A stretch of 64,000 bases of DNA, taken from assembly GCA_020849475.1 (NCBI GenBank), contig JADLGE010000023.1, forward strand, positions 8,153 through 72,152, read 5' to 3'. The translations under genes were made by a program, and so were the position numbers. Positions 1 to 64,000 of the stretch are shown one piece after another. The notes below the pieces were generated by a model. That model had not been told where the DNA came from. It saw only the letters and a program-made list of their open reading frames with translations, and searched no databases. Numbering within the stretch: position 1 is the first letter of the stretch; each line of letters starts with the position of its first letter. This DNA is from Gammaproteobacteria bacterium (lineage in GTDB: Bacteria; Pseudomonadota; Gammaproteobacteria; Ga0077536).

Positions 1-51
1 GGGAGATGACGGGAGAACCGACGCCAGCGCCTGCGGCCGGCGTCGCTGCAA

Positions 52-1620
52 TCACGCGCCGCAGGTCGGCACGCGCAGTGTCTGCCCTTCGCGCAGCGAA
101 TAACGCGGCGCCGACAGGCCATTCATGCTGGCGAAATCCTTGAGGCTGTTGCAGCCGTGCTTGCGCGCGATGGTGATGAGGGTTTCGCCCTTGGCGACTT
201 TATGGGTCTGCTTGCTGCTCGCGGTGGCGCTCGCCGCCGCGCTGCCCGTCGCCCCACGCGCGGCCGGCGCCGCGCTGCTGGCGGCCACCGTGCGCACGCC
301 GACGCGCGGCGCCACGCCGGGAATGCGTGCATCCTGCAGCGCCTGCAGGCGCGCCACCATTTCGGGCGCGGTGCAACGGCGCTTGAAGGCCTCGGCGGCG
401 CGTGCCGGCGCTTCGAGACGCGTGCCTGCCGGCAGACGGGTATCGGCTTGCCAACGCGGATTGAGATTGCGCATGGTGCGAAACCAACCACGCTCGTTAC
501 CGTCCTGGCCGAGACAGATGCTGACTTCGTTGAGCGACATCGCGGTCGCGAGATTGATTTCACCGGGCCTTTGATCGACTTTCGGCCAGCGCAGTCCGTA
601 ATCCTCGGGGTGCAGGAACAGCCACGCCGCCGCCAGCACCATCGGCACATACTCGCGGGTCTCGGGCGCCAGCGCCTGGAACACGCGCGGATCCCAGAAG
701 CGCCGCGCGCCGCCCTGCGAGAGCTGCACCATGCGTGACTCGCCGCCGTTGTAAGCGCCGAGCACCAGTTCCAGATCGTTGTTCAATCGTTTGAGCTGAT
801 CGTTGAGATAGGCGGCATTGGCTTCGGTCGAGGCGGTCGGGTCGAAGCGCTGATCGAAACCGTTGTCGGCGCCGAGACCATAGCGCTTGCCGGTGGCCGG
901 CATGAACTGCAGCAGGCCCGACGCGCCGCTGGGCGACACCGCGTGCACCTTGCCGCCCGACTCCTTGGCCATGATGCCGAACAGCACCGCTTCCGGCAGA
1001 CCGTTCTTGGCATAGGTCGGCCACATCTTGTAGCGCAGGTACTGGTAGTTCTCGTAGGTGTCGAGCAACTGCGGGCGCATCCAGGTCAGCCATTCGCGCA
1101 GCGCCGCGCGCAGCGGCTCGTTGACCTTGATGAGCTCGCGCAAATCCTGACCGTTCAAAAGATTGATGCTGCGTTCGCTCTCGGGCAGCGCCGCCAACAC
1201 CGGCGAGGGCTGGCCATCGTCGCTGGTGCTGGTGTCGCTGGCGCCGGTCGCGCCGAGCCCGACCAGCGCCTGAGTCTGGGCTTCGAGCAGCGCGTCCTGG
1301 GCCTTGGCGATGCGTTCGACCGCGCAGCCGTGCATGGCCGCGCAACGCTCGGCGGCGGCGGCAAGGCGACTGCGCGCCTCGGCCAGGCCATCGGCGGCAG
1401 CGGCGGAATCACCCGCGCGCAGCTTTTCCAGGGCTTGTTCGCCCTGTGTGCGGGCAGCGTCGCCGTCGTCATAGACGGCCTGGATGAACACCGCGCTGGC
1501 GGCGGAGATGTCGTTGGGGCGGTTGGCGAAAGCGTTAGTCGAAGAGCGGGAACCGGAATGATTGCAGGCCGACAACAGGCACAGGGCAAGGACGAAAGCG
1601 ACGCGAAAAAAACGGGGCAT
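52..1620 (-). CDS. mltD: Membrane-bound lytic murein transglycosylase D-like lipoprotein (SLT domain plus C-terminal LysM)
   Basis: 522-aa ORF. N-terminal lipoprotein signal MPRFFRVAFVLALCLLSAC. SLT catalytic-region motifs (GLLQFMPATGKRYGL, AYNGG). C-terminal LysM-like GETLITIARKHGCNSLKDFASMNGLSAPRYSLREGQTLRVP. Confidence 0.8.
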   Translation of the reverse strand: MPRFFRVAFVLALCLLSACNHSGSRSSTNAFANRPNDISAASAVFIQAVYDDGDAARTQGEQALEKLRAGDSAAAADGLAEARSRLAAAAERCAAMHGCAVERIAKAQDALLEAQTQALVGLGATGASDTSTSDDGQPSPVLAALPESERSINLLNGQDLRELIKVNEPLRAALREWLTWMRPQLLDTYENYQYLRYKMWPTYAKNGLPEAVLFGIMAKESGGKVHAVSPSGASGLLQFMPATGKRYGLGADNGFDQRFDPTASTEANAAYLNDQLKRLNNDLELVLGAYNGGESRMVQLSQGGARRFWDPRVFQALAPETREYVPMVLAAAWLFLHPEDYGLRWPKVDQRPGEINLATAMSLNEVSICLGQDGNERGWFRTMRNLNPRWQADTRLPAGTRLEAPARAAEAFKRRCTAPEMVARLQALQDARIPGVAPRVGVRTVAASSAAPAARGATGSAAASATASSKQTHKVAKGETLITIARKHGCNSLKDFASMNGLSAPRYSLREGQTLRVPTCGA

Positions 1621-1742
1621 GCACAGACTCCGACAAGAAACGCCGCAAAGGTAACGGCACGGCGGCCGCGGCGCAACGTTTAAGCCAGGTGTCGCCGTCG
1701 ACTGGCCTCTGTGCGAGGACAGTCGAGGTTGACCGACGCGGC

Positions 1743-3212
1743 TCAGGCCACCTGCTCAAAGGCCTCGAACTTCGGCGCCGCCATTTCCTCGGCGAAGCGC
1801 GCATAGCTCCACGGCCAACTGGCCGGCACACCGAACTTGTCGAGATACCAGCTCTTGCAGCCGGTCGACCAGATGGCGCCCTTGGCCGCTTCGATGCGGG
1901 CCTGGTCGAACGCGCTGGTGGCGCTGGCGCTGGCGCTGATCTCGCGACAGGCGCCGTCGCGCAGCTTGTTCAACAACTGGATGACATAACCAAGCTGCAT
2001 CTCGGCAATCTGAATCAGCGAAAAGTTGCCTACCGGTCCATTGGGGCCATTCAACAGGAACATGTTGGGGAAGCCCGGCACCGACAGCGACAGATAGGCT
2101 ATCGGGCGGTCGGCCCACACGTCATCGAGCGTCACGCCGCCACGCCCCGCCACCAGCGTCGGACGAATGAAACGGTCGGCGCGAAAACCGGTGGCGAGCA
2201 CCAGCGCGTCGAGTTCATGCAGGCGGCCGTCGGCGGTGCGCACGCCGCCCGCTTCGACACGCGTGATGCCCTCGGTCACGAGTTCGGCGTTGGGACGCTG
2301 GATGGCGTCGTAAAAATCCGGCGAGAAGATCAGACGCTTGCAGGCCGCGCGGTAATTGGGCCTGAGCTTCTCGCGCAACACCGGATCCTTGACGTTGTTT
2401 TCCAGATTCTCGAGGCAGGCGCGCTCGATGCTGGCCATTTCCTTGGAATCGGCATTGATGACGGCGTTGGCGATGAAGTCGGTCATCATGCGCTTCGCTT
2501 CATCGCGGATGGCGAAAATGCGCGTCGGGTCGGCGGCGAAGGCGGCACGCTCCTCGCTGCTGTAGGCCGGATTCTCTATCGGCATCACCCATTGCGCGGT
2601 GCGCTGGAAGAGTTCGAACTTGGCGACCTTTGGCACCAGCGCCGAAGTGATCTGGATGGCGGTCGAGCCGGTGCCGATCACGCCCACGCGCTTGCCGTCC
2701 AGCGCCACGTCGTGATTCCAGCGTGCGCTGTGAAAGCAGGCGCCCTTGAAATCCTCGAGGCCGGCGATGTCTGGCGTGTTCGGATAATGCAGCACGCCGG
2801 TCGCCGCGATCACGACATCGGCGCTGTCGCTCTTGCCGGTGGCAGTGGTGAGTTGCCAGCGTCCGTTCTCGAACACGCAGCGCGTGATTTCGGTGTTGAA
2901 CTCAATCGACGGCAGCACCTTGTATTTTTTCGCCACGCCTTCGAAATAGGCCTGGATCTCCTCGCCCGGCGCGAACACATGGCTCCAGTGCGGATTCGGC
3001 TCGAAGGTGTAGGTGTAAAGATGGGCCGGCACGTCGCAGGCGATGCCGGGGTAGGTGTTCTCGCGCCAGGTGCCGCCGAGGCGCGCGGCCTTTTCGTAGA
3101 TGACAAAGTTGTCGTAACCCGCTTCGCGCAGCTTGATGGCGGCCAGGATGCCGGCCATGCCGGCGCCGATCACGACTATGCGCAAAGCGCGCCCGTTTGC
3201 TTGAGACATCAT
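1743..3212 (-). CDS. FAD/NADPH-dependent flavin monooxygenase with type I Baeyer-Villiger monooxygenase fingerprint
   Basis: 489 aa. N-terminal Rossmann motif VVIGAGMAGILAA. Second dinucleotide motif VGVIGTGSTAIQ. BVMO fingerprint FxGxxxHxxxW present as FKGACFHSARWNHD. Confidence 0.8.
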   Translation of the reverse strand: MMSQANGRALRIVVIGAGMAGILAAIKLREAGYDNFVIYEKAARLGGTWRENTYPGIACDVPAHLYTYTFEPNPHWSHVFAPGEEIQAYFEGVAKKYKVLPSIEFNTEITRCVFENGRWQLTTATGKSDSADVVIAATGVLHYPNTPDIAGLEDFKGACFHSARWNHDVALDGKRVGVIGTGSTAIQITSALVPKVAKFELFQRTAQWVMPIENPAYSSEERAAFAADPTRIFAIRDEAKRMMTDFIANAVINADSKEMASIERACLENLENNVKDPVLREKLRPNYRAACKRLIFSPDFYDAIQRPNAELVTEGITRVEAGGVRTADGRLHELDALVLATGFRADRFIRPTLVAGRGGVTLDDVWADRPIAYLSLSVPGFPNMFLLNGPNGPVGNFSLIQIAEMQLGYVIQLLNKLRDGACREISASASATSAFDQARIEAAKGAIWSTGCKSWYLDKFGVPASWPWSYARFAEEMAAPKFEAFEQVA

Positions 3213-3453
3213 TCGCTCCTTTCAATGCCAGACACATCGCCAGCGGCGACTTCGAAGCCAGCCCGCCAGCGCCTGAGTACACTGGCTATGGTCGTGCAAC
3301 TCAAGAGCGCGCCCGCGGAGCCCATGATCTCGATCAAGCCGAGAGGTCCGCCGCGGGGGCTGCCCAGCCGGGCAGGATGACGATTAAGATGGTCGCGGAC
3401 AAGACTCCAGGGTGGGCATCGATGCCAGCTCCGCACGCGGCGCACGACCAGCC

Positions 3454-4299
3454 ATGACCGCTGAGCACCGACAGCCGGCGCTGATCAGCGCCGCCGGCGT
3501 GCGCATGCCGCGCCTCATCTACGGCACGGCGTGGAAGGCCGAGCACACCGCGGCGCTGGTCGAAGCGGCGCTGCGCACCGGCTTCCGCGGCATCGACAGC
3601 GCCGCGCAACCCAAACACTACGACGAAGCCGGTGTCGGCGCGGGGCTCGCCGAAGTCGCACTGCCACGCGACAGTCTCTACCTGCAAACCAAGTTCACAC
3701 CGCCCGACGGCCAGGACAAGACGCGCCTGCCCTATGCACTGGACGCCCCCCTCGCCACGCAGATAGAGCAGTCGCTGCAGAGTTCATTGCGCCACCTGGG
3801 CAGTGACTACATCGACGGGCTGATCCTGCATTCACCGCTCGCCAGCCGCGCGGCGACGCTCGATGCATGGCGCGCCATGCAGCAGTGGGTGACGCGCGGC
3901 GTGGTGCGCCAGCTCGGCATCAGCAACTGCTATGCGCTGGCGGAATTCGACGCCCTTTATCGCGCGGCTGACATCAAGCCGGCGGTCTTGCAGAACCGCT
4001 TCTATGCACGCACCCGACATGACCGCGAACTGCGCGCCTACTGCCGCGCCCATGATGTGATCTACCAGAGCTTCTGGACCTTGACCGCCAACCCCGAAGC
4101 CTTGGCCAGCGCCACGCTGCGCAACCTCGCGCTACGCCATCGCTGCGCGCCCGCGCAGATCCTGTATCGCTATTTGACGCATATCGATGTCGTGCCGCTG
4201 ATCGGCACCACCTCGGTCGCGCACATGCGTGAAGATCTTTCCATCTTCGAATTCGCGCTCGATGCGCGTGAGTGCGACGCGCTGAGCCTGTTGTTCTGA
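3454..4299 (+). CDS. Aldo/keto reductase (DkgA-like)
   Basis: Start refined to MTAEHRQ, an in-frame ATG 15 codons before the MPRLIYGTAW motif typical of the AKR N-terminus. AKR-like segments include LGISNCYALAEFDALY. Confidence 0.8.
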   Translation: MTAEHRQPALISAAGVRMPRLIYGTAWKAEHTAALVEAALRTGFRGIDSAAQPKHYDEAGVGAGLAEVALPRDSLYLQTKFTPPDGQDKTRLPYALDAPLATQIEQSLQSSLRHLGSDYIDGLILHSPLASRAATLDAWRAMQQWVTRGVVRQLGISNCYALAEFDALYRAADIKPAVLQNRFYARTRHDRELRAYCRAHDVIYQSFWTLTANPEALASATLRNLALRHRCAPAQILYRYLTHIDVVPLIGTTSVAHMREDLSIFEFALDARECDALSLLF

Positions 4300-4599
4300 G
4301 CGCACTGCGCGTTGCGCGCGCATAACGGTAGTGCTTCACGTTTCAGCTGGCATTGCGCCAAAAACTTCGTTACGCGCGCGACGCCGCCGGCAGCACGCAG
4401 TTCATCAACGCATGCGCTTCTTTTGGTGAACACAGTCTCAGTTCATCGCGCCCAGGCGCCAGAGTGTGAATTTTTGACAGCGTCGCGTTAAGGCGCCTCC
4501 CTAGCATCGCAGCCACTCGACACCCAACCCGCGTTGCGTAGCACGCTCGCGGGCTTGGTGAACGAGCGAGGACCACGTATCAACAGGGAGTACACATCG

Positions 4600-6147
4600 A
4601 TGACTATCCGTCACTCATCTCATCACCGTCACGCCGGCACACCTTCATCACGCAATACTTTGGCCGCGGCACTGCTGCTGGCGCTCGCGCCCTCTGCCCA
4701 TGCCGTCAACGGCGTCGACCCGCAGGAAAACGTCGCGCTGCAATGGAATGATGCCGCGCTGGAAGCGATACGCATCACCCACCCCGGCCCGCCGATGGTG
4801 GCGCGCATGCTGGCGGTGTTGAACACCTGCGCGTTCGACAGTTGGGCGGCGTTCGACGCGCAGGCGCGCGGCACACGCTACGGCCGCCAGTTGAAGGCGC
4901 CGCAGAACCTGCGCACTGATGCCGCCAAGCGCGAAGCGGTCGCCTATGGCGCCTATCGCGCGGCGCTCGATCTGTTTCCGCAGCCCGAACAGCAGGCCTA
5001 TTTCCGGGCCCTGCTCGGCGAGCAGGGCTACAACCCGGACTACGCATTGCGCAATGTCACCACCGCGGCCGGCCTTGGCAACAAGGCCTGCCAGGCGGTG
5101 CTCGAATTCCGACACCGCGACAAGTCCAACCAGCGCGGCGAAATGAACGGCGGCGCGCCCTACTCCGACTGGACCGGTTATCAACCGGTCAATACGCCCG
5201 ATCAGATCAATGACCCGAATCGCTGGCAGCCCTTGCGCATCGCCGACGGCCACGGCGGCACGGTAATGCAGAAATTCATCGCGCCCCATTGGGGCCGTGT
5301 CACGCCGTTCGCATTGCGCGACTGGAACAAGGACGTCATCAAGCCGGTGCGGCGCCTGGTCAAGGACACCACCGGCCACGTCGGTCCGGTCAAGGTCGAT
5401 GACCCGGCGTACAAGGAGCAGGCCGACCAGGTCATCGCCTACAGCGCCAGCCTGGTCGACACCCAGAAAGTGATTGCCGAATTCTGGGCCGACGGACCGG
5501 CCTCGGAACTGCCGCCCGGTCACTGGAATTTATTTGCGCAGGAAGTCTCGGCGCGCGACACCCATACGCTCGATGCCGACGTGAAGATGCTGTTCGCGGT
5601 GTCCAACACCGTGTTCGACACCAGTATCGCCATCTGGGGCGCGAAGGTGTTGTTCGATTCCGTGCGTCCCGTCACCGCCATTCACTATCTCTACAACGGT
5701 CAGAGCATCCATGCGTGGGCCGGCCCCGGTCAGGGCACGCAGACGATCTCGGGTGAGAATTGGCAGCCCTACCAGGCCAGCACCGTGGTCACGCCGCCGT
5801 TTTCGGAATACCCGTCCGGACACAGCGCGTTCTCGTCGGCGGGCGCCGAGATCCTGAAGCGCTTCACCGGCAGTGATGTATTTGGCGGCGGGGTCACGCT
5901 GCCGGCCGGCAATTCGCGCGTCGAACCCGGCCAGGTGCCGGCCTTCGATCTCAGTTTGAGTTGGGCGACTTTCAGCGACGCCGCCGATGAAGCCGGCATC
6001 TCGCGGCGCTATGGCGGCATCCACTTTGTTGACGGCGATCTCGATTCACGTCTGATGGGTCGCCGTGTCGCGGCGCTCGACTGGCCGGCCATCCAGTACT
6101 ACTTCGGTGCATCGCCGGGCGGGCATGACGGTCATCACCACGACTGA
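4600..6147 (+). CDS. Secreted PAP2-superfamily protein, vanadium-dependent haloperoxidase-like
   Basis: Start refined to MTIRHSS with signal peptide AAALLLALAPSAHA. PAP2/vanadate-site motifs PSGHSAFS and SRRYGGIHFVDGD. Length of about 515 aa fits bacterial vanadium haloperoxidases rather than small acid phosphatases. Confidence 0.65.
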   Translation: MTIRHSSHHRHAGTPSSRNTLAAALLLALAPSAHAVNGVDPQENVALQWNDAALEAIRITHPGPPMVARMLAVLNTCAFDSWAAFDAQARGTRYGRQLKAPQNLRTDAAKREAVAYGAYRAALDLFPQPEQQAYFRALLGEQGYNPDYALRNVTTAAGLGNKACQAVLEFRHRDKSNQRGEMNGGAPYSDWTGYQPVNTPDQINDPNRWQPLRIADGHGGTVMQKFIAPHWGRVTPFALRDWNKDVIKPVRRLVKDTTGHVGPVKVDDPAYKEQADQVIAYSASLVDTQKVIAEFWADGPASELPPGHWNLFAQEVSARDTHTLDADVKMLFAVSNTVFDTSIAIWGAKVLFDSVRPVTAIHYLYNGQSIHAWAGPGQGTQTISGENWQPYQASTVVTPPFSEYPSGHSAFSSAGAEILKRFTGSDVFGGGVTLPAGNSRVEPGQVPAFDLSLSWATFSDAADEAGISRRYGGIHFVDGDLDSRLMGRRVAALDWPAIQYYFGASPGGHDGHHHD

Positions 6148-6162
6148 GTCCAGGCGGTGAAG

Positions 6163-6205
6163 GGCCCGGGCGCGTGGCTCGACGCGCCCGGGTCGGTGTT
6201 GCTCT
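6163..6205 (+). terminator. Candidate terminator hairpin after the PAP2/haloperoxidase-like gene
   Basis: GCCCGGGCGCG-TGGCTCGA-CGCGCCCGGG followed by a T-rich stretch. Confidence 0.45.
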
Positions 6206-6264
6206 GAATTACGCCATCGGCCGTCCTGCGAGCGCGACATGCACGCTTCGGGTATTGTCTCGCC

Positions 6265-7479
6265 ATGCCCGCTTCCAATGCCCCCGCGCCGCGACCGTGG
6301 TTGATGTTGAGTCTTGCCTTGTTGTGCCAGGTGGCGGTATCGCTGGTGGTGCAGGGCGTGCCGACCCTCGCGCCCTTTCTGCAGGATGATCTCGGCCTGA
6401 CGCGCGCCCAGGTCGGCATGTTCAACTCCGCCTTGATGGGCGGCTCGCTGGTGGCGATGTTCGCGGCCGGCTGGGTGGTAGACGTCAAAGGCGAACGCGC
6501 GGCGCTGGTGTGGGGCAACGTGGTGGTCGGTGTGTTCTGCATGACCGTGATCGGCACGCACACTTTTGTCACCGCGCTTATCGCACTGTTTTTCGCCGGC
6601 ATCGGCGGCGCTTTCCCGACGCCGGCCGGCAGCAAGACCGTGATGGCGTGGTTCCCCATTCACCAGCGCGGCATGGCCATGGGTGTGCGCCAGACCGGCA
6701 TTCCGCTCGGCGGCGCGCTGGCCGCCGCGACCTTGCCCTTCATCGCCCATGCGGCGGGCTGGCGCATGGCGGTGGTGGTCGGTGGTCTCGCGTGTTTCGC
6801 CAGCGCGGCCTTGTGCCAATGGCGCTACCGCGCACCGGACATCGTGCAGCGCGCCACCGCGGTGAATCAGCCGCTGTCGCGCTTTCGAGACTTCGCGACG
6901 CGCGAAGTGGTGTTGCTCGGCGCCGCCGGCGGGCTCGCGACCTTGGGCCAGTTCACCCTCGTCACCTATCTCGCGCTGTATTTGAAGGAAACCCAGGACA
7001 TCGCCGTCACCACTTCGGCGAGCCTGTTGGTGCTCGCGCAAATCGCCGGCGCCAGCGGACGCGTGCTGTGGGGCGTGGCCAGCGATCGACTGTTCGGCCA
7101 TCGTCGGCGCCCGGCGCTGCTGCTGCCGGTCACGCTGTCGGCGCTCGGCGCGCTGGCGCTGGGTTGGCTACCCCATGGCACGCCGTTCTGGGTGATAGCG
7201 CTGCTGGTCACCAGCCATGCATTCTGTGCACTCGGCTGGCACGGCAACTGGATTGCGCTGGTGGCCGAGGTGGCCGGCCCTGAACGTCAGGGCCGCACCG
7301 TCGGCGTGGCGATGTCGCTCATGTATCCGTGCATCATCGTGTTCCCACCGCTGTTCGGTTTTTTGGTCGACAAGAGCCATTCGTGGCCCGGCGCGTGGAC
7401 CGGTCTGGCCGTGGTACTGCTGTTGGCGGCAGCCTTGATTCGACTGGTCGACGAGCGCAGTGTCGCGCAGCGCAACTGA
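6265..7479 (+). CDS. MFS transporter
   Basis: 404 aa, about 12 predicted hydrophobic spans, glycine-rich MFS loops such as GIPLGGALAAA. Confidence 0.85.
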   Translation: MPASNAPAPRPWLMLSLALLCQVAVSLVVQGVPTLAPFLQDDLGLTRAQVGMFNSALMGGSLVAMFAAGWVVDVKGERAALVWGNVVVGVFCMTVIGTHTFVTALIALFFAGIGGAFPTPAGSKTVMAWFPIHQRGMAMGVRQTGIPLGGALAAATLPFIAHAAGWRMAVVVGGLACFASAALCQWRYRAPDIVQRATAVNQPLSRFRDFATREVVLLGAAGGLATLGQFTLVTYLALYLKETQDIAVTTSASLLVLAQIAGASGRVLWGVASDRLFGHRRRPALLLPVTLSALGALALGWLPHGTPFWVIALLVTSHAFCALGWHGNWIALVAEVAGPERQGRTVGVAMSLMYPCIIVFPPLFGFLVDKSHSWPGAWTGLAVVLLLAAALIRLVDERSVAQRN

Positions 7480-7513
7480 AATTCGCACAAGTGAAACAGA
7501 GAGAGGACCTGCC

Positions 7514-8797
7514 ATGTGGTCATTCGCCACCGACCCTGAATTCCAGGAGCAACTCGACTGGATAGACTATTTCGTCAAGCACGAGGTCGAGCCGCTCGAC
7601 CATCTGCTCGGCAGTCAGTGGAACATCCACGACCCGCGTTTCAAGAAACTGGTGCGTCCGCTGCAGGCCAAGGTCCGCGCGCGCGGACTGTGGGCGTGCC
7701 ATCTCGGCCCGCATCTCGGTGGCAAGGGTTATGGCCAGCTTAAGCTCGCGCTCATGAACGAACTGTTCGGCCGCTCGCGCTTCGGGCCCATCGTTTTCGG
7801 CGCCCAGGCGCCCGATACCGGCAATGCCGAGATCCTCGCCCACTACGGCACCCCCGAGCAGAAGAAGCGCTTTCTCGAACCGCTGCTCGCCAATGAAATC
7901 GTGTCGTGCTTTTCCATGACCGAGCCGCAGGGCGGCGCCGACCCGCTGGTGTTCACCACGCGCGCCGTGCAGGACGGCGACGAGTGGGTCATCGACGGCG
8001 AGAAATGGTTTTCATCCAACGCCCGTTACGCCGCGTTCTACATCGTCATGGCGGTCACCGATCCGGATGCCGCGCCCTACAAGCGCATGTCGATGTTCAT
8101 CGTGCCGGCCGCTACGCCCGGCGTCGAAATCAAACGCAACCTGACTTTCTACGGCGAGCCGGAAGCGACCCACGCCTACATGGCCTATAAGGGCGTGCGC
8201 GTGCCAAAAGAAAACATGCTCGGCGGCCGCGGCGACGCCTTCGTGGTGGCGCAGGTGCGGCTAGGCGGCGGGCGCCTGCATCACGCCATGCGCACCGTCG
8301 CGCAGGCGCGCCGCGCGCTGGAAATGATGTGCGAACGTGCGCTGTCACGCACCACCAAGGGTGAACTCCTGGCGCGCAAGCAGATGGTGCAGGAAAAGAT
8401 TGCGGACTCGTGGGTGCAGCTGCGCCAGTTCCGCCTGTTGGTGCTGGAGACGGCGTGGCTGTGCGATCAGGGCCATGACTACAAGGCGGTGCGCAAGAAC
8501 ATCGCGGCGGTCAAAGCCGTCATGCCCAAGGTGCTGCACGATATCTCCGAACGTGCGCTGCACCTGCACGGCTCCTTGGGCCTGTCGACGGAAATGCCGT
8601 TCGCCGACTGGCTGGTCAATTCCTATCACGTCGGTCTCGCCGATGGCCCGACCGAGGTGCACAAGATCACGGTCGCGCGCGAAGTGCTGAAGGAATACGA
8701 GGGCACGACCAAGCTGTTTCCTGACTACCACAACCTGAGCGAAGCGGAGCGCGCCCACGACCTCTACGACGCCCTGCTCGATGAGCTGGGTGAATAG
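7514..8797 (+). CDS. Acyl-CoA dehydrogenase family protein
   Basis: Start refined to ATG at 7514 (MWSFATDPEF), preceded by GAGAGAGG. ACAD-like architecture throughout. Segments FSMTEPQGGADP and FIVPAATPGVEI are typical of the ACAD middle domain. Confidence 0.85.
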   Translation: MWSFATDPEFQEQLDWIDYFVKHEVEPLDHLLGSQWNIHDPRFKKLVRPLQAKVRARGLWACHLGPHLGGKGYGQLKLALMNELFGRSRFGPIVFGAQAPDTGNAEILAHYGTPEQKKRFLEPLLANEIVSCFSMTEPQGGADPLVFTTRAVQDGDEWVIDGEKWFSSNARYAAFYIVMAVTDPDAAPYKRMSMFIVPAATPGVEIKRNLTFYGEPEATHAYMAYKGVRVPKENMLGGRGDAFVVAQVRLGGGRLHHAMRTVAQARRALEMMCERALSRTTKGELLARKQMVQEKIADSWVQLRQFRLLVLETAWLCDQGHDYKAVRKNIAAVKAVMPKVLHDISERALHLHGSLGLSTEMPFADWLVNSYHVGLADGPTEVHKITVAREVLKEYEGTTKLFPDYHNLSEAERAHDLYDALLDELGE

Positions 8798-8809
8798 GCG
8801 GCGGGCGCG

Positions 8810-9811
8810 GTGATGGACGACCACACAGCTCCCGACGCCAAGCCCTCGCCGTTCAACGACGGCGAAGTCGCGATGCAGACGCGTGCCGGCGTGCGTGAGC
8901 GCGCCGAGCAGCTCGGGCAGGTGATGATTCGCGATCACCTGCTCGACCACCACCGCGAGTTCTTTCCGATGCTGCCGTCGATCCTGGTCAGCGCCCTCGA
9001 CGCCGATGGCCAGGTATGGGCGAGCATGCTGGCCGGCGCGCCGGGCTTCGTCACCACGCTGGATGACATCCATCTGCGCATCGACGCGCTGCCCGACGAT
9101 GACGACCCGCTGCGGGCCGGCATCGTGGTGGGCGCGCCTTTCGGACTGCTGGGCCTGCAAGCCCACACCCGTCGGCGCAATCGCATGAACGGCGAAATCA
9201 CGGCGGTCGATGGCGAGGGATTCACGGTTGCCGCGCGCCAGAGTTTCGGCAACTGCCCGAAATACATTCAGGCGCGCGAGGCGCAGTGGCTTGGTCCCCG
9301 CGCGCGCGACCGCTCACGCAATCAGTGCGGTGGCGCGGTGTTGGATGGTGCTGCGCGCGCGTGCATCCACGGCGCCGACACCTTGTTCGTCGCCAGCCGT
9401 TCGCGCGACTCCCGCGCCGCGCGGGCCGCTGGCGCCGGACTGGATGTCTCCCATCGCGGCGGCAAGCCGGGCTTCGTGCGCATCGATGACGGCGATACCC
9501 ACAGCGTGCTGGTGATTCCGGATTTCATCGGCAACAACCTGTTCAACACACTCGGCAATCTTCTGCAACACCCGGCCTGCGCCCTGCTGTTCGTCGACTT
9601 TGAGAACGGCGGCATGTTGCACCTGGCGGGCGACGGCGAGCTCGATTTTGACAGCGCTGATGTGGCGCGCTTCAAAGGCGCGCAACGTCTATGGCGCTTC
9701 CATGTGCGCGAAGCCGTGTGGCGGCCAGGCGTGTTGCCGTTGAGTTGGAGTGCGGCGCAGATGGCGCCGCAGTTAGACGGTCTCGGTGAGTGGCCTGACT
9801 CCACTCCCTGA
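8810..9811 (+). CDS. PNPOx-like FMN-binding split-barrel family protein
   Basis: 333 aa, 13 nt downstream of the ACAD stop. C-terminal half resembles the pyridoxamine-5-phosphate-oxidase-like fold (FVRIDDGDTHSVLVIPDFIGNNLFNTLGNLLQHPACALLFVDFENGGMLHLAG). Function assignment is by resemblance only. Confidence 0.55.
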   Translation: MMDDHTAPDAKPSPFNDGEVAMQTRAGVRERAEQLGQVMIRDHLLDHHREFFPMLPSILVSALDADGQVWASMLAGAPGFVTTLDDIHLRIDALPDDDDPLRAGIVVGAPFGLLGLQAHTRRRNRMNGEITAVDGEGFTVAARQSFGNCPKYIQAREAQWLGPRARDRSRNQCGGAVLDGAARACIHGADTLFVASRSRDSRAARAAGAGLDVSHRGGKPGFVRIDDGDTHSVLVIPDFIGNNLFNTLGNLLQHPACALLFVDFENGGMLHLAGDGELDFDSADVARFKGAQRLWRFHVREAVWRPGVLPLSWSAAQMAPQLDGLGEWPDSTP

Positions 9812-9823
9812 TTGCCTCTTCAT

Positions 9824-9851
9824 TGTGGGTCAGACTTCAGTCTGACCCACA
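9824..9851. repeat. Family B hairpin element
   Basis: TGTGGGTCAGAC-TTCA-GTCTGACCCACA (12-bp arms, TTCA loop) between convergent gene ends. Confidence 0.75.
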
Positions 9852-9875
9852 CAAGAAAGGACCGTAGCGACTCGC

Positions 9876-11600
9876 TCAGGCTACTTGCTGCTGCGCCCAC
9901 CAGCGGCGCACCGAGGCATTGACCTCGGCGGCGTGGAAACGCGCGACCTTGTTGCTCGGTTCGAGCGCTTCTTCGTAGAAGAAAGTCGGCAGTTCGTCGT
10001 CGGCTTCGGTGAAACCCGCGGCCTTGTTGAACTCCGCTTCCATGCGCAGCGTCTGACGACCGAGGGTACGGAACCAGTCGGTGCTGAACGCCGTGCCGCA
10101 GGCCGCGTTGATGGAGTCCACCACCATCTCGACATTGGCATTCGTCACTGAGCGGCCGAACACGCACAGACCGAGGGAATCGGCGGTCGCGCACAGGGTC
10201 TGCATTTCCATGCTGACATCGACCAGCTCATCGACGTTCTTGCCGCTGCATTCGAACTTCGGTGCGTTGCCGGTGGTGTGATCGGCGCCCTGCGCGGTGA
10301 CCATCATGGAGATGCCAGTCACTTCAATCACGCGCGGATCGTAGGCGCTGATGCCCTGCTTCTTGATCACCGGGCAGCGCGCCACCCGGTAATGCGCACC
10401 CACAGCCGCCGTGCCCTGAGCCCACAGGCGGCCGTCGGCACTGCCCGCACGCAGTTCTTCCATCACGCGCGTCAGGAAGGCCACATCGCCGAAAGGCGCG
10501 AGGCCGGCATCGAGCAACACGCCCATCATGGCGCCGGTCTCGATGGTGTCGATGCCGAGATCGTTGGCGTGCCAGTTCAAACGCGCGAGGTCGTCCGGGT
10601 CGGTGAGGCCGCAGTTGGTGCCCATGAGGCCCAGGGTCTCGTACTCCACCGGTGAGACTATCTCTTTTCCGTCAGCGTCGGCGTAGACATTGCTGCATTC
10701 GATGAGGCAGCCCGGCATGCAGGCATGGGAGGTCTCGCCACCGCGCTCGAGATTCTGCGCGCGAATGAAATCGCCGCCCATCTTCAACACGCCGTTGGCG
10801 ATATCCACCTGTCGGCCAGACGTGAAATTGTTCACCGGCAGGCCGCCGACGTGGTTGGTGTAGTCGGCCATCATGGCCGTGCCGTAATCCTTCAGCACGT
10901 TGATGGCCTCATCGGCGCGCAGCTTGGCGCCGTAGTCCTTGATGTTGCCCAGCACCTTCTTACGATCGTGAAAGGTCGGCATGCGATCGAGATCGATGAC
11001 GATGGCCTTCAGTTTCTTCACGCCCATCACCGCGCCCACGCCACCGCGCGCGGCGAGACGCGCCGGGCGCTTGTCGGTGTCGCTCATGGAGATGCCGGCC
11101 AGCAGGCCGCCATATTCACCGACAGGCCCGCAAATCGCGACGCTGACTTTCTGTCCGTAGACCTCGTGCAGCATGGCGGCCGTTTCAAACGTGCCGCGGC
11201 CGACATAGGGCGTGCCACTGGTGAATTCCACCGTGCCGTCCTTCTTGAGATACATGACGGTCCAGTCGTCGCAGCCGCCGTAGAGCGTGAAGCCGGCGAT
11301 GGAGAGCTGGCCCATGGCGAGCCCGAAAGAACCACCGGCATTGGCTTCCTTGATGCCGCCGGTCAGGGGACTCTTGCAGCCGACGCTGGTGCGGTTGGCA
11401 TTGGACCAGTTGCTGCCGGCGAAGGGCCCGGCGGAAAAAATCAGCGGATTGTCGGTGCTGAGCGGGTCGACCGTGGCGGCGCCGAGTTCGAGCAGGGTCT
11501 TGGCGATGAAATAGCGCCCGGCGTGGGCCACCTGCTCGCCGCTGAACTGCTCCTCGCGCACGCTGCGCTGGGTCAGACTGATGTGTAGGTATTTGCGCAC
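9876..11600 (-). CDS. aor: Aldehyde:ferredoxin oxidoreductase (tungsten/molybdopterin AOR family)
   Basis: 574 aa. AOR N-terminal domain (HISLTQRSVREE...GRYFIAKTLLELGA...NPLIFSAGPFAGSN...TSVGCKSPLTGG) and AOR C-terminal segments (EYETLGLMGTNCGLTDPDDLARLNWHANDLGIDTIETG). Confidence 0.85.
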   Translation of the reverse strand: MRKYLHISLTQRSVREEQFSGEQVAHAGRYFIAKTLLELGAATVDPLSTDNPLIFSAGPFAGSNWSNANRTSVGCKSPLTGGIKEANAGGSFGLAMGQLSIAGFTLYGGCDDWTVMYLKKDGTVEFTSGTPYVGRGTFETAAMLHEVYGQKVSVAICGPVGEYGGLLAGISMSDTDKRPARLAARGGVGAVMGVKKLKAIVIDLDRMPTFHDRKKVLGNIKDYGAKLRADEAINVLKDYGTAMMADYTNHVGGLPVNNFTSGRQVDIANGVLKMGGDFIRAQNLERGGETSHACMPGCLIECSNVYADADGKEIVSPVEYETLGLMGTNCGLTDPDDLARLNWHANDLGIDTIETGAMMGVLLDAGLAPFGDVAFLTRVMEELRAGSADGRLWAQGTAAVGAHYRVARCPVIKKQGISAYDPRVIEVTGISMMVTAQGADHTTGNAPKFECSGKNVDELVDVSMEMQTLCATADSLGLCVFGRSVTNANVEMVVDSINAACGTAFSTDWFRTLGRQTLRMEAEFNKAAGFTEADDELPTFFYEEALEPSNKVARFHAAEVNASVRRWWAQQQVA

Positions 11601-11703
11601 GGGACCTCCTCGAATTCACTGTGCTTGGCTGACGCCGAGTATATCGACAGGTCGACGCTTTGCCGTCATTCCCCCAAGCACTGTGTGGCCAAGGGCTCGC
11701 GGC

Positions 11704-12456
11704 TCAGTCGTCGTCGATGTGCTTACGCAGTTCTATCGGCGCCACCGTACGGCGGCGCAGTTGCAGGTTGAGCAGTTCCACCGCCACCGAGAACGCCATG
11801 GCGAAATAGATGTAGCCCTTGGGAATGTGGAAATCGAGCCCTTCGCCGATCAGCGCCACACCGATCAGCACCAGGAAGGAGAGGGCCAGCATCTTGATGG
11901 TGGGATGGGCGTCGACGAAGTCCGATATCGGCCCGGACGCCACCATCATCACCGCCACCGCGATCATGATGGCCGCGATCATGATCTCGATGTCGCTGGC
12001 GAGACCGACAGCCGTGATCACCGAGTCCAGTGAAAACACGATATCGAGCACGCCTATCTGGATGATGGTGCTGAAGAAGCCTGCGTGGCCGCCGGCCGCG
12101 TTGCCGGTGTCTTCGACACCTTCCAGTGAGTGATGAATCTCGAGCGTGGACTTGGCGAGCAGGAACAGGCCGCCGCCGATGAGGATGAAATCACGGCCCG
12201 ACAGTTCCACACCGAAGACGGTCATGAGCGTGGCCTTGAGCTTCATGATCCAGGTCAGCGCCAGCAGCAGCAGGATGCGCGTGCCCATGGCGAGGCCGAG
12301 GCCAATCACGCGTCCGCGCTTGCGTTGCTCGGGCGGCAGGCGGCCGACCAGGATGGCGATGAAGATGATGTTGTCGATGCCGAGCACGATCTCGAGGAAC
12401 GTGAGGGTGGCCAACGCCACCCAGGCTTCCGGTGAACTCAACCATTCCATCGCCAA
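11704..12456 (-). CDS. TerC family integral membrane protein
   Basis: 250 aa. TerC hallmark EIVLGIDNIIFIAILVGRLPPEQRKRGR and a repeated membrane-core architecture. Confidence 0.85.
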   Translation of the reverse strand: MAMEWLSSPEAWVALATLTFLEIVLGIDNIIFIAILVGRLPPEQRKRGRVIGLGLAMGTRILLLLALTWIMKLKATLMTVFGVELSGRDFILIGGGLFLLAKSTLEIHHSLEGVEDTGNAAGGHAGFFSTIIQIGVLDIVFSLDSVITAVGLASDIEIMIAAIMIAVAVMMVASGPISDFVDAHPTIKMLALSFLVLIGVALIGEGLDFHIPKGYIYFAMAFSVAVELLNLQLRRRTVAPIELRKHIDDD

Positions 12457-13605
12457 TCAACCCTCGCTGTCCGGCGCCAGTCGCGCGCGAATCAAATCAC
12501 AGACTTCACGCACCGCGCCGGCGCCGGCGCCTGCCTGGCACACATAATTCACCGCGCGCCGCACCGCCGGCACGGCATCGGCCGGACAGCATGACAGCCC
12601 CACGACGCGCAGACCGGGCAGATCGTTGACGTCATCGCCGATGTACGCCATTTCCGCCAGGCTCACACCAAACTGCGGTGCGTATTCATCCAGCCACGCG
12701 CGCTTGTTCTTCACGCCCGGGAAATAATCGGTGATGCCGAGCTTGCGCATGCGCGCGCGCACCACCGCGCTGGTCTCGGCCGTCACCACGCACACCCGCA
12801 CGCCGGCATCGCGCAGCATGAGCATGCCCTTGGCATCGCGCGTGTCGAATTTCTTCAAGGCTTCGCCGCGGCCGTCGTAATACATGCCGGCATCGGTCAA
12901 GGTGCCGTCCACGTCGACCACCAAGAGGCGAATATCGTGGGCGGCCGTCACGCGCGGCTTGAGCAGCGCCTCGATGACGGGCCAGTCGGCCGGTTCGTCG
13001 AGCTCCGCCGCGCACTCCTCGTGCATCACGTGTACGCCTGTGCGACCGCCCAGGCGCACGCCGGTTTCATCGAGCAGGCGACGCCGCGTGAAATAGAACG
13101 CGCCGTTCTCCATCACCGTGCCGGCGAAGTCCTGGCGGCGGGGTCGATGGGCGGGGTCGTAGTTGAGCGCCTGGCCATCGTGACGCCAGAAGAAACGCTT
13201 GAGTTCGACGCCGGTCAGCAGCGAATCGAGCCCTTCACTTTCAAAGCGCGCACGCGCGGCGCGGAAATCCTCGACACGGGTCAAGGGTGAGGTGGCCTGG
13301 ATCAGGCACAGCACATCGCAGTCGACGTTCGCGGCGAGTTCCAGCATCACCGACTCGCTGCTGGCGGTGTCGGTGGCGTTGGCGGGATCGCGGTCCACCA
13401 CTTCGATGCGCGCGCCGTAGCGGGCGCGGGCGTCGGCGCGGATGTCCTCGGCGTCGGACATCACGTAGATGGCATCGAAGCAGCCCGAGTCGAGCGCGGC
13501 TTCGAGGCTCCAGGCGTACAGCGGTCGCCCGGCGATGGTGCGCAGATTCTTGCCGGGTATCGACTTCGAGCCACCGCGCAGCGGCAGCAGGGCGACCCAG
13601 CGCAT
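12457..13605 (-). CDS. neuA: Bifunctional acylneuraminate cytidylyltransferase-family CMP-sugar synthetase fused to a KdsC-type HAD sugar-phosphate phosphatase
   Basis: The real start is the internal Met of the 587-aa track ORF (MRWVALLPLRGGSKSIPGKNL = CMP-NeuAc synthetase N-terminus). The C-terminal half matches the KdsC/YrbI family (VVDVDGTLTDAGMYYD...IGDDVNDLPGL...AGAGAVREVCDLI). The start codon overlaps the upstream stop (TGATG). Confidence 0.8.
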   Translation of the reverse strand: MRWVALLPLRGGSKSIPGKNLRTIAGRPLYAWSLEAALDSGCFDAIYVMSDAEDIRADARARYGARIEVVDRDPANATDTASSESVMLELAANVDCDVLCLIQATSPLTRVEDFRAARARFESEGLDSLLTGVELKRFFWRHDGQALNYDPAHRPRRQDFAGTVMENGAFYFTRRRLLDETGVRLGGRTGVHVMHEECAAELDEPADWPVIEALLKPRVTAAHDIRLLVVDVDGTLTDAGMYYDGRGEALKKFDTRDAKGMLMLRDAGVRVCVVTAETSAVVRARMRKLGITDYFPGVKNKRAWLDEYAPQFGVSLAEMAYIGDDVNDLPGLRVVGLSCCPADAVPAVRRAVNYVCQAGAGAGAVREVCDLIRARLAPDSEG

Positions 13606-14492
13606 CAGCGCAGATGCACTCCGGGCAGGCGCTTCAGCTTGGCGCGCTGCGGGGCTTCGATGTCGAGAATGGCGGTCGGCTTGTGCGTGAGGGCGATGGC
13701 CACCGCGCGCACGTCGCGCACCAGCTTGCGCAGACCGTCGGGCTCGAGCGAGGCCGGATGATCGGTGCCCTTCCAGGTGCGGTCGAGAGTGAAATGGCGC
13801 TCCACCCAGTTGGCGCCCAAGGTCACCGCGGCGACGTCGACGGCAATGCCGAGATGGTGACCGGAGAAACCGATGTCGTTGACGCGATGGGCATAGAGCT
13901 CGCGCAGGCGCGCGACTTCCAGCAGGCACACCTGATCGAACGGCACCGGGTAGCCCGAGGTGCAGGCATACAGCACCACGCGGCCCTGCACGCCGAGGCG
14001 CTCGAGCAGGGTGACGATTTCTTCCTGTTCGGCGGGCGTGGTCATGCCCATCGAAATATGTATTTCGCCGGCGTAGTCGCGGGCCAGGAACTCCAGCATC
14101 TCGAAATGCAGGTTGCAGGCCGACGGCACTTTCAACATGTAGGGCTTGAGCGCGACCATTTCGCGCGCCGAGGTCATGTCCCACACCGAAGTCGAATAGC
14201 CGATGCCGAACTCTTCGCACCAGCGCATGAGCTGGCGATGCTGATCGGGATCGAACTCGAGGAATTCGCGGTGCTCGCCATAGGTCTCGCCATAGCTGTT
14301 GGCGGGATTGGGATGGGGCGCGTTGTATTCCTCGGGTGTCAGGAGCTCGCGGTTGCAGCGCTTCTGGAACTTGACGAAATCGGCCTTGGCGAAGCGCGCC
14401 GCCGATTCAATCAGGTCGCGGGCGATGGCCATGTCGCCTTTGTGGTTGCAGCCGATTTCGGCTACCACGCGTGGATGCGGTCGTTGGCTCAC
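13605..14492 (-). CDS. neuB: NeuB-family nonulosonic acid (sialic acid / KDN-9-phosphate type) synthase
   Basis: NeuB motif VVAEIGCNHKGDM and TIM-barrel segments (KADFVKFQKR, YMLKVPSACN). Start taken as GTG at 14492, preceded by a perfect AAGGAG Shine-Dalgarno 7 nt upstream. Alternative ATG at 14588 has no SD and would overlap the upstream gene by 76 nt. About 295 aa, apparently lacking a C-terminal SAF domain. Confidence 0.7.
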   Translation of the reverse strand: MSQRPHPRVVAEIGCNHKGDMAIARDLIESAARFAKADFVKFQKRCNRELLTPEEYNAPHPNPANSYGETYGEHREFLEFDPDQHRQLMRWCEEFGIGYSTSVWDMTSAREMVALKPYMLKVPSACNLHFEMLEFLARDYAGEIHISMGMTTPAEQEEIVTLLERLGVQGRVVLYACTSGYPVPFDQVCLLEVARLRELYAHRVNDIGFSGHHLGIAVDVAAVTLGANWVERHFTLDRTWKGTDHPASLEPDGLRKLVRDVRAVAIALTHKPTAILDIEAPQRAKLKRLPGVHLR

Positions 14493-14511
14493 TGCCCTGC
14501 TCCTTAAAATA

Positions 14512-15966
14512 TCAAGGCGCGACCTGGTCGGTCGCGCGACTGGCCGAAGCGGGCGCGCCGGCAAGGCGGCGGGCGGCTTCGGGGTCATGGATGCGAAACA
14601 CGTAGGGTGAACGGGCCTCGGCCCGCACACTGCCAAAGCGCCCGAGTTCGGCGCCGAAGCGCGCGATACGGGCATTCAGTTCGGGCACGGTCACGCCCGG
14701 GAATCGATGCGCATGGTAGGCGGCACTGTTGCGGTGGTTGGGCCTCATGCCGTTGATGCGCTTGACCAGAGTGCGGATGTTACCGGTCAGCCACGCGCGG
14801 AGCCAGGGTAAGGGCGCTGGCCGTCGCGGCGCCTGCTCGGCGTAGCCATTGGCCAGCAGCACGTCCATGACGCGATCACAGGCCAGCGCGCCATGGGTGG
14901 CGGCGAGGTGACGGTCGAACAGACGCTCACGGGTGGCGGCGTCGACCAGGCCGCGGCGACCGTCGAGAATTTCACCGAGCATGGCGCGCACCTCGTCCTG
15001 GCTGGCCGCGCAGTGGCTCAGACCATTCGGCAGGTGATAGTCGAAAGTCTCGGACCTGACCGGCATGTAGCTCACGGCCGGAGTGTCGAGCACGCTCGCT
15101 TCGACCGCCGTCGTGCAGCCGTTATGCAGCAGCACCTTGGCCGCCATCAGCCATGGCACCACGTTGCCGTGATGGGCGACCTCGACCGCCGGGCACGCGG
15201 CAAGGATGTCGCGCCACACGTCATGGTTTTCCGAGGGATGCGGGCGCAGCACGATGCGCTGGCCGGGAAACCAGCCGGCGAGACGTGGCAAAAGATCGCG
15301 GAAATGATCGTAAATCGCCTGTTGATGGGCGGCCATGCCGCGCGCGAACTCGAGACTCATGCCGCGCCCGGTGCGACTCACCTGCGCCTGCCCGTGGCCG
15401 TCGCGTTCGATGAGATTGAGCGCCGGCACGAAGTTGTTCACGAACGAAAAATTGGTGTTGACCAGGATGAAGTCGCCATAGCGCGCTTTCAGCGCCGCTA
15501 CTTCCTCGGCGAAATAGCCGCGCACTTCGGGGCGCAATTGATCGATGCGCGGGTTGCCGGTCACATGCACCGGCACGCCGTTGTAGCCTTCATAGCTCTT
15601 GAAGAACTCGGCGTCGTCCTCACCCCATGCGAACAGCCGGTCGATGACCTTGAAGGTCTCTTCCGAATAGCGCCACGCGTAGTACTCAGGCGAGGTGTAG
15701 CGCACCAGGCTCTCTTCATCCCAGGCCACGATGTCGTGGCCGAGACCGCGGATGAGATTGAGCATGAGTTTGCTCAAAGACCGCATGCTCTTGGCCAGGA
15801 ACAGGCCGCGCGGCAGATAGGGCATGGCGAAGTTGATGTAAGTGCGCGAGCCGATGATGACCGGCAGGCCGCGTTCGGCCGCCACGCACGCCAGCAGCAG
15901 CTTGGCGTCCATTTCACGCACCTGGTTCTCGACCGGAATGATGAGCGTGGACGGGCTGGCCGTCAT
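14512..15966 (-). CDS. Putative CMP-sugar-dependent glycosyltransferase (HP-motif, sialyl-/Kdo-transferase-like surface carbohydrate biosynthesis protein)
   Basis: 484-aa ORF immediately upstream of, and co-directional with, neuB/neuA (stop 20 nt before the neuB SD). Contains a His-Pro motif (RIVLRPHPSENHD) of the kind used by GT-B sialyl/Kdo transferases to bind the CMP phosphate. CDS call is confident; function is inferred. Confidence 0.5.
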   Translation of the reverse strand: MTASPSTLIIPVENQVREMDAKLLLACVAAERGLPVIIGSRTYINFAMPYLPRGLFLAKSMRSLSKLMLNLIRGLGHDIVAWDEESLVRYTSPEYYAWRYSEETFKVIDRLFAWGEDDAEFFKSYEGYNGVPVHVTGNPRIDQLRPEVRGYFAEEVAALKARYGDFILVNTNFSFVNNFVPALNLIERDGHGQAQVSRTGRGMSLEFARGMAAHQQAIYDHFRDLLPRLAGWFPGQRIVLRPHPSENHDVWRDILAACPAVEVAHHGNVVPWLMAAKVLLHNGCTTAVEASVLDTPAVSYMPVRSETFDYHLPNGLSHCAASQDEVRAMLGEILDGRRGLVDAATRERLFDRHLAATHGALACDRVMDVLLANGYAEQAPRRPAPLPWLRAWLTGNIRTLVKRINGMRPNHRNSAAYHAHRFPGVTVPELNARIARFGAELGRFGSVRAEARSPYVFRIHDPEAARRLAGAPASASRATDQVAP

Positions 15967-16129
15967 GGGAGTGAAAGCTTCATGGGCGTGGCGACTGAAA
16001 AACGGGACGGCGCGGCATCAAGGCGCGCAGTTGACCCGAATTGCCGGCGCTTGGCAACCGCTGACGCCGTTACGCCGACGGCGCGCGGCTGTGCCATCAT
16101 CCCGCGCCCGTCAGCACAGGAACGAGACC

Positions 16130-16975
16130 ATGAACCAAGCCAGCACGCCCGCTAATGAGCAGGCCGCCTACTGGAACGAGGAAGGCGGCGCACGCTGGGT
16201 GCGCCACATCGACGGCGTCGAAACCATGCTTGAGCCCTTGAACGCGCGCCTGCTGGAATGCGTGGCGGCCGCGGCCGGCGAACGGGTGCTGGATGTCGGC
16301 TGCGGCGGTGGCATCACCAGCGCGGCGCTCGCGCGCGCGGTCGGCGAGCGCGGCCACGTGACGGGACTCGATGTCTCGAAAGTCATCCTCGATGTCGCGC
16401 GCGCACGCTACGCCAGCCTCCCCAACCTCGAATTCCTGCTCGCTGATGCCGGCATGCACGCCTTCGCGCCGGCCAGTTACGACCTCCTGACCTCGCGTTT
16501 CGGCGTGATGTTCTTTCCCGCCCCGCACGCCGCCTTTGCCAACCTGCGGCGCGCCATGAAGCTTGGCGCAAGGCTGTGCTTCCTGTGCTGGCGCCGCTTG
16601 GACGAGAACCCGTGGATGGGTCTGGCCGCCGCGGCTGCCTTCAGCGTGCTGCCACCGCCGCCCCGGCCCGAGCCCGGCGCGCCGGGGCCGTTCTCGTTTG
16701 CCAAGCGCGAGCGTGTCACCGACATCCTGACGGTCGCGGGTTTCGGCAACATCGAATTCGAAGCGGTCGACCGCGGCATCGACCTCGGCAGTCTCGACGA
16801 AGCGATGACATGGCTGACGAACATGGGCCCCGCCGCGCAACCGCTGCGTGAAGCGAATGAAGATCATCGTGCGCAGGCGCTGGACGCCATGCGCGAGGCC
16901 CTGGGCAATGCGGAGCGTAACGGCCGGGTGGTGTTGAACGGCGCGACCTGGGTGGTGAAGGCGCAGGCCTCGTAG
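16130..16975 (+). CDS. Class I SAM-dependent methyltransferase
   Basis: Start refined to MNQAS (ATG 16130, AGGAA upstream). SAM-binding motif VLDVGCGGGITSAALA. Confidence 0.8.
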   Translation: MNQASTPANEQAAYWNEEGGARWVRHIDGVETMLEPLNARLLECVAAAAGERVLDVGCGGGITSAALARAVGERGHVTGLDVSKVILDVARARYASLPNLEFLLADAGMHAFAPASYDLLTSRFGVMFFPAPHAAFANLRRAMKLGARLCFLCWRRLDENPWMGLAAAAAFSVLPPPPRPEPGAPGPFSFAKRERVTDILTVAGFGNIEFEAVDRGIDLGSLDEAMTWLTNMGPAAQPLREANEDHRAQALDAMREALGNAERNGRVVLNGATWVVKAQAS

Positions 16976-17050
16976 GTGCGATTTCAATCGCACATTCATG
17001 GCGCGGCACCGGCGTGTCGCCAATCGAATGTGCGAATGAATTCGCACCTG
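16974..17050. repeat. Family A palindromic intergenic element, paired form (U - 28 nt - U')
   Basis: U = AGGTGCGATTTCAATCGCACATTCA. U' = AATGTGCGAATGAATTCGCACCTG. The element begins with the TAG stop of the methyltransferase gene. Confidence 0.8.
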
Positions 17051-17082
17051 CCGCGCTGCCATCGCCTGGCGGCGATAGACCT

Positions 17083-18789
17083 CTAGCGCGCCAACGGCCC
17101 GCGCACCAACTGCCCGGGCAGGTTGCCGGTAGGCACATTGTTTTCGAGCAGCACTTCACCGTTGACGATGGAGGTGCTGATGCCGGTGGCGGTCTGCTTG
17201 AGGCGCTGTGCGCCGGCCGGCAAGTCGTTCACCAGTTCCGGCATGTTCTGCGCGATGGTGTCGGGGTCGAAGATCACGAGATCGGCATTCAAACCTTCAC
17301 GCACCAGGCCGCGGTCGTACAGGCCCCAGGCGGTCGCGGTGTCGTGGGTGATGAGGCGCACGGCTTCTTCCAAGGTGAAGGCCTGCTTGTCCCGCACCCA
17401 GTGGCTCAACAGATGCGTCTGCAAGGATGAATCCATGATCTGCGCGACATGCGCGCCGGAGTCGGAGAACGTCACCACGCTGCGCGGGTGCTTCATCATG
17501 GTCAGCACATGATCCTGGTCCTCGTTGGCAAGCGGCTGACGGAAGAAGGCATTGCCATTGGTTTCAAGCGCGATGTCGATCATGGCCTCGGCGCCGCTCA
17601 CGCCGCGCTCACGCGCAACGTCGCTCATCAAGAGCTCATCGCCAATGCCGCGCATGTAATAGAACCAGTCCCATTCCGGCGGACGCGCTTCGGCGCCGAC
17701 GATTTCGGGACCGTTGTACGGCGCGTTGGCGACTTCGACCAGCTTGCGCTTGACCGCCGGGTCGCGCAGCAGCGCCAGCTGTTCATCGATGGGCTTGGCG
17801 CGGATGTCGCGCCACACGTCCCAATTGTCGAATGGCGTATGGGATTTGAACGACAGCAGCGTCGAGATGGAGCGGCTGTGGGCCTGCACGAACATGCGCC
17901 CGCCGGCCGCGCATACATCGTTGGCGAGCTGGTAGTAATCCGGCCACACGTCGGGCGCGATGCGGATGCTGGGCATGCCGAAAGTGATGGGCACACCGGA
18001 TTCCACTGCGAGCGTGGTCAGGCGTTCGAAGTAATCCTTCTTGCGCCGCTCACTGCGGCCCGGCGCTTCGCCGGCCAGTTCGAAAATGCCGGCGCCGGTC
18101 TCGCCCATGGCATTGACGATGGCGCGCACTTCCGACCAGTCGGCGATGCGGCTCGCCACGGGGCGGTCGTCGGCGGTCTGATGGTTGTAGGTGCGCGAAG
18201 TCGAGAAGCCGATCGCCCCGGCGCGCACTGCGTCCTGCACTTCGAACTGCATGCGTTTCAATTCATCGGGCGTGGCTTGCTCGCTGAACGCACGCTCGCC
18301 CATCACGTAAGTGCGCAGCGCCGAGTGGCCGATGTAACCGCCGTAGTTGATGCCCTTGGGCAAGCCATCGAGCACGTCGAGATATTCGCGGAAGGTTTCC
18401 CAGCGCCAGTTGATGCCGGCGCGCATCGCGTCGCGCGACAGATCCTCGGCGCGTTCGAGATTGCGGAACACCATGTCGGCGTCTTTCGCCGCGCAGGGCG
18501 CGAGCGTGAAGCCGCAGTTGCCCATGATGACGGTGGTGACGCCGTGGTAGCAGGAGCAGGAGCCGAGCGGGTCCCAGAAGATCTGGGCGTCCATGTGGGT
18601 GTGGCCATCGACGAAGCCCGGCGACACGATTTGGCCGCCGGCATCGATGCTGCGCTGCGCGCGCTCGTTGATGCGACCAATCTTGACTATCTTGCCGCCC
18701 TTCACGCCGACGTCCGCCGCAAAGCGCGGGCCACCGGAACCGTCCACCACGAAGCCGTTCTTGATCACGAGGTCGTACATCGTCGCCAC
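17083..18789 (-). CDS. N-acyl-D-amino-acid deacylase (D-aminoacylase) family amidohydrolase
   Basis: 568 aa. N-terminus MYDLVIKNGFVVDGSGGP...IVSPGFVDGHTHMD...GVTTVIMGNCGF is the hallmark of D-aminoacylases. Confidence 0.85.
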   Translation of the reverse strand: MATMYDLVIKNGFVVDGSGGPRFAADVGVKGGKIVKIGRINERAQRSIDAGGQIVSPGFVDGHTHMDAQIFWDPLGSCSCYHGVTTVIMGNCGFTLAPCAAKDADMVFRNLERAEDLSRDAMRAGINWRWETFREYLDVLDGLPKGINYGGYIGHSALRTYVMGERAFSEQATPDELKRMQFEVQDAVRAGAIGFSTSRTYNHQTADDRPVASRIADWSEVRAIVNAMGETGAGIFELAGEAPGRSERRKKDYFERLTTLAVESGVPITFGMPSIRIAPDVWPDYYQLANDVCAAGGRMFVQAHSRSISTLLSFKSHTPFDNWDVWRDIRAKPIDEQLALLRDPAVKRKLVEVANAPYNGPEIVGAEARPPEWDWFYYMRGIGDELLMSDVARERGVSGAEAMIDIALETNGNAFFRQPLANEDQDHVLTMMKHPRSVVTFSDSGAHVAQIMDSSLQTHLLSHWVRDKQAFTLEEAVRLITHDTATAWGLYDRGLVREGLNADLVIFDPDTIAQNMPELVNDLPAGAQRLKQTATGISTSIVNGEVLLENNVPTGNLPGQLVRGPLAR

Positions 18790-18941
18790 TCACTGTGAGA
18801 GAAACTCAAGCGAGATTAGCACACCAAAACCGGCGAACCCGCCAACCCATTAGTAGGTATCTCAACCCCGTCGCGCGGGTCAGCGCCAAACCGGTGACGC
18901 TGCGCCTACAATTGCCCCACCACCCGCAGGAGATCCCGCGC

Positions 18942-20114
18942 ATGCCGGCTTACAGCATCATCGACGTCGATACTCATGTCACCGAGTCGGCGGATCTGTG
19001 GACCAGCCGCGTGCCGGCGCGCATGCGCGACGCGGTGCCACAGCTCGTCAAGGACAAACGCGGACGACATATGTGGTTTTTGAACGGCAAGCCGATTGCG
19101 AAACTCGGCTTGTCGGCGACCGCCGGCGTCGGCGACATGAAAGACCCGCCCGATCACTATGACGACATGCATCCCGGCGCCTTCGATGCCAAGGCACGCC
19201 TCGCCTACATGGACAAGATGGGCATCTGGGCGATGGTCATGTATCCCAATGTCGGCGGCTTCGGCAGCCAGGTGTTCCTGCAGCTTGGCGATCCGGAACT
19301 GATGCTGACCTGCGTGAAGGTCTACAACGACTGGCAGACCGAGTGGGCGTCGGCCGACAGTCGCCGCCTGTTGCCCATCATCTCCACGCCGTTCTGGGAC
19401 GTGAATGCCGCCGTCGCCGAGGTGCGCCGCTGTGCGGCCATGGGCCATCGCGGCATCCTCTTCACTGGTGAACCGCAGTCTTTCGGGCAGCCGGTGATTG
19501 GCGACCCGTACTGGAATCCACTTTGGGAAGTGGCGGTGGAACTCGATTTACCGATCAGCTTCCACATCGGTTCCGGCAACATGGAGTCGGGCCTGCAGAA
19601 ACAGAAGATGCAAGTCTATGGGCGCATGGCGGCGTTCACGGAAGTGTCGGTCGCCTACTTCATGCGTAACGGCGTGCAGATGGCCGATCTGATTCTGTCA
19701 GGCGTGCTGGCGCGCTATCCCACGATCAAGTTCGTATCGGTGGAAAGCGGCATCGGCTGGATTCCCTTCCTGCTCGAAGCGCTCGACTACCAGTTTCTCG
19801 GCAACCGGGTAAGTGAAGAGCGCCCCGATCTCGATCTGCTGCCTTCGCAGTATTTCGCGCGCAACATCTACGGCTGCTACTGGTTTGAGCAGACCGCGCC
19901 GCGCCGCCTGCTCGATAAGGTCGGCATCGACAACATCCTGTTCGAAACCGATTTTCCACATCCGACCTCGCTTTTCGGCAAGGACGTACACGCGCGCATC
20001 GCCACCGGTCTTGCTGAATGCAGCGAAGAAGCGCGACGCAAGATTCTGTGGAGCAACGGCCAGCGTCTGTACAAGGTGGAGGAACCGGGCGCGGCGGATC
20101 TCGCGCGCGCCTGA
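18942..20114 (+). CDS. Amidohydrolase-2 family metal-dependent hydrolase/decarboxylase (ACMSD-like)
   Basis: Start refined to MPAYSIIDVDTHV (metal-binding HxH near the N-terminus). Later signatures include ILFETDFPHP. Divergent from the D-aminoacylase gene. Confidence 0.8.
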   Translation: MPAYSIIDVDTHVTESADLWTSRVPARMRDAVPQLVKDKRGRHMWFLNGKPIAKLGLSATAGVGDMKDPPDHYDDMHPGAFDAKARLAYMDKMGIWAMVMYPNVGGFGSQVFLQLGDPELMLTCVKVYNDWQTEWASADSRRLLPIISTPFWDVNAAVAEVRRCAAMGHRGILFTGEPQSFGQPVIGDPYWNPLWEVAVELDLPISFHIGSGNMESGLQKQKMQVYGRMAAFTEVSVAYFMRNGVQMADLILSGVLARYPTIKFVSVESGIGWIPFLLEALDYQFLGNRVSEERPDLDLLPSQYFARNIYGCYWFEQTAPRRLLDKVGIDNILFETDFPHPTSLFGKDVHARIATGLAECSEEARRKILWSNGQRLYKVEEPGAADLARA

Positions 20115-20127
20115 TGGGCTAAAGGCG

Positions 20128-20445
20128 ATGTCAGAAACCCCGGTCACGAGCGCCTGCGTCGAATTTCGCGAGACTCTCGCACGACACATCAAGGAACTGA
20201 CGCGCGCCGACCCGGAGCGTCACGGCACGGCCTGGTATTTCCTGCGGTATCTGCAGCGCGTCGCCAAGCGCGCGCACGCGAGCCCCAAGGCCAGTGAGGC
20301 GAGTGGCGCGATGCGCGGGCTGACAAGGTTTTATGTCGATTCAGCGGCGAACGATGCCGACTTGAGCGCGCGTTTCGACGACGTGCTGGCGGCGCATCGT
20401 CATGCGCTGCGCGTTGAGCACAGCACCCCTGCTGATGGCTATTGA
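20128..20445 (+). CDS. Hypothetical small protein
   Basis: Inner in-frame Met (MSETPVTSACVEFRE...) of the 210-aa track ORF. The 5' part of that ORF overlaps the preceding amidohydrolase-2 gene in another frame. No recognisable domain. Confidence 0.3.
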   Translation: MSETPVTSACVEFRETLARHIKELTRADPERHGTAWYFLRYLQRVAKRAHASPKASEASGAMRGLTRFYVDSAANDADLSARFDDVLAAHRHALRVEHSTPADGY

Positions 20446-20450
20446 CGTGT

Positions 20451-20528
20451 AGGTGCGACAAATTCCCACATTCATCTCCAATCGGGCGACCGCGCGCCGC
20501 CACTCAATGTGCGAATTTGTCGCACCTG
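20451..20528. repeat. Family A element, paired form with co-varying arms
   Basis: U = AGGTGCGACAAATTCCCACATTCA. U' = AATGTGCGAATTTGTCGCACCTG. The ACAAATT / AATTTGT variant is present in both arms. Confidence 0.8.
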
Positions 20529-20548
20529 CAAGCTACGCCCCCGTCAGA

Positions 20549-22894
20549 TCACACCGCGATGCGCTGCATCTCCCCCGTCGCCCGGTGCAAATCCTCGAAC
20601 AGCTCCGCGAGTGGCACCGGCTTGCCGATGCCATAGCCCTGCAGGTAATCGATGCCCAAGCGCGTCAGCACTTCGGCCTGCTGTGGCCCTTCGACGAATT
20701 CGGCGACGGTGGTCTTGTCCATGATGCGCGCGACCTCGGCAATCGAGCGCACCATCGCTTCGTCGAGTCGGTCGAGGGCGATGTTGCGCACGAAGATGCC
20801 ATCTATCTTGACCACGTCCACCGGCAAAGCTTTCAAGTAGGCAAACGACGACAGGCCGCTGCCGAAATCATCCAGCGCGAAACGGAAGCCGAGCTGCTTG
20901 AGACCGTTGATGAAGGACTGCGCGGTGTTGATGCTGGCGATGGCAGCGGTCTCGGTGATCTCGAAACAGAACTTCGCGGGCGGCAGATGATGCTTGCAAA
21001 ACTGCTGTTCGATGAAGCTCTGCAACTCCTGGTCTGCGAGTGACTGGCCGGAAATGTTGATGGAGCACGATTCAATCAAGGCCAGGCAATCGCGATGGGC
21101 GGCGAACCATTCGCAGGCGTGACGAATCACCCAGCGGTCGATACGCGGCGCGAGGCCGAAGCGCTCGGCCGCCGGCAGGAACAGGCCGGGCGAGATCATC
21201 GCGCCACGGTCGTCACGCATGCGCACCAGGATCTCGAGATGCGTCGACGGCGCCTCGGGGCGGCTGCGGGTGGCGCGTATCGGCTGCGCGTGCAGTTCGA
21301 AGCGGTCGTTTTCAAGCGCGCGGTTGATGACCGCCACCGAATCGACCTGCTGGCGATGGCGATTCAACTCGGCGTCGTCGGGGTCGAACTGGTAGACGCG
21401 CCCGCGGCCCATTTCCTTGGCCGCGTAGCACGCGGCATCGGCCGCCTTCATCACGCTCGCGGCGCTGGAATCAGGCGACAGCAGCGCCACCAGGCCGATG
21501 CTCACGCCGGCGTTGAAGAACTTGTCTTCCCAGGCGAAGCGATGCGCTTCGATGGCCTTGCACAGCTTGTCGGCGATGGCGCTGGCCTGGGCGCGCGTGC
21601 AGTGCTCGAGCAGGATCGCAAACTCATCACCGCCGAGTCGCGCCACCGCGTCGTGTTTGCGCACATGTTCGCGCAACAGCGCCGCGACCTCGCGCAGCAT
21701 GGCATCGCCCGCTTCATGGCCGCAGGCGTCATTGATGACCTTGAAGCTGTCGAGATCGAGATACAGCACCGCGTGCTGGGTGCTGTCGATGCGTATCGAC
21801 TCCAGCGCGCGCTTCAAGCGGGTTTCAAATTCGTGGCGATTCAGAAGCTCGGTCAGTTCATCGTGGGTTGCCTGGTAGGCCAAGCGGTCGGCCATGATGC
21901 GCGTGGTGGTGACGTCCTGAATCTGTACGATGGCGCGCACCCCGCCCTCGGTCGAACGCGGAATCGGCGAACCCGACACCATCACCCACAGCGGCGCGCC
22001 GTGGCTCGATGACTGGCGAGTCTCCAGGCAGAACTCGGTGATGCGTCCATCCAGCAAGGCGCTGAAGCGCTCCATCAGGCGCGCGCTGTCGACCGCGTCG
22101 GCGAGCGCCCAGAACGGCCGGTTTTTCCAATAGTCGGCGCCGGTCGCGTAGATGCCTTCGGTGACGCGGTTGGCGTGCACCACCGCGCCGTCGGCGTCGA
22201 TGAGCAGCATGCCGATGGGGGCGTTGTGGAACGCACTGGCGAAACGCGCCTCGGTCTGCTGCAGCGCCGAGGCCAGCTCCGCGGAACGATTGAAATGCCG
22301 GCTGTAATGGCGACCGGCGGACAACAGTGCCACACCGAACAACACCGCCATCAGTGCCAGCGTGCGAAACGCCGCGTTGTCATGCAGGGCGCACCACAAG
22401 GTCACGGGGATCAGCATCAAAGGTACGTACAGCCGGTAGCTGTTCAGCACCGGCGACAGATGCACGATGCCGCCGGCGCACAGGCCGGCCAGCACCAGGA
22501 TGGCGAGAAACTGATGTTCGAACGGCACGCCCGTCATCAACAGCAGTACGCCGATGCCCCAGGTCAGCCCGGTCAAGGCCACCAGCGCGCTGAACTGCTG
22601 CTCGGCCTGCGTCACCGGCAGGCGACTGGGGCCGGCCAGATAGCGCGCGCGCTGCTGCATGCGCAGCAGGCACAAGGCGCCGAGCCCGAGATACCAGCCG
22701 CCGAGCACGCCGTGATTGCCATAGGGCCACCACAGGCACAGCAGCAAGGTCGCGAGCGCGAGGTTACAGATGAATCCGAGCTGCGCCTGTTGGTGCACAT
22801 AGCCCAGGCGCAATTCACGCAAAGAGGTCTGCGCGGCGTCGCTGGGCACGTATTCAAGGGCCTGCGATGGATGGGTGGCGGCGGCCGAAAGCAT
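20549..22894 (-). CDS. Membrane-anchored sensory diguanylate cyclase/phosphodiesterase (multi-TM N-terminus, PAS, GGDEF, EAL)
   Basis: About 8 hydrophobic helices at the N-terminus, a PAS region, GGDEF motif RLGGDEFAIL, and EAL-domain motifs (CFEITETAAI, ALDDFGSGLSSFAYLK). Start is uncertain: Met-53 of the track ORF is used here. Confidence 0.8.
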   Translation of the reverse strand: MLSAAATHPSQALEYVPSDAAQTSLRELRLGYVHQQAQLGFICNLALATLLLCLWWPYGNHGVLGGWYLGLGALCLLRMQQRARYLAGPSRLPVTQAEQQFSALVALTGLTWGIGVLLLMTGVPFEHQFLAILVLAGLCAGGIVHLSPVLNSYRLYVPLMLIPVTLWCALHDNAAFRTLALMAVLFGVALLSAGRHYSRHFNRSAELASALQQTEARFASAFHNAPIGMLLIDADGAVVHANRVTEGIYATGADYWKNRPFWALADAVDSARLMERFSALLDGRITEFCLETRQSSSHGAPLWVMVSGSPIPRSTEGGVRAIVQIQDVTTTRIMADRLAYQATHDELTELLNRHEFETRLKRALESIRIDSTQHAVLYLDLDSFKVINDACGHEAGDAMLREVAALLREHVRKHDAVARLGGDEFAILLEHCTRAQASAIADKLCKAIEAHRFAWEDKFFNAGVSIGLVALLSPDSSAASVMKAADAACYAAKEMGRGRVYQFDPDDAELNRHRQQVDSVAVINRALENDRFELHAQPIRATRSRPEAPSTHLEILVRMRDDRGAMISPGLFLPAAERFGLAPRIDRWVIRHACEWFAAHRDCLALIESCSINISGQSLADQELQSFIEQQFCKHHLPPAKFCFEITETAAIASINTAQSFINGLKQLGFRFALDDFGSGLSSFAYLKALPVDVVKIDGIFVRNIALDRLDEAMVRSIAEVARIMDKTTVAEFVEGPQQAEVLTRLGIDYLQGYGIGKPVPLAELFEDLHRATGEMQRIAV

Positions 22895-23263
22895 AGTCGT
22901 GAAGTCCGTCAGGCTGCGCCAAGGCGCAAGGTTCGAGTTCGTGGGCATGGGGACGAGGCTTGCGCGACACCGCGCAGGGGCGGCCTCATGACGGCTGCGC
23001 GGAGGATGGGGCGCGGCACAATCAAGCGCAGGGGCAGGCGCACATGCCAAGCGCGCGCAGCGGTCATGTCACCGCTACCGGCAGTCCAGGCACGCAAACG
23101 CCGCTGAGACATAAGCCCTCCGATCGGGCGCCGTCACTGTCTCGCGTCCACGGTGGATCTGCGCTCCGCGGCGACTGACGCTCAGGGGTTAGCGACCCGA
23201 GGCTGGCATGCCTTTAATTTCGCGCGCGACACAGCATCGCGAATGGCCACGTTACAATGGCCC

Positions 23264-24361
23264 ATGACCCGAATTCTCGCTCACTACCATATTGGCGGCG
23301 TGGCCGCCGACATCGAGGCGCGCGCCGCCGCCCTCGCCCTGGAACAAAGCATCGAGATGCCGCTGACAGCGGTCGCCAGCCGCTACGTGCGCGATGAAGT
23401 GGTGGCGCGCGTCGCGAACATCCGCGCGCTCGGCCCCGCGCTGCACGAAGTGACGCTCGCTATCGCGACGGCCACCGTCGGGCGTGACATCGGCCAACTC
23501 ATGAACATGCTGTTCGGCAACTGTTCGCTGCAGGACGATGTGGTGCTGCACGATGTTGAACTGCCCGCGACCCTGCTCAGCCACTGGCGCGGACCGCGTC
23601 ACGGCCTCGCCGGCCTGCGCACACTGGTGGGCGCCGGTCCGCGCGCCTTGACCATGACGGCGCTGAAACCCCAGGGCCTGCCGGCCACCGAACTCGCGCA
23701 GCTGGCGGCCACCTTCGCCGACGCCGGCATCGACATCATCAAGGATGACCACGGCATCGCCGACCAGGACTATGCGCCGTTCGCGGCGCGGGTGGTGGCC
23801 TGCCAGCAGGCCGTGGCACGCGCCAACGCCGCCCGCGGCGGCCACAGCGTCTACGCCCCGACCCTGTCCGGCGGCCCGCGCCAGCTCGCCGCCCAGGCGC
23901 ATATCGTGCGCGAGGAAGGCGTGCGCATGGTGCTGGCCTGTCCTTTGCTGATGGGCCTGCCGGTGTTCGATGAACTGCTACGCCACGAACTCGATTGCGC
24001 GGTGCTGGCGCACCCGGCCCTGGGCGGCGCCGCGCGCATCGCGCCGCCGCTGCTGTTCGGCAAGCTGTTCCGCATGCTCGGCGCCGATGCCACGGTGTTT
24101 CCGAATCACGGCGGACGCTTCAGCTACAGCCCCGCGACCTGCCAGGCACTGGCGCAGGCCGCGCTCGCGCCCTGGCACGATTACGCACCCTGCGCGCCGG
24201 TGCCGGCCGGCGGCATGAGTGTCGAGCGCGTCGCCGAGATGCTGGACTTCTACGGTCGCGACGTCATTCTTCTCATCGGCGGCGCGCTGCTGGCGGCCGG
24301 CGACGCGCTGCCGGCGCGCGCGCGCGAATTCGTCAGCCGCGTCCACGCCGCCACGCTTTGA
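23264..24361 (+). CDS. RuBisCO-like protein (form IV RLP, RuBisCO large-subunit family)
   Basis: Start refined to MTRILAHYH. RuBisCO large-chain active-site region conserved as DIIKDDHGIADQDY (KDDH in place of KDDE) and KPQGL in place of KPKLGL. About 365 aa, too short for a bona fide RuBisCO. No small subunit or cbb genes nearby. Confidence 0.85.
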   Translation: MTRILAHYHIGGVAADIEARAAALALEQSIEMPLTAVASRYVRDEVVARVANIRALGPALHEVTLAIATATVGRDIGQLMNMLFGNCSLQDDVVLHDVELPATLLSHWRGPRHGLAGLRTLVGAGPRALTMTALKPQGLPATELAQLAATFADAGIDIIKDDHGIADQDYAPFAARVVACQQAVARANAARGGHSVYAPTLSGGPRQLAAQAHIVREEGVRMVLACPLLMGLPVFDELLRHELDCAVLAHPALGGAARIAPPLLFGKLFRMLGADATVFPNHGGRFSYSPATCQALAQAALAPWHDYAPCAPVPAGGMSVERVAEMLDFYGRDVILLIGGALLAAGDALPARAREFVSRVHAATL

Positions 24362-24378
24362 ACAGAGAGCGCAATCCC

Positions 24379-24828
24379 ATGAGCAACGACACCCATCGCC
24401 GCCACGACGGCGAGTTTCATTGGCAGGACGTCGAGGTGCTGGCCTACAAGCAGAGCGGCGAGGCGCCCTTCAAGGACGTCACCCGCCAGGTATTGTTCGA
24501 AGACCCGGATCTCGGCTGCCAGTGGCGCTATTTCGAAGTCGCGCCGGGCGGCCACACCACGCTCGAACGTCACCAGCACGTGCACGCCGTGATGGTGGTG
24601 CGCGGCCATGGTCGCGCGCTGGTCGGCGCGCACATCCATGAGCTGGCGAATCACGACCTGGTGAAAGTCCCAGCCCTGACCTGGCACCAGTTCCGCGCCC
24701 CGGACGACCAGCCGCTGGGGTTCCTGTGCCTGGTGAATGCTGAACGCGATCGCCCGCAGTTGCCGCAGGCGGAGGATCTGGAGGAGCTGCGGGCAGACGC
24801 GGCGACGGCGGAGTTCATCCGGGTCTGA
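24379..24828 (+). CDS. Cupin-domain protein
   Basis: 149-aa ORF 17 nt after the RLP stop (start MSNDTHRR, AGAGAG upstream). His-rich cupin metal motif GGHTTLERHQHVHAVMVVRGHG plus a second motif HIHELANHD. Confidence 0.7.
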   Translation: MSNDTHRRHDGEFHWQDVEVLAYKQSGEAPFKDVTRQVLFEDPDLGCQWRYFEVAPGGHTTLERHQHVHAVMVVRGHGRALVGAHIHELANHDLVKVPALTWHQFRAPDDQPLGFLCLVNAERDRPQLPQAEDLEELRADAATAEFIRV

Positions 24829-24871
24829 CATCCGGTGTCACAACAGGAATGTCAGACTGAAGTCTGACTTT
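24822..24871. repeat. Family B hairpin element (opposite orientation, nested)
   Basis: GTCTGACA ... AATGTCAGAC-TGAA-GTCTGACTTT directly after the cupin stop. Confidence 0.7.
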
Positions 24872-25005
24872 CGAGGCAAATGACAACGCTGCATCGGGCT
24901 CGCAATAAAGCCCTTGTGTAGACCGGCCACCGCCCCCCGTCACCGCTATTGCCGCCCCCTGCCCCACGGGCTATGTTCGCCGCTCGCAAGATCGGGGGGA
25001 GAGTC

Positions 25006-26838
25006 ATGGTCGCGCACCGCTATTGGAAGTTTTTCGCGCTGCTGGTTGCGGTGTTGGGCGGGCTGCCCGCATTCGCCGCTGGCGACGGCAAGGATGATTT
25101 GAGCCCCATCGCCGACAGCGAATGGGACCGCGCCCACGCCGCGCATCTGCTCGAACGCGCAGGCTTCGGCGGCACGCCGGCGGAAATCGACAAGCTTGCA
25201 CACATGACGCCGCGCCAGGCGGTGCGTTACCTGGTCTATTTCGAAGGTGTGGATGCCAAGGCCATCGAGGGCCAGGCCGCGTTCGATGAATCCGGCATCT
25301 TCGAGCCGGGGCTCGATCCTTTTCCGCCCAGCCGCCCAGCCACCACCGAACTCGCCAAGGCCAAGGGCGAGGCCTTGGGCGTCAAGGTCAAGGCCAGCGG
25401 CAACCGTCCCTACCAGCCGGTGGTCGACAAATTCTTCTACTGGTTACGCGCCAGTCGTCTCGAAACCGACCGCGTCGCCTACTGGTGGGCGAACCGCATG
25501 GTGTCGTCGCCGACGCCGCTGAAAGAAAAGATGGCGGTGTTCTGGCACGGCCATTTCACCAGTAGCGAAGAGAAGGTGCGTGACTACCGCAAGATGCTGC
25601 GCCAGCTCACGCTGTTCCAGGACCAGGGCCTCGGCAACTTCCGCACCCTGCTCATCGGCGCCGCGCAGGACCCGGCCATGCTCACCTACCTCGATGCCGG
25701 CGTGAACGTGAAAGGCGCGCCCAACGAAAACTTCGCCCGCGAGATCATGGAAATGTTCACCATGGGCGTCGGCAACTACAGCGAGCACGACATCCGCGAA
25801 GCGGCGCGCGCCTTCACCGGCTGGTACTACAGCGGTCTGGAATTCAAGATCGATGCCGCCAAGCACGACGACGGCGAAAAGGAATTCCTGGGCGCCAAGG
25901 GCAACTTTGACGGCATTCAGGTTATCGACCACATCCTCGCGCAAGACGCCACCAGTCAATACATCGCCGCAAGACTCTACCGTTACCTGGTGCGCGACGA
26001 GCTTTCGCCGACACTGAAAGCCGCGCTCGCCGCACGCCTGAAGACCGGCAATTACGACATCGCCGCGTACCTCGAGACGCTGTTCCTGTCTCACGACTTC
26101 TACAGCCCCGCGTCGGTCGCGACGCGCATCAAGAGCCCGGTGGAACTCGTGATCTCGACCTATCACAAGCTCGGTCTCGTGACCGTGCCGGGCGCGCCGG
26201 ACTTCAACCTCCTGACCGAGTCACTCGGCCAGCGCCTCATGCATCCGCCGACCGTCGCCGGCTGGAGCTATGGCCGCAGCTGGGTGACGCCGAGTCTCTT
26301 GATCGAACGCGGCAACTTCGCGCTCGACGTGATGTTCCCCGACATCGAGTTCATTGCCGCCGATCGCTACCCGGTCTATCCCACCGGCGACGAAATTCGC
26401 CAGGTGCACGAGCGCATACGCGCCGGCCTCGACATGACCGCCGCCACCGCGCCGGTCGCCAAGGACGGGGGCCGCGACATGATGGCAATGTCCAACCAGG
26501 TCGAGCACGCCGAGGAATTCAACACCCGCTATGCCAGCTATCGCGGCTGGCAGATGGCGATTGAACGCGTCAAGCCGATACCGCGCGATGCACCGCGCGT
26601 GGAGTTGACGCGCATGGTGATGAGCAATGAACTCGCGACGCCGGCGGCGGTGGTCGATTACTTCATCGCGCGCTTCCTGTCGGTGCCACTCGACGTCGCT
26701 ACCCGCCAGAAACTGATCGCGAGCTTCACCACCGAACTCGGCACCAGCGACGTGCTGGCGGCGGCGAGCTACATGGAAGATCCCCTGCGCTTGCTGCTGC
26801 ATTTATTGCTGAGCCGCCCCGAGTACCAGTTAGGTTGA
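25006..26838 (+). CDS. DUF1800 family protein (secreted)
   Basis: Start refined to MVAHRYWKFFALLVAVLGGLPAFAAG (signal peptide; GGGGGAGAG SD upstream). About 610 aa, typical DUF1800 size. Paired with the downstream DUF1501 gene. Confidence 0.75.
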   Translation: MVAHRYWKFFALLVAVLGGLPAFAAGDGKDDLSPIADSEWDRAHAAHLLERAGFGGTPAEIDKLAHMTPRQAVRYLVYFEGVDAKAIEGQAAFDESGIFEPGLDPFPPSRPATTELAKAKGEALGVKVKASGNRPYQPVVDKFFYWLRASRLETDRVAYWWANRMVSSPTPLKEKMAVFWHGHFTSSEEKVRDYRKMLRQLTLFQDQGLGNFRTLLIGAAQDPAMLTYLDAGVNVKGAPNENFAREIMEMFTMGVGNYSEHDIREAARAFTGWYYSGLEFKIDAAKHDDGEKEFLGAKGNFDGIQVIDHILAQDATSQYIAARLYRYLVRDELSPTLKAALAARLKTGNYDIAAYLETLFLSHDFYSPASVATRIKSPVELVISTYHKLGLVTVPGAPDFNLLTESLGQRLMHPPTVAGWSYGRSWVTPSLLIERGNFALDVMFPDIEFIAADRYPVYPTGDEIRQVHERIRAGLDMTAATAPVAKDGGRDMMAMSNQVEHAEEFNTRYASYRGWQMAIERVKPIPRDAPRVELTRMVMSNELATPAAVVDYFIARFLSVPLDVATRQKLIASFTTELGTSDVLAAASYMEDPLRLLLHLLLSRPEYQLG

Positions 26839-26849
26839 GCAAGGACATC

Positions 26850-28055
26850 ATGATGAACCGTCGCCAACTCCTCGCCCGTCTTGCCGCCCTCGGCGGTGGC
26901 CGACTGGTGGCCGGCGCCGTGCCGGGCATTTTTCAGCAGGCGCTGGCCGCCGACGGCGCGGCCAACGAGCGCATCCTGGTGGTGTTTGAAATGTCGGGCG
27001 GTAACGATGGATTGACCACCATCGTGCCCTACGCCGACGACACCTATTACAAGCTGCGCCCGCGTATCGCCATCAAAAAAGACAAACTCCTGAAGCTCGA
27101 CGACCACTTCGGCTTCAACCCTGGCATGCTCGGCATGCAGCGCCTGTGGCAGGACGGCAAGCTCGCCATCGTGCACGGCGCGGGCTATGCGCAACCGTCG
27201 TTCTCGCACTTCACCTCGATGGCTTACTGGCACACCGCCGCGCCCAATTCCGGCGATGAGTACGGCTGGTGCGGACGTCTGGCCGATACCCTGGCGCCGC
27301 AGCCGGTGCCGAATTTCCTGGTCAATGTCGACACCACCCAGAGCCTCGCGGTGCGCAGCCGCGTGCATACGCCAGTGGTGTTCGACGAGCCGGAGCGATT
27401 TACGCGCCTCGGCATGAAACAGGAACGCGAGGTGCTCGACTATGTATCGAGTTCGGCGGGTGGCAATGCGAGTCTCGAGTATCTCAACCAGGTGGCGCAC
27501 AGCGCCGATGAAGCCTCGCAGCTGGTGCGCGATGCATGGGCGAAATACAAGACGCCGATAGACTACGGCATTCTGCCGGCACAACTGCCCAAGGTTGCGG
27601 CCTGCATCGCCGCCGGCCTGCCGGCGCGCATCTACTACCTCGCGTTTCGTAACAACGCCTTCGACACCCACGTGCAACAGCCCGATCTGCATCAGCGCCT
27701 GTTGAGCTACATGGCCGACGCCATCCATGGCTTTCAACGCGACCTTGAGCGTCTCGGCGTCGCCGAGCGCGTCAGCACCATGATCTTTTCCGAGTTCGGT
27801 CGGCGCGCGCCGGAGAACACCAACGGCGGCACCGATCACGGCGCGGCCAACAATATGTTCATGGTCGGCAGCAAAGTGCGTGGCGGGCATTACGGTCAGC
27901 CGGTCAGCCTCACCACGCTCGATGAAGGCGACAACCTCATCTACACCACCGACTTTCGGCGCGTGTACGCGACCGCCATCGACAACTGGCTGCAGCCCGG
28001 CACGGCCAAGGCGGTACTCAAGGGTGAATTCGAGACCTTGCCGATCTTCGGCTGA
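26850..28055 (+). CDS. DUF1501 family protein (sulfatase/alkaline-phosphatase-like fold) with twin-arginine signal
   Basis: Tat motif NRRQLLARLAALGGG. The stop of the DUF1800 gene overlaps the start region. Conserved DUF1501 segments include MSGGNDGLTTIVPY and NGGTDHG. Confidence 0.8.
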   Translation: MMNRRQLLARLAALGGGRLVAGAVPGIFQQALAADGAANERILVVFEMSGGNDGLTTIVPYADDTYYKLRPRIAIKKDKLLKLDDHFGFNPGMLGMQRLWQDGKLAIVHGAGYAQPSFSHFTSMAYWHTAAPNSGDEYGWCGRLADTLAPQPVPNFLVNVDTTQSLAVRSRVHTPVVFDEPERFTRLGMKQEREVLDYVSSSAGGNASLEYLNQVAHSADEASQLVRDAWAKYKTPIDYGILPAQLPKVAACIAAGLPARIYYLAFRNNAFDTHVQQPDLHQRLLSYMADAIHGFQRDLERLGVAERVSTMIFSEFGRRAPENTNGGTDHGAANNMFMVGSKVRGGHYGQPVSLTTLDEGDNLIYTTDFRRVYATAIDNWLQPGTAKAVLKGEFETLPIFG

Positions 28056-28131
28056 GACGCAGGCACACACACCAGCGCGCGCCACTCCCGTGGCGCGTGT
28101 CGTTCCCGTCATCGTTCAATGAGGCAACAGA

Positions 28132-28455
28132 ATGAGCATTTACGAACGGCGCACTTATTCGGTAATCGTCGGCAAGATGCAGGAAGTCATCCGCGTCTAT
28201 TCCGAAGTCGGCTATCCAATGTTCGAAGCGGGTGGCTTTGCCAAGAACCTGGTCGGCTACTTCATCAGCGACACCGGCCCGCTGCATCAACTCATCCACA
28301 TCTGGCGCTTCGATGACGACGCCGCGCGCCGTGACTTCTGGCAACGTCTGTACGGTCATCCTGATTTCGCCAATTTCGCGACCCAGATTCGCCCGCTGCT
28401 GCATGCGCAGGAGAACCAGTTGATGGTGTCGGCGCCGTGGGGGCCGAAACCCTGA
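28132..28455 (+). CDS. NIPSNAP family protein
   Basis: 107 aa. MSIYERRTYSV...LHQLIHIWRFDDDAARRDFWQRLYG is typical of NIPSNAP (dimeric alpha/beta-barrel) proteins. Confidence 0.7.
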   Translation: MSIYERRTYSVIVGKMQEVIRVYSEVGYPMFEAGGFAKNLVGYFISDTGPLHQLIHIWRFDDDAARRDFWQRLYGHPDFANFATQIRPLLHAQENQLMVSAPWGPKP

Positions 28456-28573
28456 GGCGCCACCGCGCGGCCCATCGGCAATGGCCTGCGCGGCGCATGA
28501 ATTGCCCGCCGCGCAGGGCGCGCATACCATGCGCTGACACCCATTCCACCCCGTCAACGCCCCGGGAGGCTCC

Positions 28574-29080
28574 ATGGATTCCGAATCATTGAAAGCGCTG
28601 CAGGCGCCGCTGAAAGATCAATACCGCAGCCAGCCTGACGCCGCGCTCATCACCCTGTCGGCCGAATCGAACGGCGTCGACGGCATCGCCTGCAAACTCG
28701 CCACCAGCAAGGGCATGGTCGAAGCCGGCCTGCATCCCGCCACCGGCGGTCCCGGCACCCAGGCCTGCTCCGGCGACATGCTGCTCGAAGCCTTGGCCGC
28801 CTGCGCCGGCGTGACCTTGCAGGCGGTCGCCACCGCTTTCGGCGTCAAGCTCAGCCGGTCGACGGTGCGCGCCGAAGGCGACCTCGATTTCCGCGGCACC
28901 TTAGGTGTGGCCAAGGACGCGCCGGTCGGCTTTCGCGACATCCGTCTCGTGTTCGACATCGCCGGCGACGCGCCGGAAGAAACCCTCAAGAAAATCGTCG
29001 CCACCAGCGAACGCTACTGCGTGGTGCTGCAAACCATTCAACAGCGTCCCAACATCACCATTGAAGCGCACGTCGCTTGA
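28574..29080 (+). CDS. OsmC/Ohr family peroxiredoxin
   Basis: 168 aa. OsmC-like conserved Cys pair (GTQACSGDMLLEALAACAG ... ERYCVV). Confidence 0.8.
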   Translation: MDSESLKALQAPLKDQYRSQPDAALITLSAESNGVDGIACKLATSKGMVEAGLHPATGGPGTQACSGDMLLEALAACAGVTLQAVATAFGVKLSRSTVRAEGDLDFRGTLGVAKDAPVGFRDIRLVFDIAGDAPEETLKKIVATSERYCVVLQTIQQRPNITIEAHVA

Positions 29081-29090
29081 GGAAACGCCC

Positions 29091-29687
29091 ATGGCCGCCA
29101 ATCCCCATACGCTCGAAGTTGCACGCCCGAATTTCAAATCGCTGTCGACCAGCAGCGCCGCAGACTGGCAGGTGATTTGCGACGAGCACCGGCAATTTTT
29201 CGCCGGTTTGCCAGACCGTATCCTGGGCCATCTCAAGCTGCTGGATGCCGATTACGGCGGCTTCCCGGTCGACCGCCTGCAGCATTCGATGCAGACCGCC
29301 GAACTCGCCGCCGCCGATGGCCGCGATGACGAATACGTGGTGTGCGCGCTCCTGCACGACATCGGTGACACGCTCGGCTCAGCCAACCACCCCGATGTGG
29401 CGGCGGCCATCCTCTACCCCTACGTGTCGGAGGCCAACCACTGGATGGTGAAACACCACGGTATCTTCCAGGGCTATAACTTCTTCCATCACTTAGGCAT
29501 GGATCGCAACATGCGTGACCAATTTCGCGGCACGCATTACTACGATCAGACCGAAGAATTCATCGCCAGGTACGATGACCCGGCCTTCGATGCCGACAAG
29601 CCCAGGCTTGAGCTGGCGCTGTTTGAACCGATGGTGCGCAAGGTGTTCGCGCAGCCGGTGAATACGATTTATAAGACTTTGCGCTGA
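29091..29687 (+). CDS. HD-domain metal-dependent phosphohydrolase/oxygenase-like protein
   Basis: Start refined to MAANPHTLEV, 10 nt after the OsmC stop. HD signature QHSMQTAELAA...LLHDIGDT, plus further His ligands HPDVAAA and HH. Confidence 0.7.
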   Translation: MAANPHTLEVARPNFKSLSTSSAADWQVICDEHRQFFAGLPDRILGHLKLLDADYGGFPVDRLQHSMQTAELAAADGRDDEYVVCALLHDIGDTLGSANHPDVAAAILYPYVSEANHWMVKHHGIFQGYNFFHHLGMDRNMRDQFRGTHYYDQTEEFIARYDDPAFDADKPRLELALFEPMVRKVFAQPVNTIYKTLR

Positions 29688-29696
29688 GGCCGGGCT

Positions 29697-29724
29697 TTAA
29701 TGTGCGAATTCATTCGCACACTGG
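29697..29724. repeat. Family A element, solo hairpin unit
   Basis: TTAATGTGCGAATTCATTCGCACACTGG between convergent gene ends. Confidence 0.75.
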
Positions 29725-29737
29725 CCTTGCATGTTCA

Positions 29738-31105
29738 CTACCAGCCGCGCCGCGTCTTCGCCGCCGGATGCGGTAACTGCGCGCGCGCCGGCCGGCCGGC
29801 GAACAATTTCTCGCGCAGACTGCCTGGCTGATATTCCTTCTGCATGCGGCCGCGCTTCTGCAGCACCGGCACCACGCCGTCGATGAAATCCTCGAAGCTG
29901 CCGGGCAAGGTCGCGTAGGCGAGATTGAATCCGTCGACGCCGGCCGCTATCCATTCTTCCAGTTGATCCGCAATCTGCTCTGGTGCACCGACCAGCACCG
30001 GGCCGGCGCCGCCGATGCCGACATAGTTGGCGATGTCGCGCATGGTCCACATGCGATTCGGATCGGCATGGGTGAAGCTGTGCAGGAAGGTGCGTATTGC
30101 ATTGGTCTCAATGTATTCGACCGGCATGTCCGGCTCGTACTTGCTTAGATCAATACCGCTCCAGCCGCATAGCAGCGCCAGCGCACCCTCATAGCTCACC
30201 TGGCTGTAGAACTCTTCGTATTTGGCACGCGCCTCGGCTTCGGTGCTGCCGGTGATGACCTTCATGTAGGCAAAGCACAGCACGTCTTCGGCGCGCCTGC
30301 CGAAATTCTGCGCCTTGCTCTTGATGGCGTGCGCGTATTCGCCGGCGACCTTGGGGCTGGAACCGATCACGAACACACATTCGCTGTGCTCAGCGGCGAA
30401 ATCAGTGCCGCGCGGCGAGGTGCCGGCCTGGAACAACACCGGCGTGCGCTGCGGCGAAGGCTCGGAAATATGCGGGCCGTTGACCTTGTAGTACTTGCCG
30501 TCGTGCACGACATCGCGCACGCGACTGGGGTCGGTATAGATGCCGCGCCGCTTGTCGGCCAGCACTGCGTCGTCGGCCCACGAGTCCTCCCACAGCTGGT
30601 AGCACACGCGGCAATACTCATCGGCCATCGCGTATCGCACGTCGTGATCCGGCAGGCCCTTGAGCCCGTAGCTGCGGCCGGTGCTTTCGAGATAGGACGT
30701 GACGATATTCCATGCCACACGTCCCTGGGTCAGGTGGTCAAGCGTGGTGATGAAGCGCGCGAACGTGAACGGATGGTGTTGCAGGATGGAACTGGTGAAG
30801 CCGAAACCGAGATGCTCGGTGACCGCCGCCATGGCCGGAATCAGGAGCATGGGGTCGTTGACCGGCGTCTGCGCGGCATTGCGCAGGGCCGCGTCGCGAT
30901 TGGCGCCGTACACGTCGTAGACACTCAGCACGTCCGCCAGGAAGATGGCATCGAAGCAGCCGCGCTCGATGAGCTTGGCGAAGTTCATCCAATGGTCGAG
31001 CCGCTTGTAATCGACCATATGATCGTCGTTGCGCGTCCACAGTCCGGGGGACTGGTGCACTACGCAGTTCATCTGGAAAGCATTGAAGTAGATGCGCTTG
31101 GACAT
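29738..31105 (-). CDS. LLM-class flavin-dependent monooxygenase (NtaA/SnaA/DszA family)
   Basis: 455 aa. Family-typical N-terminus MSKRIYFNAFQMNCVVHQSPGLW and overall length. Confidence 0.85.
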   Translation of the reverse strand: MSKRIYFNAFQMNCVVHQSPGLWTRNDDHMVDYKRLDHWMNFAKLIERGCFDAIFLADVLSVYDVYGANRDAALRNAAQTPVNDPMLLIPAMAAVTEHLGFGFTSSILQHHPFTFARFITTLDHLTQGRVAWNIVTSYLESTGRSYGLKGLPDHDVRYAMADEYCRVCYQLWEDSWADDAVLADKRRGIYTDPSRVRDVVHDGKYYKVNGPHISEPSPQRTPVLFQAGTSPRGTDFAAEHSECVFVIGSSPKVAGEYAHAIKSKAQNFGRRAEDVLCFAYMKVITGSTEAEARAKYEEFYSQVSYEGALALLCGWSGIDLSKYEPDMPVEYIETNAIRTFLHSFTHADPNRMWTMRDIANYVGIGGAGPVLVGAPEQIADQLEEWIAAGVDGFNLAYATLPGSFEDFIDGVVPVLQKRGRMQKEYQPGSLREKLFAGRPARAQLPHPAAKTRRGW

Positions 31106-31163
31106 GGAAGGCTCCTGGGCAGCGAAGGCGCCCGGCGGTGGAGTTGCACCTTGGGCGCGTTCT

Positions 31164-31195
31164 GTTGAATGTGCGATTTCAATCGCACATTCAAC
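31164..31195. repeat. Family A element, solo hairpin unit (TTCA-loop variant)
   Basis: GTTGAATGTGCGATTTCAATCGCACATTCAAC. 14-bp arms around TTCA. Same internal variant as the U arm at 16974. Confidence 0.75.
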
Positions 31196-31207
31196 CTCAA
31201 GGCAAGC

Positions 31208-32314
31208 TCACGCCGCCCGTATATCCAACATGCCGGGCTCCGCCATCGGCGTGGTCTGCCACTTGTGCAATTCCGGCAGCACATACTCGGCAAAACAGCG
31301 CACGTTGCGTTCCGCCTCTTCATGCGGCATGCCGGCATAGCTCAGATTGCACAGCACCGCATTGGGATTGATGATCTCGCGGATGTAGGCAATCTTCTCC
31401 AGCACCTGTTTGGGCGTGCCCCACGGCATGAGATCGGTGAAGTCCTTGGCCGCGCCATCCATGCCGTGCCGCGAGATGTACTTGCCGACGTTGCGGTAGA
31501 ACTCGTAGCCCTTGTGCTGGCCGAATTTCTCTGCAGTCATTTCGTAATGCTTCATGGCACTGTGGTAGTAGGCGTTGATGTACTTGTAGGCCATGTCCTC
31601 GGCGCGCGCGGCGTCCTTGTCGACGAAGAAGAAGCCACCGCACAAGGGTTGCGGCGGCGCACAGCCGTTCACTTTCTGATAGGTCTCGGTGTAAATCGCA
31701 AAATCCTGCTTGACCACATCCCACGGCTTTTGCGGGATCACCAAGAGGCCGACGCCGAGCCTGGCCATGATCGGCATCGACTCCGGCGACACCGCCGCCG
31801 CATAGGAGCGACCGCGGAACGAGCGCAACGGAAAGGGACGAATGTCGCGGCGCGGCTGCTTGGTGTGCGCACCGCCTTCGAGGTAGCCGCGTTCCAAGCC
31901 TTCGAGCAGCAGTTCGGCGTATTCGACGAAGCGCTCACGCCCCTCGCCCTGGTCGATGCGGAAACCGGAATATTCAACATTGCCGAGGCCGCGCCCCAGG
32001 CCCAGGATCATGCGGCCGCCGGACAAATGATCGAGCATCGAGATCTGCTCGGCGACGCGCATCGGGTCATGCCAGGGCAACACAATCACGCTGGAGCCCA
32101 ATTTGACCTTGCTGGTCTTGCCGGCCATGTAGGTCAGGAACTGCACCACGTCCGGGCACATGGTGTAGTCAGTGAAATGATGTTCGATGCCCCACACGGA
32201 ATCGAAGCCCAGCGGCTCGGCCATTTCCGCCAAGCGCACTTCTTCCCGATAGACATCGGCATCCGAGCGCAGATTGCCGGGATTCTGGAAAATCGGCGTA
32301 TATCCCACGTGCAT
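31208..32314 (-). CDS. LLM-class flavin-dependent oxidoreductase
   Basis: Start refined to MHVGYTPIF (AGGGGAAC upstream). Luciferase-like monooxygenase segments such as DSVWGIEHHF and MILGLGRG. The 5' two-fifths of the 587-aa track ORF (N-terminal extension upstream of this start) is a non-coding read-through. Confidence 0.8.
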   Translation of the reverse strand: MHVGYTPIFQNPGNLRSDADVYREEVRLAEMAEPLGFDSVWGIEHHFTDYTMCPDVVQFLTYMAGKTSKVKLGSSVIVLPWHDPMRVAEQISMLDHLSGGRMILGLGRGLGNVEYSGFRIDQGEGRERFVEYAELLLEGLERGYLEGGAHTKQPRRDIRPFPLRSFRGRSYAAAVSPESMPIMARLGVGLLVIPQKPWDVVKQDFAIYTETYQKVNGCAPPQPLCGGFFFVDKDAARAEDMAYKYINAYYHSAMKHYEMTAEKFGQHKGYEFYRNVGKYISRHGMDGAAKDFTDLMPWGTPKQVLEKIAYIREIINPNAVLCNLSYAGMPHEEAERNVRCFAEYVLPELHKWQTTPMAEPGMLDIRAA

Positions 32315-32564
32315 GTCGTTCCCCTGGTGGCGTTGAAGACCGACGAATCTAGCATGCGCTTCCAGGGCCACGGCACCACCCTTCGTGGAGGGGGTGGGCG
32401 CGGGGCCCTGTGCTAGACTCGTGGCCCATCCGCACACGGGGCCGGGCCTGATGCACTTCTTTCCAGTGCCGGCCGCGCGACCGTGGTTCAAGTCAACGAA
32501 CACATTCCCATGCCGCGCCACGGCCACGACGCGCGCTGACGTGGCTGGCTGACAGGAGCTCATC

Positions 32565-33230
32565 ATGTTGCAAGGCAAGGTTGTAGTCGTGACCGGCGCC
32601 AATGGCGCACTCGGACGCGCGGCCGTCGCACTGGCCGCCGAACAAGGCGCCGAAGTCGTGGAACTCGATCTGCGTTTTGACGGCGCGCCCGGCGCGCGCC
32701 AGCACGCGGTCGACCTGACCGATGCCGCCGCCGCGGCGGCCTGCCTAAGCGCCATTGGTCGTATCGACGTGGTGCTGAATATCGCCGGCGGTTTCGCCAT
32801 GGGCCCGGCCGTGCACGAGACCACGCCCGAGCAATGGCTGCATATGACGCGCATGAATGTCGACACCGCGCGCAATGTAATGACCGCCGTGGTGCCCGGC
32901 ATGTTGGCGCGGGGTCGCGGCAGCATCGTCAATGTGGGCGCGCTGTCGGCGCGCGAGGGCCAGGCCAACATGAGCGCCTACTGCGTGGCCAAGAGCACGG
33001 TCATGCGCTTGACCGAGAGTCTGTCCAAGGAGCTGCGCGCCAAGGGCATCAACGTCAACGCGGTGTTGCCGAGCATCATCGACACGCCGACCAACCGCAA
33101 AGATATGCCCGACGCCGATCACAGCCGTTGGGTGGCGCCGCGCGATCTGGCGGCCGCGATGTGTTTCTTAGGCTCCGACGCGGCGCGCGCCATTCACGGC
33201 GTGCTGCTGCCGGTCGCGGGCCTCGCCTGA
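32565..33230 (+). CDS. Short-chain dehydrogenase/reductase (SDR)
   Basis: 221 aa. GKVVVVTGANGALG Rossmann motif and a catalytic YxxxK context (SAYCVAK). Confidence 0.85.
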   Translation: MLQGKVVVVTGANGALGRAAVALAAEQGAEVVELDLRFDGAPGARQHAVDLTDAAAAAACLSAIGRIDVVLNIAGGFAMGPAVHETTPEQWLHMTRMNVDTARNVMTAVVPGMLARGRGSIVNVGALSAREGQANMSAYCVAKSTVMRLTESLSKELRAKGINVNAVLPSIIDTPTNRKDMPDADHSRWVAPRDLAAAMCFLGSDAARAIHGVLLPVAGLA

Positions 33231-33239
33231 GTCGCGGCC

Positions 33240-34388
33240 ATGAGCATCCGCGACCAGGCCTGCGTCACCGGCATCGGTGAAACCAGATACACCCGAGAAA
33301 CCACCCGCAGCCAGGCCGAGCTGACCTTCGAAGCCGCGCTCGCCGCGATTGCCGACGCCGGCCTCGAACCGAAAGACATCGACGGCGTGGTGCCCTATGT
33401 GATGGGCGGCGTGATTGCCGAAGACTTCATCACCAATTTCGGCCTGCCGGATCTGCGCTACTCGGCGCTGACGCCCATGGGCGGCGCGAGTTCGGTGGCG
33501 GCCTTGCAGAACGCAGCATTGGCGGTCGCTGGTGGACTCGCCAACCATGTCTTGATCACGCTCGGTCGCGGCGCGCTGTCTACCGGGCGCATCACCGATC
33601 GCATCGGCCAGATGCCACAGTTCCGCGTGGTCGGTGAATTCGAGATGCCGATGGGCACAGTCGCGCCCGCGCAGTTCTATGCACCGATGGCGCGGCGTCA
33701 CATGGAACTCTATGGCACCACCAGCGCGCAGCTCGGTGAAATCGCCGTGACGTTCCGCAAGCATGCGCGATTGCACGACAACGCCATGATGCAGAAGCCC
33801 ATGACGCTGGCCGATCATCAGGCCTCGCGCATGATTGCCGATCCGCTGCGCCTGTATGACTGCTGCCTGGAAAGCGCCGGCGCGGCGGCGGTGGTGATCA
33901 GCCGCGCCGACCGTGCGCGCGACCTGCGCCAACCGCCGATCTACATCGGCGGTGTGGCCGAGGGCCATCCCGATTCGCCGAGCACCATCACGCAACGCCC
34001 GGACATCTGCCGCATCGGTCTCGCCAAGGCCGCGCCCAAGGCCTTCGCCATGGCCGGCGTCACGCACAAGGATATCGACGTCGCCGAGATCTACGACTGC
34101 TTCACCTACATCGTCTTGTGCCAGCTCGAAGACATGGGCTTCTGCGCCAAGGGTGAAGGCGGCGCCTTCGTACAGGGAGGCCGCATCGCGCTCGGCGGCG
34201 AACTGCCGGTCAACACCCACGGCGGCCTGTTGTCGCAGGCGCATATCGCCGGCATGAATCACATCGTCGAACTGACCCGCCAGCTGCGCGGCCAGGCCGG
34301 CGCGCGCCAGGTGGCCGATGCCGAAGTCGGCCTCGTCACCGGCTATGGCGATCTCGGCGATGGCTCGATAGCCATCATGCACAGGTGA
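33240..34388 (+). CDS. Thiolase-like lipid-transfer protein (SCP-x / Ltp-type, non-Claisen thiolase-fold)
   Basis: 382 aa, begins 10 nt after the SDR stop. Thiolase-fold motifs (CVTGIGETRYTRE, CCLESAGAAAVVI, NTHGGLLSQAH). Confidence 0.85.
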   Translation: MSIRDQACVTGIGETRYTRETTRSQAELTFEAALAAIADAGLEPKDIDGVVPYVMGGVIAEDFITNFGLPDLRYSALTPMGGASSVAALQNAALAVAGGLANHVLITLGRGALSTGRITDRIGQMPQFRVVGEFEMPMGTVAPAQFYAPMARRHMELYGTTSAQLGEIAVTFRKHARLHDNAMMQKPMTLADHQASRMIADPLRLYDCCLESAGAAAVVISRADRARDLRQPPIYIGGVAEGHPDSPSTITQRPDICRIGLAKAAPKAFAMAGVTHKDIDVAEIYDCFTYIVLCQLEDMGFCAKGEGGAFVQGGRIALGGELPVNTHGGLLSQAHIAGMNHIVELTRQLRGQAGARQVADAEVGLVTGYGDLGDGSIAIMHR

Positions 34389-34813
34389 ACATCCGCATGA
34401 ATGCCCCGACCTACGACAAACCGCAGCCCGACATCAGCGCCGTGTCGCGCCCGTTCTGGGATGGCCTGCGCGAGCACCGTCTGCTGCTGCAGGCCTGCGC
34501 GCGCTGCCACACCGTGCGCCATTACCCGCGGCCGGTGTGCGACCGCTGCTACTCGATGGACTGTGAGTGGATAGCGGGCAGCGGGCGCGGCACGGTGCAT
34601 AGCTGGACGGTGAATCATCATCCGTTTCACTTCGCTTTCAAGCGCGAGAGTCCGTTCATCACGCTGACGGTCGATCTCGAGGAAGGCGTGCGCATGCAGG
34701 CGCCGCTGCGCGATGCGGATGCCAGTCAGCTCAAGATCGGCATGGCCGTCAAGTTGATGTATGAAGACATGACGCCGGAGTTGACGCTGCCGGCCTTTCG
34801 GCGGGCGCTGTAG
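34385..34813 (+). CDS. DUF35 OB-fold / Zn-ribbon protein (thiolase-associated)
   Basis: GTG start overlapping the upstream stop (GTGA). Zn-ribbon CxxC...CxxC (CARCHTVRHYPRPVCDRC) followed by an OB-fold region. The classic partner of SCP-x-type thiolases. Confidence 0.8.
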   Translation: MNIRMNAPTYDKPQPDISAVSRPFWDGLREHRLLLQACARCHTVRHYPRPVCDRCYSMDCEWIAGSGRGTVHSWTVNHHPFHFAFKRESPFITLTVDLEEGVRMQAPLRDADASQLKIGMAVKLMYEDMTPELTLPAFRRAL

Positions 34814-34958
34814 GTGCGAATTCATTCGCACATCCAACGGACAGGAGCGGTGGTTCGTTTTCAATGTCCGACTGAAGTCGGACCCACAAAGGGATCCTCT
34901 CCTTTGTGGGTCAGGCTTCAACCCGACATTCAATTGTGCGAATGAATTGGCGCCTACA
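34812..34958. repeat. Family A composite element enclosing a family B-like long hairpin
   Basis: U (AGGTGCGAATTCATTCGCACAT) ... inner imperfect 30-bp-arm palindrome with TGAA/TTCA loops ... degenerate U' (CAATTGTGCGAATGAATTGGCGCCTACA). Starts with the TAG stop of the DUF35 gene and ends 9 nt before the MaoC-N ATG. Confidence 0.8.
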
Positions 34959-34966
34959 GAGACATC

Positions 34967-35422
34967 ATGGATACCCTGATTAACGACGACATCCGCGCCT
35001 GGATCGGGCGCCGCGACGCGCCGCAGACCATCGAGGTCACGCGCCGCGACATCATCAAGTACGCATTGGCCAGCGAGCAGCAGCTGCCGCGCTATTTGAA
35101 CGGCGATGAAGCGCCGCCGATGTTCCTGTTCGGCGCCGACCGGCCGCTGACCGCGCTCGCCGATCTCGGGCCCGACGGCCTGCGCCAGGACAGCCTGCTG
35201 CCGCCCCTGCCACTCAAGCGTGTGATGGCCGGTGGCGTCAAACAGCGCTATCACCGCGCCATCGTGCCGGGCGACGTGCTCAGTATCACGCGCACCGTCA
35301 GTGACATCTTCGAGAAACAGGGCGCCAGCGGGCCGCTGATCTTCGTTGTCTACGACATCGAAGTCCGCGATGCCGGCGGCGCGCTCGTCATGCAAGAAAC
35401 CCAGACACGCATCATTCGTTGA
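34967..35422 (+). CDS. MaoC-like hotdog-fold protein (N-terminal-type hydratase subunit)
   Basis: 151 aa with a hotdog-fold pattern lacking the catalytic motif. Lies directly 5' of and overlapping the MaoC dehydratase gene. A repeat element sits 9 nt upstream of its ATG. Confidence 0.7.
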   Translation: MDTLINDDIRAWIGRRDAPQTIEVTRRDIIKYALASEQQLPRYLNGDEAPPMFLFGADRPLTALADLGPDGLRQDSLLPPLPLKRVMAGGVKQRYHRAIVPGDVLSITRTVSDIFEKQGASGPLIFVVYDIEVRDAGGALVMQETQTRIIR

Positions 35423-35424
35423 CC

Positions 35425-35838
35425 ATGCCAGCATTCAAAGCCCTGAGCGTCGGCACCGAGTTGCCGACCCGCAATTGCACGGCGAGCAATGTCTCGCTGT
35501 TCCTGTACAACGCCGCGATCTGGAATCCGCATCGCATTCATTACGACGAAAGCTATACGCTCAACGTCGAAAAACATCCCGGCATCGTCATCGACGGTCC
35601 CTTGCAGGGCGACTGGCTGACGCAGGTGGTGAGCGGCTGGCTCGGCGACGATGGCGTGCTGCTGGAATTCGAATACAGCAACCGGCGCGCGTCGTATATC
35701 GGCGATCACCTGACGGCCAGCGGCCGCATTGTCGCGCTCGATGCCGAGCGCAACGAAGCGACGCTGGAACTCGAGATTCGCGACGCGCGCGGTGAAGTCA
35801 CCACGCCCGGTCGTGCGCTGGTGCGCTTTACGCGCTGA
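35425..35838 (+). CDS. MaoC family (R)-specific enoyl-CoA hydratase/dehydratase
   Basis: MaoC signature region ...NPHRIHYDESYT...GIVIDGPLQGDW. ATG at 35425 is preferred over the TTG track start at 35419. Confidence 0.8.
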   Translation: MPAFKALSVGTELPTRNCTASNVSLFLYNAAIWNPHRIHYDESYTLNVEKHPGIVIDGPLQGDWLTQVVSGWLGDDGVLLEFEYSNRRASYIGDHLTASGRIVALDAERNEATLELEIRDARGEVTTPGRALVRFTR

Positions 35839-35860
35839 GCGACGCGGCGCGGGATCGCGC

Positions 35861-35875
35861 CTGATCGGGATCAAG
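35861..35875. promoter_or_regulatory. Candidate FNR/Anr box upstream of the USP gene
   Basis: CTGATCGGGATCAAG = TGAT-N4-ATCA core, one mismatch from TTGAT-N4-ATCAA. Centre about 64 nt upstream of the USP ATG. Confidence 0.5.
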
Positions 35876-35931
35876 ACGCCTCGGCGCGTGTGGCGCGAGC
35901 ATAGGCCAACGCCAGCAGTCGAGGTCTCACC

Positions 35932-36765
35932 ATGAGCTACAAGGATATTGTCGTCCAGATTGCCGACGGCCCTGACTGCGCGACGCGCGTGAAGGTGGCC
36001 CTCGATCTTGCCACCCTGCATGGCGCCCATGTCACTGGCCTGTACGTCGAACCGCCGTTGCCGATGTCGGCCTTTCCGGAAATACCGGTGCCGGTCGAGA
36101 TCATCGACGCGCAGGAGGCCGCCGCCGCGCAGCGCCTCGCCGCCCTCGAGCAACAGTTCGCACAGGCCACCGCCCATGCCGGCGTGAACGCCGAATGGCG
36201 CGTCTCCCACGCGGATGCCGTCACCGCCCTCAACGTCAATGCACGCTACGCGGATCTGCTGGTCATCGGTCACAGCGAAGACCGCACTGTGAGCTGGTTC
36301 GATATCGCAGCCACCAAGCACATTGCACTCGAATCGGGACGGCCGGTGCTGGTGGTGCCCTGTCATGCCGCGGTCGCGAGCTTGGGCGAGCGCATCCTGG
36401 TGGCCTGGAACGGCAGCCGCGAAGCGGTGCGCGCGGTGCACGACGCACTGCCGCTCTTGAAGCGTGCGTCGTTCGTGCAGGTGGTGGTGGTCAATCCCAG
36501 TGTCGGCTACGGCGAACACGGCGCCGAGCCGGGCGCGGACATCTGTCGGCACCTGGCACGACACGGCGTGCAGGCCGAAGCCTATGTCGGCCATGCCGAC
36601 ACGCAGGCCATTGGCGCGGCGCTGCATCAGCAGGCCACCGCCATCGGCGCCGACCTGGTGGTGATGGGCGCCTACGGTCATTCGCGTTTTCGCGAACTGG
36701 TGCTGGGTGGCGTCACGCGGCACTTGCTGCAGCACCTGCCCGTGCCGATGTTGATGGCGCATTGA
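35932..36765 (+). CDS. Tandem-domain universal stress protein (UspA family)
   Basis: 277 aa, two USP domains. C-terminal ATP-binding-like motif MGAYGHSRFRELVLGGVTRHLLQHLPVPMLM. Confidence 0.85.
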   Translation: MSYKDIVVQIADGPDCATRVKVALDLATLHGAHVTGLYVEPPLPMSAFPEIPVPVEIIDAQEAAAAQRLAALEQQFAQATAHAGVNAEWRVSHADAVTALNVNARYADLLVIGHSEDRTVSWFDIAATKHIALESGRPVLVVPCHAAVASLGERILVAWNGSREAVRAVHDALPLLKRASFVQVVVVNPSVGYGEHGAEPGADICRHLARHGVQAEAYVGHADTQAIGAALHQQATAIGADLVVMGAYGHSRFRELVLGGVTRHLLQHLPVPMLMAH

Positions 36766-36800
36766 GGACGCGCGCGCGCTGACTGCCGCGCGCGGACAGC

Positions 36801-37991
36801 ATGGGCAACGTTTCCGTGGTCGATGAATTGCTGGGCCTCGACGCGCAGCCGGCAGCGCGCGGCGTCGCCGATTTCGCCGCCACCATCGCCGCCAGCAATG
36901 GCATGCTGATTCCGCTCGAGTTGCTGGTGCAGGCACGCCTGCCGGCCGGCGCCACCCATGAACAGGCCGCGCTGTTGAAGCGCGAGTACCGTCACAAGAG
37001 CCGCCTGCTCGACAGCGATCGGCCGCTACTCGCCTGCGTGTGCGACATCCTCGCCGACAGCACGCCCGAGCCCATCGCCCTTGCCGCCTGTGTGGCGGCA
37101 CTCGCGCCACCGGAGGTGCCGCGTGTGCTCGCCATGTCGCTCGATCTGGCGCGAGCCCTGACGGCACCGATAGAGGCTGACGAAATCATCATCCGCGCGG
37201 CGCTGAACAGCGACCCGCGGCACGCCGCCGCCGGTTTGCAGACCCTGCGCAGCGCGCTCGCGGCCCGATCTGATACACGACTGCTGGTGGTCCTGCATGA
37301 TGTCCGTAATGGCGTGGCCTCGCCCACCGCGCCCCACGACCTCATGCGAGCACTGGCGGATCTGGCGGACATGGTATGTGCGTTGCCGCTGCTGACACGC
37401 GCCCGTGGCACCGCGGCGGCCGCCCAGCGTGCGCTCTACATGGACACCGCGACCCGCCTGGACGCTCTGGGTCTCAAGCGCCTGGCGCCCGGCTTGTATG
37501 GGCAGCGACACGCGCGGGTGCCGGCGCGCCCTTCGGCGTGGCTCACGCGCATCATGAATCGCCTGCCGCAGGCCGACGTGCTGGGGCTGGGGCCGGCCGC
37601 GCACAGTCGCTTCAATGAAATGCATTTCGACAACCACACCGATGCCGGCCTGCACGCGCGCGACGTGAAGCGCGGCGGCTACGGCATCGCCCGCACCTAC
37701 GCCAGTTCGCCGCTTGAACAGTTCGTCGAAGCCTTGCTGCACAAGCTCGCGGGCGGCGGCGTGGTCGACGTCACGGCGCTGGCGGTGCGCTGTCAGTGCG
37801 CCTCGCCGATGTTCATGAAAGCATGCGACTCGACCATCGATGCGTTGCGCAACAGCGGTGCGCTAAGCGGCAAGGATGCGCGTCGGGTGAGCTTGCAGGC
37901 GAGCAACGACGCCCACTTCGGCGAGACGCATGCACGTCTCGGTCAATTACGCGATGCGCTACCGACCATCGCGCCCCTGGGCAAGTGGTGA
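36801..37991 (+). CDS. Hypothetical protein with HemN C-terminal-like region (no radical-SAM cysteine motif)
   Basis: 396 aa. C-terminal third resembles the HemN/HemW family (VLGLGPAAHSRFNEMHFDNHTDAGLHARDVKRGGYGIARTYASSPLEQFVEALLHKLA). The N-terminal half lacks CxxxCxxC. The stop codon is embedded in a 10-bp-stem hairpin. Confidence 0.45.
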   Translation: MGNVSVVDELLGLDAQPAARGVADFAATIAASNGMLIPLELLVQARLPAGATHEQAALLKREYRHKSRLLDSDRPLLACVCDILADSTPEPIALAACVAALAPPEVPRVLAMSLDLARALTAPIEADEIIIRAALNSDPRHAAAGLQTLRSALAARSDTRLLVVLHDVRNGVASPTAPHDLMRALADLADMVCALPLLTRARGTAAAAQRALYMDTATRLDALGLKRLAPGLYGQRHARVPARPSAWLTRIMNRLPQADVLGLGPAAHSRFNEMHFDNHTDAGLHARDVKRGGYGIARTYASSPLEQFVEALLHKLAGGGVVDVTALAVRCQCASPMFMKACDSTIDALRNSGALSGKDARRVSLQASNDAHFGETHARLGQLRDALPTIAPLGKW

Positions 37992-38016
37992 GGTGAGGCA
38001 TCACGCCTCACCTCAA
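37988..38016. terminator. Hairpin between convergent genes (possible bidirectional terminator)
   Basis: GAGGTGAGGC-ATCAC-GCCTCACCTC, a 10-bp perfect stem embedding the stop codon of the upstream + gene. No U-tract. Confidence 0.45.
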
Positions 38017-38030
38017 CTCAGGCAGCGGAA

Positions 38031-38447
38031 TTATTTCTGGATTGATCGCAGATAGATGATCATTTCCAGAATGCGGCCGCGCACCGCGGTTTCGGCGCCC
38101 TGCGCATTGGCGCCCTTCCAGTTGGAACCCCACACCGGCATGTCCTTGGTGCCATGCGCCCCACTCGGGCCGCGCCCGTCTATCGAGTCGTAGACGACGT
38201 TGAATGGAAACGTGCCGCCATTGTTCTTGGCGAGCAGGGTCAGATTGGCTGGCTTCTTGTTCAACAGCGCGGCGTACGGGCCGTCGCCAACGGCTTGCGG
38301 ACCGTGACAGACCGCGCAGCTCTCCATGAAGCGCGCCTTGCCGGCGGCTTCCACTGAATCCTCGGCGGCAAAGGCGGTGCTGCTGATCACCAGCCCAAGC
38401 ATCGGCAACAGGCCTCGAACGACAGCGCTGCGAAGATGTGCGTGCAT
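38031..38447 (-). CDS. Class I c-type cytochrome (periplasmic)
   Basis: 138 aa. Signal peptide, single CxxCH (CAVCHG), Met-containing distal region (KDMPVWG). Confidence 0.8.
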   Translation of the reverse strand: MHAHLRSAVVRGLLPMLGLVISSTAFAAEDSVEAAGKARFMESCAVCHGPQAVGDGPYAALLNKKPANLTLLAKNNGGTFPFNVVYDSIDGRGPSGAHGTKDMPVWGSNWKGANAQGAETAVRGRILEMIIYLRSIQK

Positions 38448-38555
38448 GTAAATCCTCCCATGGAAGCCGACATGGCTCAGAGGCAGGATAGGCGCGCGTG
38501 CTCGACCCTCGCTGACCCAAGTCAGAAAAGCGCGAGGTGCGTTGTCCGCTGCGCC

Positions 38556-39320
38556 TCAGGCGCTGGCGCTGCGCTCGGCTATCTTGTGCAAGGCCGAGCG
38601 CATGAGGATCTCGACCGATTTACCTTTCACCGCAATCGCCCCGGCATCCTGCAGACGGCCCAGCGCGCGGCTGATGGTCTCGGCGGCGAGACCGAGATAA
38701 TTGGCGATGTCGTAGCGCGACATCGACAGGAACAGGGATTGCTCGGCGCGACCGATGGCGCGGAAGCGGTCCGATAATTCCAGGAGGAAATCCGCCACGC
38801 GCTCATCAGCGCTGGCGTGATGCAGCCGCACGCGCGCATGGCGCTCGGCTTCAAAGCTCTGCATGAGTTTTGAAAAGAAACTGTGCAGCAAGCTGGCATC
38901 GGAGCGCAGCAGCGCTTCGAGATCGGTGGCCGACACTTCACACACCGTGCTGCGTTCGAGCAGCACCACGGACTCCGTGTACTGGCGATGCTCGAGCGAG
39001 GCCGCGCCGATCATATCGGTCGGGAAATGAAAACCCATCACGTCCTCGTGACCGTTTTCATTGATCTGGAACGACTTCGCCGAGCCCGAACGCACCAGGT
39101 AAAAAGCCCGGCGTGGTTCACCCTGACGATACAGAAACGCGCCGCGCGGCTGCGGCGTACCCGGCACGATCAAACCCATCAAGGAACGCGCGGCATCACT
39201 ATCGTGCATGTGATCCGGCAGACAGGCGGCACGCAGGCGACAGATATCGCAGGTCGCGGAGCGGCGTGCGCCGCCCGGCGGCAGACTGGTGCGTTGGTGA
39301 AGAGGCATTTCTGTGGCCAC
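38556..39320 (-). CDS. fnr: Fnr/Anr-type Crp-family transcriptional regulator (oxygen sensor)
   Basis: N-terminal Cys cluster CDICRLRAAC plus later Cys residues, a cNMP-binding-like beta-roll, and a C-terminal HTH (RYDIANYLGLAAETISRALGRL). Confidence 0.85.
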   Translation of the reverse strand: MATEMPLHQRTSLPPGGARRSATCDICRLRAACLPDHMHDSDAARSLMGLIVPGTPQPRGAFLYRQGEPRRAFYLVRSGSAKSFQINENGHEDVMGFHFPTDMIGAASLEHRQYTESVVLLERSTVCEVSATDLEALLRSDASLLHSFFSKLMQSFEAERHARVRLHHASADERVADFLLELSDRFRAIGRAEQSLFLSMSRYDIANYLGLAAETISRALGRLQDAGAIAVKGKSVEILMRSALHKIAERSASA

Positions 39321-39629
39321 CGGTATTCCTTGCTGTCGAGGGTGCGACGTGTCAGCGCGGGGCAGGCAGGCCGTGCGCTTGGGCAGGTGACCTGACGAAC
39401 AGCCCGGGGCGCCCGGCTATCGATTGAAGCGGAATCACCCGGGATGTGGGGCGAGCAGCGGCGTACACCCAATGCGGGGCGTGCCGGCTGCCCGGAATAG
39501 TGCCAAGAATGTGCGACCGCTTGCAATGCTCATCGCCGCTCATGCGCTTGCCTGGAAGCAGTACTGTGCTGCCTCCTCGCCCTCCTTCACGTCACTCACT
39601 CAGCGTTGAGTCAGTGTCGAACAGCGCGC

Positions 39630-39650
39630 CGTCCGTCATCGTGACGGACG
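39630..39650 (-). terminator. Candidate terminator hairpin downstream of deaD
   Basis: CGTCCGTCA-TCG-TGACGGACG, 9-bp stem, about 25 nt past the deaD stop. Weak U-tract. Confidence 0.35.
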
Positions 39651-39670
39651 TCAAGCACGACGCGATTGCG

Positions 39671-41953
39671 TCAGGGACGTCGACCCGGCCCCTTGGGTGC
39701 GCCCTTGTTCTTGCGATCACGATGACGGTCTTTCTTGTGATCCTTGTCGCGCACACGGTCCGTGCGGCGCGGCGTGGTCGGATCGCCAAGGCGACTGATC
39801 TGCAACTGCTGACCGCCAACCCAGATGCGCTTCAGATGCGACAGCATGTCGTTCGGCATGCCGAGCGGCAGATCGACCGTCGAGTAATCGTCATGAATCT
39901 GGATGCGGCCGATGTCGCGTGAATCGATACCGGCTTCATTGGCGATGGCGCCGACGATATTGCCCGGCATCACACCGTGGCGATGACCGACTTCCAGACG
40001 GAAGCCTTCCATGCCGGCCGGCGGCGGCGTGCGCACGGCGAGGCGCGCGCGACGATCGTCGCCTTCGCCGCGGGGTGGCCGTGTGTCGTTTTCGCGGAAC
40101 GGCGGGCGACGCTCGCCGTCACGTGGCGGGCGCTCGGCGCCAAAGCGCGGCGGACGATCGCCGTCGTTGCGCGGCGCATTGTCGTCACGCGGGAAGCGCG
40201 GCGGACGCTCACCGTCCTGGCGGTCATTCGGAAAACGCGGCGGACGGTCATCATCGCGACGCGGCGGACGCTCGTCGGCGAAGCGTGGCGGACGTGCGTC
40301 ATCGCGACGCGGGCCGCGGTCATCGGGAAAGCGCGGCGGTCTGTCGCCAAACGCCGGACGCTCACCCTCACGGCGCGGCGGTCTGTCACCAAACGGCGGA
40401 CGCTCGCCAAAGCGCGGACGCTCCTCGAAACGGCGCGGACCATCGTTCTCGGTGCGCACCGGGCGTGAGTCTTCGCCACGCGGCGGACGGCGCTCGTAAC
40501 CGCGCTCACCGCGCGGCTCATCTCGCTTCTCCCAGCGCGGCCCATCGCGGCGCGGCCGCTCATCGCGGGAATCACGGCCGTGGCGATCACCCCGCGCCGG
40601 CGGTTCCAGCAACAAGGGCTGGTCGCCCTGCACCATGCTCGCCAACGCGGCGGCGATGCGCGCCGGTTCGACATCGTGTTCGCGCTGATAGCGCTCGACG
40701 AGTTCGGCGAAGATTTCGAGATCGGCGGTCGCGAGGGTGTCGGTGATGGTCTGCATGAAGCGCCCGATGCGCTTGTCGTTGACCATCTCGGTGCTCGGCA
40801 AATCCATGCGTTCGATGGGCTGGCGCGTGGCGCGTTCGATGACACGCAGCATGTGCTGTTCACGCGGCGCGACGAACAGGATGGCATCGCCATGGCGACC
40901 AGCGCGGCCAGTACGGCCGATGCGATGCACGTAGACTTCGGAGTCGTTGGGGATATCGAAATTGATGACGTGGCTGATGCGTTCGACGTCGAGTCCGCGC
41001 GCCGCGACATCGGTCGCGACCAGGATGTCGAGCTTGCCTTCCTTCAACTGGTCGATGGTTTTTTCACGCATCTTCTGCGGCACGTCGCCGCTGATGGCGG
41101 CGCAGGAATAGCCGCGCGCATCGAGACGCTCGGCCAGTTCCATGGTCGCAATCTTGGTGCGCACGAAAATCAGCACGCCCTCGTAGTTCTCGGTCTCGAG
41201 GATGCGCGTCAAGGCATCGAGCTTGTGCAGGCCGCTCACCACCCAGTAGCGCTGACGGATGGTCGCCGCGGTGGTGGTGCTCAAGCGAATGCTGATCTGT
41301 TCCGGCTCGCGCAGGTAGCGCTCGGCAATCTTGCGGATCGGCGGCGGCATGGTCGCCGAGAACAAGGCCACCTGGCGTTCCGGCGGGGTCTGTTCCAGCA
41401 CCCACTCGACATCGTCGATGAACCCCATGCGCAGCATCTCGTCGGCCTCGTCCAGCACCAGGCAGGACAGCGCGGTCAGATCCAGCGTGCCGCGGCGCAT
41501 GTGGTCCATCACACGGCCCGGCGTGCCAACCACCACATGCACGCCACGGCGCAGGCCGCGCAGCTGCACGCCATAGTCCTGACCGCCATAGATGGGCAGC
41601 ACGTGGAAGCCCGGCATGCGCGAGGCGTAGGAATGAAACGCCTCGGCCACCTGGATGGCCAGCTCACGGGTCGGCGCAAGCACCAGCACCTGGGGCAGCG
41701 GCTTGTCGAGATCGATGCGCGTCAGCAGCGGCAGTGCGAACGCCGCGGTCTTGCCGGTGCCGGTCTGGGCCTGGCCAATCAGGTCGCGCCCCGCCATGAA
41801 ATGCGGAATGGTGGCGGCCTGGATGGCAGTGGGCGTTTCGTAGCCGACGTCGGACAGGGCGGCGAGCACGGGCTCGGACAGGCCCAGATCGGCAAAGGTA
41901 ACAGGGGTGGATTCGGTGGTTTCGGTAGTTTCGTCAGAAGAATTCGAGGACAC
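39671..41953 (-). CDS. deaD: DEAD-box ATP-dependent RNA helicase DeaD/CsdA with extended Arg/Asp/Pro-rich repeat linker and DbpA RNA-binding domain
   Basis: Motifs AQTGTGKT, DEAD, SAT, HRIGRTGRAG. C-terminal DbpA-type domain (GAIANEAGIDSRDIGRIQIHDDYSTVDLP). About 190-aa low-complexity region of RPPRF-like repeats in between. Confidence 0.9.
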   Translation of the reverse strand: MSSNSSDETTETTESTPVTFADLGLSEPVLAALSDVGYETPTAIQAATIPHFMAGRDLIGQAQTGTGKTAAFALPLLTRIDLDKPLPQVLVLAPTRELAIQVAEAFHSYASRMPGFHVLPIYGGQDYGVQLRGLRRGVHVVVGTPGRVMDHMRRGTLDLTALSCLVLDEADEMLRMGFIDDVEWVLEQTPPERQVALFSATMPPPIRKIAERYLREPEQISIRLSTTTAATIRQRYWVVSGLHKLDALTRILETENYEGVLIFVRTKIATMELAERLDARGYSCAAISGDVPQKMREKTIDQLKEGKLDILVATDVAARGLDVERISHVINFDIPNDSEVYVHRIGRTGRAGRHGDAILFVAPREQHMLRVIERATRQPIERMDLPSTEMVNDKRIGRFMQTITDTLATADLEIFAELVERYQREHDVEPARIAAALASMVQGDQPLLLEPPARGDRHGRDSRDERPRRDGPRWEKRDEPRGERGYERRPPRGEDSRPVRTENDGPRRFEERPRFGERPPFGDRPPRREGERPAFGDRPPRFPDDRGPRRDDARPPRFADERPPRRDDDRPPRFPNDRQDGERPPRFPRDDNAPRNDGDRPPRFGAERPPRDGERRPPFRENDTRPPRGEGDDRRARLAVRTPPPAGMEGFRLEVGHRHGVMPGNIVGAIANEAGIDSRDIGRIQIHDDYSTVDLPLGMPNDMLSHLKRIWVGGQQLQISRLGDPTTPRRTDRVRDKDHKKDRHRDRKNKGAPKGPGRRP
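40003..40588 (-). repeat. In-frame low-complexity coding repeat within deaD (RPPRF / DER-type units)
   Basis: Protein region of iterated ERPPRFxDDR-like units, for example ...GDRPPRFPDDRGPRRDDARPPRFADERPPRRDDDRPPRFPNDRQDGERPPRFPRDD.... It generates shadow ORFs in the other frames. Confidence 0.7.
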
Positions 41954-42211
41954 AGGGGGGTACCTTAAGAAGCTGCGTGCGACGGCGGTGTGGCCGAGGG
42001 AGGCCGCGAATTATAGGCGCTTCGCCGCAATAGTCACGAAAAGCGCATGATCGCACGACCTCCCAGCCGCGCCGCACGCGGCCAGCGGACGGGCTGCGCA
42101 GTCCGACCTTGTTTAACATTTCCGCGCTGGTCGCGACCCGGCGACCGGCCTAGCATGGCATCCACCGTGGGCGCGGCAACCGGCCGCTGCCTCTGCACAA
42201 GTAGCGGCCCG

Positions 42212-42550
42212 ATGGCACTCAGCGACACCCACCTCGTATTGATGTTCACCCCCTGGGCGCTGCTCGTGACCTTGGGTCATGTCGCCAAACAGGAGTTTCG
42301 CGCCCACCTGCGGCGCCGCCACCCCGAGGCCTACCGCCGCATCTACGGCGTGCATGCCGACCGCCGCCGCCACAGCGCTCTCGACCCCGTGGCCTGGCTG
42401 CTGCAACTACGCTTCGAAATGTCGAGCGCCTGGCGCGCCTTCGGCGACCATCAACTGGAACGCCTCGGCCAGCGTCTGCGCCAGCGCATGCTGGCCGCGG
42501 TGGTGCTTTACTTCGGCGCCGTGGGCTGGGTGCTGGCGGCGGGGCTGTAA
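42212..42550 (+). CDS. Hypothetical small membrane protein (doubtful)
   Basis: ORF in the gap between gloB and deaD, both on the opposite strand. Two hydrophobic segments. Could instead be a non-coding deaD leader region. Confidence 0.2.
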   Translation: MALSDTHLVLMFTPWALLVTLGHVAKQEFRAHLRRRHPEAYRRIYGVHADRRRHSALDPVAWLLQLRFEMSSAWRAFGDHQLERLGQRLRQRMLAAVVLYFGAVGWVLAAGL

Positions 42551-42600
42551 CGCTTCAACCGAATTCGCACCTGCAGCGCCCACCGCAATGGGCAAGCGCA

Positions 42601-43392
42601 TCACCAGGAATTACGCAGCTCCCGCAACTTCAGGAACACGGTCTTCGCGTCGACCTCGGCCGGCAGGTCCGGAAACGATTCGCGCAGCGCCGCGATCACC
42701 GATGGGCTGCGCAGACGGAAGAACGTGTTGACCTCTTTTTCCAGCGCCAAAGTCGAGACCAGCGGCGCATTCGGATCCTGTCCACTGACGGACTTCAGCA
42801 GCTCACCGGCACGCGCATTGTCCGGTTCGCGGTTCAAGGTGAAGCCGAGGTTGTTGGCGATGTAATCATGCCCGGGATAGATGAGGGTGTGGTCGGGCAG
42901 CGTCGCCAGTTGCCTGACGAAGGTGTCGTAGAGCTGCGCCGGGTGACCGCCGTGGTGGCAGTTGCCGGCGCCGGCGTTGAACAAGGTGTCGCCACAGAAG
43001 AGTGCCGGCGTGTCGGTGTGCGACAGCAGGCAGACATGGGCCAGGGTATGACCGGGAGTGTCGAGCGCTTCGAGTTCGACGCGCTTGCCAATCTTGATCA
43101 CATCACCCGCCTTGAGGCCGCGATCGAGTCCCGGAATGCTGTCCCGCGCGTTGGCATGGGCCAGTACTTTCGCACCGGTGGCGGCCACCACCGCGCCATT
43201 GCCGCCGATGTGATCATGATGCTCGTGGGTGTTCAGCACCTGGGTGATGCGCCAGCCGCGCGCCTTGGCGACCGCCAGGCACTTTTCATGATCGAGCGGA
43301 TCGATGGCCAAGGCCTCACCGGTTTCCCCACAGGCGATGAGGTAGTTGAAATTGCGGTAGGCATTACCGGTCCAGATCTGTTCAACGATCAC
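42601..43392 (-). CDS. gloB: Hydroxyacylglutathione hydrolase (glyoxalase II), MBL fold
   Basis: 263 aa. THEHHDHIGGN metal motif. GloB-like throughout. Confidence 0.85.
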   Translation of the reverse strand: MIVEQIWTGNAYRNFNYLIACGETGEALAIDPLDHEKCLAVAKARGWRITQVLNTHEHHDHIGGNGAVVAATGAKVLAHANARDSIPGLDRGLKAGDVIKIGKRVELEALDTPGHTLAHVCLLSHTDTPALFCGDTLFNAGAGNCHHGGHPAQLYDTFVRQLATLPDHTLIYPGHDYIANNLGFTLNREPDNARAGELLKSVSGQDPNAPLVSTLALEKEVNTFFRLRSPSVIAALRESFPDLPAEVDAKTVFLKLRELRNSW

Positions 43393-43580
43393 TTGCGTTC
43401 TCCTTCATTGCGCGCGCCTGCAAAGAAATTCACGAGGCGCCAGACCACAGGTTAGCACGCCCTCCGCTGGCGTCCGCGCTAGCATGTGGACGAGCAGTTC
43501 CTTACGCGAAAGCGTACTTGACGAATCGCGACCAGACCCGACAATGAAGTCATTCCCATCACCGCGGCCCGTCTCGAATC

Positions 43581-44531
43581 ATGAGCGCAGGAGAACGTTT
43601 ACCCGGTACGCCGGACCCCATGCACCGCTGGCCCGGCGTCGGCGGCGTGATGCTGGCAGGAGACAGTTGGGGGCCGAGCGATGGCCCCTTGATCCTGCTG
43701 CAACATGGCGGTGGCCAGACCCGTCATGCGTGGAAGGCTGCCGGCGAAGCGCTGGGCGCGGCCGGCTACCATGCCATTGCCTTCGACGCGCGCGGTCACG
43801 GTGATTCCGACTGGGCGCCGGACGGCGTCTATGGCCAGGACATCATGGTCGAAGACCTGTGTGCGCTCATCAAGGAACTGGGCGGCCAACGTCCGGTGCT
43901 GGTCGGTGCGTCGATGGGCGGCGGCACCAGCCTGGTGGCGATAGGCGAAGATCGCGTCGATGCCACCGCCCTGGTGCTGGTCGACATCGCACCGCAGATC
44001 GAGCCCGAAGGCGTGCAGAAGATCCAGGCCTTCATGAACACCAAACCCGAGGGCTTCGATTCACTCGAAGAAGTGGCGGCCGCCATCGGCGCCTACCAGC
44101 CACACCGCAAGCCACCGAAAGATCTGGCCGGCCTCGCCAAGAACCTGCGTCTGGCGCCCAACGGCAAGTATCGCTGGCATTGGGATCCACGCTTCATGCA
44201 GCTGCGCCGCGAAATGGACAAACGCTTCGAGCGTCTCTCGGCCTGCGCGCGCGCGCTGAAGCTGCCCACCCTGCTGGTGCGTGGCGGCCTGTCGGACGTG
44301 CTGTCGGAAGAAGGCGCGGCCAACTTCCTCACCCTGTGCACCCACAGCGAATACGTCAACATCACCGACGCCGGACACATGGTGGCCGGCGATCGCAATG
44401 ACATCTTCGGCAACGCGGTCATTGAATTCCTGACCCGCACCGTGCCGCTCGACGGGCAGCCGGTGCAAGCGGCGCACACGCCGCAACCTCATCATGAAGG
44501 GCCGCCGGGCGACGTCATCGACGTGCCCTGA
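43581..44531 (+). CDS. Alpha/beta-hydrolase fold protein
   Basis: 316 aa. Nucleophile-elbow GASMGGG. HGGGQTRHAW oxyanion region. Confidence 0.8.
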   Translation: MSAGERLPGTPDPMHRWPGVGGVMLAGDSWGPSDGPLILLQHGGGQTRHAWKAAGEALGAAGYHAIAFDARGHGDSDWAPDGVYGQDIMVEDLCALIKELGGQRPVLVGASMGGGTSLVAIGEDRVDATALVLVDIAPQIEPEGVQKIQAFMNTKPEGFDSLEEVAAAIGAYQPHRKPPKDLAGLAKNLRLAPNGKYRWHWDPRFMQLRREMDKRFERLSACARALKLPTLLVRGGLSDVLSEEGAANFLTLCTHSEYVNITDAGHMVAGDRNDIFGNAVIEFLTRTVPLDGQPVQAAHTPQPHHEGPPGDVIDVP

Positions 44532-44596
44532 ATCAACATCCAGCGCCGCCATCCACGCGGCGCGGCGCGCGAGTACAGAATGCGGGGAGCTATTGC

Positions 44597-45313
44597 ATGT
44601 CACTCAACAACACCACGGTGGTGGTCTTAGGCGGCAGTTCCGGCATCGGTCTCGCGACCGCCCAGGCCGCGCAGGCGGAAGGGGCGAGAGTCATCATCAC
44701 CGGCCGCGATGCTGGACGGCTGGAAACGGCGCGCGTCGCCCTGGGCGGTCATGCCGATGCCAAGGTGCTGGACGCCGCCGATGAAACCGGCACACGCGAA
44801 CTGTTCGCCGGCCTGCCGGCGCTCGATCATGTGTTCATCACCGCCGGCACCCTGGTGCTCGATGCGAAACTCGCGCCCGACACGTCGACGCTCGCGCCGG
44901 CCATGGACATGCGCGTCTGGGGCGCACTGTACGCGGCGAAATACGCGGCGCCCAAGATTCGCCCCGGCGGTTCGATCACGTTCATGTCCGGCACCGCCTC
45001 AAGAAGACCGCTGCCAGGCGCGTCGGTCGCCACCGCGTCCTGCGGTGCGGTCGATGCCTTCGCGCGCGGTCTCGCACTCGATCTCGCACCGATACGCGTC
45101 AACACCATCCAGCCCGGCTATGTCGACACACCCTTGTTCGACGGCATCTTCGGCGCCCAGCGCGACGAGATCCTGGCCGCCGCCGGCGCCAAGCTGCCGG
45201 TAGGTCGCATCGGTCGCCCCGACGAAATCGCACAGGCGGTGCTGTTCCTCATGAAAAACGGCTATGTCACCGGCATCAACCTGGTGGTGGATGGTGGCGG
45301 TTTGCTGGTGTGA
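44597..45313 (+). CDS. Short-chain dehydrogenase/reductase (SDR)
   Basis: 238 aa. VVVLGGSSGIGLATA Rossmann motif. YAAAKYA catalytic Y/K. Confidence 0.85.
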   Translation: MSLNNTTVVVLGGSSGIGLATAQAAQAEGARVIITGRDAGRLETARVALGGHADAKVLDAADETGTRELFAGLPALDHVFITAGTLVLDAKLAPDTSTLAPAMDMRVWGALYAAKYAAPKIRPGGSITFMSGTASRRPLPGASVATASCGAVDAFARGLALDLAPIRVNTIQPGYVDTPLFDGIFGAQRDEILAAAGAKLPVGRIGRPDEIAQAVLFLMKNGYVTGINLVVDGGGLLV

Positions 45314-45337
45314 CGCCGGCTGGCGTCATCCCTGTTG

Positions 45338-45420
45338 AAGGTGCGAATTCATTCGCACATTAATGGCGGACCACGGACGCCAAACGTAATTTTTCGATGT
45401 GCGAATGAATTCGCATCTAC
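45338..45420. repeat. Family A element, paired form
   Basis: U = AAGGTGCGAATTCATTCGCACATTA. U' = GATGTGCGAATGAATTCGCATCTAC. Overlaps the region upstream of gldA. Confidence 0.8.
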
Positions 45421-45452
45421 AAACCAGTCATCAAGCGACGACGGGGTCCACC

Positions 45453-46649
45453 ATGCATCACCACCCTGCTCCGTTTCTCCCCGACGCCGTGTTTGGCGGC
45501 GCCACGCCACCGCAAGTGCTCGCCGCGCCTTCGCGCTACATCCAGGGTGACGGTGTACTCGGCGCGCTCGGCCCCTATCTCTCCATCATCAGCAGCCGCC
45601 GCGCGGCGGTTTTGATCAGCGCCGGTGGACGCAAGCGTGATGGCGCGCGCATCGAACAGGGCTTGAAGGCGGCGGGCATCGCCTGCCTGTTCGTGACGTT
45701 TGGTGGTGAGTGTTCCCTGCAGGAAATCGACGGCGCGGTCACCGCGATACAAAGCGCAGGCCCCGCCATCGACTGCCTGGTCGCGGTCGGCGGCGGCAAG
45801 TGCATCGATGCCGGCAAGTGCATCGCCTATCGTTTGCAGGTGGCGATGGTGAGTTGCCCGTCACTCGCCTCCAACGATGCACCGTGCTCGGCGGTGTCGG
45901 TGATCTACACGCCGGAAGGCGTGACCGAAGCCCTGGAATTCTTTCCGGCCAATCCGGCCCTGGTGGTGGTCGACACGCGCATCGTTGCCGAAGCGCCGGT
46001 GCGTTACCTCGTCGCCGGCATCGGCGACGCCATCGCTACCTGGTACGAAGCGCGCACCTGTTTCGACAATCCGAAAGGTCGCAACATGCTCGCCGCGCGT
46101 CCGACCTTGGCCGCCGCGGCACTTGGTGAACTGTGCGCGAAGATTCTTTTTCAGCACGGCGTGGCGGCGGTCGAAGCGGTCAAGCGCCGCGCAGTGAACG
46201 ATGCGCTCAATCATGTGATTGAAGCGAACACCTTGCTGAGCGGCGTCGGCTTCGAAAGCGGCGGCCTGGCCGGCGCGCACGCGGTCGCGCAGGGACTCAC
46301 GGTATTGCCGCGCCTGCATGCCGATTACCTGCATGGCGAAATGGTCGCGATGGGGCTCATGACGCAGCTGGTGCTGGAAGCGCGCCATGACGAAGCACAA
46401 CAGGTGGCGGAATTTTTGTGCGCGGTCGGCCTGCCCTGTCATCTGGGGCATCTGTCATTGGATGCGAGTCACACGGCCGATCTCGCGGCAGTCATGGAAG
46501 GCACCACCATCCTGCCTTTTCTTGCCAACGAACCCTTCAGCGTCGATGCCGAAAAACTGCTGGCGGCAACACTGGCCGCCGATCGCGTGGGCCGCGACAC
46601 CGTGGCGCGCATCGGCGATGCCGCCTACCGCGCTCTGCACGGCGCATGA
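45453..46649 (+). CDS. gldA: Glycerol dehydrogenase (iron-containing ADH family III)
   Basis: Start refined to MHHHPAPFLP. GldA motifs AVGGGKCIDAGK and a His-rich metal site (HAVAQGL, HGEMVAMG). Confidence 0.85.
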   Translation: MHHHPAPFLPDAVFGGATPPQVLAAPSRYIQGDGVLGALGPYLSIISSRRAAVLISAGGRKRDGARIEQGLKAAGIACLFVTFGGECSLQEIDGAVTAIQSAGPAIDCLVAVGGGKCIDAGKCIAYRLQVAMVSCPSLASNDAPCSAVSVIYTPEGVTEALEFFPANPALVVVDTRIVAEAPVRYLVAGIGDAIATWYEARTCFDNPKGRNMLAARPTLAAAALGELCAKILFQHGVAAVEAVKRRAVNDALNHVIEANTLLSGVGFESGGLAGAHAVAQGLTVLPRLHADYLHGEMVAMGLMTQLVLEARHDEAQQVAEFLCAVGLPCHLGHLSLDASHTADLAAVMEGTTILPFLANEPFSVDAEKLLAATLAADRVGRDTVARIGDAAYRALHGA

Positions 46650-46697
46650 TTGTGCGCGCCTTCGATTTCTCTCAACGCCAATACAGGACTGTTCACC

Positions 46698-48428
<1,731 letters not shown>

Positions 48429-48436
48429 CGTTCTGA

Positions 48437-48745
48437 CTACGACAGCGGCGCAGAGCCGCCGCTGCCGGTCATCAGGTGCTCGAGGTTCTCGAGGATATTC
48501 ACCACCCGCGCGAGGTCGTCCACCACCAGCGCCGCATCGCGCGCGAGTTCCGGCACCAGTTCCTGTTTGGCGCGCGCACAGGCAGTCAGCGCCTCCACCG
48601 CTTCGATGTCACGGCGCAGACGGCGCCGGATCTGGTTCATGGACAAGGCCACTGCCGGCACGTCGGTGTGCGGCACGCGCAGGCGCTGGGTGGTCTCGCC
48701 CGTCGCATCATGTTCAAAGAACAGCGTCTTCAAGGATTGCTCCAT
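48437..48745 (-). CDS. Hypothetical small protein
   Basis: 102-aa inner ORF (MEQSLKTLFFEHDATGET...) with balanced composition, convergent with the upstream amidohydrolase. The overlapping + strand ORF is His/Arg-rich and looks like an antisense artefact. Confidence 0.25.
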   Translation of the reverse strand: MEQSLKTLFFEHDATGETTQRLRVPHTDVPAVALSMNQIRRRLRRDIEAVEALTACARAKQELVPELARDAALVVDDLARVVNILENLEHLMTGSGGSAPLS

Positions 48746-48989
48746 CGTCTCGCCTCCGCTCACCGTGTGCATACCCGAACCATAACGCAGCTTGGCGTCA
48801 TCGCAACGTTTGTGCCGCGCGCTCAGTCGTGGCCGTTTCATGACGCAACGCACAGCGCCACCGGGAACTCTGCCCATCGAGCAGGATTCACGGCGCCCCA
48901 GGCGCGCCATTCGGGCATGCCCGGAGGTTCCCCCAACCGGCACAGGGTTTTATAGTTGCCGACAGACTTCACCGTTATGAGGCAGGCTC

Positions 48990-50240
48990 GTGACCGCAAG
49001 CAATAGCGCAGACCCTTACGCCGTGGCACTCGCTGACATCGATGTCAGCAATCCGCGTCTGTATCAGCACGATGTCATCGCGCCCTACTTCGCGCGGCTG
49101 CGCAAGGAAGCGCCGGTCCATTATTGCGCCAACAGCAACTACGGCCCCTACTGGTCCATCACCCGCTACCAGGACATTGTCACGGTCAACGCCGACGACG
49201 AACGTGTGTCATCCAATTACGAACTCGGCGGACACATCCTGGGTTACGACACCATGTTCCGCAGCCACGGCGTCGACGCGCGCATGTTCCAGTCCACCGA
49301 CCCGCCCATCCACACTGCGCAGCGCAAGGCCATCGCGCCCATCGTCGCGCGCGCCAGCGTGCGCGAGATGGAACAGCAGATCCGCGCCATCTGCGGCCGC
49401 ATTCTCGATGAACTGCCGGTTGGAGAAACATTTGACTGGGTCGAGCGCCTGTCGATAGAAATGACCACCCAGGTGCTGGCCATGCTGTTCGACTTCCCGT
49501 GGGAAAAGCGCCGCCTGCTGACGCGCTGGTCGGACGTTGCCGTCAGCGAGCCGGGCTTCGGCATCGTCGACAGCTGGGAAGCACGCCGCCAGGAACTCGA
49601 AGACTGCTTCACGACCTTCGCCGGCTTGTGGCAGGAGCGATTACAGGGTGAGCCGCGCTCGGATCTATTGTCCTTGATGGTGCATGCCGAGGGCACCAAG
49701 AACCTGAGCCCGGGTGAGTTCCTCGGCAACCTCATCAACCTCATCGTCGGCGGCAACGACACCACCCGCAATTCCCTGACCGGTGGCGTGCTGGCCTTGA
49801 ATCGTTACCCCGCGCAGTACGACAAGCTGCGCGCCAACCCCGCGCTCATCACTTCCATGGTGCCGGAGATCATTCGCTGGCAGACGCCCATCTCGCACAT
49901 GGCACGCACCGCGGTGCGGGACTTTAACTTGAACGGCGCCGACATCAAGGCCGGCGATCGCATTGCGATGTGGTACATCTCGGGCAACCGCGACGAGAGC
50001 GAAATCGAGCAGCCGGAAGATTTCATCATCGACCGCGCCAACCCGCGTCGCCACCTGTCTTTCGGTTTCGGCACCCATCACTGCGTGGGCTATCGTCTTG
50101 GGGAACTGCAGCTGCAGGTGGCGTGGGAGGAGATCATGAAGCGCTTTCGCAGCGTCGAAGTGATGGGTGAACCGACGCGCGTGTGCTCGAACATCATCCA
50201 TGGCTATGCATCGTTGCCGGTGCAGGTGCATCGCTGGTAA
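48990..50240 (+). CDS. Cytochrome P450 monooxygenase
   Basis: GTG start with GAGGCAGG SD. Heme-thiolate loop FGFGTHHCVGYRLGE. EIIRW (ExxR) motif. 416 aa. Confidence 0.9.
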   Translation: MTASNSADPYAVALADIDVSNPRLYQHDVIAPYFARLRKEAPVHYCANSNYGPYWSITRYQDIVTVNADDERVSSNYELGGHILGYDTMFRSHGVDARMFQSTDPPIHTAQRKAIAPIVARASVREMEQQIRAICGRILDELPVGETFDWVERLSIEMTTQVLAMLFDFPWEKRRLLTRWSDVAVSEPGFGIVDSWEARRQELEDCFTTFAGLWQERLQGEPRSDLLSLMVHAEGTKNLSPGEFLGNLINLIVGGNDTTRNSLTGGVLALNRYPAQYDKLRANPALITSMVPEIIRWQTPISHMARTAVRDFNLNGADIKAGDRIAMWYISGNRDESEIEQPEDFIIDRANPRRHLSFGFGTHHCVGYRLGELQLQVAWEEIMKRFRSVEVMGEPTRVCSNIIHGYASLPVQVHRW

Positions 50241-50272
50241 TCCACGAGCCGAAACGCGTTTTGCAGGTGCGA

Positions 50273-51193
50273 TCATCCGCGCCACAGCGCCCATGCCAAC
50301 ACCAGAGGCGTCAACAAACTCGCCGCGACATTGCTGGCTAGATAAGGTGTCAATGCCGCACCGGCCGCATGACGCGCGAGACCGATGACGGTCGGCAGCA
50401 TCGCGCTGAGCGGCAGCAAGCTCAGCCACGCCAGCGGCGGAAACACGCCGCTGGTGACCGCCATCACCACCACGCCCGCCGTCGCCACGGCCAACGATGC
50501 GAACACCCGGCGTGCACGTCGACGCCCATAGGCGATGGCGAGATGTCGCCTTCCGACCGCGCGGTCGGCCTCGATATCGGGAAACTGGTTGGCGAGCAGC
50601 AGGCTCGAACCCAACAGGCCCGGCACCAGCGCGGCGGTAATCGCCAGCAGCGACAGCCTTTCGTTCAACACCGCCACTACGCCCAACACCTGCAATGACC
50701 CGACGCCGAGGCCGGGCGCGACCAGGCATAACAATGGGTGACGATTGATCCATGGTGTGTAGGCGAGCACCAGCGCCACACCCAGCGCACCGATGGGCAA
50801 CAGCAGCGGTCCGTGGCGCGCGACGCACCAGGCGCCGATGACAACAGTCAGCGACAGCATCATGAGCGCGCTGCCGCGCACCGCCCGCATCGCTTCGGGG
50901 TCGTCCTGCAAGGCGCCGCTGCCGCCGCTGAATGGCGTGCGCGTGGTGTGAGCGTCGAGTCCGCTGCGTGCGTCCTCGTATTCATTGAAGAGATTGACGC
51001 TGGCATGGGCGGCGAGCGCGCCGACCAACACCAGCGTCACATCGAGCCACGCGAGCGTCGCGCCACTGCGCCATGCCACCGCGATGCCGAGCAGCACGCA
51101 CACCACGCTCATCAACAGGAAAGGCGGACGCGCCGCACGCCACAGCGTCAGCGCGCGTGTGCCAGTATCCGTGCGCAGCGCGCCACTGATCAT
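50273..51193 (-). CDS. UbiA-family aromatic prenyltransferase (MenA/UbiA-like)
   Basis: 306 aa, polytopic. Asp-rich motifs NEYEDARSGLD (NxxxDxxxD) and DIEADR. Confidence 0.8.
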   Translation of the reverse strand: MISGALRTDTGTRALTLWRAARPPFLLMSVVCVLLGIAVAWRSGATLAWLDVTLVLVGALAAHASVNLFNEYEDARSGLDAHTTRTPFSGGSGALQDDPEAMRAVRGSALMMLSLTVVIGAWCVARHGPLLLPIGALGVALVLAYTPWINRHPLLCLVAPGLGVGSLQVLGVVAVLNERLSLLAITAALVPGLLGSSLLLANQFPDIEADRAVGRRHLAIAYGRRRARRVFASLAVATAGVVVMAVTSGVFPPLAWLSLLPLSAMLPTVIGLARHAAGAALTPYLASNVAASLLTPLVLAWALWRG

Positions 51194-51199
51194 GGGGTT

Positions 51200-52624
51200 T
51201 CAGTCCAGCTGCGGTCGGCGCGCCGCCCACGGTTGCGCGCTTTCGAGTTGCGCGGCGAGCCGGAACAGCGTCGCTTCGTCGGCGTAACGGCCCATCAACT
51301 GCATGCCGATGGGCAGCCCGGCGTCGTTCCAGCACAGCGGCAGGGAAATGGCCGGCTGGCCGGTGACGTTGGCAATCGCCGTAAAGCGCGGGAAGCGTTC
51401 CATGCGTTCGGTAGCCTGATGCGGCGCCTTGCGCTCGAAATCGAAATAACCGAGCGGCACCGGCGGCTCCGGCACGGTCGGCGTCAACCACACGTCGTAG
51501 CGCGAGAAGAACGGCGCGATGGCGCGTGCGAAGCGATGCATTTCATTGACCGCCATGAGAAAGTCCGACGGCCGCGTCTCGCCGTCAATTTCGAACATCT
51601 TCCAGGTGTGTCTCTCGAAATGCGCGGGCGTCGGTGTGCGGCCGAGACGCACGCTCCAGTCACGAATCATCCACGCCACCATCGCCAGCCAGATGGTGGT
51701 GAAGAAGTCATTGAAGCGCGAACCGTCAACCGCGGGCATGGCTTCTTCGACATGATGCCCCAGGCTTTCACACAGCGCCGCGATGTCGCGCACGCCGCGC
51801 TGACAATCGGCATGCACCGGCGTCGGTGTGAGCGGCTGGGTGCTGAAGGCAATGCGCAAACGGCCCGGGTCGACGCCCACTTCCGAGGCGAAGGAGCGCT
51901 GGGGCGGCGGCGGGAAATACGGCGCGCCGAGGTCGGGCCCGGCGGTGACGTCCAGCATCAGCGCATTGTCGAGCACGCTGCGCGTGACGACGTGCTCCGA
52001 CAGCAAACCGGCCGCACCGACATCGCCGTAATCCGGGCCGAGCGGATTGCGGCCGCGCGTGGCCTTCAAACCCACCAAGCCGCATACCGACGCCGGCAGG
52101 CGCGTCGAACCACCGCCGTCATTGGCATGCGCCACCGCCACCATGCCGGCCGCCACCGCCGCGCCAGCGCCACCGGACGAACCGCCCGGCGAACGCGTGA
52201 CATCCCAGGGATTGCGCGTCGGCCCGTAGAGTTCAGGTTCGGTGGTGGGCTTGGAAGCGAACTCCGGCGAATTGGTCTTACCGACCACGATGAAGCCGGC
52301 GCGCTGATAGCGTGCCACCAGCTCGCTGTCGCGCGGCGAGATATAACCCTGCAAAAAACGCGAGCCTTCGGTGAGCGGCGCGCCAGCGTATTCGGCGCAC
52401 ATGTCCTTCAACAGCAGCGGCACGCCAGCATAGGGCTCGTCGCCCTTCAATTCCTTCACCGCGCGGCGCGCGATGTCGTACATCGGCAGCACCACCGCGT
52501 TGAGCCGCGGGTTGTATTTCTCGATGGCGGCGATCGCCGCTTCAACCATTTCCAGCGGCGACACTTCGCCAGCACGGATGAGACGGGCCTGCTCGGCAAC
52601 GCCGAGACGCATGAGTTCGAGCAT
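51200..52624 (-). CDS. Amidase signature (AS) family amidase
   Basis: Start refined to [11 protein letters not shown] motif [33 protein letters not shown] with a Ser-cisSer-Lys triad context. Confidence 0.85.
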
Positions 52625-52900
52625 GGGGCACTCCTCGCTGCATGGTGGGTGCATCAAGTGTAACCGCTGGCCGCAGCAAGAGACCCCGGCGTATGTCGAG
52701 CCCTAGCGGGCACGCTAGCGGTCGATTAAGAAGCGTGCGCTAGTGTGCTGTCCCGTGATGAACTTCGATAATTCGCGCGGCTACCGGGCCGCCAGGCAAG
52801 GCGCGCGGAGGAGTAATAGCGGGGCTATTGCGACGACAAGCAACGCCGCATGGCGGTTCGAGAGCAAACGAATTACGAAGATTCATTGCGGGACAGCGCA

Positions 52901-54781
52901 CTAGAGCGTCTGCACGAATGCCGCGACGTCGGCGACATCCTGCGCGCTGAGTGTGGACGGAAACAGTCGCGGCATCTTGGCCGACGGATTTTCTATCCAG
53001 CGCACGGTCGCCGCCTGATCGAGACGCTGCCTGAGGCCTGCCAGGCGCGGCCCTGCACCGCCTTCGCCCTGCGCGCCGTGACACGCGGCGCAGTTGTGTC
53101 CGTATACCTCACGACCGCGTGAGCCATCGCCCGCCGTGACGGCGGCGGTCATGACGGAGGTTGGCGTGGCTGCCGCGTCCGACACGGCCTTGCCGTCACT
53201 CGCCGCCCCCTCTGGCAAGGCATAAATCACCACCGAAGGCTTGCCGTTTTCACCGAAGGACAGGCGCGAGACATTGCCCGAATCGATGGCGACATACTGC
53301 CGGCCGCCCAAGGCGTAGGTGATGATGCCGCCCGCCACCGCACCGCCGGTCGCGACCTTGTGCAGCACCGCGCCGGTTTTCGAATCGAGCGCGATGAAGT
53401 TGCCGCTCATGTCGCCGCCGAAGGTCACACCGCCGGCGGTGGGCGTGATGCCTGCCACCACCGGCGCCTCGGCGTGATACTGCCAGCGCAGCGCGCCGCT
53501 GTCGGGGTCGAGCGCGCTGATCCAGCCGCTGCGTTTGTCGTCCCAGATCCAGCTGCCTGCCACCAGGAATTTGCCGGGCTGAAAGTCGACCTTGTCGGAC
53601 TTGATGACCGCGCACCAGTCGACCGCACCCACCACCAGCTGGCGGGTCTTCTCGTCATAGGCCGGACCATTCCATTCCACGCCGCCTACCGGCCCTGGGC
53701 AGGAATGCACGCCGTCGGCGGTCGGCGCCTTGGTCGGCTTCTCGATGGTGGTGACGGCGGTTTTAAAAACGCGCTTGCGGGTTTCGCGATTGACGGCGTA
53801 CAGATGGCCATCCTTGCTGCCGAAGGCGACCATGGCATCGCCCTTGCTGTTCCAGTACAGCATCGGCGCCGCACCGAGATCGAGATCCAGGCCGTCGTTC
53901 GATTCCATCTGGTGCCACCACTTCAGGGCCCCGGTCTGCGCGTCCAATACCACCATGCTGTTGGTAAACAGGTTTTCGCCCGGACGATGACCGGGCACGA
54001 AATCCGGCGCCGGATTGCCTACCGGCACGAACACTTCGCCGGCCGCCATGTCGAGCGTGTAAGTGGTCCAGCTACCACCACCGCCGTAGCGCGCGCTGTC
54101 GGCCACCTTCCAGCTTTCGGCGCCGACTTCCTTGCCGCGCGGGATGGTATTGAAGCGCCACAGCTGCTGGCCGTTGTCCTGGTCATAGGCCATCACACGG
54201 CCGCGTATGCCCCAGTCACTGCCGGCCGCGCCGACAATCAAAGTGCCCTGCCACACCGCCGGCACCGAGCTGAAGAACTCGCCCTGCGCCGGGTCGCCGA
54301 CCTGCTGCAGCCACAAGGTCCTGCCGCTGGCGGCGTCTATCGCCATGAGGCGCGCGTCGGGCGTACCGCGAAACAGTTTGCCGTTGGCATAGGCCACGCC
54401 GCGGTTGATCTGGAATACGTCCTGTTGCTGCGGACGATAGACGTTGCGCCAGCGTAGCGCACAGCTGCGCGCGTCGATGGCAAGGGTGTCGTGGGCGTTG
54501 GTCAGGTAGAGCGTGCCGTCGAGTTGCACGAGGCCGGCCTGGAAGGTGCCCGAGTCATCGACCTTGATGCGGCAGACCTCCTGCAACTGCTTGACGTTGG
54601 CTGTGTTGATCTGATCGAGCTGCGAATAGCGCTGACCGTTGGCGGTGTTGTTATAAGCCGGCCAGTCGGTGTCGGCGAGGCGGCCTGCCTGTGCGGTGGC
54701 GGCCGCGAATGCCGCGATCATGCAAGCCCCGCACATCATGCGGCCACGTATCCCCACCATCGGCTTTACCGCTGCCCTCAT
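52901..54781 (-). CDS. Quinohemoprotein PQQ-dependent alcohol dehydrogenase (type II, C-terminal cytochrome c domain)
   Basis: 626 aa. Signal peptide. Eight-bladed PQQ propeller with W-repeat segments. C-terminal CAACHG heme-binding motif. Confidence 0.85.
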   Translation of the reverse strand: MRAAVKPMVGIRGRMMCGACMIAAFAAATAQAGRLADTDWPAYNNTANGQRYSQLDQINTANVKQLQEVCRIKVDDSGTFQAGLVQLDGTLYLTNAHDTLAIDARSCALRWRNVYRPQQQDVFQINRGVAYANGKLFRGTPDARLMAIDAASGRTLWLQQVGDPAQGEFFSSVPAVWQGTLIVGAAGSDWGIRGRVMAYDQDNGQQLWRFNTIPRGKEVGAESWKVADSARYGGGGSWTTYTLDMAAGEVFVPVGNPAPDFVPGHRPGENLFTNSMVVLDAQTGALKWWHQMESNDGLDLDLGAAPMLYWNSKGDAMVAFGSKDGHLYAVNRETRKRVFKTAVTTIEKPTKAPTADGVHSCPGPVGGVEWNGPAYDEKTRQLVVGAVDWCAVIKSDKVDFQPGKFLVAGSWIWDDKRSGWISALDPDSGALRWQYHAEAPVVAGITPTAGGVTFGGDMSGNFIALDSKTGAVLHKVATGGAVAGGIITYALGGRQYVAIDSGNVSRLSFGENGKPSVVIYALPEGAASDGKAVSDAAATPTSVMTAAVTAGDGSRGREVYGHNCAACHGAQGEGGAGPRLAGLRQRLDQAATVRWIENPSAKMPRLFPSTLSAQDVADVAAFVQTL

Positions 54782-54966
54782 CGTGCTCCCCTTGTATGCC
54801 CAGACCGCAAGGCGCGGCCGAGCATGAAACTAACACAGAGCGCCAAGTGCTCACTGCCCCCCCAAGTGTGTAGGCAGCGCGTAGCCCAGGCGATGGGAGT
54901 CAGTCGCCAAGACGTCGCCGTGCTCGCCGCTATTCGTTCTTCAAGGACCGCAAAGCTCGCTGCGCC

Positions 54967-56859
54967 TTGCGCACGCTTGACAGTCATCAAGCATACGATG
55001 CGCCGCATTGCGCTAACGTACTTCAGAGCATGCTGGTGCCTTTGCTGGCGCGCGAAACGCGGCTCGAAGTCCAGGAAGTCCGCGAGGGTGAACGGCCGCG
55101 CGCCAACGTCGTCGACATCACGCCCGCGCGCTGGAATATCACCCTGCGTGATCGCCGCCTGCATTTGACCGAAGCCACCGCGCCCGGCACACCCAAGCCA
55201 TCGGTCGAGCAATTCTTCGCCTCGCTTGCCGAAGATCTCGGCGAAGCGGCAATGGCGGTGGTGTTGTCCGACACCGGTTCGGACGGCGCACGCGGCATGC
55301 GTGCGATCCGTGCGGCCGGCGGCATCACCTTTGCGCAGGACGAGAGCAGCGCCAAGCACAACGGCATGCCGCGCGCGGCGGTCGAGTCCGGCTGCGTTGA
55401 TTACGTGCTGCCACCCGACGCCATCGCGCGCCATCGCGCGCCATCTCGACGCCGTGTCGCGCCTCTGCGCCGGCGCCGAGAGTGAATTGAATGGCGTCGG
55501 CCAATGAAGAACTGCAGTCGACGAATGAAGAGTTGACCACGGTCAATGAGGAACTCGAGACCAACACCCACGAGCTCATTCGGCTCAACAGTGACCTGCG
55601 CAACGTCAAGGACAGCTTGAACCATCCCTTGGTCGTGCTCGACGAATGTCTGCGCGTGACGCTCTACAACCCGCCGGCCATGCAGCTGTTCGATCTCACG
55701 CCGGCGACGGTGGGCGAGAGTCTCTTTTCCATTCCGTCGACGCTGGATCTCGGCGACCTGCGTATCCGCCTGGCGGGCGTGATCGCCAGTGGCGTCACCT
55801 TCACCCGGCAGTTCACCGGCGCGGTCTGCCACTTGTTGCAGGCCGACCCCTATATCGACAAAGGCAATCATCGCAAGGGTGTGGTGCTGACCTTCGTCGA
55901 CAACACTGCCATCAAGAACGCCGCGCTGCGCCTCGAAGGCTTCGCCCGCCAACTGGAAGACTCGGAACGCTTCAGCCGCTCGACCATCGACGCGCTGGCC
56001 ATGCACATCTGCGTGGTCGACGCCAGCGGTGTCATTGTCACCGTCAATCGTGCCTGGGAAGCGTTCATCCACCACAATGCTGGCCTCGTCCGGACCTGCG
56101 GCATGGGCGCCAATTACATCGAGGTCTGCGAACGTTCACGTCACGCCGGTGATGTCTTGGCCGACCGCTTCGTGCGTGGCCTGCGCGCGGTGCTCGCTGG
56201 CGAGCAGGACGGCTTCACCATGGAATATCCCTGCCATGCCCCCGACCTGCAGCGTTGGTTCGAGGTCAACTGTTCACGCTTCCAGGGCGCGGGTCCGACT
56301 TACGTGGTGATCGCCCATGAAGACTTCACCCACCGCGTCATCGCCGAAGCGCGCGATCGCGGTCAATTTCTCGGCCGTGCAGTTTCGTCAGCGCAATGTC
56401 ATCACCAAGGTCGCGCAGGCCTTGTCCGACAGCGGCCTCGCGCCCGCGCTGCTCGAAATCGAACTGACCGAGAGCGCCATCATGTGCAGCGGCAGCGACA
56501 CCACGGAGATCCTCAACAACCCGCGGCGGCTCGGCATCCGCCTCGCCATCGATGACTTCGGCACCGGCTATTCGAGCTTGCAGCACCTGCGCCGCTTCCC
56601 GATAGACAAACTCAAGATTGACCGCAGCTTGATTGCCGATCTGCCCAACGACGACAACGCCTCCACCATCGCGCGCGCCATGATCATGCGCGGGCGCAGC
56701 CTCGGGCTGGAGGTGGTGGCGGAAGGCGTCGAGAACCAATCGCAGTGGGATTTTCTGCGCAATCTCGAATGCAGTTCCTTCCAGGACTACTACCAGACGC
56801 CGGCGGTGGATGCAGAGAGCTTCGAAGCCTTGTTGCGCACGCAGCCACCGCGCGGCTGA
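54967..56859 (+). pseudogene. Decayed multidomain signalling gene (CheB-methylesterase fragment / coiled-coil + two PAS / EAL C-terminal half) in three different frames
   Basis: ORF 54967-55485 matches only the C-terminal half of a CheB methylesterase domain (VVLSDTGSDGARGMRAIRAAGGITFAQDESSAKHNGMPRAAVESGCVDYVLP). ORF 55491-56555 starts with the CheB/CheR-fusion coiled coil EELQSTNEELTTVNEELE and has two PAS domains. ORF 56317-56859 is the second half of an EAL domain (IAVNFSAVQFRQ...ELTESAIM...DDFGTGYSSL). The CheR and GGDEF domains and the first half of EAL are absent. Frames are 1, 0 and 1. Confidence 0.6.
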
Positions 56860-56919
56860 CGGCGCGCACGCTTCGCAAAGCCGCTGCGCAGTGCGCAAGC
56901 GAGTGCAGTAAGGAAGACC

Positions 56920-57303
56920 TCAGCAGGGCGCCGCACCACGCGCAGGCGGCCCGGCCCGCAGTAAGGCCGCCTGCTCGTCGGCTGTGAACACGCGCGAACG
57001 GATCAGGAAGCGCACGCCGCGCGGCGATTCCAGCGAAAAGCCGCTGCCACGACCCGCCACCACGTCCACCGTCAAGTGAGTGTGCTGCCAGACTTCGAAT
57101 TGCGGGCCGCTGATATAGAACGGGCAATCCGCCACCATGCCGAGCCACACATCGCGTTCACCGACGCGAAACTCGGCGCGCGGATAGCACATAGGCGCGC
57201 TGCCGTCGCAACAGCCGCCCGACTGATGAAACATCAGCGGCCCGTGGGCCGCTTTCAGTTCCGCTATCAAGGCAATCGCTGCGTCGGTCGCCTCGACGCG
57301 CAT
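56920..57303 (-). CDS. DUF779 family protein (aldehyde-dehydrogenase-associated)
   Basis: Start refined to MRVEATDAAIALI. Conserved HQSGGCCDGS motif. Confidence 0.75.
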   Translation of the reverse strand: MRVEATDAAIALIAELKAAHGPLMFHQSGGCCDGSAPMCYPRAEFRVGERDVWLGMVADCPFYISGPQFEVWQHTHLTVDVVAGRGSGFSLESPRGVRFLIRSRVFTADEQAALLRAGPPARGAAPC

Positions 57304-57355
57304 GACCTCGCCGCAACCAGGTGCGCCGGCCTTGAACTGCATGGCCGTGTTGCGC

Positions 57356-58894
<1,539 letters not shown>

Positions 58895-58953
58895 CTCGAC
58901 CTCCAATGATGTTCTGCAATGCGACGCCGCCGGGCAGGGCCGGACGGCGGAAT

Positions 58954-59244
58954 TCAATGCACCGATGGACTGCCGCCCGCACAGCGGCTGCCCGCCAGGG
59001 CCGCCGCCTCGCTGAGCGCCGACAGTCGCTCGACCCAAATCGCATGGGCAGTGGCGAGACTCGCGAGCACCGCCGGCTGACGCGGCAGGTCGGGGTGGTC
59101 GCGCAACTGCCGCAACAAGCTCAGCAGGGTGCGTATATGCGCCTCTTCGCTGCTGTTCGCGCACTGCGCCATGAGGCGGATGACCGCCGCCATGAGCGTC
59201 GCGGTCTCGGGTCCGTCGTTGTCTCCTCGCGGCTCGGGCGGCAT
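58954..59244 (-). CDS. Hypothetical small protein (doubtful)
   Basis: 96-aa ORF between the two aldehyde dehydrogenase genes. No recognisable motif. Confidence 0.2.
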
Positions 59245-59422
59245 AATGGCCTCGGTAATTTATGCACCCGAAAACATAAATTTTCTCGGGTTATTGGTGA
59301 TATTAGCCAGCCTGCCCGTCGACGAAATATGTATCACCGTGCCGCTAGAGATCGACCGCGTGCCCAAGCACATTGGCGGTACGCACACGGCTTTGCGCCG
59401 TTCACATTCCAAGGAGTCAGTA

Positions 59423-60853
59423 ATGCAGAGTTGTCTTAAGTTCTACATCAACGGTGCATGGGTCGAGCCGAGCGCCCCGCAGCCGTTAGACGTGATCAAT
59501 CCCGCCACCGAACAAGTCGTCGGCCAGATCATGCTGGGCAATGCCCAGGACGTGAACAAGGCCGTGGCCGCCGCCAAGGCCGCTTTTCCCGCCTTTGCCC
59601 GCACCAGCGTCGACGAGCGCGTCGCCCTGCTGGAAAAGATTGGCGCCGTCTACAAGGAGCGCTATGCCGAAATGGTGGAGACCATTTCCAGCGAAATGGG
59701 CGCGCCCATCTGGCTGTGCAAGGCCGCGCAGGCCGCCATGGGCCCGGCCCATCTCAATACCGCCATCGAAGTGCTGAAGAACTACGTGTTCGAAGAAAAG
59801 CGCGGCAACATCACGCTGCGTCGCGAGCCGGTAGGCGTGTGCGGATTCATCACGCCGTGGAACTGGCCCATCAACCAGATTGCCTGCAAGGTGCTGCCCG
59901 CCCTCGCCGCCGGTTGCACGATGGTGCTCAAGCCTTCGGAAGTCGCACCGCTGAACGCAGCCATCTTCGCCGAAGTGCTGCATGCGGCCGGCGTACCCGC
60001 CGGTGTGTTCAATCTCGTCAACGGTGACGGCCCGGGCGTCGGCACGCCGCTGTCCTCGCATCCCGATGTCGACATGGTGTCGTTCACCGGCTCGACCCGC
60101 GCCGGCATCCTGGTGGCCAAGGCCGCCGCCGATACCGTCAAGCGCGTCGCGCAGGAACTCGGTGGCAAGTCGGCCAACATCATTCTCGAAGACGCCGACC
60201 TCAAGACCGCGGTCGCCGGCGGCGTGCAGTCGATGATGATGAACTCCGGCCAGTCCTGTAATGCGCCGAGCCGCATGCTGGTGCCGGCCAAGTTGCACGA
60301 CCAGGCGGTCGCGATCGCCAAGGAAGCGGTGGCCAACGTCAATGTGGGCGATCCGAAGATGAAGGATTCGACCATTGGCCCTGTGGTCAGCAAGGTCCAG
60401 TTCGACAAGATTCAAGCCCTCATCAACAAGGGCATCGCCGAAGGCGCGACGCTGGTCGCTGGTGGCCCCGGACTGCCGGAAGGCATCACTGCCGGTTACT
60501 TCGTCAAGCCCACCATCTTCGCCAACGTCAATAACGACATGACCATCGCGCGCGAAGAGATCTTCGGGCCGGTGCTGTGCATGATGCCCTACAAGGACGA
60601 TGCCGAAGCCATCGCGATTGCCAACGACACTGTGTACGGCCTGTCGGGCTATGTATCCGGTGGCGACCCCAAGCGCATCGCCGAAGTCGCCAACCAGCTG
60701 CGCTGCGGCAACGTGCATGTCAACGGCGCGGGCCTCGACTTCCACGCACCTTTCGGCGGCTACAAGCAGTCGGGCAACGGGCGTGAGTGGGGCGAATTCG
60801 GCTTCGAGGAGTTCCTCGAAGTCAAAGCCGTGATGAATACCGCCGCGGCTTAA
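59423..60853 (+). CDS. NAD(P)-dependent aldehyde dehydrogenase
   Basis: Start refined to MQSCLKFYING with AAGGAG 6 nt upstream. ELGGKSANII and NSGQSCNAPSR catalytic motifs. Followed by a clean rho-independent terminator. Confidence 0.9.
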   Translation: MQSCLKFYINGAWVEPSAPQPLDVINPATEQVVGQIMLGNAQDVNKAVAAAKAAFPAFARTSVDERVALLEKIGAVYKERYAEMVETISSEMGAPIWLCKAAQAAMGPAHLNTAIEVLKNYVFEEKRGNITLRREPVGVCGFITPWNWPINQIACKVLPALAAGCTMVLKPSEVAPLNAAIFAEVLHAAGVPAGVFNLVNGDGPGVGTPLSSHPDVDMVSFTGSTRAGILVAKAAADTVKRVAQELGGKSANIILEDADLKTAVAGGVQSMMMNSGQSCNAPSRMLVPAKLHDQAVAIAKEAVANVNVGDPKMKDSTIGPVVSKVQFDKIQALINKGIAEGATLVAGGPGLPEGITAGYFVKPTIFANVNNDMTIAREEIFGPVLCMMPYKDDAEAIAIANDTVYGLSGYVSGGDPKRIAEVANQLRCGNVHVNGAGLDFHAPFGGYKQSGNGREWGEFGFEEFLEVKAVMNTAAA

Positions 60854-60871
60854 GGCCCAGCGTGTCTTGCA

Positions 60872-60908
60872 AGGCGTCGTCGCGACAGCGGCGACGCCTT
60901 TTTTATTG
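60872..60908 (+). terminator. Rho-independent terminator after the aldehyde dehydrogenase gene
   Basis: AAGGCGTCGTCGC-GACA-GCGGCGACGCCTT stem-loop followed by TTTTTATT. Confidence 0.75.
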
Positions 60909-61021
60909 CCTGCATTAATGGTTATGCTCAGCGCGCCGCGCGGCCGTCGTCGCGCTGGCTCATCCATCAGTGTCGGTAATGAGCGCGGTGCCGGGCATCG
61001 CGACACCCGCGGGAGCCGTCT

Positions 61022-62296
61022 GTGCAGAACATCGATGCCGACCGGCTCTACGCGCGGGTCACCTGGCGGCTGGTGCCGTTCCTGTTCCTTTGCTACATCT
61101 GCGCCTATCTCGACCGCGTCAACGTCGGCTTTGCCAAATTACAGATGCAAAGCCAGCTCGGCTTCAGCGAAACCGTCTACGGCCTCGGCGCCGGCATCTT
61201 TTTCCTGGGCTATTTTCTGTTCGAGATCCCGAGCAACCTCGGCCTGCATCGTTACGGCGCGCGCCGCACCATCGCACGCATCATGATTGCCTGGGGCCTG
61301 TTGTCGGCGGCCACCCTGTGGGTCACCACGCCCACGCAGTTCTACGTCGTGCGCTTTCTGCTCGGCGCCGCCGAGGCCGGCTTCTTCCCCGGCATCATCC
61401 TGTATCTCACCTACTGGTTCCCGGCCGCGCGCCGTGGCCAGGTGACGGCGCTGTTCGCCACCGCCGTGCCGATAGCGACCGTGATTGGCGCACCGCTGTC
61501 GGGCTATGTGTTGCAACACTTCGACGGCGTGCATGGCTGGCACGGCTGGCAGTGGCTGTTCCTGCTCGAAGCCTTGCCGTCCATCGTGTGCGGATGCGCG
61601 GCGTGGTGGTGTCTCGCCGACCAGAGTCGTGACGCGCGCTGGCTGACGGCCGAGGAACAAGCGTTCATCGCCGCCGAGGTGCAACGCGACAACGCCGCCA
61701 TTGCGCACATGAGCGTTGCCCAGGGCCTGCGCATGCCGCAGGTCTGGGCGCTGGCCGCCATCTATTTCGCGTTCGTGATGGGCCTCTATGGACTCAATTT
61801 CTGGCTGCCGAGCATCGTCAAGGATCTGGGCTATGCGCAACCGCTCGACATCGGGCTGGTGTCCGCCATCCCTTTTGGCGCCGCCTGCGTGGCGATGCTG
61901 GTCATCGCGCGCCATGGCGACAGGCATGACGAACGGCGCTGGCATATCGTGATACCGGCCACCCTGGGCGGCCTGGGCCTGCTGGCCAGCGCCCTGCTCG
62001 CCACCACCCCGCACTGGGCGGTGGCGGCCCTCACCCTCGGCGCCTGCGGCGTCCTCGCGGCAATCGTGCAGACCTGGTCATTGGCGACCGCCATCGTCGG
62101 CGGCGGCGCGGCGGCATCGGGCATTGCCCTCATCAATTCCTTCGGCAACCTGTCGGGCTTCGTCGGGCCCTATGCCATCGGCTGGTTGAAGGACGCCACC
62201 GGCAGCACCGCGGCCGGTGTCACGATGCTCGCGATTTCGATGCTGGTCGGCGCCGCGCTGGTGCTGCGTGTCACGGCGCCCGATGAGCGGGGGTAA
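61022..62296 (+). CDS. MFS transporter (anion:cation symporter-like)
   Basis: GTG start. MFS signature GxLaDRxGxRR-like (GLHRYGARRT). 12 TM helices. Confidence 0.85.
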   Translation: MQNIDADRLYARVTWRLVPFLFLCYICAYLDRVNVGFAKLQMQSQLGFSETVYGLGAGIFFLGYFLFEIPSNLGLHRYGARRTIARIMIAWGLLSAATLWVTTPTQFYVVRFLLGAAEAGFFPGIILYLTYWFPAARRGQVTALFATAVPIATVIGAPLSGYVLQHFDGVHGWHGWQWLFLLEALPSIVCGCAAWWCLADQSRDARWLTAEEQAFIAAEVQRDNAAIAHMSVAQGLRMPQVWALAAIYFAFVMGLYGLNFWLPSIVKDLGYAQPLDIGLVSAIPFGAACVAMLVIARHGDRHDERRWHIVIPATLGGLGLLASALLATTPHWAVAALTLGACGVLAAIVQTWSLATAIVGGGAAASGIALINSFGNLSGFVGPYAIGWLKDATGSTAAGVTMLAISMLVGAALVLRVTAPDERG

Positions 62297-63260
62297 GGGT
62301 CGGCGAGTGCAATTCGTCGCGCTTGGCGCGGTTCTTCAAGCGCTCGGCAAGGCGCGGCGCTGATTCCGGCCCGTGCAGGAGGGCGTCGAGATACACCGCG
62401 ACATAGCTTCTGTCGACCAGCGCGCCGCTGTCAGCAATTTGATCCTTGAGCAAATGATGCAACTGCCCGAGGTTGTACCACGGCACGCCGGGATAGACGT
62501 GGTGGCCGATATGCAGATTGATGTTGTTCCAGAAAAAGGCCTGCAGCGGGTTGGACAACACCGTGCGCGTGCCGGCCAGCGGACCGGCATTCCACTGCGT
62601 GCCGTAGTGCTCGGCAATGAAGCGCATGGAATTGAACAGCGAGAAAAAGAAGATCGGCCACAGCCATAGCGCCAGCGTCTGCGCCAATACACCGTGCCGC
62701 GCGGCGCTGGTCAGCACCCACCAGTAGACGAGCGCCTTCAGCAGGGTCTCGAAGCCATGCAATGCCCACTGCCGTGCGTTGAAGCGCTTGCACGGATAGA
62801 TGAAATTGAAATGCACGAAACTCAGCAGCGCACCGGCGACCGCGTAGGCATAGAACAACAGGAAGTCGACCGGCCCGCGCTTGCCCATGGTGAAAGCGTC
62901 CGGGTCGCGCGGTGAACGGTTGTAGCGATGGTGTTCGAGATGGTCGGCCTTGAAGGCCGTGAAGGACGCAAAGATCGGAATCATGGTGACGATGCCGAAC
63001 AGCCAGCCCAGGCGGCGACTGCGAAACAGCACGTCGTGGGTGGCGTCATGCATGAACGTTACCATGCTCATCCACAGGTAGCCGAGCGCGACATAGGCCG
63101 ACCAGCGCACCACACTGGAGGGCGTGTGCCAGGCAAGCCAGCTCAAGACCAGCATCAAGGCCACGAACGCGGGCAGCTTGACGAGATTGGGCAGCGTGCG
63201 CAGCGTGCTCAAGCGCGCGAGATCATCCGCGGCGATGCGCGGTTTCACCTGGGAGGACAT
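62271..63260 (-). CDS. Membrane fatty-acid desaturase
   Basis: Three His boxes HDATHD, HLEHH and HIGHHV. 329 aa. The 3' end overlaps the MFS gene by 26 nt (convergent). Confidence 0.85.
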   Translation of the reverse strand: MSSQVKPRIAADDLARLSTLRTLPNLVKLPAFVALMLVLSWLAWHTPSSVVRWSAYVALGYLWMSMVTFMHDATHDVLFRSRRLGWLFGIVTMIPIFASFTAFKADHLEHHRYNRSPRDPDAFTMGKRGPVDFLLFYAYAVAGALLSFVHFNFIYPCKRFNARQWALHGFETLLKALVYWWVLTSAARHGVLAQTLALWLWPIFFFSLFNSMRFIAEHYGTQWNAGPLAGTRTVLSNPLQAFFWNNINLHIGHHVYPGVPWYNLGQLHHLLKDQIADSGALVDRSYVAVYLDALLHGPESAPRLAERLKNRAKRDELHSPTLTPAHRAP

Positions 63261-63386
63261 CGGGAAACCCGTCGCAATGGTAATCGGACCGTGAGACTAG
63301 CATGCGCCCGTGTCAGAAAGACGTTATGAACACGCCGGCGGCGAACAATCGATGAATTGCCTGCCGCCGACGTGGCTCGCGCGGCC

Positions 63387-63926
63387 TCAGCGGCGTCGAC
63401 GCGCCGCCAGGCCCACCAGCGTGGCGCCGAACATCCACACCATGCCCGGCGCCGGCACCGGCGAAGCCTTGAACGTCAACGTCCCGAGCACGACATTCGA
63501 CGCTCCAGCGGCCATGCCGCCACCGGCGGCGATGGTGTAATCGCCGGCGGCCAGCAGATGGTCCATCAATGCCACTGCATTGCCGCCCTGCGGCGCGACG
63601 TGTGTCAGATAGCGAATCACGCTCCACTCGCCGGCCGCCGCCGCCTCGGCCAGCGCCGTGGCATTGCACGCGCCGCCCGGCTGTGTGAGGCAATGCACGT
63701 CGGCATCGGCATTGGCCATGCTCCAGTCGCCGAGCGCATTGAACTGGCCATCGAAGCTGGCATTGGCGGTATCGCGCAATGGTGAGACATCGCCGTCAGC
63801 ATCCAGCGCCACACCATCGTCGGCCAGCGCTGCATCCTTCACTACATGCGGAAACGGCGTCGTCACCAGATGCGAAGGGTTCAGCGCGTCGATGCGCGTG
63901 TCGTCATGGGATTCGCCCGGCAGCAA
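63387..63926 (-). CDS. PEP-CTERM sorting-signal protein (N-terminus probably beyond the window end)
   Basis: C-terminus VPAPGMVWMFGATLVGLAARRRR = PEP-CTERM-like motif followed by a TM helix and basic tail. The ORF may run beyond position 64000. Confidence 0.55.
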   Translation of the reverse strand: MLPGESHDDTRIDALNPSHLVTTPFPHVVKDAALADDGVALDADGDVSPLRDTANASFDGQFNALGDWSMANADADVHCLTQPGGACNATALAEAAAAGEWSVIRYLTHVAPQGGNAVALMDHLLAAGDYTIAAGGGMAAGASNVVLGTLTFKASPVPAPGMVWMFGATLVGLAARRRR

Positions 63927-64000
63927 GCCCGCGTACAGAGAGAACGCGGGATTGAGCAGGCCGCTGTTGTCGGTATCACTGAAGGTGATGGTGACCCGCG

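Follow-up and report, generated by a model that had tools for sequence, protein, structure and literature searches.

The locus examined here raises the question of whether a large signalling gene has decayed among otherwise intact metabolic genes and, if so, whether that gene was the dedicated regulator of alcohol oxidation. The window (the whole stretch of 64,000 nucleotides that was analysed) itself derives from a metagenome-assembled genome of a gammaproteobacterium. The original prediction read three ORFs in it as the pieces of one multi-domain CheB/CheR-PAS-GGDEF-EAL gene broken by several lesions, and this reading holds, because all three fragments are collinear with P0273, an intact protein of 1,699 aa encoded at the locus L026 of a relative. 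We consider it very probable that positions 54964-56859 are a non-functional pseudogene remnant of a cytoplasmic signalling protein of about 1,700 residues, of which approximately 38% of the coding sequence is left. The predicted location between a PQQ dehydrogenase gene and the DUF779 and aldehyde dehydrogenase genes is likewise correct, with Pfam matches at both flanks. The features of the locus are as follows.

52901-54781, minus strand: PQQ beta-propeller dehydrogenase with a C-terminal cytochrome c domain (Pfam PQQ, 5.5e-68, and Cytochrome_CBB3)
54782-54963, no strand assigned: 5' scar, from the dehydrogenase start codon up to the first P0273-homologous residue
54964-56859, plus strand: remnant of the signalling gene, three collinear fragments A, B, and C
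54964-55500, plus strand: fragment A, CheB methylesterase remnant and start of the post-CheB linker (P0273 residues 66 to ~250)
55419-55445, plus strand: 10-bp tandem duplication CGCCATCGCG, 2.7 copies (Tandem Repeats Finder, 100% match)
55493-55500, plus strand: junction J2, breakpoint of a ~1.4-kb deletion (alignments to L026 2462-2600 and 3900-4060)
55491-56335, plus strand: fragment B, end of the NEELQS coiled coil, PAS_10, and PAS_4/PAS_7 (P0273 ~726-1006)
56331-56336, plus strand: junction J3, breakpoint of a ~1.55-kb deletion (alignments to L026 4776-4900 and 6330-6476)
56336-56859, plus strand: fragment C, EAL remnant with native C-terminus and stop codon (P0273 ~1524-1699)
56336-56555, plus strand: out-of-frame tail of ORF2, EAL-derived DNA in frame 0, Arg-rich, ~73 codons
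56920-57342, minus strand: DUF779 gene (Pfam DUF779, 1.2e-47; 82% aa identity to L026)
57356-58894, minus strand: ExaC-type acetaldehyde dehydrogenase (Pfam Aldedh, 1.9e-157; 96.5% aa identity to L026)

The genes on either side of the remnant are intact. The PQQ-type dehydrogenase gene is divergently oriented relative to the remnant, and its product is 91.6% identical to the L026 copy and scores below the cut-off of TIGR03075 (315.7 vs 480). The DUF779 and ExaC-type genes are convergent with the remnant, and the aldehyde dehydrogenase passes the NCBIfam ExaC equivalog model NF050026 (929 bits, cut-off 900). No direct or inverted repeats of at least 9 nt that would bound the block were found at its flanks, there are no Rfam matches in 52000-62000, and a search of 54600-57100 for a sigma-70-like promoter found none, which is weak evidence on expression. 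The ORF list places three ORFs on the plus strand (54967-55485, 55491-56555, and 56317-56859), none of the fragments contains an internal stop codon, and three-frame translation puts the homologous stretches A, B, and C in coordinate frames 1, 0, and 1. The remnant thus has neither one continuous reading frame nor a start codon of its own, and the pieces were correctly described as out of frame as far as B is concerned, but A and C share a frame.

An intact counterpart of the gene was not among the most readily found homologues. A HMMER search against representatives of 50%-identity clusters yielded full-length homologues at only 44–57% identity (P0124 and P0126), which have the architecture CheB, CheR_N, CheR, coil, PAS_10, PAS_7/4, PAS/PAS_9, PAS_3, GGDEF, and EAL, and all three fragments match P0124 collinearly. 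P0273 sat inside a 50% cluster and surfaced in an alignment-profile search, the hits of which were re-ranked against the fragments. It is a single ORF, deposited as 'MAG: EAL domain-containing protein [Proteobacteria bacterium]' (GCA_016719885.1, contig JADJYF010000029.1), and its domain map reads CheB, CheR_N, CheR, NEELQS coil, PAS_10, PAS_4, LOV-like PAS, PAS_3, GGDEF, and EAL. Fragments A, B, and C match it in collinear order with 81%, 74%, and 77% aa identity (85%, 76%, and 82% at the nucleotide level). All 25 closest full-length relatives carry the complete architecture; scans of genome and metagenome contigs with the PAS fragment found no intact relative and only one further pseudogene copy.

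The gene for P0273 lies at the syntenic position, in the order PQQ dehydrogenase (minus), intact gene (plus), SnoaL_2 (minus), DUF779 (minus), ExaC-type aldehyde dehydrogenase (minus), ALDH2, and MFS transporter (plus). The second aldehyde dehydrogenase and the MFS transporter of the window are 95–97% and 87% identical to their L026 counterparts, the flanking genes overall 82–97%. Five blocks of nucleotide homology connect the two loci.

L026 1-1295, window 53387-54681: 88% nt identity
L026 2090-2500, window 55023-55433: 85% nt identity
L026 3997-4832, window 55501-56336: 76% nt identity
L026 6405-6907, window 56349-56852: 82% nt identity
L026 7433-12782, window 56908-62263: 85% nt identity

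The start of the dehydrogenase and the stop of DUF779 are 6,106 nt apart in L026, compared with 2,138 nt in the window. The fragments share the domain order, genomic position, and orientation of CheB/CheR fusion-PAS-GGDEF-EAL proteins (KEGG K13924-type) such as P0273, but the remnant keeps only the fraction of the gene given above, its frame is broken twice or three times, and it lacks the start codon, the CheB Ser motif, CheR, the third and fourth PAS domains, GGDEF, and the N-terminal third of EAL. The polarity of the deletions is based on the one intact syntenic orthologue together with the more distant full-length homologues. Several independent lesions rather than a single frameshift account for the three pieces, as had been predicted, and since the syntenic homologue is full length, the truncated form is not the conserved one.

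At the 5' end, homology to P0273 begins in a tblastn search at residue 66 ('ALRT'), which corresponds to window position 54964; the stretch from there to about 55025 is strongly diverged with in-frame indels, and the weak homology in it extends upstream of the ORF start. The interval of L026 that is equivalent to the 5' scar consists of a 476-nt intergenic region and codons 1-65, which cover the start codon and the serine motif GASAGG. In pairwise alignments, the start codon and most of the L026-type 476-nt upstream region are missing from the window. Fragment A matches Pfam CheB_methylest (4e-38) over profile positions 33-172 of 174; the domain is therefore truncated, but what had been called half of it amounts to about 80%. 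CheB activity depends on a Ser-His-Asp triad. The His and Asp positions are retained in fragment A and the Ser motif is gone, and a family-specific CheB HMM found no match to the GASAGG serine segment (HMM positions 1-37) in any of the six frames, so the remnant lacks a complete CheB domain with its triad. Near the end of the CheB fragment, the reading frame is shifted by the 10-bp tandem duplication at 55419-55445. Deletions had been proposed as the mode of decay; they account for the missing domains, but this frameshift stems from a duplication. Since one repeat copy fewer is present in L026 and in about half of the population contigs (L004, L005, L006, L009, and L010, i.e., 5 of 11), the duplication is derived and recent.

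The two internal breakpoints were mapped against L026 to 55493-55500 (J2) and 56331-56336 (J3). Missing at J2 are CheR_N, the CheR SAM-binding domain, a linker of about 200 aa, and most of the coiled coil (P0273 ~250 to ~725). Neither CheR_N nor CheR has a Pfam match in any fragment, and residues 253-504 of P0273 fall within this gap of about 1.4 kb. Fragment B follows with a 21-nt heptad repeat present three times (55496-55558), about 2.5 repeats of the coil being left, and with matches to PAS_10 (1.2e-10) and PAS_4 (1.1e-7). The order from coil to PAS_10 to a further PAS is thus preserved, though only two of the four PAS domains remain. Missing at J3, where there is possibly a GCGC microhomology of 3–5 nt, are the LOV-like PAS, PAS_3, GGDEF, and EAL profile positions 1-81 (P0273 ~1007 to ~1523). 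GGDEF is absent from the remnant, residues 1270-1426 of P0273 sitting in this gap of about 1.55 kb, and the EALVR motif (P0273 residue 1477) falls in the deleted part. CheR and GGDEF had been rightly named as lost, but the list was incomplete in that two PAS domains and most of the coil have gone as well. A junction between the second PAS and EAL had been placed at about 56345; it exists and maps about 10 nt further upstream, and the residues 'VIAEA' are an out-of-frame reading of EAL-derived DNA. Fragment C matches Pfam EAL (1.8e-41) over profile positions 82-233 of 236 and retains the N, ELTE, DDFGTG, KID, EGVE, and Q motifs, but the domain is incomplete, the Glu/Arg of the EAL motif being missing along with the initial third of the barrel. 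The N-terminal part of EAL is gone, as had been stated, but about 65% of the domain survives rather than half.

The alignments show that at least four separate lesions have hit the gene in the lineage of the window. A 5' truncation took away the part next to the promoter together with the start codon and some 65 codons at the beginning of the gene, among them those for GASAGG; an internal deletion of about 1.4 kb eliminated the whole CheR module; and with another of about 1.55 kb the gene lost GGDEF, two PAS domains, and the initial third of EAL. The lengths of the two internal deletions are not divisible by three, and the deletions would stem from illegitimate, microhomology-mediated recombination. 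The 10-bp tandem duplication is a later lesion that added one more frameshift and for which the population is still polymorphic. With the Ser segment, CheR, GGDEF, the EAL Glu/Arg, and a third of the barrel gone, no enzymatic activity is expected, and judging from the sequence none of the methylesterase, methyltransferase, diguanylate cyclase, and phosphodiesterase activities would survive.

Rates of change are consistent with a late loss of constraint. Pairwise dN/dS between the fragments and L026 is 0.17–0.26, and because these values are low most of the divergence accrued under purifying selection. In a relative-rate test with P0275 as the outgroup, the window has 55 lineage-specific aa changes vs 27 in L026 (chi-square 9.6), with the excess in each fragment (A 15/6, B 22/12, and C 18/9, window/L026). 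The adjacent dehydrogenase served as a control (outgroup L015) and has 13 unique changes in the window vs 20 in L026. Because the neighbouring gene shows no such excess, the acceleration is specific to the remnant gene. This pattern fits relaxed constraint across the later part of the branch in all three fragments including ORF2, and there may be residual selection on a fragment. Gene- and lineage-specific relaxation, to which the polymorphic 10-bp indel also attests, thus accompanies an intact orthologue at the syntenic position. Given that 74–81% identity is kept and that internal stops are absent, inactivation probably happened fairly recently along the branch that followed the divergence from the L026 lineage. 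Ordinary bacterial pseudogenes likewise have a syntenic intact orthologue, large out-of-frame deletions, frameshifts by tandem duplication, loss of catalytic motifs, a raised replacement rate, and disabling indels that are polymorphic; what stands out here is that four lesions lie in one gene, that SnoaL_2 is also absent, and that the flanking metabolic genes are intact.

A broken gene in a metagenome-assembled genome could be an artefact of assembly or binning, with collapsed or chimeric contigs, the more so as multi-domain signalling genes contain conserved motifs such as DDFGTGYSS at which de Bruijn graphs may break or be joined wrongly, and several Logan contigs stop at 56572, within that very motif. 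Against this, contigs L001-L010, drawn from runs SRR285202xx, DRR545331, and SRR8831201, are 99.4–100% identical to window 53840-57401 and all cross both internal junctions, and L023, an ENA activated-sludge contig (assembly UOWO01), is a further independent copy. The junctions therefore recur in 11 contigs, which other assemblers built from at least four further datasets, and across them the sole structural difference among the copies is the 10-bp indel. The copies also differ in the length of a poly-C tract inside the 5' scar (54857-54863; C7/C9) and by three SNPs, both of those within the fragments being non-synonymous (E>D at 55092 and R>L at 56690). Because identical junctions are found in independent assemblies, an assembly artefact is excluded as far as contigs allow, and we regard this explanation, which the original prediction had named as a caveat, as extremely improbable. 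It is just as hard to believe that the gene natively works in its short form in this lineage, as a split or minimised gene set. The fragments are indeed well conserved and free of stop codons, but the syntenic orthologue is one ORF of 1,699 aa, the CheB fragment has neither start nor nucleophile, profile positions 1-81 with the EAL motif are missing from the EAL fragment, the frames are incompatible, a frameshifting indel is polymorphic, and the relative-rate test indicates relaxed constraint.

The middle fragment deserves separate consideration, because ORF2 (coil, two PAS domains, and an out-of-frame tail) is predicted to be the sole piece that could still be translated, if it is transcribed. 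Fragment B forms the first 282 codons of this 354-aa ORF, which is identical to the NCBI protein MCC6707252.1 ('MAG: PAS domain-containing protein [Gammaproteobacteria bacterium]'). Its ATG is preceded by a weak GAGAG motif 8 nt upstream; relative to the upstream CheB-fragment ORF, this start overlaps by 17 nt without the duplication and lies beyond a 5-nt gap with it. ORF2 might persist as a sensor in its own right or as a dominant-negative partner to other CheB/CheR-PAS proteins: the homologous stretch is intact over 285 codons and starts with ATG, its dN/dS to L026 is 0.19, NCBI lists it as a protein, 16 Logan contigs encode it identically, and its coiled coil could still mediate dimerisation. 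We nevertheless think this very unlikely, since fragment B shares the lineage acceleration (22 vs 12 unique changes), EAL sequence read out of frame makes up the last ~73 codons, neither the native promoter nor the native start is left and no sigma-70-like promoter was detected, the apparently stand-alone PAS-only homologues that were checked are parts of genes that error-prone long-read assemblies had split, and 25 of the 25 closest full-length relatives have the complete architecture. Slimmer still is the chance that ORF2 is a small sensor or interference protein that would heterodimerise via its coil with other CheB/CheR-PAS proteins, the polymorphic 10-bp repeat acting as a switch, at the population level, on its translational coupling to the CheB-fragment ORF. 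ORF2 most likely has no role, and under the preferred reading of the locus as a pseudogene the three ORFs should become one annotated pseudogene, the middle piece of which is now deposited as a PAS domain-containing protein. The significance of the locus past annotation is little, this being ordinary gene decay in a known family; it is a clean, well-dated case of multi-hit decay in a large signalling gene beside intact metabolic genes, and both the intact orthologue at the syntenic site and the secondary frameshift that still segregates can serve for comparison.

What the gene did before its decay can be read from its domains alone, literature searches having found no functional or experimental study of the CheB/CheR-PAS-GGDEF-EAL architecture. 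The encoded protein is a c-di-GMP enzyme with PAS/LOV-like sensors and not a transcription factor. The LOV-like PAS motif GRNCRFLQ is present in P0124, P0272, P0276, and P0277, and P0273 has Leu in place of Cys; in P0273, moreover, GGDEF is degenerate (SGDEY) and the EAL motif intact. Because of the LOV-like PAS, the degenerate GGDEF, and the intact EAL motif, the domain content of the intact family points to a putative light/redox-type c-di-GMP phosphodiesterase rather than to an alcohol sensor.

The proposal that an ethanol-oxidation-like module has lost its dedicated sensor did not withstand the comparison of neighbourhoods. The regulators of PQQ-dependent ethanol oxidation in Pseudomonas (ErbR/AgmR, EraSR/ExaDE, and PedS/PedR) are response-regulator/histidine-kinase transcription systems. 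The window gene resembles their setting in that it adjoins PQQ-type and ExaC-type dehydrogenases, but unlike them it encodes a c-di-GMP enzyme, and clusters of this kind do not adjoin its more distant homologues. Only in the closest relative, L026, is the gene linked to the PQQ dehydrogenase and the aldehyde dehydrogenase, and six more distant intact homologues (P0275, P0276, P0277, P0295, P0124, and P0126) lie in unrelated neighbourhoods, so the linkage across diverged orthologues that marks a dedicated regulator is not seen. Among relatives of the dehydrogenase, L015 and L022 (84–90% aa identity) have a GST gene and a TetR regulator between the MFS transporter and the dehydrogenase, and L016, L018, and L021 have a LysR regulator and a 2OG oxygenase beside it. 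Because the linkage is confined to L026, these relatives carry TetR or LysR regulators, and the gene encodes a c-di-GMP enzyme, the loss of a dedicated sensor is unsupported, and the locus adds nothing new on the control of alcohol oxidation. In the genome of the window, no regulator-like gene now adjoins the dehydrogenase.

The comparison also bears on the origin of the surrounding block. The SnoaL_2 gene of L026 has no counterpart in the window, and its gain in L026 is as possible as its loss in the lineage of the window. A homology of the dehydrogenase promoter with L015 and L022 up to about 54880 was considered and dropped because two alignments disagree. That the 5' truncation marks a block boundary, as L015 and L022 had suggested, was rejected on the L026 evidence. 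Likewise, a 6-kb block comprising the pseudogene and the aldehyde dehydrogenases had been considered as an insertion unique to this lineage that replaced GST-TetR, and this was rejected because the block is also present in L026; the two cassettes are alternative contents between the MFS transporter and the dehydrogenase.

The interval between the MFS transporter gene and the PQQ-type dehydrogenase gene holds one of two alternative cassettes in related genomes, as follows (L026, from GCA_016719885.1, L015 and L022 are loci of relatives):

Window 54782-61022: cassette 1, with genes for ALDH2, ExaC, DUF779 and the CheB/CheR-PAS-GGDEF-EAL protein
L026 1339-11456: cassette 1, same gene set plus SnoaL_2
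L015 1-1480: cassette 2, with genes for a GST and a TetR regulator
L022 6225-7900: cassette 2, same gene set

Neither repeats nor mobile-element genes were found at the cassette boundaries. The SnoaL_2 gene lies at 6990-7358 of L026, between the signalling gene and the DUF779 gene, whereas neither a counterpart nor a remnant of it was found in the corresponding interval of the window (56860-56919), a difference that reflects either loss in the window lineage or gain in L026. L015 is otherwise collinear with the window, apart from the amidohydrolase and UbiA prenyltransferase genes (window 46650-48428 and 50273-51193), which are absent from L015.

The dehydrogenase encoded at 52901-54781 scores only 315.7 bits on TIGR03075, for which the cut-off is 480, and also matches the 'acido-empty-quinoprotein' model with a score below that model's cut-off. 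Both the substrate and the use of PQQ implied by the name 'PQQ alcohol dehydrogenase' are putative. Located 76-82 nt upstream of its start codon is a poly-C tract (54857-54863) that is C7 in the window but reads C9 in L002 and L004, Logan contigs independent of each other; the tract is either polymorphic in length or affected by a homopolymer error.

In the intact signalling family, the third PAS domain, which corresponds to residues 1017-1142 of the orthologue P0273 encoded in L026, is LOV-like and matches the NCBIfam YtvA family with 131 bits; the second internal deletion in the window takes in this domain. Several family members (P0124, P0272, P0276, and P0277) have the canonical GRNCRFLQ motif, but P0273 and P0126 have Leu in place of its Cys. 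The GGDEF motif of P0273 reads SGDEY, whereas its EAL motif is intact. A separate GGDEF-EAL gene is present in the window at 20549-23050 (minus strand), with a product 29% identical to P0273 across the GGDEF-EAL part (tblastn), so c-di-GMP enzymes other than the decayed one are still encoded in this genome.

Two genes in the comparison loci, the second ALDH gene of L026 (around 10187-10190) and the MFS gene of L022 (around 5461-5482), were each recovered as two tblastn segments in different frames, which are either frameshifts or assembly errors of those MAGs. CheB/CheR-PAS genes, along with a malate synthase gene, are broken into adjacent ORFs in L024 (ERZ25039499) and L025 (ERZ25039462), which are from long-read assemblies; gene splitting of this type makes short PAS-only proteins look more numerous in the protein database than they are.
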